A DNA stretch of 63,993 nt, the filler included, from Perkinsus olseni (Eukaryota): NCBI GenBank assembly GCA_013115125.1. It is 11 parts of 11 records of this genome, joined end to end, with 100 filler letters (N's around TTAATTAATTAA, not from the genome) between each part and the next. Parts side by side here need not be neighbours in the genome. Positions count along the whole stretch, not along the records: positions 1 to 5,886 come from JABANN010001153.1; 10 more parts are not named here. One strand, 5' to 3'. How positions within the stretch are numbered: the stretch's first letter is position 1; every line of letters starts with the position of its first letter. The notes under the pieces are model-generated. The model saw only the letters and a program-made list of their open reading frames with translations. It was not told where the DNA came from and made no database searches. The position numbers and the translations under genes were made by a program. Shown here one piece after another: positions 1 to 63,993 of the stretch.

Positions 1-72
1 AGCTAAGGATAAGGGACACCCTGTGTCCAGCACATCCTACAGCACACAGCAATTGGGCGATACCAGTGATCA
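1..72 (-). repeat. 3' LTR (partial), starting TGAT after the polypurine tract
   Basis: Minus strand reads GGGGGGG-CG-TGATCAC; bases 1-58 are repeated at 5829-5886. Confidence 0.7.
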
Positions 73-103
73 CGCCCCCCCAGACCAAATGTGTGTGCAA
101 CAA

Positions 104-964
104 TCAAAAGGCATCAATACCTTGAGATACTAGCCAATCACGCACAGCTTTGGGAATATGACGATGGGCAGTACTAGTAAACCCAGGACCAAAAAGATCC
201 AAAGGTCCTACAGTAAAAGTAGCAGACTCTCGGTCACGACGAGCACGAGGAGGATGCCAAGATCCATTACGGTGACGATCAAGGCCAACAACCTCCAGCT
301 GTTCAGGTGAAGCGTTCTCAACTAGACTAACAGATAAGTCATGAGACGGTTCAGCAGCATCAGAAGTCGTGGTTTCACGGATAACAAACACCCAATGACC
401 CGGTTTAATATCAAGAAAAGGAACCCCACCAGGCATAGAGGGCCGAGCAAGCTGGGTCAGTAGTGCTCTGTGAGGAAGAATAGAGTAATTGAAGTCATTA
501 ATAAACTCATCCGATTTGTAAGGTAACAGCTGACCAACAGATACATAACCAGACTTTCCACGGAGCTGGTACAAGTACCGATTACTTGGATGAACATGAT
601 CCACTTCATACGGACCCTGGATAACACGTTTACCGTTGATCTTACGGACAAGCCGCACGCTATCACCTTCCTCAAAAGAGTACCGGGGAACCACTGTCAT
701 CATATCATGAATTTCTGCTGTTGTGGCTCGCTCATCCCGGAGTTGGCGGTAGAGATCATACCGATCCTTAATAACAGTACTTACTTGGTCAAAATCGATC
801 TGACCATCCACGTCAGAACCAACAGTCAGGTTATGTGGGGACAACCTAGTCCCCATCAGTGGTGACTGATCATGGACAATACTACTAACCAATACAGAGA
901 TGTACCAGGGAAGAGCCGTACTGCTCGGCGAGCAGTGCTCGCAGCATTTGTTTGAAGACCACAC
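104..964 (-). CDS. Integrase C-terminal part in the -1 frame (end of core plus GPY/F SH3-like module)
   Basis: PWYISVLVSSIVHDQSPLMGTRLSPHNLTVG matches the post-catalytic integrase segment. FEEGDSVRL..QGPYEV is a GPY/F module. Overlaps the main ORF in the -1 frame. Confidence 0.8.
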   Translation of the reverse strand: MWSSNKCCEHCSPSSTALPWYISVLVSSIVHDQSPLMGTRLSPHNLTVGSDVDGQIDFDQVSTVIKDRYDLYRQLRDERATTAEIHDMMTVVPRYSFEEGDSVRLVRKINGKRVIQGPYEVDHVHPSNRYLYQLRGKSGYVSVGQLLPYKSDEFINDFNYSILPHRALLTQLARPSMPGGVPFLDIKPGHWVFVIRETTTSDAAEPSHDLSVSLVENASPEQLEVVGLDRHRNGSWHPPRARRDRESATFTVGPLDLFGPGFTSTAHRHIPKAVRDWLVSQGIDAF

Positions 965-3900
965 TTCAAATCACGGACTATACCTTCGACGAGACCCTGA
1001 GTTTGCGGCCTACGGGCTATCCCAATGGCCAAATGGAAACCCCAGGTTTTCGCGAAGGTAGACAGCTCATCACTAACATGGGCCCCTGCTCCATCTAGTT
1101 GAACATAGTCCGGTATTCCATAGGCCTGGAACCATATCAGAAGGCCCATGATGACAATAAGCGCCGATGTAGTTGGTACCAATAATGACAGTACAGCTCT
1201 TGATCCTTCATCAATCATGACCATAACATACATATTTCCACCGGGGCAAGGAGGCTGATTCGAGTCAGCAAAGCTATCCATAGGCCCCATGAAGTCCAAC
1301 TGCAGAGCGCTAAACCTCGTCATACCTCGCCTAAACACCAGGGGCTGAGGATTATAAGGCTCATACCACTTCCCCAGTTGGCAATTGGGGCAATGCTTTA
1401 TCCAGCGATTCATGTCCTTTGCCATTGTGGGCCACCAATAACCATCCGCCTTGGCAGCAGCAATTGCCCTAGGGGAGCCTCGATGCCCGCCAAGTAAGGG
1501 ATTACCATGATATCGATAAAGTGCCCAGGCGCGGCTACGTGTAGAAGGTAGGTATACTAGCCACGGCCCACCGGTTTGTTTGTCCTTGTACTTGAGTAGT
1601 CCTTCTGAGAACCTAAAACGCGGGCCAGTAGTTGCGCCCCCCAAACGCAGCCGTGTCGCAGTAGGGTAGGCATCAGGATCAGCAAAACTTGCTAGTAAAT
1701 CAGACACTGGTACACCAAATAACTTCAGGTTATTTGTAATATCTTCATCATCCAAGACTTGTCTACAGTGCTCCAAGAGGTCAGCTTCTGACATATCAGC
1801 AATGCCGGTCAAGTCATCACATTGCGTGGCACCAACATGCGCTGCGGCAACAGGGAATAGCTCTGTGTCTACTATAGAGATAACTGGATCAATAACGGGC
1901 AGCATCCTCTCAGGATCCACATGCCTAAGAGGAGGTGTAATCAACGCACAGTCACGATCATGTGTGAAAACTACACAAGAAGGGAGAGCATTTACAATGT
2001 TTGCCTTTCCGTTAGCATCAACAGGGATGTCAGAGAAAGCTGGCAACACAGCCAGCGAGTTCCCCAGTCGTGACAGCTTATCTGCCTCACCGTTGAGGTA
2101 TCCAGCTATATGGCGTATGCAAGCAGGTATGCCGAGCTTCTCTTGGCATTGAGATAAAAGGTCAGAAATATCATCCTGCAAACGGTGTACCGCTTGGATG
2201 TCATACTTACGAGGCTTATCCGCGCTACCCCATGCAGTTGCGGCGGTGTTATCACAATAAACAATGATGCCCCTAATATTATGGCTAGATGGTGGAAAGG
2301 CTTTCGCCCAATTCACCAAATAGCGGATTGTGCGGTGCAGCCAATAGAACTCCTTCCTATTGACATGCCATCGTTGCTGCTTTTCATCAAAAAGTCGAGC
2401 ATGTTCTTCTAAGGGTACGACATCATTATCATGAGGCCGACCCTCAGCAGTTCTCGAAGATATTAGGCAGCAACCTCCACCCTTGTCGGATGCGTCTGTA
2501 TATCCAATCAAATACAAATGCTCAGCTGGGATCGCGCCATGGGCACAATTCGAGAATCCCTCCTTAGCTCTATCAATGAGCGAACGCAGGGAGTCTAATT
2601 GCGGCTCAGCTAGCCGGAGCTGTTTATCCCAACTGCATTTCCATTTACCTGCCCATGAGCGAAGGTGATCGGCTATAAGCCTAGATTCAGCATGACAGTA
2701 CGCCGGATCATATATCGCTCCTGTAGCCGAGAATATCGATCTTTTCGATATAAATGGGCCAATAACGACACTGGATACTGGAGGGCTATTACACGAAACT
2801 AGGAGTTCTTTCGCATTGGACATGGAGAGAGTAACTCCTAGATGGTTAACAGCCGTTCCCAGACCTAACTGGGATTGTTTTTCAATAGGAAATTCAGCCC
2901 CTATCTGAGGGGCAATTCTCGATATAATTTCAACAAACCGGCGAGCCAGGTCGGTTGGACCGATGACCAGAAGGTCATCGTAGTAAGGCAAAATTGTCAA
3001 GCCCGAGATGACATCCGCCAGTCCGAAGACTTCGTGTACTTCAACAGGCCTTCCTAGCATGCCTGTGAGTACCGCATTGCATAGCGTACACACTTGTGCG
3101 CTCAATATGGCTGGACCTATCCGGATTCCAAAAATAATCCTATTTGAGACGAATACCCTACCCAGGGTACGGACCCTAACAAACTTGTTATGGGCTATTC
3201 TAATTTTATAGAATGCCTTTCGCAAATCTAATATAAACATACTAGATGATGCAGGGTCCCATCGTGCACGGACTAATCTCAGGATCTGGTCAATAGACCA
3301 ACCATTATAAGACGCTCTTGCAAGCTCACTATTGAGCCTGCGTGCGTCACTACACGCGCGCACGCGTGTAGATTTCGTTTCCTTCTGGCATGAAGGAAAC
3401 GTGATTATATCAGTTTCCGAGACCAAGGAGTGGGTATGGTCATTTTGGTCTATCGGGACCCACCAATGACTATCCACAAAATTCTTGATCTCCAAGCAAT
3501 AGTCAGAACGTGCTTGCTCTGAAAGAGCCTTGTACAGTCCGATGCTATAGTCGAAGGGTTTCGACGTGTTGCCCTTGCTTTTCATCGCATCGGCCACGTT
3601 ACTGGCTTGCGGACCCCTCGGCAACACTTCGACCTCAAGGGTCACAGTCTGAACACTGGTGTCCTTGACCTCCCAAGGCTCCAGTCGACGGAGTCTAAAA
3701 CGGTAGTCCGGCGCACCCGGGCATGCCTTCCATTTGTCAATATTTGACGTCAGGTAGAAGAGTGCCGATTCAACCTGGGTATCTATAGACGCTGAGATTC
3801 CACCTTCGTTGATTCCAGACGCAGATGGGACACTAATCTGTATGCCAATCGAAGGAAAATCTGGGTAACCCAACAGAACATCTGCTTCAGGCAAAGAATC

Positions 3901-5745
3901 CGTTATGAAACAACGTATTACTGGGCTATACCCACCATGGTTAAGTCGCAGAAACACTATCGAATCCATAGCTATTGTACTGCCGTCAGCTAGTATGAGA
4001 GTTGAGGGGTGTTGTAATTTTTTGACTTTCAACTGTAAATGATCCACCACGAGTCTTGTCACGAGGCTACATGCCGAGTAGCTGTCGATACCAACGCGCA
4101 CAGAAAACTGTTGGTCCAGTTCGTCGGGTGGTGACACCATCGTTGTCATTCTCCAGACTTTATCCGCCCCTGCTACTGACTGCGCAACACTCACAAAGTA
4201 AGCAGAGGTTTCACTAGTCTTAGAAACATTCACAGTACTAGATCTGTCTTGGTCAGACTTCTTCGAAGATCCATACTTCGGACAGTCTGCCAGCTTGTGC
4301 TCCATGGAGCCGCAACCCAGGCAAGCACCAGCTTGTCGTCGTTGCTGTAAGACTGAGCTGCTCACCTTGAGCTTCTCAGCAAGTGTCGGCTTGGCGGATT
4401 GAGCAGAGCCCGTCGAAGCCGTGGTAGATGCTGAAGATGGCTTAGATGGGGAAGTTGCAGTACCAGGTGCAACCCGCCGTTTATGCTCGCCATCTCGACC
4501 ATTATTACGGGACTCTTCAGCCGAAGGACTAGAAGAAATTGGCTTCCCATCATGCCCATGCTTTGGGCGCTTATCATGACCATGATCTTGCTGCGAACGG
4601 TGTCGTTTCTCACCACGATGGGACTTCTGGTTATCCTTCGTGCCGTTAGGGTCATCCCTCGTGAAGTCAAAGCGCTCTGTACCAAAAAGTCTGTCAAAAT
4701 CACTGAACCCATTAGCCCTAGCATACTCCTGAACAAGTGTAGTACACTCAGTATCAGACTTAGCCCTGGTCTCTATGAGACGTGCCAACTCAAGCACACC
4801 ATTATGCTCAGCAGCCGCCTTGCAAGAGCGAACAATAAGAGCCAGGTTCTTACGGCGGACTTTAAAGTCGAGCTTGACCGCACAGTCTTGGTTAAGGCCA
4901 TCATCACCAATTGCCGCAATCTTCGCTGCCAACCGACGCTCCTCAGAAAAAGCCCTCGAAAGAGGAATCTTCCTGAAACGTAAGGATGCCCATTGGCCGA
5001 GTAAGAGAACGATGTTATTGTCTCTTGGGGCTTCCGTCTCCTGATAGTCATGCCAACATGAAACCAACCTATCATATAGAATTTTCAGCGCATTAGTCCA
5101 TCTGGTAAAGTAACCATTCAGCACATCGGCATTGTAGTCCTTCTTGCTAGCTTCTTTCGTAATAAAAGTCCATAGCAGCAGGTCGGACTTGGGGTTAAAC
5201 TTCTCGACTCCACCGATTGAAGTAAAGAGTGCCTCCTTAAGGTTAGTGCGCAAGGCCGTATCCACCACGGTTTCCGGAAGGTAAGCCGCTAGACCAACCA
5301 AGAGAGGGCCCCACTTAGGTCCTGTAATACGCGCAGTGGCAGAGGATAAGTGTTGGCAAAGAGCATCGTAGTTGAAAACAGCGAACCCATCTTCTTGGCC
5401 AAAGGCCTCATCGCGAGTGGCAGTTCGATGTCGGGCCAGCTTATATGCTGCATGAAAAGCTGCAGGATCTGGTCCGAGGCGTTTGTCAGCGCAGGTAAAC
5501 TCCAAACCCGACCAGGCCAAAGCATTGGCAGAGACGCCGACAACAGCCAAAAGTTGGCGATAAGTACTTTGAGTTTGCAAGTGGGACCATTCCACCTCTA
5601 GCTCCTCAAAGCCTCCTCCAGGCACTGCCGCCAGGGCTGCCTTAACCCTATCCAAAGGGTTCTTTTCATTTAAAGAGATCTGAGGGCCGGATGATGCACC
5701 ATGATCACCCTTTGAGCCAGTCGACACCACAGATCCCTTCACCAT
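856..5745 (-). CDS. Gag-Pol polyprotein (CCHC knuckle, aspartic protease, RT, RNase H, integrase N-term and core)
   Basis: CLGCGSMEHKLADC zinc knuckle; IDSYSACS protease; LDLRKAFY / IFGIRIGP / YYDDLLV RT; YTDAS..DN..ADKLSR RNase H; H..GGH..YWWP..CPNC zinc finger; LQLDFMGP, QLDG, PQTQGLVE integrase core. First in-frame ATG at 5745 (ORF track opens at TTG 5790). Confidence 0.93.
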   Translation of the reverse strand: MVKGSVVSTGSKGDHGASSGPQISLNEKNPLDRVKAALAAVPGGGFEELEVEWSHLQTQSTYRQLLAVVGVSANALAWSGLEFTCADKRLGPDPAAFHAAYKLARHRTATRDEAFGQEDGFAVFNYDALCQHLSSATARITGPKWGPLLVGLAAYLPETVVDTALRTNLKEALFTSIGGVEKFNPKSDLLLWTFITKEASKKDYNADVLNGYFTRWTNALKILYDRLVSCWHDYQETEAPRDNNIVLLLGQWASLRFRKIPLSRAFSEERRLAAKIAAIGDDGLNQDCAVKLDFKVRRKNLALIVRSCKAAAEHNGVLELARLIETRAKSDTECTTLVQEYARANGFSDFDRLFGTERFDFTRDDPNGTKDNQKSHRGEKRHRSQQDHGHDKRPKHGHDGKPISSSPSAEESRNNGRDGEHKRRVAPGTATSPSKPSSASTTASTGSAQSAKPTLAEKLKVSSSVLQQRRQAGACLGCGSMEHKLADCPKYGSSKKSDQDRSSTVNVSKTSETSAYFVSVAQSVAGADKVWRMTTMVSPPDELDQQFSVRVGIDSYSACSLVTRLVVDHLQLKVKKLQHPSTLILADGSTIAMDSIVFLRLNHGGYSPVIRCFITDSLPEADVLLGYPDFPSIGIQISVPSASGINEGGISASIDTQVESALFYLTSNIDKWKACPGAPDYRFRLRRLEPWEVKDTSVQTVTLEVEVLPRGPQASNVADAMKSKGNTSKPFDYSIGLYKALSEQARSDYCLEIKNFVDSHWWVPIDQNDHTHSLVSETDIITFPSCQKETKSTRVRACSDARRLNSELARASYNGWSIDQILRLVRARWDPASSSMFILDLRKAFYKIRIAHNKFVRVRTLGRVFVSNRIIFGIRIGPAILSAQVCTLCNAVLTGMLGRPVEVHEVFGLADVISGLTILPYYDDLLVIGPTDLARRFVEIISRIAPQIGAEFPIEKQSQLGLGTAVNHLGVTLSMSNAKELLVSCNSPPVSSVVIGPFISKRSIFSATGAIYDPAYCHAESRLIADHLRSWAGKWKCSWDKQLRLAEPQLDSLRSLIDRAKEGFSNCAHGAIPAEHLYLIGYTDASDKGGGCCLISSRTAEGRPHDNDVVPLEEHARLFDEKQQRWHVNRKEFYWLHRTIRYLVNWAKAFPPSSHNIRGIIVYCDNTAATAWGSADKPRKYDIQAVHRLQDDISDLLSQCQEKLGIPACIRHIAGYLNGEADKLSRLGNSLAVLPAFSDIPVDANGKANIVNALPSCVVFTHDRDCALITPPLRHVDPERMLPVIDPVISIVDTELFPVAAAHVGATQCDDLTGIADMSEADLLEHCRQVLDDEDITNNLKLFGVPVSDLLASFADPDAYPTATRLRLGGATTGPRFRFSEGLLKYKDKQTGGPWLVYLPSTRSRAWALYRYHGNPLLGGHRGSPRAIAAAKADGYWWPTMAKDMNRWIKHCPNCQLGKWYEPYNPQPLVFRRGMTRFSALQLDFMGPMDSFADSNQPPCPGGNMYVMVMIDEGSRAVLSLLVPTTSALIVIMGLLIWFQAYGIPDYVQLDGAGAHVSDELSTFAKTWGFHLAIGIARRPQTQGLVEGIVRDLKCGLQTNAASTARRAVRLFPGTSLYWLVVLSMISHH

Positions 5746-5886
5746 TGATACAACGCTAGTATGCAACTTATTGGAGGAAATAATATCCAACAGGAAAGGA
5801 ATAAGCAGAACAATACATTACTAGCAGTAGCTAAGGATAAGGGACACCCTGTGTCCAGCACATCCTACAGCACACAGCAATTGGGC
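5746..5886 (-). repeat. 5' LTR (partial), ending ...GTATCA and followed by a PBS-like TGGT
   Basis: Shares 58 bp with 1-58. TGAT...ATCA termini. Minus strand continues A-TGGTGAAGGGATC. Confidence 0.65.
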
Positions 5887-5986
5887 NNNNNNNNNNNNNN
5901 NNNNNNNNNNNNNNNNNNNNNNNNNNNNNNTTAATTAATTAANNNNNNNNNNNNNNNNNNNNNNNNNNNNNNNNNNNNNNNNNNNN
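5887..5986. other. Artificial contig linker N44-TTAATTAATTAA-N44 (also at 11868, 17843, 23813, 29762, 35696, 41628, 47548, 53443, 59335)
   Basis: Identical 100-nt spacer with stops in all frames. Contig lengths fall monotonically (5886, 5881, 5875, 5870, 5849, 5834, 5832, 5820, 5795, 5792). Confidence 0.98.
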
Positions 5987-5987
5987 C

Positions 5988-6059
5988 GGTTCTATGGTGT
6001 AACGGTTAGCACTCCAGACTCTGAATCTGGCGATCTGGGTTCAAATCCCGGTAGAACCT
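5988..6059 (+). tRNA. tRNA-Gln (CTG)
   Basis: GGTTCTA/TAGAACC acceptor stem; anticodon arm CCAGA-CT-CTG-AA-TCTGG; T-loop GGTTCAAATCC. Confidence 0.96.
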
Positions 6060-6199
6060 CTACGCAAAATCATCTCGAAATGATATTGCGGTTTCACGTG
6101 ACCTCCTATCTTCAACACTACTCACGAGCGCTGAGCCAATCAGCATTGGAGTCACTCGGCGGCTGTATTCATTAGCGAGGGCTCGCGGCGACCACTATA

Positions 6200-7400
6200 G
6201 TTTGGAGTTCCGGCTGTTCCCTAGATACCAGAACTACCTCTGAGATCCCCTGCAGCCCCGCTAAGGACAGCCTACAGAGTAAGTTGACCCTCCAGGCATG
6301 CAGCGGAAGAAACATACTACTCCCCCGCTACTACCTATCATCTCTTTGAACATATCCCTATCAGAAAAGGCGCGAATATTGTCCGCTAGGTAGTCCGCGC
6401 AGGCCAATACCACACCATCGTGAGCGGGGTACTGATGCAAAACGGGGAGTGGCAGACCCTTCAACCCTTCAAGGACCCTTCAAGGACCACCACGGGGAGG
6501 AGTACTCACTCTATGCCGGGAGAATCCGATTGCCAGAGAGGTTACCAACTGCAGGCTCAGCCCCGGTACTAAAGATGAATTATCGGATTGAAGCACCAGC
6601 GTGGAGACCTGGGAGGCAAGCGCTCCGACAGGGAGGTGAAAGACCGAGGAAACCTCCACAAGGATGAGTTCGAAAGAATAAGTCCCTGTTCGAACCCTCC
6701 TCCAGTACACGCTTGTGAGCCTCGTCATATTTGAGAACTTAAGCAGACGACCACCGTAGGCCATCGAGGAGTGTCCCTCTAGCACCAGGAGTTGTTCCGC
6801 GGAGACTCCGCCACGGCGTCACGATTAAGTGGAATCGTCTTAAACCCCCACTGGCGATTCACCAGAACCGATCATATGATGGGACGAAAGTTTTCTACGA
6901 GCGTTCCTTGCTTTCTCGAGGTTTTGGAACGAATCCCCAACGCACTCAACTTCGTCACATGTACACCATCAGCCCCCAGACTCCCAAGACTCCGGTCGAT
7001 GCCGAGCGTACGACCCCACCTTCTCAAAAAAGGGCGGATGAACATTTTCCAGCCGTCCAAATGCCCGCAAGCCCAGAGCTATCTCCTCCATAGTCAGAGT
7101 CGGGGCTCGTGAAACCTACGCCTCGGATCACCTCCGATACCACCCCACGGCCTACTACCGCTAAGGCAAGACTTGCGTAGAACTTGTGAGCTCTGATGAA
7201 GCCCATCCACTGAAGTCCGCCTGCGATCTCCAACATAGTGTGGAGGGAATCCACGCTGAGATTGGGCTTATACAGCGTCCGGAGAAGCTTCCCGCAAAGA
7301 GCTGAGAAAAAGGCGCGAGCAGCGGGCACTTCCGCTGAGACGGAGCCTGGTGATTGCGGAACAGCGCAGGCTAGAAGAGGTTATTATTCTCTCAGCAGTT
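6200..7400 (-). CDS. Putative multi-exon protein of unknown function (possibly RAP/helical-repeat related); boundaries approximate
   Basis: Consecutive protein-like minus-strand ORFs (7024-7329, 6872-7060, 6480-6785, 6261-6464). No diagnostic motif. Confidence 0.3.
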
Positions 7401-7546
7401 TCATGATTAACAGCGATGAATTATTCGCTCATCTGTCGATCGGCTCAACGAGTATTTCACGACGGGTGCCAATTCGCCGGCTTATGACACGGTAGCGACT
7501 AAAGGCGAGGCGAACCAGCCGGGACCATCGAGAATCATATCACCGA

Positions 7547-7619
7547 TCCGATGTAGTCTAGCTGGTTAGGATTCGTGGCTCTCACCCACGCGAACGGGGT
7601 TCGAGTCCCCGCATCGGAA
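7547..7619 (+). tRNA. tRNA-Glu (CTC)
   Basis: TCCGATG/CATCGGA acceptor stem; CGTGG-CT-CTC-AC-CCACG anticodon arm; GGTTCGAGTCC T-loop; TTTT Pol III terminator downstream. Confidence 0.96.
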
Positions 7620-7749
7620 ATTTTCATGCCACGAATTTGAACACGTTCTCAATTTACCAACAGCCGGGTCCCATAACCGTTTTCACAGTCTCCTCTCCGA
7701 TGTTTCCTTGACGCAACCCCCCTCAAGGAGTTATCAATTACCGAATTGC

Positions 7750-9449
7750 CGATGCCCGAGTGACTGCAGGGACCCCAGGACATCCGCTATAGCTCGTGTA
7801 TCCAGATTATCCGCATACTCCCCAATATCCCGCAACAGCAGTTTATACCGCGGATCTCTCGTAAGGTCGTTAACAAGCACTGAAAAGAATGATTCACGCC
7901 CTTGAACTCAGCCGTAGCGAGTAAAATCTAGAATTCCCGATCGCCCCCGCAATCACCACCAAAGCGTCGTGAAACCTTTATGCTGGACTGTTGACGTACC
8001 CCTCTTCTACATAACAAAAGAGCAACGATTGAAGAGGCTCCCTCTTCACCCTCTCTTGTGACTTAACACTCTCAACAAGCCTCACACTGGCTCACACGCA
8101 CACGAACACGCGAGGTTGGTCTACCCAAACACACATATCTATACACAATCTCTACGCCTAAAGTCGAACGCCCAACAAGCCTTTCCGGCAGACAGCTCCA
8201 ATACGTGTCGTGACTCGCCCTGAGCAGAGAAGCCTACTGTTTTTCCTCGTCTGCTTTCCCTCAACAGGAGCGCTCATAACCTGGTCCATCAGATAGCGCC
8301 CTTCCTTGGTCACATCCACGAGGCCTGCCGCTTCGTCGTCGACCGTGGTGGCCAGCATCTGCAACAACAAGAACACCACCATACAAAAGGCGGCAACAAC
8401 GCACGCAGTTGTGCAAGTGTGCAACGCACCCCCATACGCTTATGAACACCAGCAATGGCTGGGTGGCCCCGAGACTGTTCCGGAAATCTTCGACTGAGTC
8501 ATCCTCGAGTCCTAGTGGTAATCACTACCGCAGTCACACACAGAGATGAGATAATCCGCACCAACCACGATTGGAAGGCCAAGAAAGTTTCGGCGCGAAG
8601 AGCAACAGCCGTCATGCTGACGGTTTCATTGGATACACTATCAACAAGCACGTCTAGAAACTCCACTCGGACCATGAATCTCAGTAGGTTAAGATCCTCT
8701 CATTCTCGATGGGACCCTATACTACATCGAGCCTACACCAATACCACCTTTCCCCAGCATCACCTCCACAGCAGTAACGAGATTCTGTACGAACATGACC
8801 CCCCTATGGGTGATGATGGCTGCCAGAATCTCCTCAGTCGTCTTCAACTTCCTCAATTTCGCGTCCATCTGTTGGCAGATGGGATTGAGGTACCTGAAAG
8901 TCTGCACTAATGGCGTCCTCAGAAAAAGTGCTGGTCGAAGCTGGAACTTATTATTGACGCGCGTGTTGAGTTATCTAATGCACTGATGCTCATAAACTAA
9001 TAGCGCTGGATGGACTAGTACCCTCATACTTTGTGAGCACTTCTTGCTCGTGAACTCATAAATACAACACTCGAAATTCCCATGCAAGGTGGATGGTAAA
9101 ACGAACGATGGCATTCGCAGACGTCGAGTGAACTCCGCACGACAGGACATCCTCTCGGTATCAGCAACCGCACCGTTCCGACGATAGCCGCTCGAGGCTA
9201 GCACTACCACCACTCATAGATAAATTGATTCCCATAGCCGTTATCGTCTCGGACCTACACCTGTACTGGCGGTGGTGGTGACTCAGTTTTCCAGCTGTCA
9301 ATCCCCTCAGGCCCACGATGAGGAGGTGCCTCCACTGTAGCAGCTGTAGCACAGTAACGTGTCCTGAGAAGGCCCGATGCCAACCGTGGCCCTGGTCGTA
9401 GACGGAGGAGCATTTGATGATGAATTCTGATTGAAAAAGAGGAATCCAT
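7750..9449 (-). CDS. Multi-exon hypothetical protein with mitochondrial-presequence-like N-terminus; 3' end approximate
   Basis: ATG at 9449; R/L/S-rich N-terminus (MLLRLRPGPRLASGLLRTRYCATAA) ending at a GT donor; helical exon ORFs such as 8722-8907. Confidence 0.45.
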
Positions 9450-9674
9450 GGTTGATCCTAGTCGGCCTCGGATTGGCTTCTATTTTTAGTTCCCTCTCGA
9501 GAGCAATAAGTCGCTCACTCTTGTGAGGAGAACGACCCGATCATCACATTCAGCCGTCCTAGCTCGTCACGATAGAAGAGAGTATTACACCCACTCAGAG
9601 ACAGAATACGTTGCCGCTGATCACCAGCCCTGCCTAAGGAATCCTTAGTAAGACTTTCGAGACTTTCTTTAGAG

Positions 9675-9729
9675 AACGAGAGACTTTCGTATTAATCCTT
9701 AGTAAGGATTAGTACGAAAGTCTCTCGTT
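9675..9729. repeat. Near-perfect 55-bp palindrome
   Basis: AACGAGAGACTTTCGTATTAATCCTTA-G-TAAGGATTAGTACGAAAGTCTCTCGTT: 27-bp arms, one mismatch. Confidence 0.9.
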
Positions 9730-10213
9730 AGTACCGCGATCGCCCTCAGTAGTAGGCTACTGTCTGTGCCCCCAGTGATGTACTCCTCCTATGCACTCAA
9801 CCATTACAGAATTGATCCTTCAAGGGATCTTCGACTGCATGGTAATGCCGAAAAATGACGCCCGATGAAGAGCCTCCAGTAAGTGCGACTGAACAGGTCT
9901 ATTCATAAACAACTACTACGTTCATCCTGGACGAACTCGCGAAGGTAGATCCCGCCAGCTTCAAGCGCAGAGGCGATCGACTAGCAAATCAGTATTGTTT
10001 CATGTCCCTACGACCCCTGCAAGTTGGTAAAGTGGGATGATCGCGACAGAGGTTGATAACACTCGCAGCTGTGTCCTATGAACCCGATACAAATTGATGA
10101 ACACTACCACTTTTTTGATACGTTGGTAAGGCGATTCAGTAGCTCAGGAAAAGGGGTACGAGTACAGACGCTACATCATCCTCAGGGCAATTGGGGTCAG
10201 CTCTTGTGATGTA

Positions 10214-11344
10214 TTACCACCTTCCCTTGCCCTTACCCTTGCCGGAATGGCCCTTGCCCTTACCAGAGCCCTTGCCTAAGTAATAAGACCACACGCTATG
10301 AGGGTACCACCGACCGAGGGACGCCTACCCTTTCCAAAGCCCTTGCCACCCTTGCCCTTTCCTCCCTTGCCCTTGCCACCCTTGCCTTTACCACCAGCGG
10401 CATGCTCTGATAGAAAAAGGGTGAAAACCGGTTCATTGTCTTTGAAGACTTACTCTTGGGGCCGATGGTCTTCTTAACGGGCAGGAACCGCTCCATGGGA
10501 AGAGTCTGGTTGCCATCAATGTAAACCTAGGGAACCCTCGGAAATCTGCACGCATGCGCACGACAATTCAAATCCTCACCTTCTGACCTGGCTTGAAGCT
10601 CTTAGCAACAACCCCTTCCTGCATCTTCACAGAGAAGTAGAACTCATTGATGGGTCCGAGGATCTCATCGACCTGTCCGATCTGACTCTTGTTCTCGAGG
10701 AACACACGGCCGTTGAAGTAGGGCACTTTAGTGTGGGTACCTGCATCACGAATTGGGGAAGGAGTGGTACGGCAGGAGTAGAAGTATTACACTTGCAGAC
10801 CATCTCGTCCTCGCAGACGTGCATCATCTCGCCAAGCTCCTCCACCCACTCGGGGGGTCCGAGGGGGGCGCGGTGGCCCTTGCCTGACACCATCCACCAT
10901 CACCCAACCAATACCACACCTTCACCAACTGAACAGTCCCTTCAACTGCAGCTGGACGACATGCCCGATGACAAAGGTTTTTGCGACTCTATGGGTCGAT
11001 TGTCGGGGTTATCGACAAACGATAGCTTTTTTCCACCCACGTGGTCACGACGTAGAAGCTCGAAGTGCGGTTATCTAGGAGTATCTTTCACGACGACACC
11101 CGCGTCCATCACAGGCTAACATCCAAAGGGCTCCCATTGAAGCGTGTAACGTAGTGAGAATCCGCCTGTTTCTGTGTACCCCTACTCATACCGGAACTTC
11201 CCCAAATCTCACCCGAGTGCCAGCCCCACTCACAACTGGGATATTTCGATCCCCGATTTCATAGCCCCTTCCGCACTGCCCTGTCTCATCATTACCTTTG
11301 CCTTTTCCTCCCTTTCCTTTTCCTTTGCCGAATCCACCTTTCAT
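10214..11344 (-). CDS. GAR1: H/ACA snoRNP subunit Gar1 (multi-exon)
   Basis: Spliced core [80 protein letters not shown], flanked by Gly/Lys-rich tails. Confidence 0.92.
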
Positions 11345-11967
11345 TACGATGGTCAATGACTTGATAGGTCAACAGCGAAGGGGACGTGAAACAATAATTG
11401 AGGAAACGCAAGAGTTCAGAAGTGCGCAAGATACCTAAGAACAATCGGCCTCAGCAAAGCGGGGGCAATTCTCAAAATCGGGTAATCGGAGTTTCTGAAC
11501 GAAAGGCGACCCATCTCTTCTACATCTTACAACTTCTGCGGCAGAAGTTCTGCCATAAGGCCCCCACCTCAAGCGCGCTACGTCGTCAGCTTGTCTGGCC
11601 GTGAATCTTGTCCGGGACAAGTTCTTCCTTAACGCCTATCCAACCTCGTAATTGCTCCAATTGAGCTGTGCGGTTTCATTGAGTGTCACCGATCTTCGAG
11701 ATCATTGAGCGTCACCAGCGAGTGTCACTCCGTTGTCATAATGAGGCAGTTCTAGTGACCCGCGGGATGACTGTGCTCCCTCATTTCGGTTCAGTAGTGT
11801 AGCGGGCCGTGTGAACCCCGCTGGGAGCTGAGGTCCAATGAAGGGCTGAGGCTCAAGATCTTCACCANNNNNNNNNNNNNNNNNNNNNNNNNNNNNNNNN
11901 NNNNNNNNNNNTTAATTAATTAANNNNNNNNNNNNNNNNNNNNNNNNNNNNNNNNNNNNNNNNNNNN

Positions 11968-12081
11968 GCAGACAAAATCATCGTCATATCTGAAGGCCGG
12001 GTTGTTGAGAATGGTACGCATGATGAGCTCATCTCTAAGAAAGGTGTGTATTATGACCTTCACGAGAAGGGGCAGCAATGA
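11968..12081 (+). CDS. 3' end of an ABCB (P-glycoprotein-like) transporter, partial
   Basis: [31 protein letters not shown] is the canonical ABCB NBD C-terminus. Confidence 0.88.
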
Positions 12082-12531
12082 TCGCCGTTATGGGCACTTT
12101 TTGTATTTGACATTCATCCCATATGTCAACTCAAGTTTTTTATACTATCCGTTTCATCTCATGATTATCTGAATGTATCGGCCATCGGTACAAGTTCAGT
12201 TCAGGCTACATTAGTATTCTCCGTGATCCCCTTTCCAAAATGGACTGCGGTGTGGCATCACTTCCTCATGGCGCACGCGGCAGATGACGCGTGGCTTTTG
12301 TGTTATACCTCGACTCGTGCTTCGGTGCTCATACACTTGGTATTCAAGTAACAAGGCTTTCAGCTTAGGCTATCCTTTGTTGTGTTTAAGGGCGCATGCC
12401 TGGTGCAAACGTCTGACGAGTCTTCTTCTCCGCCAGAAGCAGTATGTCGCCGAAGCTAGCGTCTCTATTGGGGCCTTCAGACCATCGATCCATAGTGGCT
12501 GAGATAGGTATAGAATTGTTCGACTTCGGAG

Positions 12532-12556
12532 TTGTTGTTGTTGTTGTTGTTGTTGA
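12532..12556. repeat. (GTT)n microsatellite
   Basis: About 8 GTT units. Confidence 0.85.
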
Positions 12557-12921
12557 TAAGATCAGAGATGTCTACGCTATAGCCTTCGGCATACGCCATA
12601 AAGTCACGCTGGAAGCAACACTCCGTTCGTCATACTGAGTATGTACAAATACTGATTTTACCAAGTTATGGTAACCTCCTCTGAAGGCCTTCCGAGCAGG
12701 CAATATTTGTGCTGCAGCTCACTAGCTTCTCTTGATATTACCCAGTTATCACCTTATTGACGGCAATGTTTCGCTTGTTGCTGTTGCTTCGTCTAAGGGT
12801 GCTGCAATCTCTAGCGTGGCGCTAGACCATGATACGGTTACATTACTCTACCTTCAACAACTCGGGACGGGATTACTCTACTCAAGTGCAGTTAGTTTTC
12901 CAATTCGCTCGACCATCATCA

Positions 12922-15900
12922 ATGGTCAATTATTTCCAGCTCTACAGATTCGCCAGCAAGTATGAGTTATCAGTAATAGGTGAGTGCTCTCTCCTCCCTT
13001 ATAGTCTGTCTTCGAGTCTCTGTTCACTTAGTGTTCGCAGTAATATGTGCTGCTGCTCACGGCACAGCCTTCCCTCTATTTGCTTACGTCTTTGGAGATA
13101 CCCTCAGTAAGTTTTCGCTATTGCCTTGCTGCAGCCTGCGCAAGATGGTCTCTTCAGATGATCTTGGGGAAGGTAGTGACAATGTCGTTGACGCTGTATC
13201 AAAGCAGTGCTTGTACATGGTGAGTCTATATAGTCATTGTTCTTGGTATGTATGCAGTCATTCTCCAGGTCTACATTGGTATCGGTGCATGGGGATTCTC
13301 GTGGGCTTGGCATGGGATCTTTACCGCTACGGCATCCCTGCAAGCAACGCGGTTGAAGATACGACACTTCGAGGCTGGTAATGACAACTAGCATCATCAT
13401 CACCCTCTCGCACGGACGTATCGCCTGCTTTTCAGTCCTCTGTCAAGATATTGCGTGGTTTGATAAGATTAGCCCGGCAGAGTTGCCGACTAGAATGACC
13501 GAAGATGTTACTAAGGTCATTCATCTCTTATTACCAGACCATTATTGTATCACCATCATCATAACGTCAGGTACAACAAGCTCTGGGCTTCCGAGTGGGT
13601 CTTTTCATAATGAACATGTCAATGGCTATCGCCGGCCTTACTATTGGCTTCATAAGAGGATGGCAGGTGAAGTCACCTCGAGCATCCTTATCCCTGATTA
13701 TCAAACTCGATAGGTTTGCCTTGTTATGCTCGCAGCTACACCGGTTATCATCGTATCAACTACGATGATGGGTATAGTCCTAGCCAAATCGTCTAAGATA
13801 TCACAGACTTCCTACGCTAAGGCAGGGGCTTACGCAGAAGAGGTATGTCCTGTATAATAATGGCATCATGTTCCAATGGCCAATGCAGGCCTTGAGCTCT
13901 ATTCGAACGGTAACAGCCTTTGGTGGACAGCAGCGAGAAATCGAGCGATATAGCTCCGCTCTCGAACAAGCAAGACTAGGTGAAGTGGCATTTGCCGCTG
14001 GGCGATGATGTTGTATCTCCTTACTGTTGTCAGGTGGAACAAAGGCTGGTCTTTATACTGGTCTTTCCCTTGGTCTTACCTTTGGTGCTACCTACGCCGC
14101 CTATGCTCTAACAATTTGGTCAGCATCTTTCTTCTTGTATATTGCTCTGTCATATTCTCTCCCTCAGGTATGGTGGTACATTGGTTCGGGATGGGACTAT
14201 CAACTCTTGGACTGGAGTGCCTTACACTGGCGGTGATATAATTGCCGTCTTCTTTTCAGTTCTTATGGGTAGGACATCCTTCTCTGCTACTCTACTTGAT
14301 CTCCCTCTCTCAGCTACCTTTGGTCTTGGGCAAGCTATGCCCCCAATACAGATCTTCCAGATTGGTAAAGCCTCTGCCGGCGAGATCTATCGGGTCATTG
14401 ATGAGGAGGTCCCTATCATTGAGACCTCTATCGCCCGACAGACGACTTCTACTACCTCATCGTCGAGTACTCCTCCCCCTCCTCCTGTATCCTTCTCTAA
14501 ACTCTCTTTCTGCGATGTCTGTTTCACTTATCCCAGTCGTCCCGACGTCCAGGTAATGATGCTTCAACTCTGATGATGTATTCATGACATTATCGACCAT
14601 TCTATTCAGGTCTTGAGTAACGTCTCTTTCGACATTACTACCGGAATGAAGGTGGCTTTTGTAGGGGAGAGCGGTTCGGGCAAGAGTAATTATTCTTCAA
14701 TCTCAAAGACCTCTCTACCCATCCTTCTCATGCAGGTACTGTTATGGCCTTGCTCGAGCGTTTCTACGACCCTGTCAGTGGTAAAGTAGAAATGAATGGA
14801 GTAGATTATCGCAAATTCGGTGAGGGGAAGCCAACCGCCATACGGTCCCTCTTCGGGTGAGTTCATCATTTTTCGCCATTAGTTGGATTATGATAACGTC
14901 AGGTACGTTGGTCAAGAGCCGGTACTATTCGCAACTTCTATTAGAAATAATCTCACCTACGGGCTCGATTACACCCCTTCAGAGAGCCAAATAAGAGACG
15001 CCTGTCAGAGAGCTAATGTATGTTGGATGGTGGGTTTGAACCAGGGACCTTTGGATTCCAGGTTCACACTTTCATATCCTCTCTACCAGAAGGGTATGAT
15101 ACTTATTGCGGTACTTCTAGTGGAGGAGGCAGTCAAATCTCCGGTGGACAGAAGCAGAGGGTTGCCATTGCCAGAGCATTGTTGAGGAATCCCCAAGTAA
15201 TCCTATTAGAGCTGCCGTATTGACCATTACATATCTTCTGTTGTTAAGATACTCCTACTGGATGAGGCAACTTCAGCCCTCGATAACGAAAGTGAGAAGA
15301 TGGTCCAATCTACAATAGACAAGTAAGGTCCATGTAGGCTGCTCATCATCCGAGTATTGTGGTATATCCTTTCAGACTTCAAAGAACATCCGGTCTCACC
15401 ACCATCTCAATTGCACATCGTCTCTCTACAGTTCGGAACTCTGACATAATATTCGTCATGCAGGACGGAATACTTGTCGAGTCAGGGACACATCATGACC
15501 TAATAGGTAACATCAGCCTCGACCATCGCTGGTGTCTGCATCATCCTCCACTTCAGGCCGCCCTAATGGCGTCTATTATGCTCTGGTCTCGGCACAGGAA
15601 GCCGCTGCGGCAGCTAGTTCTACTGCTCATGCGGGTATGCTCCCACTCAGACATCGAAGGTAATTATGGGAGCCTGTGATGATGATGATGATGCTCATGC
15701 TATTGTTATCAGCACATCCAGTGTAGTGAGTGATGGTGGTCTCATACGTGCTCAATCAGCAGCGGCCAAATCTACTGGCTCGGCAGTTTTTGTAGAGAAT
15801 GAACATTTTGCCGTGGATGAGGAAGCCGAGGAGAAGAAGCGTGTTGAGCAGATCTCAAAAACATACAGAGTGATTCGCCGTCTCTTCTCTCGTCAGCCCA

Positions 15901-17842
15901 GTGCACCTCACCATCATCAGGTCCCATGGTTGCGACTATTCGGTTTGTCTAAGCCCGAGTTTGCCTATTACCTCCCATCAATCCTTGGGGCGATTCTGTC
16001 GGGGGTGGCCATGCCCTTGGAGGCCCTTCTCCTCGCGCAAGCCCTCAAGTACTTCTTCGATCCCGATGTGGACAGTATGATGGATGGCATTGTACGGACG
16101 AGCTTAGGGTAGCGTTAGGTCCCCGGTTCGATCCTCGGATGACACCTTTTTCCTTCAGGTTTGTTGGTATAGCCATTGGTATTGCACTGGGTAATGTTGG
16201 ACAATTCTGGGGTTTCGCATTCATTGGTGAGCATCTCACCAAGAGAGTGCGGACCGCGTGCTACGGCAAGATGCTACGACAAGTATCAGAGGCTACTGAG
16301 TCCAGTCCAGATCATTATCATCGTCATTATCAGGAGATAGCCTACTTCGACGATCCTGCCCATGCTCCCGGGCGTCTTACCTCCACCCTCGGCACTTACG
16401 CATTGAAATTGAATGTCCTCACTGGTACCCAGCTAGGTAGGATGGACCTGACACACCGGTGTTTTCTGTTCTATCAACTCCCCTCAGGTATATTTGCTCA
16501 GCTGGCTGCTACTGCAATCGCCGGTGTCATTATATCATTCTCGGCCTCACCGAAGTTGGCTGCTGTTATGTTGGCAACTCTTCCACTGTTGGCAGCAGCT
16601 GGTAGGTGAATAATGCATGTTGTGGGAATCGAACCGGAGATCTTCTCCCCTACAGGTGCAATAGGTGTAATCTTCGTAACTCGTGAGCACGGTATTGGCA
16701 AGAAAGATGACTCTTCGGGTCAGGCTAATCAGATAGCCTCAGAGGCTGTCCAGAATCTTCGGACTCTGAGAGCTCTCACTGCCGAGGTTCGAACCCGGGA
16801 CCTGTAAGATTGTCATGAGATGATTGTTGCTGCCACTGTGATGACCATTCAGATTCGAGATGTTGATCACGAAGTCAGCCATCGAACACGGTAAACCGGC
16901 CTTTATCTCGGGATTCTTCTACGGCATGTCGAACTTCATGACGTATGGTGCTGTGGCACTGGGCTTTTGGTATGGTGCGTTGTTGATCGATACCGAGGGG
17001 TTAGCCTTCGATGACACCATTCAAGCGGTTATGGGCGTTTTCTTGTCTGCAGTTGGTATCGGCCAGGTAGTAGCAGTAATCCTGTTATCATCAAGCGAGA
17101 AAATGATTAGCGTTCTTTTGTCAGGCCCTAGCCTTCTTGCACGACATAAAGGAAGCTCGTACTGCGGCTCATGATATCTTCGAGCTTCTTGATCGGCGGA
17201 GTGCATGTGATCCCTTATGTCCCGATGGGAGGAAGGCGAGCATATTCAATGTAGGCTGTTAGTCTTGCTACCACACCAAACATATCCCACAGGTTGATGA
17301 TGACTATGCTAATAATACCAATGTGAAGATTGTCTTCGATGGAGTGGACTTTGCCTATCCTCACCGACCAGAAGTTCAGGTCAGCGTCAAACCTTTCGAT
17401 GAGCCGCTCTCTAGTATCGTCTTGCTGCTCATCAGATCCTCAAGGGCCTCAATTTGGAGATCCCAGCAGGTCAGACGGTTGCGCTGGTCGGCCCTAGTGG
17501 AGGAGGCAAGAGCACCGTATTCGCCTTGCTGCAGAGATTCTATGACCCCGACGCTGGGAGCGTGAGTCCTGCTGTTGTTGCTGATGTTATGATGATTGCC
17601 TACTGCAACGATACCCGGTCCTGTTCAGATATACGTCGAATCGGCTGATCTCAATGCTGTTAATGTATCCTGGTGGAGATCACAATGCGGTGTGGTATCT
17701 CAAGAACCCGTACTCTTCGACCTCAGTCTTGGGGATAATGTTACATACGGGTAAGTGTCATCGAACCTCGTCTAATCTTCCTTGGCGGTCATCCTCGCTG
17801 TTCAGAGTCTCGAAAGATGTATCAACTGAGGACTTGCTAGAG
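12922..17842 (+). CDS. Full-size ABCB/MDR P-glycoprotein (TMD-NBD-TMD-NBD), intron-rich, 3' truncated by contig end
   Basis: [24 protein letters not shown]; Walker [64 protein letters not shown]; second [11 protein letters not shown] and NBD2 GPSGGGKST. Confidence 0.95.
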
Positions 17843-18804
17843 NNNNNNNNNNNNNNNNNNNNNNNNNNNNNNNNNNNNNNNNNNNNTTAATTAATTAANN
17901 NNNNNNNNNNNNNNNNNNNNNNNNNNNNNNNNNNNNNNNNNNCGATAAGCTCTGTTCGGAGAACTCCTTGAAATCTAACGGCAGGGGCAAAAAGAGGCCG
18001 CATTCAGCCGACATAGAAGCTGCATTCGATGCCTCGTTTCTCGAATACGTCGTTCATTCTGGTGCTGTGCCTGTGGGCTGATAGCCTATCAGCCCACAGA
18101 TAAAAGATGTCGTAAAAGCAGACAGCGTGTAAAGCGCATGCCCGTTCATAAGTTATTAATAGAGCAGTCATAGCTCGTCTGATTATGAAATGATAGGACC
18201 CCCAAGCGACATGACAGGCAGCGGAAGTCTCCCCTGTGACAACGCCGAGCCTTGAAAGTAGGAACCCGAACGAAGGTTGATACATTTGGCAACAGGTTGT
18301 AGGAAAGTTACTTAGCGCCACGACTCTGAAGGAATCGGAAGGCTTCAAAAGAATAACAAAGTGAGGGTCTTTTCAAAGGCAGCACAAGGATAGTCTAGAA
18401 AGCTATTAGGTTGATGATATTAGTCATAGATTATTCGATTGCCAAAAATATGAGAATATTCGAATTCAATGTTTCGGTTATTCTCGTATTATTGAAGACG
18501 ACTTTGTTCGAGAAAACATTATTAATGTCGCACGGTTCGTTGCTTTAGCGAGAGGGTTATAGCTTTATAGCATTATTATAGTCCTCTCCCTACTCCATTC
18601 CGTCGAATGGTTTACGGACCGTAGAAAAAGCTATTAGGAGCGAAGAACTCCAGCCGGATGACAGCTCCGACTCGGTATGGTCGTCCTTAGGCGCGGGTCG
18701 ACCTTGGGACGGCGAGCCCCTTTCCTTCTCGGCGGCTTCGATGACCCCAAGAGTAGTCAATTCGCCGCTCGGAGGTCCTCCCGGAGTTCCTGGAATTTCG
18801 CGGT

Positions 18805-19576
18805 TCAGCAGAGAACCTTTAAGAGCATTCCATTTCTCAGCAAACTAAGTTTGCCAAACTTGCCTAGAGAGTAGAAAGTGTGGTAGAGTTGGAAGCACTG
18901 CTCAGTTCTCAAGGAAGCCGGTATCTCGCCCCTCTCTAGCACGGCCGTAACGAAGCGCTCACGAATGTCAAAGAAGTTGTCAATGAACTCATGAATGGTG
19001 ACATGGAGGTCGTCAGGCATTCCCTGACCATCGTCCACAGCACCACCAGTCAGGGGTGTATTACGACTCGTACACCGAAAACTCGTACACTTTCATTCAT
19101 CAGAAGGTCTCGGGTTCGAATCGAACCGTTCGATCCTACGTACAGGCCCGGTACTACAGGGACGAGATAAATCGCCAAGAATGGGCAGCAGAGCGGCTCC
19201 GCGAATTGCCTAAAAAAATTCGCAGGTTGTACGAAATGACGGTGTACCAGTTGAAAGTGTGTGTGTATGAAATGATGGTGTACGAGCATTATGTGTACGA
19301 GTGTTATGTGTACGAGTATTTTGCGTACGAGTTTTACATGTACGAGTTTTCTGAGCATGAGTTTTTCGTGTACGAGTCCTCGCCGAGGACTCCTCGGTGT
19401 ACGAGTATTCGGTGTACGAGTCGTGAACATCCCCCAGTCAGCCTGTCGTTCATACGTCTAGCAGGGACTCTGAGAGACTCCGAGAACTGAGCGACTTCCT
19501 CCCACATCGGGTGCAGGAACCTCGAGAACTGATTGAAGGAGCCGCTGTCCCCAAGAATTGGGTAACGCCGCGTCAC
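18805..19576 (-). pseudogene. Unknown ORF interrupted by a MITE
   Basis: Removing 19054-19433 plus one TSD copy fuses ...PARRMNDRLTG to GAVDDGQGMPDDLHVTIHEF in frame. Confidence 0.55.
19054..19433. mobile_element. MITE (380 bp) with ~37-bp TIRs and 8-bp TSD CCAGTCAG
   Basis: Left GGGTGTATTACGACTCGTACACCGAAAACTCGTACAC vs right GTGTACGAGTATTCGGTGTACGAGTCGTGAACATCCC. CCAGTCAG at 19046-19053 and 19434-19441. Internal (G)TGTACGAG repeats. Confidence 0.88.
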
Positions 19577-19960
19577 TGACGAGTACGGAGTTAAACAAGC
19601 TGACGCTGTACTTGATACGTCCTACCAGAAGATCAATCTTGGCGATTTGCACAACGGTTCGGCTCGCACTGTACAAGCTGCGCTCGAGACTCTAGCGCCA
19701 GTAGAAAAACAGGCCGCTAGCCTGGCCTGAGACCAGGGCATATCTGTCTATCTATCTACTACGCACAGAGACTGGTCTGTCGTAAGGAATCTCCCCATCT
19801 GCGCTCGTTGTCTGTATATCGCGCCGACCCCCATAGCGTGATCGATACCCTGCATTATAGTCTATAAGTAGATCTCAAGAGCAGCACACCTACATTCACG
19901 GCGTGAATTTCACGCCCCTGTCGCGTTGCTAGTATGGACGGAACCCTAACATCTCTGCGT

Positions 19961-20012
19961 ATAGACAACAGACGCACAGACAGGACGCACAGACGCACAG
20001 ACAGGGCGCACA
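19961..20012. repeat. Short tandem ACAGACGC-type repeat
   Basis: agacaacagacgcacagacaggacgcacagacgcacagacagggcgcacag. Confidence 0.6.
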
Positions 20013-20775
20013 GTGAGAAATAAAAAGCAGCTAGTGATGGCCGAACGAAGTCGATTCACAAATAGTGAGCAATCGACTATAGCAGCTAACTTAGCTGAGG
20101 TAACACGCTGGCCATCAGAATCAGGCACCACAGGTTATCGGGTATGGAGTTGGACAGCACTCCTGTTGAACCGTGGTGGCTTCCAGCTACTGCTTGGCAG
20201 CAAACACAAGCTACGGCCTGGTAACCGGGCCCTGGTTGCTGGGCTTGACGCTGATAAAGGTGGAACAGGTCAGCACATCCGCTCACTGTTCAGACTCCCA
20301 ACCTCTGAGTCATGGGAATTTCGATCCTTTGATGCATGCACAGCTACGCTTGGGGCCTAAGCCTTGGGCCATCAACGCGCGGCACAAACTGTCTACAGAC
20401 CGACAGACAGAGTGTCTGCGCTACTTTCACTCTACTCCGCACAGGTACTGCCTGCACTATAGTGACAACTACCTTCATTGCTGCTACGTACCGACTTTGC
20501 TCTTTGGGCGCCTTTGCTCGTAATACGTACGTTTGTCTTAGTGAACACGTGCGCTCCTCGTCATGCTATGGAACATACGTTCACCATAAATCCAACAACC
20601 AGATCAGTTTCCCGATCTCCATCTCGAGTCCGGTTTCACCTTTCTTTGAGCCCCGTCTCAAATAGCCACACTGTACTGAGTTATAGTGCATGCCTGTCAG
20701 GCAGGGCACAATCAACCATCAAAGTAACTTTGACAAAGTTAGCCAATGACGGTCGAACATAAGCTTCAGTATAAG

Positions 20776-22379
20776 ATGCATTCCCTCATTGTGCTCATTA
20801 TATGTGTTCCGCTCTCAGCCAGCGACGATATTAGCGAGGCTTATGAGCTGTATAAACAGAAGTGAGTTTCACTCCGTCGTTGCTTACTTACACTACTCCT
20901 TCCACAAATAATATCTGTCAGATATAATCTCCACTTTAACTCCTCAGAAGATGCGTATAGGAGAGGCATCTTCACCGATAGCTATGCTCGCATAGTCGAA
21001 GTCAATGGGCGCAATGACGGTGTTATTAGTAACTGCTCTTACTATCCTCTTGAGTCATGCTGCCTTAGGCTCATCATATGAACTAGGAATCACCGAGTTT
21101 GCCGCGATGACTGATGATGAGTTCAACAAGCTGGTGGTTTGCAACGACCATATCTCGCCGAAAGTCGCCAAGATTATCGATCCTCATTCGGAAGAAGGTG
21201 AGGATGTGTTTGTGAGAAGCATTTGTCTAGTTCTGACGAGCTCAAAGGTATTCGTCACAAGAATAAACTCAGAGTCGTGGCTCCACCCAAAAGTGTGGAT
21301 TGGCGAAAGGCCGGCGCGGTGGCCCCTGTTCGCAAACAGAACGGCTGTGGCTCCTGCTACGCTATGGCGACTACCGGTAAGTGTTCTCAAGGGTCTGTTC
21401 AAGAGACTCTCTTGCCAGTAGTTGCGTGTTCACTCTTGCAGAGGCAACTGAAGGTGCCCTCCAGATCAAGACCAAGAAGCTCATACCGTTGTCAGTGCAG
21501 CAAATAGTCGACTGCAGCTCCTTTGGAAATAAGTACATGGCTGATTTTTAACTAAGCTACCCTTCGAGGAGATCCTCATTCCTTTTAGAGGCTGCACGGG
21601 AGGATACCAATCGAGTGCGTATCTCAACACCATGGACCAAGGTATTGTGTCGGAGTCCTCCTACCCCTACGTCGCAGCAGCTGGGGCTTGCAAGCAAAGT
21701 ATAACTCGAGATGTTCACAAGCAGTGTCTACGGGTGAGATCACTCATAACATCACTCCACCGAGCAGTCTATGTTAAGCCCAATGACTTGACCGGTTGGT
21801 GGACTATCGAGAGAGGCAACATGAAGGATCTGCTGGAAAGCGTCGCCAGACAGCCGGTGTCTGCGATCATCAATGCCTCTCCTACGGACTTCAAACTTTA
21901 CAAGGGAGGAATTTTCAAATGTGAGCCTTCGTTTGTCAATCGGCAATCGCCGATTCTGAAGGCAGTCCAATGTTCCTGATCGACCAGAGTAGGTGGACTT
22001 GATTATCCAACTTTCGCTTCAGCCAATTCCTGCCCTTCTTCCAAGGTTTCTCACAGCGTCCTCATCACCGGGTATGGAGAGGATGAGCACGGCACCAAGT
22101 AAATCTAGTCGATTAGGGTTTGCAGTTTGAAACGGTCCGTTTCACGCTCTTTCCGCAGATACTGGGAGTTTAAAAACTCCTGGGGTACCGAGTGGGGCAT
22201 GGCGGGGTACGGTCGACTGATTCGCGGAAAGGGCAGTGATGGTGAGCTCTTCAGTGCTACTAGCACTGTGCTAGGAAACTCACTGGCATCTCCCATCTCA
22301 AGGTGAATGCGGCATCTTGAGGCAGGCTTACTGTCCTCTTCTGGCTGACGAACTCCATCCTGGCGAGCAATGCGTGTAA
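20776..22379 (+). CDS. Papain-family (C1A) cathepsin-L-like cysteine protease, secreted, multi-exon
   Basis: Signal peptide [16 protein letters not shown]29-like propeptide [30 protein letters not shown] (catalytic Cys); [23 protein letters not shown] (His); YWEFKNSWG (Asn). Confidence 0.95.
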
Positions 22380-23684
22380 CTTGCACGGTGTAAGCATCGT
22401 ATCAGCAGACCGATCATCGCTCACCAATGTAGCTGCATGGCAGACTCCAAATGACCAATTGAGACCTGCCCTTTTTTAAAGTTTTTTAGTTTCCAAGAAG
22501 ATACTTTTCTTCTTCAGTATTACAGTAGACATATCTGGCCATTGAGCAGGTAGGACGGCGAATGTTACCTTTTCTTGATCGAGTAGCCAATGTGGCGAAT
22601 CTTTCTAGCGAGAGCAGTTGTGTTACGAGAAACAAAAAATTGAAGCATCCAAGAAAAATGGAAGCATGTTGCTAAGTCAAGGACCATTGGTTAGATGGCC
22701 GAAATCATATCAGTTGCTATGAGGGCCGCTGAAAGCTACTGGTAATGCCAGTCTAATATTGCAACAAGTTACTGCGATTGCCGTGCGAATTGGTATACTA
22801 GTAGCAAAACAGCACTGAGCGCATCTCCAGCACAGGGACCCTACTGACAGGGTGCTTGGTAGAGCAGCGATCACTTCCCAGAAAGCACGGAGAGGCATAT
22901 GCAAGGAGCATGAAACGGTCAACACGCATGAAAATGCACAGTAGTCACGGTCAACAGACCTCACAGTCTGTGAGTCACAGTATGAAGTGGCCGAATATAA
23001 TCACTGCCATTGCCATTGAAGGAGTCATCTGTATGCTTTCTGCACGTGGTATGAGAATGCTGCAGCCATCTCCATGGTATAACCTAACCCGCACCCGATC
23101 ACAGTCCTGACTACGCGTAGCCCTCCGGGTTACTCATGACGGCGACATTCACCAGCAATGCAGTCGCCATGACCACTACAGTCGCTCACGCACATCTCCT
23201 TTTCACAAAAATGCCTAACGTAACTGGCAGTTACTAACTGCAGTCCGTGATATCTAGTAGTTGGAATGCAGCAGGCTGGTGACAGCAGCTACAGGGGCCA
23301 GATGTTGACGGGGCAAGAGGATGGGCGAGGAGTGCAGCATGTGCCAGTAGAATATTCGCTTGGCTTAGGAGCGCTTGCGTCCTAGACTCTGAAATCATAC
23401 TCCTGAACGCATGCTACTAGCATGACGCTCTAAGCCAGCGCCATTTTGAGAACTTTATCATCGTACAGTCACGCGATCCAAACGCGGCATGGTTTCCGCT
23501 GCTCCCACCTGTCAAGACAGTGGCACTGATGGTAAGGGAAATCTCTGATACAAACACCCCGGACTACTTCTGGCGTCGATGGACCCGCTAGTGAGGCTCA
23601 CCGAGTGAGCGCGCAACACTCGAGAAGCTGGGAATGAATTACACACTCTTGCTCAGTTAGAGACTATACCATTCAGAAGTCTAT

Positions 23685-23812
23685 TTGGCGGATAAGGCCG
23701 CCTATATGGGGGTCGAGGATGATATCATCACATTAGCGAGTTGTTGTTGTTGTTGAGACATCAGCAAATTGGCGGATAGGGTTGCCGTTGCCGTAGCCTA
23801 TATGGGGGTCGA
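23685..23812. repeat. Direct repeats TTGGCGGATA..GCCTATATGGGGGTCGA at contig end
   Basis: Two copies separated by a (GTT)n tract; the contig breaks at the second copy. Confidence 0.55.
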
Positions 23813-36034: not shown

Positions 36035-38156
36035 CTAGGACGGAGGCGATCGGAGTCCTCGCATGTTCAAGTGACTCATTATACCACTACTACCGCTTAT
36101 GGCTGGAAGGTTGCGTAGGTCCCATGTGACGAAGTCCACAAACCTGCCAAATGTACCATGGTTCGACACAAGCCAGCGGTGGGAGCACATCAGCAGTACC
36201 AATGGCAACTCACATCGACCAATAACAGAATGTGTATATGTGACCGGTATCGAACTTATGGTTAGAAGAAACCTTTCCTGAGCATTACGGAGCAAATTAC
36301 TGCGTATGCAAGCTGATGAATACTATCGCAAATATTTACCATAGATCCCCCGATCGGACGTGATATCAGGTAGGTCCACCGCCTCGCAGTCACCAGACCC
36401 ACCACCGCTGCTGTGTTCTATCACCTGGATAAGAATCGGTTACCACTGAGAGTATTAGGTTACAGTGGTAGAGGTTGTTCCACGTTAGCTGCGAGCCCTG
36501 GAACCCCCCCCCCCCCCGTAGGACTCACCGTATCAGCGCTTGTGAGAGGGAAGAGGAAGTATGTCCGCTCTCCTTGCTGCGAGGTATTAGGAAAGTTGCC
36601 TACATTCATACAAGTCCAGAGCTCTTCGAGCAACATCGAGTGGTGCTTCACAAGAAGATGGATTGATGGTTGTTTCATCGGTGTACGGCTCCGAACATCC
36701 GGCCGTATACCTCCTGTACCCATACTACTTATAAGCCTCGACTCATGAGCCGCAGCCAATCGTGTTGATATTGACATGAGTATCCTAGCGGCTGAAAGTA
36801 GACTAACAGTTCGGCTCTTGTCGTCAGGCGAGTATCTTCCCTCACTTATCTTCGCCATGAATCCCAACTTCGGTGTTGGAGAGTAGCCCTCTATACCGAA
36901 GTACACATTGTCACCTGAAATACGCCTACAATAGGTGTCTCATCTCAAGAAGGATATAAGACAAGGCAGCAGTTCTACCACCCGGTGGTTCGAGAAATCT
37001 TCCCTGCCACCGCAATTCACAACGCCTGAGAAAGTGGATAGGTCGATAATCTTCTCGACCATCCCTCTCCGTAACGTCATACTACAACGTACACTCTAGG
37101 GCAGGTACTCATGAATTTTGAATATGGGAATTCACTGAACCTCTCATCAGCCGGACGATGGATAACCACCTGAGAACAGGACTACCAAGGACAGTGAGGA
37201 CTGTATTCTTGAACTACAAGCTCTCCTATGAAGTTATCATTTTGTATCGGTATAGCAGTAGTGGTATTGATACCTATCACGAGATGGACGTAATGTATAA
37301 CAATGATGCTTTGTACTCCTGAGTCAGGAGTCCTGACCTATTCGACTACTAGGAGAGGGCAATTGTCGGAGTAATTCCTCGTCCTCTGATGAACGGCTCA
37401 CATCATACCTGTACTCAGCAGATATAGCCCATTATGATGATATTCGGGATATCACTACAAGCCTGCATGCAGATCGAAGGAGCTGTCCCCTTGTGGAGGG
37501 AATACCATGTCCCGAGTGAAGCTGTGGTGAGCTCGGTTGGTGCTGGGCATCCGTCCTCCTTTTGCTAATGATCCTGAAGCTGTACCATTCACAATTGCAT
37601 GAGAGGACATGAGAACGGGAGAGTCATGTGTGGCGACTATGACGAGAAAAGTGAAGTAGCGGCTATGGTAGGCGCTCCTCCACTGGGATCACTACCTACC
37701 AATATCACGGCCATAGTGTGAACATGCTCTTGACCATGCTGCTATACTCCATGCCAGGATATGATGCTTCAAGGCCTCCCAAACAGGCCAGTACCGTGGT
37801 TGCGTTATTATGAACAGCGGTGACGATAAGTGCTGCATCGTGTCGCTTGATGCCATCGCAGTGGCAAGGGATGGTGATCGGAGAGTTTCCGATACACGGC
37901 TCCCCCAGAGGCCGAAAAAACCGCTGAAACAATGTGTTTCTGGACAAGTGCTTACGGCACGCAAACGATATGATATATCTCGAGCCCTTGAAAGCCGTCC
38001 TAGGCAGACCTGGTCCCACCACACACATTTCCACTTCACTCGTATTGCGTTTCGAGAATTCTTCTGTAAATAACTGAATCCTCGATCAATGATTGATTTC
38101 TCGAATGAAGAGTGCCAATGAGTGATTAAAGAGGATATGGGGAGGCCCTGGCTCAA
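36035..38156 (-). CDS. Multi-exon hypothetical protein; boundaries approximate
   Basis: Repeated short GT..AG-bounded, protein-like exons on the minus strand (e.g. DNVYFGIEGYSPTPKLGFMAKI, ARILMSISTRL, IHLLVKHHSMLLEELW). No family recognised. Confidence 0.4.
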
Positions 38157-38476
38157 AATACTAGTTCCGCTGGAGGGCTAGCGAGCCACCGTACCGACAA
38201 GATGGAAAAGGGTGGACAACGTTTCCCCCGGGAACACTGCGAAACCTTCGGTCATGATACATCAGCCAATCGCAGTTTGGATTCTTATGCTTCCCATGCT
38301 GCCTATGAAGACTACTGGAAGGAGTAATCTCCGAGCAAAAACAGATAGATGGTGATGGAGGAGTTTACGGATAGCTATCGTGGCACATTGGCCACGACGA
38401 ATGCTCAACAATACTCATCTCGGTATCACAGATAATACAGGGCCAATAGAGCTCTCCTCACATCACGGGAACAACT

Positions 38477-39815
38477 CTAAATCAGGGATACAGCGGCACA
38501 GCAATTGTCACGTGACCCTGACGAAACCGCAAGACTAACCTGAAGAGAGTGAGAAGCTATTTGAGAGCAACGGGTTCAGCAGAACAAAGCGGATTCTCAG
38601 GTACCCTCGCTTACCAGCTTCTCCGCGACATCTTCCTCGTTGATATGCATGGACACAAATGTAGCTACTTCCTCATCACCAAGGACGTCCCATACACCAT
38701 CACTGGCGGCAACGACTATCGAGCCCTGTACAACTTCTCTCTTTACACTAACACTCGGCTCCGAGATAACCCCATCATTCTTCAGACACCAATCTCCCAA
38801 TGCTCTGCTTACTGCCAATTGTCCGCCAACTCGACCGAATAGCACGACCCCTCCATTATTAACCACACGGTCCGTTTCAGCAGCATTAGAGGTGGGTCGA
38901 TGGTCCTGTGTCAGTCTCGTGAGGCGGCCGCTAGGAGCTACCAGTATAGCTCTGCTGTCACCAACATTAGCACAGATAACTGTACAACAATCCTTATTGG
39001 ACTTCTTATCCTTCTGTCTTTTGATGAGGAGCACTGTGGCAGTGAGACCATTCTGCCATGCACATGGGCGTAGCTCCTGGTCCATCCGTGCGAAGGCACC
39101 GATCATCGCTGCTTTGATAGACTTCCTCCTGCTCCCAGAGACACCAGGGGGGTGCCCTCTCATCTCATCGCCTATAATAGCCGGTAATTGATCCAAAACG
39201 ATATCGAGAGCTGTTCGGCTTCCACCATGGCCATCCAGAACGGCAACAAGAGCAGTCCGGGGGCCAAGAGGAGGAGCTGCCGATGGATGGAAAATGTGAG
39301 CATCCTCCATTGTCCGCCTGTGTGGGGCATTCTGAGTCTCATGGTACGAGAACATCTTCACAGGTTGTGGAACCTAGGGTGCAGAATGGCATACCATACC
39401 GGATCGAAGACCTCGAGACATCACAACGGCAATTCTGGGGAGGGACCGACAATCGTGACATCCTTACTTGGTGGTGGTCACCATTCACTGTTCGGGCGTG
39501 AGACGCCGACAGCTTCCTACCCACTACAGCCGCCGGAGGTAGTTTGTCATGCGGCTGTTCTCCTTCCAAGGACCCGTGGGGAGCGGCGTTGATCTCGTGC
39601 GCACGCCTTGTATCATCGCTCGGCGAATTCCCGTTCACTGAAGAGTTGGAATCGCTGAGAAGTTCTCTAACGGTCGCTGCTATTGGTGGAGCCGTGTAGC
39701 GTTCTCGTCCAGGTCGAGTTCGTGAGGATCGAGTCCTAGATCGTGGGGTTGGCTGATTGTAGGGCGACCACTGTTGCCGCTTGAACCTGCGATGTGTGTC
39801 AGTGTTGATGAGCAT
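38477..39815 (-). CDS. Protein phosphatase 2C (PPM family); N-terminal extent uncertain
   Basis: RRTMEDAH, VLDGHGG, ANVGDSRAIL, LTQDHRP, GQLAVSRALGD, ASDGVWDVL; last exon VSLAVSSGSRDNCCAAVSLI* after a GTAAG intron. Confidence 0.93.
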
Positions 39816-40142
39816 CGAGCGGTGGAATTCACGAAGTTACCCTCCTAGCGTTCGTAACGGAGGCCAATGTCTTCCCCGATCCCATGTTGTGGCCATATCC
39901 TTTTTCTTTGCCAGAGAGTAGCTCGTGATGTTCATAGCGTCCTCCACCGTCTGGTACGCGTCCTTACTTCTGTTACTACCGACTGCGGCTACACCGCGAG
40001 GATGACGAATTCTATCCAAGGGGCGGCCATACACGGGTGACACTGCGGCTTTCAGGGCCGATATCTTATCCGAGATAGGGCGTCGTGTAGACTGAGAGAG
40101 AGATATCCTCTCTCGAGTGTGGGGATATCTATCGTATGCATA

Positions 40143-40750
40143 CCTCCACAAATTCTTAGCATATCCGGTTTCTCTGCTCTTGCACTGTCGCCCGAACGAG
40201 TGCAATACTGCCACTCAAAGAGGTAGGTTCTTGTGATTCACAGAATATACCCTCCAACATTCAGAGCCGAACTCTTCGTAGTTAGAAACTTCAAAAGCCA
40301 TAAAATTTCCCCCCACAAACTCTTAGCATACACAGGTTGAAATCGCGCGCCATACTTCCAACTTGAACTCACAGATTCGCACCAATTCTAGTGCGAAACA
40401 TCGATAGAAGAAAGGTTTTTCATAAAGCTATCTGTCCGTGCTTGATCCCCATATTCGGAGGCATCCAGCCAAAACGGACCAGCATAGCAGATAACGACGG
40501 AAGCGCAGCGAAATAAGGTGTAAGACCTGTCATCTAGGAAGTCCTCAGAGTCCCGCAAGCAGGCTTATGGCTCCGAATATGGGGATCGAACATGGAAGTA
40601 CAGTTCACTACCTAAGAAGAGCTACACCCTAAACTCTGAGGGTATATCCTGTGAATCACAAGAACATACCTCCTTCAATGGCAGTATTGCACTCGTTCAG
40701 GCGACAGTGCGAGAGCGTAGAAGCCGGATATGCTGAGAATTGGTGAGGGG
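40143..40750. repeat. Long imperfect inverted repeat (foldback)
   Basis: 40143-40255 is the reverse complement of ~40638-40750; inner arms 40436-40470 and 40567-40597. Confidence 0.85.
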
Positions 40751-42289
40751 TGTATTCCCGCATCCTACATGCTGCGATGACTCTCTCGTCCCATCCCTCT
40801 GCATGAAGGCACGTACCTTGCTACTGATGCGGGCCCTGTGCTCATCCGCCGTCACTATGTCAGCGGGTATTTCGAAAGCAGCCCTCGAGGATTTCACAGC
40901 AGCAACTGTAGCAGCAGGTCGGCTTTGCCGACCACTGACGCGGCGGCTCCTCGCTTGTTCTTGTTGGTGTTCGTAACTACACGAGTGGTGGGTGGCATGG
41001 CGGCCATCTCCACCTCACTGCGGATGTTTGTGGTGTCGGTCGAACTGCCACTGCGTAACCAGACCGTTCAGCTCTTTGAAGTCCGCTCGAGCTGCGGCGA
41101 TGATGGGATTGAGGGTGCCCGGACACTCCTCATACATACTTCCTTCAATGGATGGGATAGCTGCACCGCTAGAAGAGGGAGATCTGACCATCTGCCCAAT
41201 GAGGCTAATCGATCGACCGGGAATGAACGGGAACGTACCCCCGGGAGCGGTTGACATAACCACACCTCGACCAACACAAGGCATACACGTTAAAATTGCG
41301 AAGCTCAAGCTTGTTAATAGTAATCGGGAGGAGACGACTGAAGTGGCCACAGACATTGATGTGGCTTATTCCCGAGGCGTGTGATAACGAGAAGAAGACA
41401 ATAATAGAATATACATCAGTGATGTGAGCTGGCTCGAGCCAGCTGTTGGCTCACTCCTTAGAGAGTGTTGCAGCTTGGACCGACGTCTCGAAGACGAAAG
41501 CCCCAAAGCTCCCTTACATGTTACGATCACCGCATTCACGCGACTGAAAGAATAAATCGGAATAGTACTGTTCAAAAAGACGACTTTCGACGATGAGGAG
41601 ATTCGCAGGAAGGGGAGACGGACGCTCNNNNNNNNNNNNNNNNNNNNNNNNNNNNNNNNNNNNNNNNNNNNTTAATTAATTAANNNNNNNNNNNNNNNNN
41701 NNNNNNNNNNNNNNNNNNNNNNNNNNNTTTGTAAAGCACACCCATGAGATTCGTTTTTCCCATTCGCTCCTCATTGAGGGTTCCTCAACCTTGGTCTTCA
41801 TACTTCAATTGCTACACTTGCTGACTCTACGACCAACGCTGCCGGTAGAATACACTTTTATGGGTCTACCAGTAACAGTGGAACGCGCTACCATACCAAG
41901 GGCGCCTCCTTAACCCTTCGTGAAAATCTTGGCTTTTATCTCAGTTATGTACCGCACCATCCAAGGCCTTTTCGTGATAGCCCTCGTCTACTTAGTTTAC
42001 AAAGCCTTCCGTACGGATGACGAGGATGTGAGAACGTGGGCTTAGCGCTCGCCCGGCTGATCGATTTGGCATTTAGGTTCTGAGGTTCCGAATGCGGGTA
42101 GGGGCAGTATTGGCCGCCGTTGTTTTCTGTTTGATCAACTTTTTCATGAAAATGTCAAAACCGAAGGGCGACTGATGAAGAACGATGAGTTTTGTGTCGC
42201 ATCGATCATCTTGGCGCGCGCTATTGTCGCCTCAAAGATTGTTTCACCCGTGACCATCGTGGCTTGGTTGGTGAAGGAAGAGTATCTTC

Positions 42290-45200
42290 CGCGTGATTCG
42301 CTTGCTGACCGGTTTCGTAGTTGTCGTTGTTGAGCCTATGATACTCGTTCCCAACCAGTTCCGCTCAGCGTGTCGGGGGATGTGCGCTGTCGCAACGGCG
42401 GCCGAGACGACTTCGCATAAGGTGGGTTCCGGGGTGAGTTTGTATGTTTTATCAAGTACGGTGGTAGGCGAACACGTTTGGACTGACACAACCATCAATG
42501 ACGTGGTGAAGGAAGGGAGTCTTACTATCTGTATGTAGCTAATGCAAAGGATAACGCGCGCGCCACAGTAATCGATGTACTGCAATACAGTAGATCCCAG
42601 CGGCTCTATAAGATTCTCTCGTAACGTGGTAATACAGCAAGGACTAGTACGTCGTTCAACCGCCGCTAGGGAGACGGCAGAACCGTACACAAAGACAACA
42701 ATAGGAGAGTCGAATCTCATCATCCTGCTGCCTTACCGGTTCTCTGGGTCATGCGGGAACATTTGAAATCTTCTATCACCGTATCGACCTCAGGTGGTTG
42801 ACATCGAAGGGCTATTAGGTCATTTCAACTCCCATGTGGACATGGACATTAGGGGCTTGGAGGAAACGCTACAAGCACTTGGACGAGGGATGAAGAAGTC
42901 CCAAGTTCATGCAGTCTGTGGCGACGATCGATTCAGAAGGCTCCTGGCGACCATCGGAGCGCAGATTCCGGTAGGTGGTCTGAGGGCTTTGTACGGGGAG
43001 GAGTGGTTTATGATCTTTGGAGGGTAGCGGTTACCAGCAGTAGGGTGCGACAGACTCGCGTGTGGAGTTGATGAGTTGGCAGCGGCCACAACGAGGGAAC
43101 GTGCACCACAGTAGAATACTCATCCCGGGGCGTATGCTCTCCCTAAGGAGGATGCAGGGTGATACAGTATCATTAGCTTTGCTCCTGGCTGGGTTGGTAA
43201 TAGGGCATTGTAGCTTTGGCGGAGGGTATCTTAGGTCGAAGCATGCTCTGTGCAGTGACTCTGTGCTTCCAGTGGAAGCTTTGCAGGAATCGAACAGAAT
43301 AATTCTTTCTGGAGGGAGTGTCCCTAACAATGATGGTATTTTTAGGATTCGGACCACCGATCGTTGGTGGCCGTAGCAGCTGCCCTCAGTGCCATACCGA
43401 CCTCCTCGACACCAGAGATCATTGAACTGTGCCAAAGGATAACAGTAGCAGCAATAAAGAGACGGGAAGAGTTCAAGTAGTTATAATGCCGATGCCGAGG
43501 ATCGAACCTGTGCGGAATTAGACCCACGGCTTTGGCATCACTGGCACTTGGCTTGGCGTCTAGAGGCTCTAAGGACCCTTCCTTTATCGAAATGGTTAAG
43601 GAGGACACTCTCGCACAGATCGACGTGGGAGGGTGGAGGTCCGGACGTTTTCGTTCTAGTGGTCTTCCTCTCCTCATGCTTCCTGTTATGAGGCAGTAAG
43701 GCAGCCTTACTGAAGCTAACACTACTCCCTGGTGGGCTAGTCCTCCTTTCTCGAGCCTTGGTAGCCCCTGCGATATAGTGGGTATACATTACTCCGACTT
43801 GCTGATGCTGCTTCGAACTCTTGATGAATTATCTATACCACACGTTTCGTGAATCACTTCCTCGTGGATCGTTGGGGTAAGGGGTGGTATCGAAATCTGT
43901 TGGATCTCCTTTCACGGCTGGGATTAGTTTCGTGGGCTAATCATGGTGGAAAGGACCCCAANNNNNNNNNNNNNNNNNNNNNNNNNNNNNNNNNNNNNNN
44001 NNNNNNNNNNNNNNNNNNNNNNNNNNNNNNNNNNNNNNNNNNNNNNNNNNNNNNNNNNNAGGAGTTTTCACCATCAGAGTTGTGTTCTATCCTGGAGGCG
44101 CAGAGGAGGTGGGGTGTGCATGACAGGGATCTCACTGAGGCTGCTATTGAACGCCTCACGGATGAGATTGATCGGTACGCTCTCCTTTGGCATCCGGCTT
44201 CTTACCGTCCTGCAGGTTCACTGTTACTGACTTGGTAAGGACATTGGAAGTGATGGCTAGCCTGGGCTTAGCTAGGTAATGTAGATTTCGGCACTGCGGC
44301 AAAATCGAGCCAGCCGAGTCAGCTCCTCCTAGAGCTCTATGGCCCTCATTTGTCACGCGCCACGTTATTGTGTGAGATTCAGCGTGCTGCTTGATGAGAA
44401 CGTTTGCCATGGTCCCACATAATTTGGTGTTGAAGCTCTCACCCTACACTGGGTCGCGCGAGAGGTTGAAACGTCCTTCATTATACTCGCGAACGTCCGA
44501 TGGTTCCATGTCGCAGAGGGATGCTGCTACGGCGGCTATCGGCCCTGGCCCACGACCAGATACCGCAGTTTACTCCTCCACAATTGGTGGATATTCTCAA
44601 GAGTCTGTGCCAACTCCGGTACTGGGCAGTGGTGGTGGATGGCTGTGATGGTTTAGTGTAAGGTTCCTATCGACTGTGCAAATAGAGGGGATACTCGAGG
44701 GCTTGGGGGATATAAGGGAGGCATTGAAGACACCTAGACGGGTGAGCTCGGGTTACGCTAAGTCTGTGGTGAGACCTACACGGAGTTCCCAAAATTGGTC
44801 GACTGTCACCACTGATGAACGGCAGGGCTAAATCGGGCTGCATCGAAACATAGCGTCCTCGACTGCGAGTGGGGTCCCTCTATTGAGAGTCCTCTCGCTG
44901 CTCCTGATGGTGCTGAATGGGATGACTAATCAGTAACGCTTGGTGATTTATTGAAGTGAAAATCTTTCGGGGACGGAATTCGTGCAGGCCAGTACACTTC
45001 TATTGAGGGATTCGCTCTTGCTTTATCGAACCACGGATTGAGTTGTCGAGGGGCTCCTGTCGGTAGGCGAGGGTTTTCTCAGGTCAGTGAGGTATTCATG
45101 GCCTTGGTGTCGACTGAATATTACATCAGTCAAGAGCTGCGGGATAATCTGATGGATTACTACTCCCAGGTGAGCTATCCGATGATGTTCTCTCTTTTCT

Positions 45201-46730
45201 CTTATCGTTTACTACTATTTTCATAGTTGCGTGATGAAAGGCAAAATGAGAGGGTCCAGCTGGGCTCGTTGGTGGACATGGCATGGAGTATGTGCGCATC
45301 GTCTATTCACTCGGGTGGGTGGCAGGAAGCGCTCGGAATGCAATGATCTCCGGTTCGATTCCAGGGTCCGGCATGTAACTCATTTACGTATCCAGTAGAT
45401 AACCAGAAGGGAGCCCATAGTCTTGGTCAGTTTATAGTAGAGGTTTTCTTATTTTTGCCGTCGGTTGCATGCCAGAAAGCATCGTATGATCATTATCGGC
45501 TACTCCAGTCTGAATGAAGCGTGTCCCTCGACTGCTCATCCTCGGGGATGCCCAACTGCAACCGACTGTGTTCTCTGGGGAAATTGGATCAGTATTTTTA
45601 AGAATACGAACTCAAATGGACAGTGTAGCATATGAATATTTCGCCTTAAGTGAAGATTCTGCATCTAAGAACGTGGATATACATAGAGGGCGTTGATGAT
45701 TTATGTGTCTTCTGGGGTTGCCATCGCCAAGCGCCGTCGGAATCCGTCGTGAGACGTCCGCTTTTCTTACACTCTCATGATGACCCCGTGTGCCCTAGCT
45801 TCTTGCGTACTCAGATTCACTCTATGATATCGTGATACGAAACGTGATATTATTAGCATCCCATAACGTTTTTTTACGTTTTCAGATTTGCTGTATGATA
45901 TTGTGCAGGAGATTTATGAAGCGCCACCGCCTAGGAATAGGGACATACTAGCGAAGATGATCGAGGTTTGTGAATTATTGGGTATGTGGTATGGCTGTGC
46001 GGTTGGTCATAGGTCGACAAGGCGGTGGCTGTGGAGGGAAGGGTTACCGAGGCTCCCGAGGCGTGGCGGGCGGCGTTTGGAGAGGCCCAGAGAATGGAAA
46101 TTGAGAGGTGCCTGGGATTGAACCTCCGCGGGATCGTGGTCCTCTGCTTATGAATTCGCCTTTGCTTAGGACAGACAAATCTCGTCTACACTTCGAACTG
46201 CTGGATGCGTTGGACGCTCTTCGGGGTGCTCGTGGTCTCGACATCCGGTTGGATATCATGCGGAATAGGAAAATCGGTAGGGGGCTCCTGCCTGGTCGAA
46301 TGAATGCGATGGCGATGCTACCCAGGTGGGTATGTGGTGGACTTCTTCGACGAGAAAGCGAATTTAGTGATCGAAATTGACACCCTCAATAAGCCTACTC
46401 CATTGTAAGGAGCTTCCGCGCAGGTTCGATCCCGGGAACTTTCGTATTCTTATGCCGGCTCTTACCACTGGGCCACAGCCGCTCGCTTGTGACGGATCGC
46501 CTTTTGGCAACATGGGCTCTTCTAGGTTCATGAAGCACCGGCATCTACGTCTTCATCATAATTGCAGGACAGTGGCCATCAGCTATTGGTATCGGGCCTG
46601 AGCCGAGCGCAAACACAACTCCTTGCCTTCCTCAGGATATGGCGAAGACGGAACAGAACAGCCGAAGATCAGTCCATATTCTTGCGGACGCTTGTGAAGG
46701 AGGCCCTGCAGGTCGTTGACAGTTGACCAA
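42290..46730 (+). CDS. Multi-exon helical-repeat protein with C-terminal RAP-like domain; boundaries approximate
   Basis: Repeats such as FSPSELCSILEAQRRWGVHDRDLTEAAIERL, FTVTDLVRTLEVMASLG and PTALASLALGLASRG; C-terminal SRLHFELLDAL..SSRFMKHRHLRL..TVAISYW. Confidence 0.55.
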
Positions 46731-46887
46731 TCATGATTTCTGAGATGTTGTTTCTGAAGAGACTAATGTTGTTGTGTAGAAGCTGAAGTAATTGGTGCTC
46801 GTCTACAATGACCATAATCGATTGATCGCTGAAACGATTTTAGGGCGGGCGAGATTGTTGATGCACTGCCTTGGTCCGTATCTGGCT

Positions 46888-47152
46888 GGGTAGTTCCCAA
46901 ATTCCATGGGAGAGGTACAAAATCCAAGGAAGCGTTTTCGGGGATCTGGTTTACCTGGGCAACAGTTCGGGTTTCTGGTTGCCCTGGGTAACAGTTCCGG
47001 GATCGGGTTGCCCTGTCGGGTTTCGGGAGGGGTCTCTGGTTTCCCGTTCCTGCCTTCACTCTCAATTCGGCCTCTTTTCTGTCGCCTTTGCCTGCCTGTC
47101 GCACGCGCTTCCTTGGATTTTGTACCTTTCCCTTGGATTTTGTACTTCACCC
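46888..47152. mobile_element. MITE (~265 bp) with TIRs, flanked by a CTGGCT(GG) duplication
   Basis: Arms 46903-46934 and 47106-47137 (GGTACAAAATCCAAGGAAGCG / CGCTTCCTTGGATTTTGTACC); GGGT...ACCC termini; CTGGCTGG at 46882-46889 and 47153-47160; internal TGGTT..CCTGGG.AACAGTTC repeats. Confidence 0.8.
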
Positions 47153-47408
47153 CTGGCTGGTTTGTAGTGGTGAGATGAAGGCAAACCGAATGTACCCCGA
47201 CCAACAATCACCGAGAGTAGAATGGGGATTGTGAAACGGCAGTTTTGATGTCAAGGAGGAGAGAGTGAGTTTTGCAAACTGACAGCCATTCTCGCTGGTG
47301 GAAAGTGAGTCCTACAAATGCCCCGCCACGGCGCGCGCGCTGGTGCACGCCGCTCGAAAAGCAGTCTCCGACGCTATTCCCGTTCGCCGCCCTTCAGTCC
47401 ATGTTGTT

Positions 47409-47547
47409 ATGATGAAGTGGCAGCTCTACTCTGTTGTGATTCTGTCCATCCTTCTCGGTGGTCAGGCGTCTGCTGTCACACTGCGGGGGAAGTACTACAA
47501 AGGCTACCTGGGGAAATATTGCCACTCTAATTTTACTGTATCGGTCA
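47409..47547 (+). CDS. N-terminus of a secreted protein, partial
   Basis: MMKWQLYSVVILSILLGGQASA signal peptide at a contig end. Confidence 0.5.
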
Positions 47548-47647
47548 NNNNNNNNNNNNNNNNNNNNNNNNNNNNNNNNNNNNNNNNNNNNTTAATTAAT
47601 TAANNNNNNNNNNNNNNNNNNNNNNNNNNNNNNNNNNNNNNNNNNNN

Positions 47648-49269
47648 CATAGTAGTCAGTCGGTTGGCACTGGAAGGGACTTACCGTAGGCCGCTCAGAT
47701 TGACGGACTGGGAACTCAAGATTTGGAGGGTCATTAATCACCCGCTATGAATGATACGTCAGTGAGGACTATAGCTTGAAAACCGAGGAATAGATCAAGG
47801 AGTGTGGGATCGGACACGACGGAAATGTCGTGCCGAGCCGCCTTACGATCCTGAATCAGGATCCCTGATGAACCCAAACGTGTGGAATTTAACCCAGTGT
47901 TGCTTAACCTCAACATTTTCCTACTGAGCGATGTTTTTCAGGAGGGACATAAGGTTTTGTGAGAGCAACCTTGACCGCCTGCGCTACGTTCAGTCGACCG
48001 AAGTCGGCGATTCTGCGGCCAGAGCGATCAGTAAGATCGTCAATACCGACCAATAGGGACCTCCTGAAGTCAGCTCCGGAAAGACCCAAACCATACAAGA
48101 TAGCGGCTGCTCCGGTTACGTGAGGAACGGCTAAGGAGGTTCCGGAGAAATAGCCGTACTGATTGTTGGTCTTCGTCGTGAAGATCGTCTTTCCCGGGGC
48201 AGCGATCTCGACAAAGGGGGCGTAGTTACTGTGAGATGCAAGGCGACCCTTCCTATCACTGGAGGTTACACAAAGCATTTCAACGTGCTCCGTGCAGGCG
48301 CACGGGTACGTTTTACTGACGCTGATGTCAGAGCTGTCATTGGCGGCAGCGACCACAACGAGGTGTCCGAGTAGAGAGGCTCTTGTTACTGCGAGCTGCA
48401 ATGTAAGAGACTCATGATCGCCGCTATAAGAATGAGTCGATAAGTCTGCACCGTTGTCAAGAGCATAGTTCAAACCCCTGATGACTTCCGCGAAAGAACC
48501 ATCGGGGTGTGAGCCTATCACTTTTACCGGCATAATTTTCACCGGTGCGATACCGGCTACCACAATGCAATTATTCGTCACGGCGCCGAGTACACCAGCG
48601 ACGACGGTCCCATGCGCTTGAGCGTCACTAACATCACCATTATTATCGTAAACGTTGTAACCGTGGGAGCAGTTCTTGAACGAGAACATGTTACCAGCCA
48701 GGTCCTCATGGCGGAAGTCAACACCAGTGTCAATGACGGCTACGACGACTTCTCGCTGTGAGCGGCCCTCCAGCGCCTGCCACACCTCCTTCATGCCTAT
48801 CGAAGCTAGATTCCACCGATTTCCAGCATATTTATCATTCACACCGAGGGCCTCCTTGACACCTCCAAAATTCAGCTCCACTGCGTAGTTGGGCTCGCAT
48901 ATCAATCCTAACCTTAAAATCTCGGCAGCGTCAGCCTAGTATTGGCACATCTCTTCTCGAGTTGCATTGCAGTTCGCAGAGGCTGTGTTAGTGACTTGAA
49001 CTCCCAGAGTGGTCAAGCTGTCCACCGCAACCCTGTCAGACAAGCTGTCCACCGCAACCTTCTGCTCAGCGGAGCGCAATCGTCTGTTGCCGGTGNNNNN
49101 NNNNNNNNNNNNNNNNNNNNNNNNNNNNNNNNNNNNNNNNNNNNNNNNNNNNNNNNNNNNNNNNNNNNNNNNNNNNNNNNNNNNNNNNNNNNNCAATCGT
49201 CCGATCATCGGCAATGTCGGCCTTCGAGAGGGCTACGAGCGGCGAGACGAGGAATAGTGAGGGTAGCAT
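47648..49269 (-). CDS. Subtilisin-like serine protease (S8) with signal and propeptide; 3' exons may run off the contig
   Basis: Catalytic triad VAVIDTG / AHGTVVAG / FSGTSLAVPHVTG; oxyanion region AAAND; signal MLPSLFLVSPLVALSKA. Confidence 0.95.

Positions 49270-63993: not shown

What the first reader, a model, noticed from the sequence alone, without database searches (positions are those of the whole stretch)
1..5886. Compact LTR retrotransposon with a mosaic pol: BEL/Pao-like RT/connection, DIRS/Ty3-like RNase H, gypsy-like integrase
Seen in the sequence: YCLEIKNFVDSHWWVPI, KETKSTRVRACSDA, SKRSIFSATGAIYDP and WKCSWDKQL echo BEL/Pao motifs (TTKxRxVFDAS, TKRx3S..IFDPLG, WxxxxxWD). The RNase H (TDAS..WHVNRKE..CDNT..HIAG..NGEADKLSR) looks DIRS1/Ty3-like. 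The integrase (GH.G..YWWP.M..D..C..CQ, PQTQGLVE, GPY module) is Ty3/gypsy-like, and gag has a single CCHC knuckle. BEL/Pao elements are known mostly from metazoans, so this could be a deep-branching or chimeric LTR lineage in an alveolate (inference).
Basis: partly seen in the sequence, partly recalled or inferred. Interest (0 to 1): 0.75.

Follow-up and report, generated by a model that had tools for sequence, protein, structure and literature searches.

The report
Deep-branching retrotransposon of Perkinsus olseni
This is a nearly intact virus-like jumping gene from the shellfish parasite Perkinsus olseni; its enzymes mix features of two known retrotransposon superfamilies, most likely because it belongs to an old, unnamed group of lineages lying between them.

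Summary
The finding is the whole of contig 1 of a window made of 11 unrelated contigs. On the minus strand it encodes gag (one CCHC knuckle), protease, RT, RNase H and integrase, and 97% of the unit is coding. One frame change lies inside the integrase. A Perkinsus olseni protein is 99% identical. All quoted motifs are present. No LTR pair is visible: the contig closes on itself by a 58-nt overlap, and only about 186 nt are non-coding.

The element has about 80 relatives (group F) among the 150 best hits. Crown BEL/Pao and crown Ty3/gypsy reference sets each form long-stemmed clades that exclude F.

- The thumb/connection of F is BEL/Pao-type (split 99/100).
- The RNase H is intermediate.
- The integrase of the window's sub-lineage groups with Ty3/gypsy (99/95) and carries a GPY module.

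The "mixed" look is therefore real. Recombination is not demonstrated, because the RT-to-RNase H data do not reject the integrase topology (p-AU 0.32 and 0.56).

My best reading is a deep, unnamed set of lineages between BEL/Pao and Ty3/gypsy, with the window copy on the gypsy side. It is not Troyka. LTRs, hosts of the relatives and rooting remain unchecked.

The parts
856..5790 (-). ORF1, 1644 aa: gag, protease, RT, RNase H and integrase up to the frame change. Residue i starts at 5790-3(i-1). The likely start is Met16 (window 5745).
   Evidence: The gag N-terminus is conserved in relatives from about residue 23-33.
4111..5745 (-). Gag-like region (residues 16 to about 560). It is mostly helical and conserved only in close relatives.
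   Evidence: A capsid fold was not demonstrated (0 matches at E<=1e-3).
4282..4323 (-). Single zinc knuckle CX2CX4HX4C (residues 490-503).
   Evidence: translation. C, C, G and H are invariant in alignment A3.
3721..4188 (-). Aspartic protease region. The active-site motif is D-S-Y (residues 569-571, window 4078-4086) in place of D-T/S-G, and LLGYPDF lies downstream.
   Evidence: of 42 aligned rows, DTG 12, DSG 11, DSY 5, DTM 4, DTY 2, DTQ 2, DTC 2.
2791..3408 (-). RT fingers and palm (residues 795-1000), with YYDD at window 2974-2985.
   Evidence: Model pLDDT is 89.9. Fold matches are RTs.
2515..2790 (-). RT thumb/connection (residues 1001-1092) of BEL/Pao type (LG..W, SKR, YDP, WD).
   Evidence: The weak Peptidase_A17 match lies here.
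2053..2514 (-). RNase H (residues 1093-1246) with the D-E-D-D motifs TDAS, NRKE, CDNT and EADKLSR. It follows the thumb directly, with no retrovirus-type tether.
1372..1533 (-). Integrase H2C2 zinc-binding domain (residues 1420-1473).
   Evidence: PF17921, 40.9 bits, above its cut-off.
1006..1245 (-). Integrase DDE catalytic core (rve match, residues 1516-1595).
   Evidence: (PFV integrase 1.9e-10; Ty3 1.2e-7).
883..925 (-). Interval in which the pol reading frame changes (frame -1 to frame -3). The 59%-identical relative P0002 reads through in one frame.
104..964 (-). ORF2, 286 aa: the end of the integrase core, the GPY/F module (window 518-676) and a conserved tail of about 135 aa with no known family.
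   Evidence: no Pfam match; collinear with the P0002 C-terminus.
1..103 (-). Non-coding stretch downstream of the pol stop. It holds a G7 run (75-81) and a tRNA-primer-site-like TGGTATCGCCC (55-65). Bases 1-58 repeat at 5829-5886.
   Evidence: Function is inferred only.
5746..5886 (-). Non-coding stretch upstream of gag Met16. Bases 5829-5886 are the exact copy of 1-58 that closes the 5828-nt path.

Best explanation
Contig 1 is one copy of a gag-pol retroelement of Perkinsus olseni. It is intact except for one frame change in the integrase.

How it most likely works is inferred from the gene order and intact catalytic motifs; nothing was assayed.
1. A full-length RNA is translated into a single Gag-Pol polyprotein.
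2. An aspartic protease with an unusual D-S-Y site cuts the polyprotein.
3. RT and RNase H copy the RNA into DNA from a tRNA primer.
4. A DDE integrase with an H2C2 finger and a GPY/F module inserts the DNA.

The assembly has probably collapsed two terminal repeats into a 5828-nt circular path. The repeat must then either be short (about 155 nt fits the non-coding gap) or overlap coding sequence.

In evolutionary terms the element belongs to a large, very divergent set of lineages (F) that lies outside both crown BEL/Pao and crown Ty3/gypsy. F lineages keep a BEL/Pao-type RT thumb, have an intermediate RNase H, and differ among themselves in integrase type. The window's sub-lineage sits on the Ty3/gypsy side. 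The mixed motifs are best read as inherited characters of deep branches between the two superfamilies, not as a recent recombinant.
For: Identity and anatomy:
- A P. olseni protein is 99% identical, and a 59%-identical uninterrupted 1714-aa gag-pol covers both window ORFs.
- The domain order and motifs are as described.
- The RT-RNase H model has pLDDT 89.9. Its best fold matches are CaMV RT 8r0s (E 3.7e-20, TM 0.64/0.70), then MLV, foamy virus and HIV RTs, with Ty3 at 6e-14.
- The family profile against PDB sequences gives 8r0s 2.1e-21, Ty3 4.5e-16 and HIV about 4e-8.

Size of the group: 82 of 152 stored proteins match the RT-RNase H segment at E<=1e-5.

RT-to-RNase H blocks:
- RT core tree (66 rows x 193 columns): F 99/96*, BEL/Pao 100/100*, gypsy 96/87*.
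- Thumb tree: {F+BEL/Pao}|{gypsy+P0156} 99/100, on a branch of about 5.3 changes per column.
- RNase H tree: F is a grade between the two 100/100 clades.
- Mean identities are RT F-B 17.5%, F-G 18.3%, B-G 17.1%; thumb 14.4, 11.6, 9.8; RNase H 18.7, 20.6, 18.0.

Integrase:
- Integrase tree (47 rows x 253 columns): {gypsy + window sub-lineage of 5} 99/95*, and {BEL/Pao + another F sub-lineage of 8} 94/90.

AU tests:
- Integrase data reject F as one clade (p 0.0024).
- RT core does not reject {gypsy + window sub-lineage} (dlnL 26.3, p 0.081).
- RT+thumb+RNase H does not reject it either (dlnL 5.6, p 0.32).
- On the same data, {BEL/Pao + sub-lineage 3} is 1.4 lnL better than the free quick tree (p 0.56).

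Motifs of both types are mixed inside single domains. In RT, F has sTKvRpV like BEL/Pao next to D.R..N like gypsy. In the integrase, F has sDna..F and N.rPL like BEL/Pao next to P..nGlvEr like gypsy. This fits descent better than swapping of whole domains.
Against: - There is no outgroup. No Copia, DIRS, Troyka, retrovirus or caulimovirus sequences could be brought into the trees, so everything is unrooted and 'between' cannot be turned into an order of events.
- The RT-core tree does recover F as one clade at 99/96*, and p 0.081 is close to rejecting the integrase-type grouping. The tool warned that the two long stems meet.
- The total-evidence quick tree (673 columns) leaves the backbone unresolved: gypsy + 7 F rows has SH-aLRT 50 and the other 14 F rows have 34.
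- The gypsy panel was drawn from the query's own integrase hits, and the BEL/Pao panel from one seed protein.
- The window sub-lineage was named as a group after the integrase tree had been seen.
- LTRs, target-site duplications and a primer tRNA were not observed. The two tRNA genes in the window do not match the candidate primer sites.
Confidence: 0.55

Rival explanations
1. True chimera. An ancestor of the window's sub-lineage carried an F-type (BEL/Pao-like thumb) RT and replaced its integrase with one from a Ty3/gypsy element. This could happen by template switching between co-packaged RNAs.
For: The integrase tree puts the window sub-lineage with gypsy at 99/95*, while other F lineages sit with BEL/Pao. 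The integrase data reject F as one clade (p 0.0024). The RT core recovers F as one clade at 99/96*. The window and P0002 have the gypsy-like MIDEGSR and a GPY/F module where the F consensus is BEL/Pao-like.
Against: The RT-to-RNase H data do not reject the integrase topology (p 0.081, 0.32 and 0.56). The F sub-lineages keep nearly the same order in the RT and integrase trees. Motif mixing occurs within domains, not only between them.
Confidence: 0.2
2. The element is simply a very fast-evolving member of Ty3/gypsy in the broad sense. Its place outside the gypsy references, and the BEL/Pao-like thumb, would then be artefacts of divergence, long-branch effects and a narrow reference panel.
For: The integrase groups with gypsy and has H2C2 and GPY/F. 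The family profile scores gypsy-type proteins highest in the word-limited search: 92 and 68 bits against 52 for BEL/Pao, with integrase columns helping. The best solved matches are CaMV and Ty3. ESM Atlas neighbours carry RVT_1 and RT_RNaseH, and none carries Peptidase_A17. Kojima 2025 (PMC12440569, section 17 read) notes that Gypsy is not a well-supported single branch.
Against: The thumb block separates F+BEL/Pao from gypsy at 99/100 across 25 F rows. The gypsy references exclude F at 96/87* for the RT core. F and BEL/Pao share a segment between RT motifs B and C that is about 11 columns longer than in gypsy. The gypsy-type Pfam models are below cut-off in the window copy.
Confidence: 0.15
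3. The element is a BEL/Pao (Belpaoviridae) member in a non-metazoan host.
For: The thumb motifs are BEL/Pao-type and the thumb tree agrees. There are weak Peptidase_A17 matches: window 14.6-16.8 bits, P0006 22.7 bits, and 4 of 31 members at E<=0.05.
Against: BEL/Pao is a 100/100 clade excluding F in every block. The window has no DUF5641, DUF1759 or DUF1758, and neither do 29 of 29 relatives scanned, whereas 112 of 112 BEL/Pao proteins carry PF05380. The integrase C-terminus is GPY/F-type.
Confidence: 0.04
4. The 5828-nt circle is real: an episomal or tandemly arrayed reverse-transcribing element rather than an integrated LTR element.
For: The contig closes exactly on itself. Only about 186 nt are non-coding. 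The G-run and the TGGTATC-type primer-site-like string lie 9 nt apart. The best solved relative of the RT is a caulimovirus enzyme.
Against: The element has a complete DDE integrase with intact motifs. Collapse of two LTRs into a loop is the ordinary outcome of short-read assembly (general knowledge). The copy carries a frame change, as decaying genomic insertions do. A 99%-identical protein is annotated in another P. olseni assembly on a linear 4807-nt contig.
Confidence: 0.04

Closest known systems
Ty3/gypsy (Metaviridae) LTR retrotransposons
   Same: The gene order gag-PR-RT-RH-IN is the same. So are the canonical CCHC knuckle, the H2C2 finger, the GPY/F module and the RNase H attached directly after the thumb. 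The integrase groups with gypsy references at 99/95. Solved Ty3 and the related CaMV RT are the best sequence and fold matches.
   Different: The RT core lies outside the 19 gypsy references. The thumb/connection is of the other (BEL/Pao) type. RVT_1, RT_RNaseH and rve all score below the Pfam cut-offs, whereas 25 ordinary gypsy proteins score 50-250 bits. The protease site is D-S-Y. No LTRs were seen.
BEL/Pao (Belpaoviridae) LTR retrotransposons
   Same: The gene order is the same. The thumb/connection motifs are shared (LG..W, TKR, DP, WD), as is a longer segment between RT motifs B and C. The thumb block groups F with BEL/Pao at 99/100.
   Different: BEL/Pao is a separate 100/100 clade in every block. 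The window has no DUF5641, DUF1759 or DUF1758. Its RNase H end motif and integrase C-terminus are gypsy-like. The host is an alveolate, while the family is described as metazoan (abstracts of PMC8742986 and PMC3118150, seen in the search listing).
Troyka (also published as Kuafuorterviruses?): a recently proposed LTR superfamily sister to Gypsy+Retroviridae+Caulimoviridae
   Same: It has a single Gag-Pol with the same domain order and no tether domain. Its reported position is outside crown gypsy, a comparable 'stem' placement (PMC12440569, abstract and sections 5, 11, 12, 17 read; PMC11673190, abstract and section 12 read). That the two names denote the same lineage is my guess, not something either paper states in the parts I read.
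   Different: [quoted passage not shown] The window element has CX2CX4HX4C and a GPY module and sits in Perkinsus. No Troyka sequence was available, so kinship of other F sub-lineages with Troyka is untested.
BEL and Gypsy 'environmental clades' from Tara Oceans plankton (Lescot et al., PMC5029228; passages read)
   Same: These are deep, unassigned BEL-classified (BEC1-5) and Gypsy-classified RT clades from marine eukaryote size fractions. RTs of the F group might well be sorted into such clades by HMM classification.
   Different: Only RT fragments without hosts or full elements were described there. Whether they are the same as F could not be tested.

Membership tests
Ty3/gypsy (Metaviridae) | Gene order gag-PR-RT-RH-IN on one strand | tested here: met
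   The feature is shared with BEL/Pao and Troyka, so it does not discriminate.
Ty3/gypsy (Metaviridae) | RT branches inside the gypsy clade | tested here: not met
   RT core tree: the 19 gypsy references form a clade (96/87*) that excludes all 25 F rows. A sister position is not rejected (p 0.081 and 0.32).
Ty3/gypsy (Metaviridae) | Gypsy-type thumb/connection and RNase H (Pfam RT_RNaseH_2 / RT_RNaseH at or above cut-off) | tested here: not met
   RT_RNaseH scores 13.1-15.4 bits against a cut-off of 24.8, and RT_RNaseH_2 has no match. The thumb block groups with BEL/Pao.
Ty3/gypsy (Metaviridae) | Integrase with an H2C2 finger and a GPY/F module, grouping with gypsy integrases | tested here: met
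   PF17921 scores 40.9 bits. QGPYEV...LLPY is in ORF2. The integrase split has 99/95*. H2C2 alone is also common in BEL/Pao.
Ty3/gypsy (Metaviridae) | Long terminal repeats with TG...CA ends, a primer-binding site, a polypurine tract and 4-6-bp duplications | tested here: inconclusive
   Only a 58-nt end overlap was found. Two candidate layouts were found and neither is verifiable. No flanks are present.
BEL/Pao (Belpaoviridae) | Pfam Peptidase_A17 (the post-RT connection model) at or above cut-off | tested here: not met
   It scores 14.6-16.8 bits against a cut-off of 22.3. Among relatives, 2 of 29 and 4 of 31 match weakly. In BEL/Pao, 112 of 112 carry it.
BEL/Pao (Belpaoviridae) | DUF5641 integrase C-terminus; DUF1759 / DUF1758 gag and protease | tested here: not met
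   No match in the window ORFs and none in 29 of 29 relatives.
BEL/Pao (Belpaoviridae) | RT, RNase H and integrase branch inside the BEL/Pao clade | tested here: not met
   BEL/Pao is 100/100 (integrase 100/99) and excludes the window element.
BEL/Pao (Belpaoviridae) | Thumb signature TKR...(F/Y)DP...WD | tested here: met
   The BEL/Pao consensus was derived here from 28 panel proteins, not from a curated source.
Troyka | Gag zinc finger CX2CX8-10HX4C | tested here: not met
   The window has CX2CX4HX4C at residues 490-503. The criterion comes from PMC12440569, section 12.
Troyka | No GPF/Y motif in the integrase | tested here: not met
   A GPY module is present in ORF2 and in P0002.
Troyka | 5'-CG...CG-3' termini and 3-bp target-site duplications | not testable with these tools
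   No element ends or flanks can be defined on this contig.
DIRS-like elements | A tyrosine recombinase instead of a DDE integrase | tested here: not met
   A DDE integrase is present. Likeness of the RNase H to DIRS was not tested, for lack of a DIRS reference.
Caulimoviridae | No integrase; a movement protein; an episomal circular genome | tested here: not met
   An integrase is present. The resemblance is limited to the RT-RNase H sequence and fold.

The most novel reading that the evidence does not exclude
The F lineages are living intermediates on the path between BEL/Pao and Ty3/gypsy. One sub-lineage is the closest relative of metazoan BEL/Pao. The Perkinsus sub-lineage is the closest relative of Ty3/gypsy, and hence of the stem leading to retroviruses and caulimoviruses. 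It still carries the ancestral BEL/Pao-type RT thumb alongside a gypsy-type integrase with GPY/F. If so, the two superfamilies split among elements of protists, the gypsy thumb is a derived state, and F would deserve one or more new superfamily or family names, as Troyka did.
Probability: 0.25. Interest if true: 0.8.

Novelty: new variant of a known kind. Interest (0 to 1): 0.55.

Why it matters
The deep relationships among Copia, BEL/Pao, Ty3/gypsy, retroviruses and caulimoviruses are unresolved. New superfamily-level lineages such as Troyka, Kuafuorterviruses and Odin have so far come from animals. BEL/Pao is described as restricted to metazoans.

This is a large, diverse set of elements from a protist, with relatives in public protein predictions whose hosts are unknown. 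It branches outside both crown groups and combines their diagnostic characters. It would break up the long stems that make these trees unstable. It would help polarise characters such as the RT thumb type, the GPY/F module and the integrase C-terminus. It would also improve repeat annotation in alveolate genomes, where standard profile models (RVT_1, rve, RT_RNaseH, Peptidase_A17) fall below their thresholds.

If it turns out to be only a fast-evolving gypsy lineage, the practical point about annotation still stands.

Tried and rejected
- **Related copies or solo LTRs in the window.** blastn and tblastn of contig 1 against the other ten contigs found nothing.
- **Internal repeats.** None was found apart from the 58-nt end overlap.
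- **Primer tRNA.** The two tRNA genes in the window (Gln, Glu) do not match any candidate primer site at 9 nt or more.
- **LTR layout.** Two self-consistent readings were found and neither can be verified.
  - Reading 1 is a 155-nt TGATCA...GTATCA repeat between the G-run and gag.
  - Reading 2 is a repeat of about 599 nt that overlaps the pol 3' end and ends before TGGTATCGCCC.
- **Tandem or circular architecture in long relatives** (P0039, P0065, P0071, P0012, P0010, P0096). Self-BLAST found no repeats.
- **Gag capsid fold.** The model had pLDDT 53, the fold search gave 0 matches at E<=1e-3, and the ESM Atlas scores were under 0.8. Gag identity therefore rests on position and the knuckle.
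- **Prokaryotic genome collection.** The alignment was too variable to search with. The single-protein scan gave 51 pattern matches, none confirmed.
- **P0156 as a DIRS stand-in.** It has an integrase and groups with gypsy, so it gave no independent fourth group.
- **Large integrase tree** (61 rows x 376 columns). The careful search never finished, so only the quick tree was seen. It was replaced by the 47 x 253 set.
- **Careful searches of the concatenated sets.** These did not finish; quick trees were used.
- **Rfam.** Only the two tRNAs were found.
- **Literature searches with no hit.** 'bel pao' + 'ltr retrotransposons' + 'dinoflagellate' gave 0 papers. 'bel pao retrotransposons' + 'metazoan genomes' gave 0. 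In the listing for 'Perkinsus' + 'retrotransposon' (55 papers, 15 listed), none classified Perkinsus LTR elements.

Full report
**What the region is.** The window is not one stretch of genome. It consists of 11 contigs in order of length, joined by N...TTAATTAATTAA...N spacers. The finding (1-5886) is exactly the first contig, so the rest of the window gives no genomic context. The other contigs carry ordinary eukaryotic genes (PP2C, subtilase, an ABC-transporter piece), a MULE transposase ORF and two tRNA genes. Nothing in them is related to the element. The first and last 58 nt of the contig are identical, which gives a 5828-nt circular path.

**Coding anatomy.** The element lies on the minus strand. 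ORF1 (5790..856, 1644 aa) reads through the following parts:
- a gag-like region of about 550 aa
- one CX2CX4HX4C knuckle (residues 490-503)
- an aspartic protease region
- RT, with YYDD at 936
- a thumb/connection
- RNase H, with TDAS, NRKE, CDNT and EADKLSR
- a linker of about 170 aa
- an H2C2 finger and the DDE core

ORF2 (964..104, 286 aa, another frame) continues with the end of the core, a GPY/F module and a conserved tail. A 59%-identical P. olseni protein (P0002, 1714 aa) covers both ORFs in a single frame. The window copy therefore has one frame change, between window 883 and 925. Another P. olseni protein is 99% identical, which fixes the host. Gag is conserved from residue 23-33 in close relatives. 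Coding thus probably starts at Met16, and only about 186 of 5828 nt are non-coding.

**Strength of the domain calls.**
- Pfam passes only Integrase_H2C2 (40.9 bits). rve, RVT_1, Peptidase_A17 and RT_RNaseH are all below their cut-offs.
- A single-sequence search of PDB finds only integrases: PFV 1.9e-10 and Ty3 1.2e-7.
- A profile of 31 family members finds a caulimovirus polyprotein (8r0s, 2.1e-21), Ty3 (4.5e-16; RT alone 1.5e-8) and HIV RT (about 4e-8).
- The AlphaFold model of RT-RNase H built on that alignment is confident (pLDDT 89.9, pTM 0.88). It matches CaMV RT best (E 3.7e-20, TM 0.64/0.70 over 498 columns), then MLV, XMRV, foamy virus and HIV RTs, with Ty3 RT at 6e-14.
- RT and RNase H are therefore secure.
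- Gag is not. Its model is poor (pLDDT 53), it has no structural match and no Atlas neighbour. Its identity rests on position and the knuckle.

**Termini.** No LTR pair can be seen. In the sense strand the pol stop is followed by a G7 run. Nine bases later comes TGGTATCGCCC, which looks like a primer site for an initiator-type tRNA; that likeness is recalled, not tested. About 110 nt of leader then precede gag. Two layouts are self-consistent:
- a 155-nt repeat, TGATCA...GTATCA, filling the non-coding gap
- a repeat of about 599 nt that starts after GAGGAAGG inside pol and ends just before TGGTATCGCCC

The second would put conserved coding sequence inside the repeat. Neither layout can be checked without further copies. 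'LTR retrotransposon' is therefore an inference from the gene order, and the circular path is most simply a collapsed pair of repeats.

**The relatives.** The exhaustive search with residues 700-1644 found 4183 proteins at E<=1e-3 and 190 at <=1e-10.
- Of the 152 proteins then stored, 82 match the RT-RNase H segment at E<=1e-5. I call these F.
- Pfam on 29 of them shows the same weak picture as the window. RVT_1 is found in 13 (3 above cut-off), RT_RNaseH and/or RT_RNaseH_2 in 9, Integrase_H2C2 in 16, rve in 13 and Peptidase_A17 in 2. None has DUF5641, DUF1759 or DUF1758.
- The listed hits that match only the integrase are ordinary Ty3/gypsy proteins with strong Pfam scores, four of them with chromodomains (25 scanned). 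They served as panel G.
- A profile search returned one true BEL/Pao protein, P0155. In it Peptidase_A17 lies after RVT_1, which means the model covers the thumb/connection.
- Searching with P0155 gave 112 BEL/Pao proteins, all with PF05380, including named insect, nematode and fish entries. These served as panel B.
- Many of panel B also carry Integrase_H2C2, so that domain does not separate the superfamilies.

**Motif comparison.** In a 93-sequence alignment the group consensuses compare as follows:
- The BEL/Pao-like thumb is a property of F as a whole. F reads LGv.W..g.L..TKR..F.iAG..yDPl...WD and BEL/Pao reads LGL.W..dtl..TKR.iLS.aA.iFDPlG...WDE.LP. Gypsy reads LGHvV...ELRsFLGlVnYyRRFI...W.
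- F and BEL/Pao share a longer segment between RT motifs B and C.
- The RNase H of F (tDAS..G.G, H.NRkE, HIpG..N..AD.LSRL) looks more like gypsy.
- Within the RT fingers, F has both the BEL/Pao-like sTKvRpV and the gypsy-like D.R..N.

In the integrase:
- The F consensus has BEL/Pao-like vgiD, Lt..Cr.Tg, sDna..F and N.rPL next to gypsy-like GHrG and P..nGlvEr.
- The window and P0002 have the gypsy-like MIDEGSR and GPY/F.

Mean identities put F about as far from B as from G:

| Block | F-B | F-G | B-G |
|---|---|---|---|
| RT core | 17.5% | 18.3% | 17.1% |
| Thumb | 14.4% | 11.6% | 9.8% |
| RNase H | 18.7% | 20.6% | 18.0% |

**Trees.** All trees used IQ-TREE with LG+C20+F+G4 PMSF and are unrooted. 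To save time I used 25 of 44 F rows and 21 of 28 B rows, together with 19 G rows and P0156; of the 20 G rows, P0063 was dropped for low occupancy.

| Block | Rows x columns | Main result |
|---|---|---|
| RT core | 66 x 193 | F 99/96*, B 100/100*, G 96/87*; F+B against G+P0156 only 83/39 |
| Thumb | 66 x 89 | {F+B}|{G+P0156} 99/100 on a branch of about 5.3 changes per column; bootstrap not fully settled |
| RNase H | 66 x 138 | B and G+P0156 each 100/100; F rows lie as a grade between them; one F sub-lineage of 4 rows joins the gypsy side at 95/97 |
| Integrase | 47 x 253 | {G + window sub-lineage WIN1, P0002, P0003, P0004, P0010} 99/95*; {B + an 8-row F sub-lineage} 94/90; nesting of the window sub-lineage inside G is weak (74/85, 47/67) |

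For the integrase set, 11 rows with too little sequence after RNase H and 8 with incomplete integrases were left out, and long-branch rows were removed. P0156 proved to have an integrase and to sit with gypsy, so no independent fourth group or outgroup was available.

**Is it a recombinant?**
- The integrase data reject F as one clade (dlnL 41.2, p-AU 0.0024).
- The reverse tests do not reject the integrase topology. {G+P0156+window sub-lineage} on the RT core costs dlnL 26.3 (p 0.081).
- {G + window sub-lineage} on RT+thumb+RNase H (47 x 420, quick tree) costs dlnL 5.6 (p 0.32).
- {B + sub-lineage 3} on the same data is 1.4 lnL better than the free tree (p 0.56).
- The total-evidence quick tree (673 columns) has B and G at 100. 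G sits next to the window's sub-lineage plus two more F rows at SH-aLRT 50, and the other 14 F rows group at 34. The backbone is thus unresolved.
- The sub-lineages keep nearly the same order in the RT and integrase trees.

I conclude that the mixed look is real but that recombination is not demonstrated. A set of deep lineages spanning the interval between BEL/Pao and Ty3/gypsy, with the Perkinsus lineage on the gypsy side, explains all blocks. An old integrase exchange remains possible.

Caveats:
- There is no root.
- The reference panels are biased.
- The sub-lineage was named after the integrase tree had been seen.
- Long stems may attract each other (tool warning).

**Comparison with what is known.**
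- The ICTV profile calls Belpaoviridae 'metazoan-infecting', and de la Chaux & Wagner speak of the 'metazoan BEL/Pao subclass' (abstracts in the listing).
- Kojima 2025 (PMC12440569; abstract and sections 5, 11, 12, 17 read) lists the LTR-bearing groups as Copia, BEL, Troyka, Gypsy, Odin, Retroviridae and Lokiretroviruses. He finds Gypsy not to be a well-supported single branch. He places Troyka, found in animals only, as sister to Gypsy+Retroviridae+Caulimoviridae+Loki-Odin.
- The Troyka hallmarks are a CX2CX8-10HX4C knuckle and no GPF/Y motif. The window element meets neither, so it is not Troyka.
- Kuafuorterviruses (PMC11673190; abstract and section 12 read) are likewise from animals.
- Lescot et al. 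(PMC5029228; passages read) reported five deep BEL and two Gypsy 'environmental clades' among plankton RTs. F may overlap with these, but that is untestable here.
- My searches found no paper that classifies Perkinsus LTR elements or reports BEL/Pao-like elements in dinoflagellates. Repbase and GyDB could not be consulted, so the family may already sit there under 'Gypsy'.

**Verdict.** I rate it as a new variant of a known kind of element, of moderate interest. Interest would be higher if rooting and host assignment confirm a grade linking the two superfamilies.

Noticed in passing
window 1-63993: The window is 11 separate contigs in descending length (5886 down to 4559 nt), joined by N...TTAATTAATTAA...N spacers. 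Only contig 1 has a terminal overlap.
   Followed up: yes
window 4078-4086 (-): The protease active site reads D-S-Y instead of D-T/S-G. Close and more distant relatives have DSY, DTY, DTM or DTC at the same place, and more distant ones have DTG or DSG. This replacement of the glycine is lineage-wide and apparently tolerated.
   Followed up: partly
window 104-520 (-): A tail of about 135 aa follows the GPY/F module of the integrase. It is conserved in P0002 up to the C-terminus but matches no Pfam family.
   Followed up: no
window 1534-2052 (-): A linker of about 170 aa lies between RNase H and the integrase zinc finger. It has no family match.
   Followed up: no
window 5988-6060 and 7547-7619 (+): tRNA-Gln(CTG) and tRNA-Glu(CTC) genes lie on contig 2. 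The Gln gene starts at the second base of that contig.
   Followed up: partly
window 54271-57452 (+): A MULE transposase-domain ORF (56565-57452) lies next to a 610-aa ORF without a Pfam match (54271-56103) on contig 10. This is probably a Mutator-like DNA transposon.
   Followed up: no
window 23913-29761: Contig 5 has 57% G+C (up to 60% locally) against 47-52% for the other contigs. It carries ORFs of 492 and 456 aa with no Pfam match. It may have a different origin or be a repeat.
   Followed up: no
proteins P0155-P0199: A tight group of BEL/Pao proteins comes from short unnamed assemblies. They carry Peptidase_A17 and DUF5641, but no DUF1759 gag domain is listed for them. Their hosts are unknown, so they might be BEL/Pao outside animals.
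   Followed up: no
protein P0012: This family member has a second partial thumb-RNase H match (residues 1405-1636) directly after the first (854-1395). The RNase H region is apparently duplicated, or the gene model is fused.
   Followed up: no
proteins P0044, P0064, P0072: Some F members carry weak matches to the copia-type gag model Retrotran_gag_2, and others have CCCH rather than CCHC fingers. Gag is therefore heterogeneous across the group.
   Followed up: no
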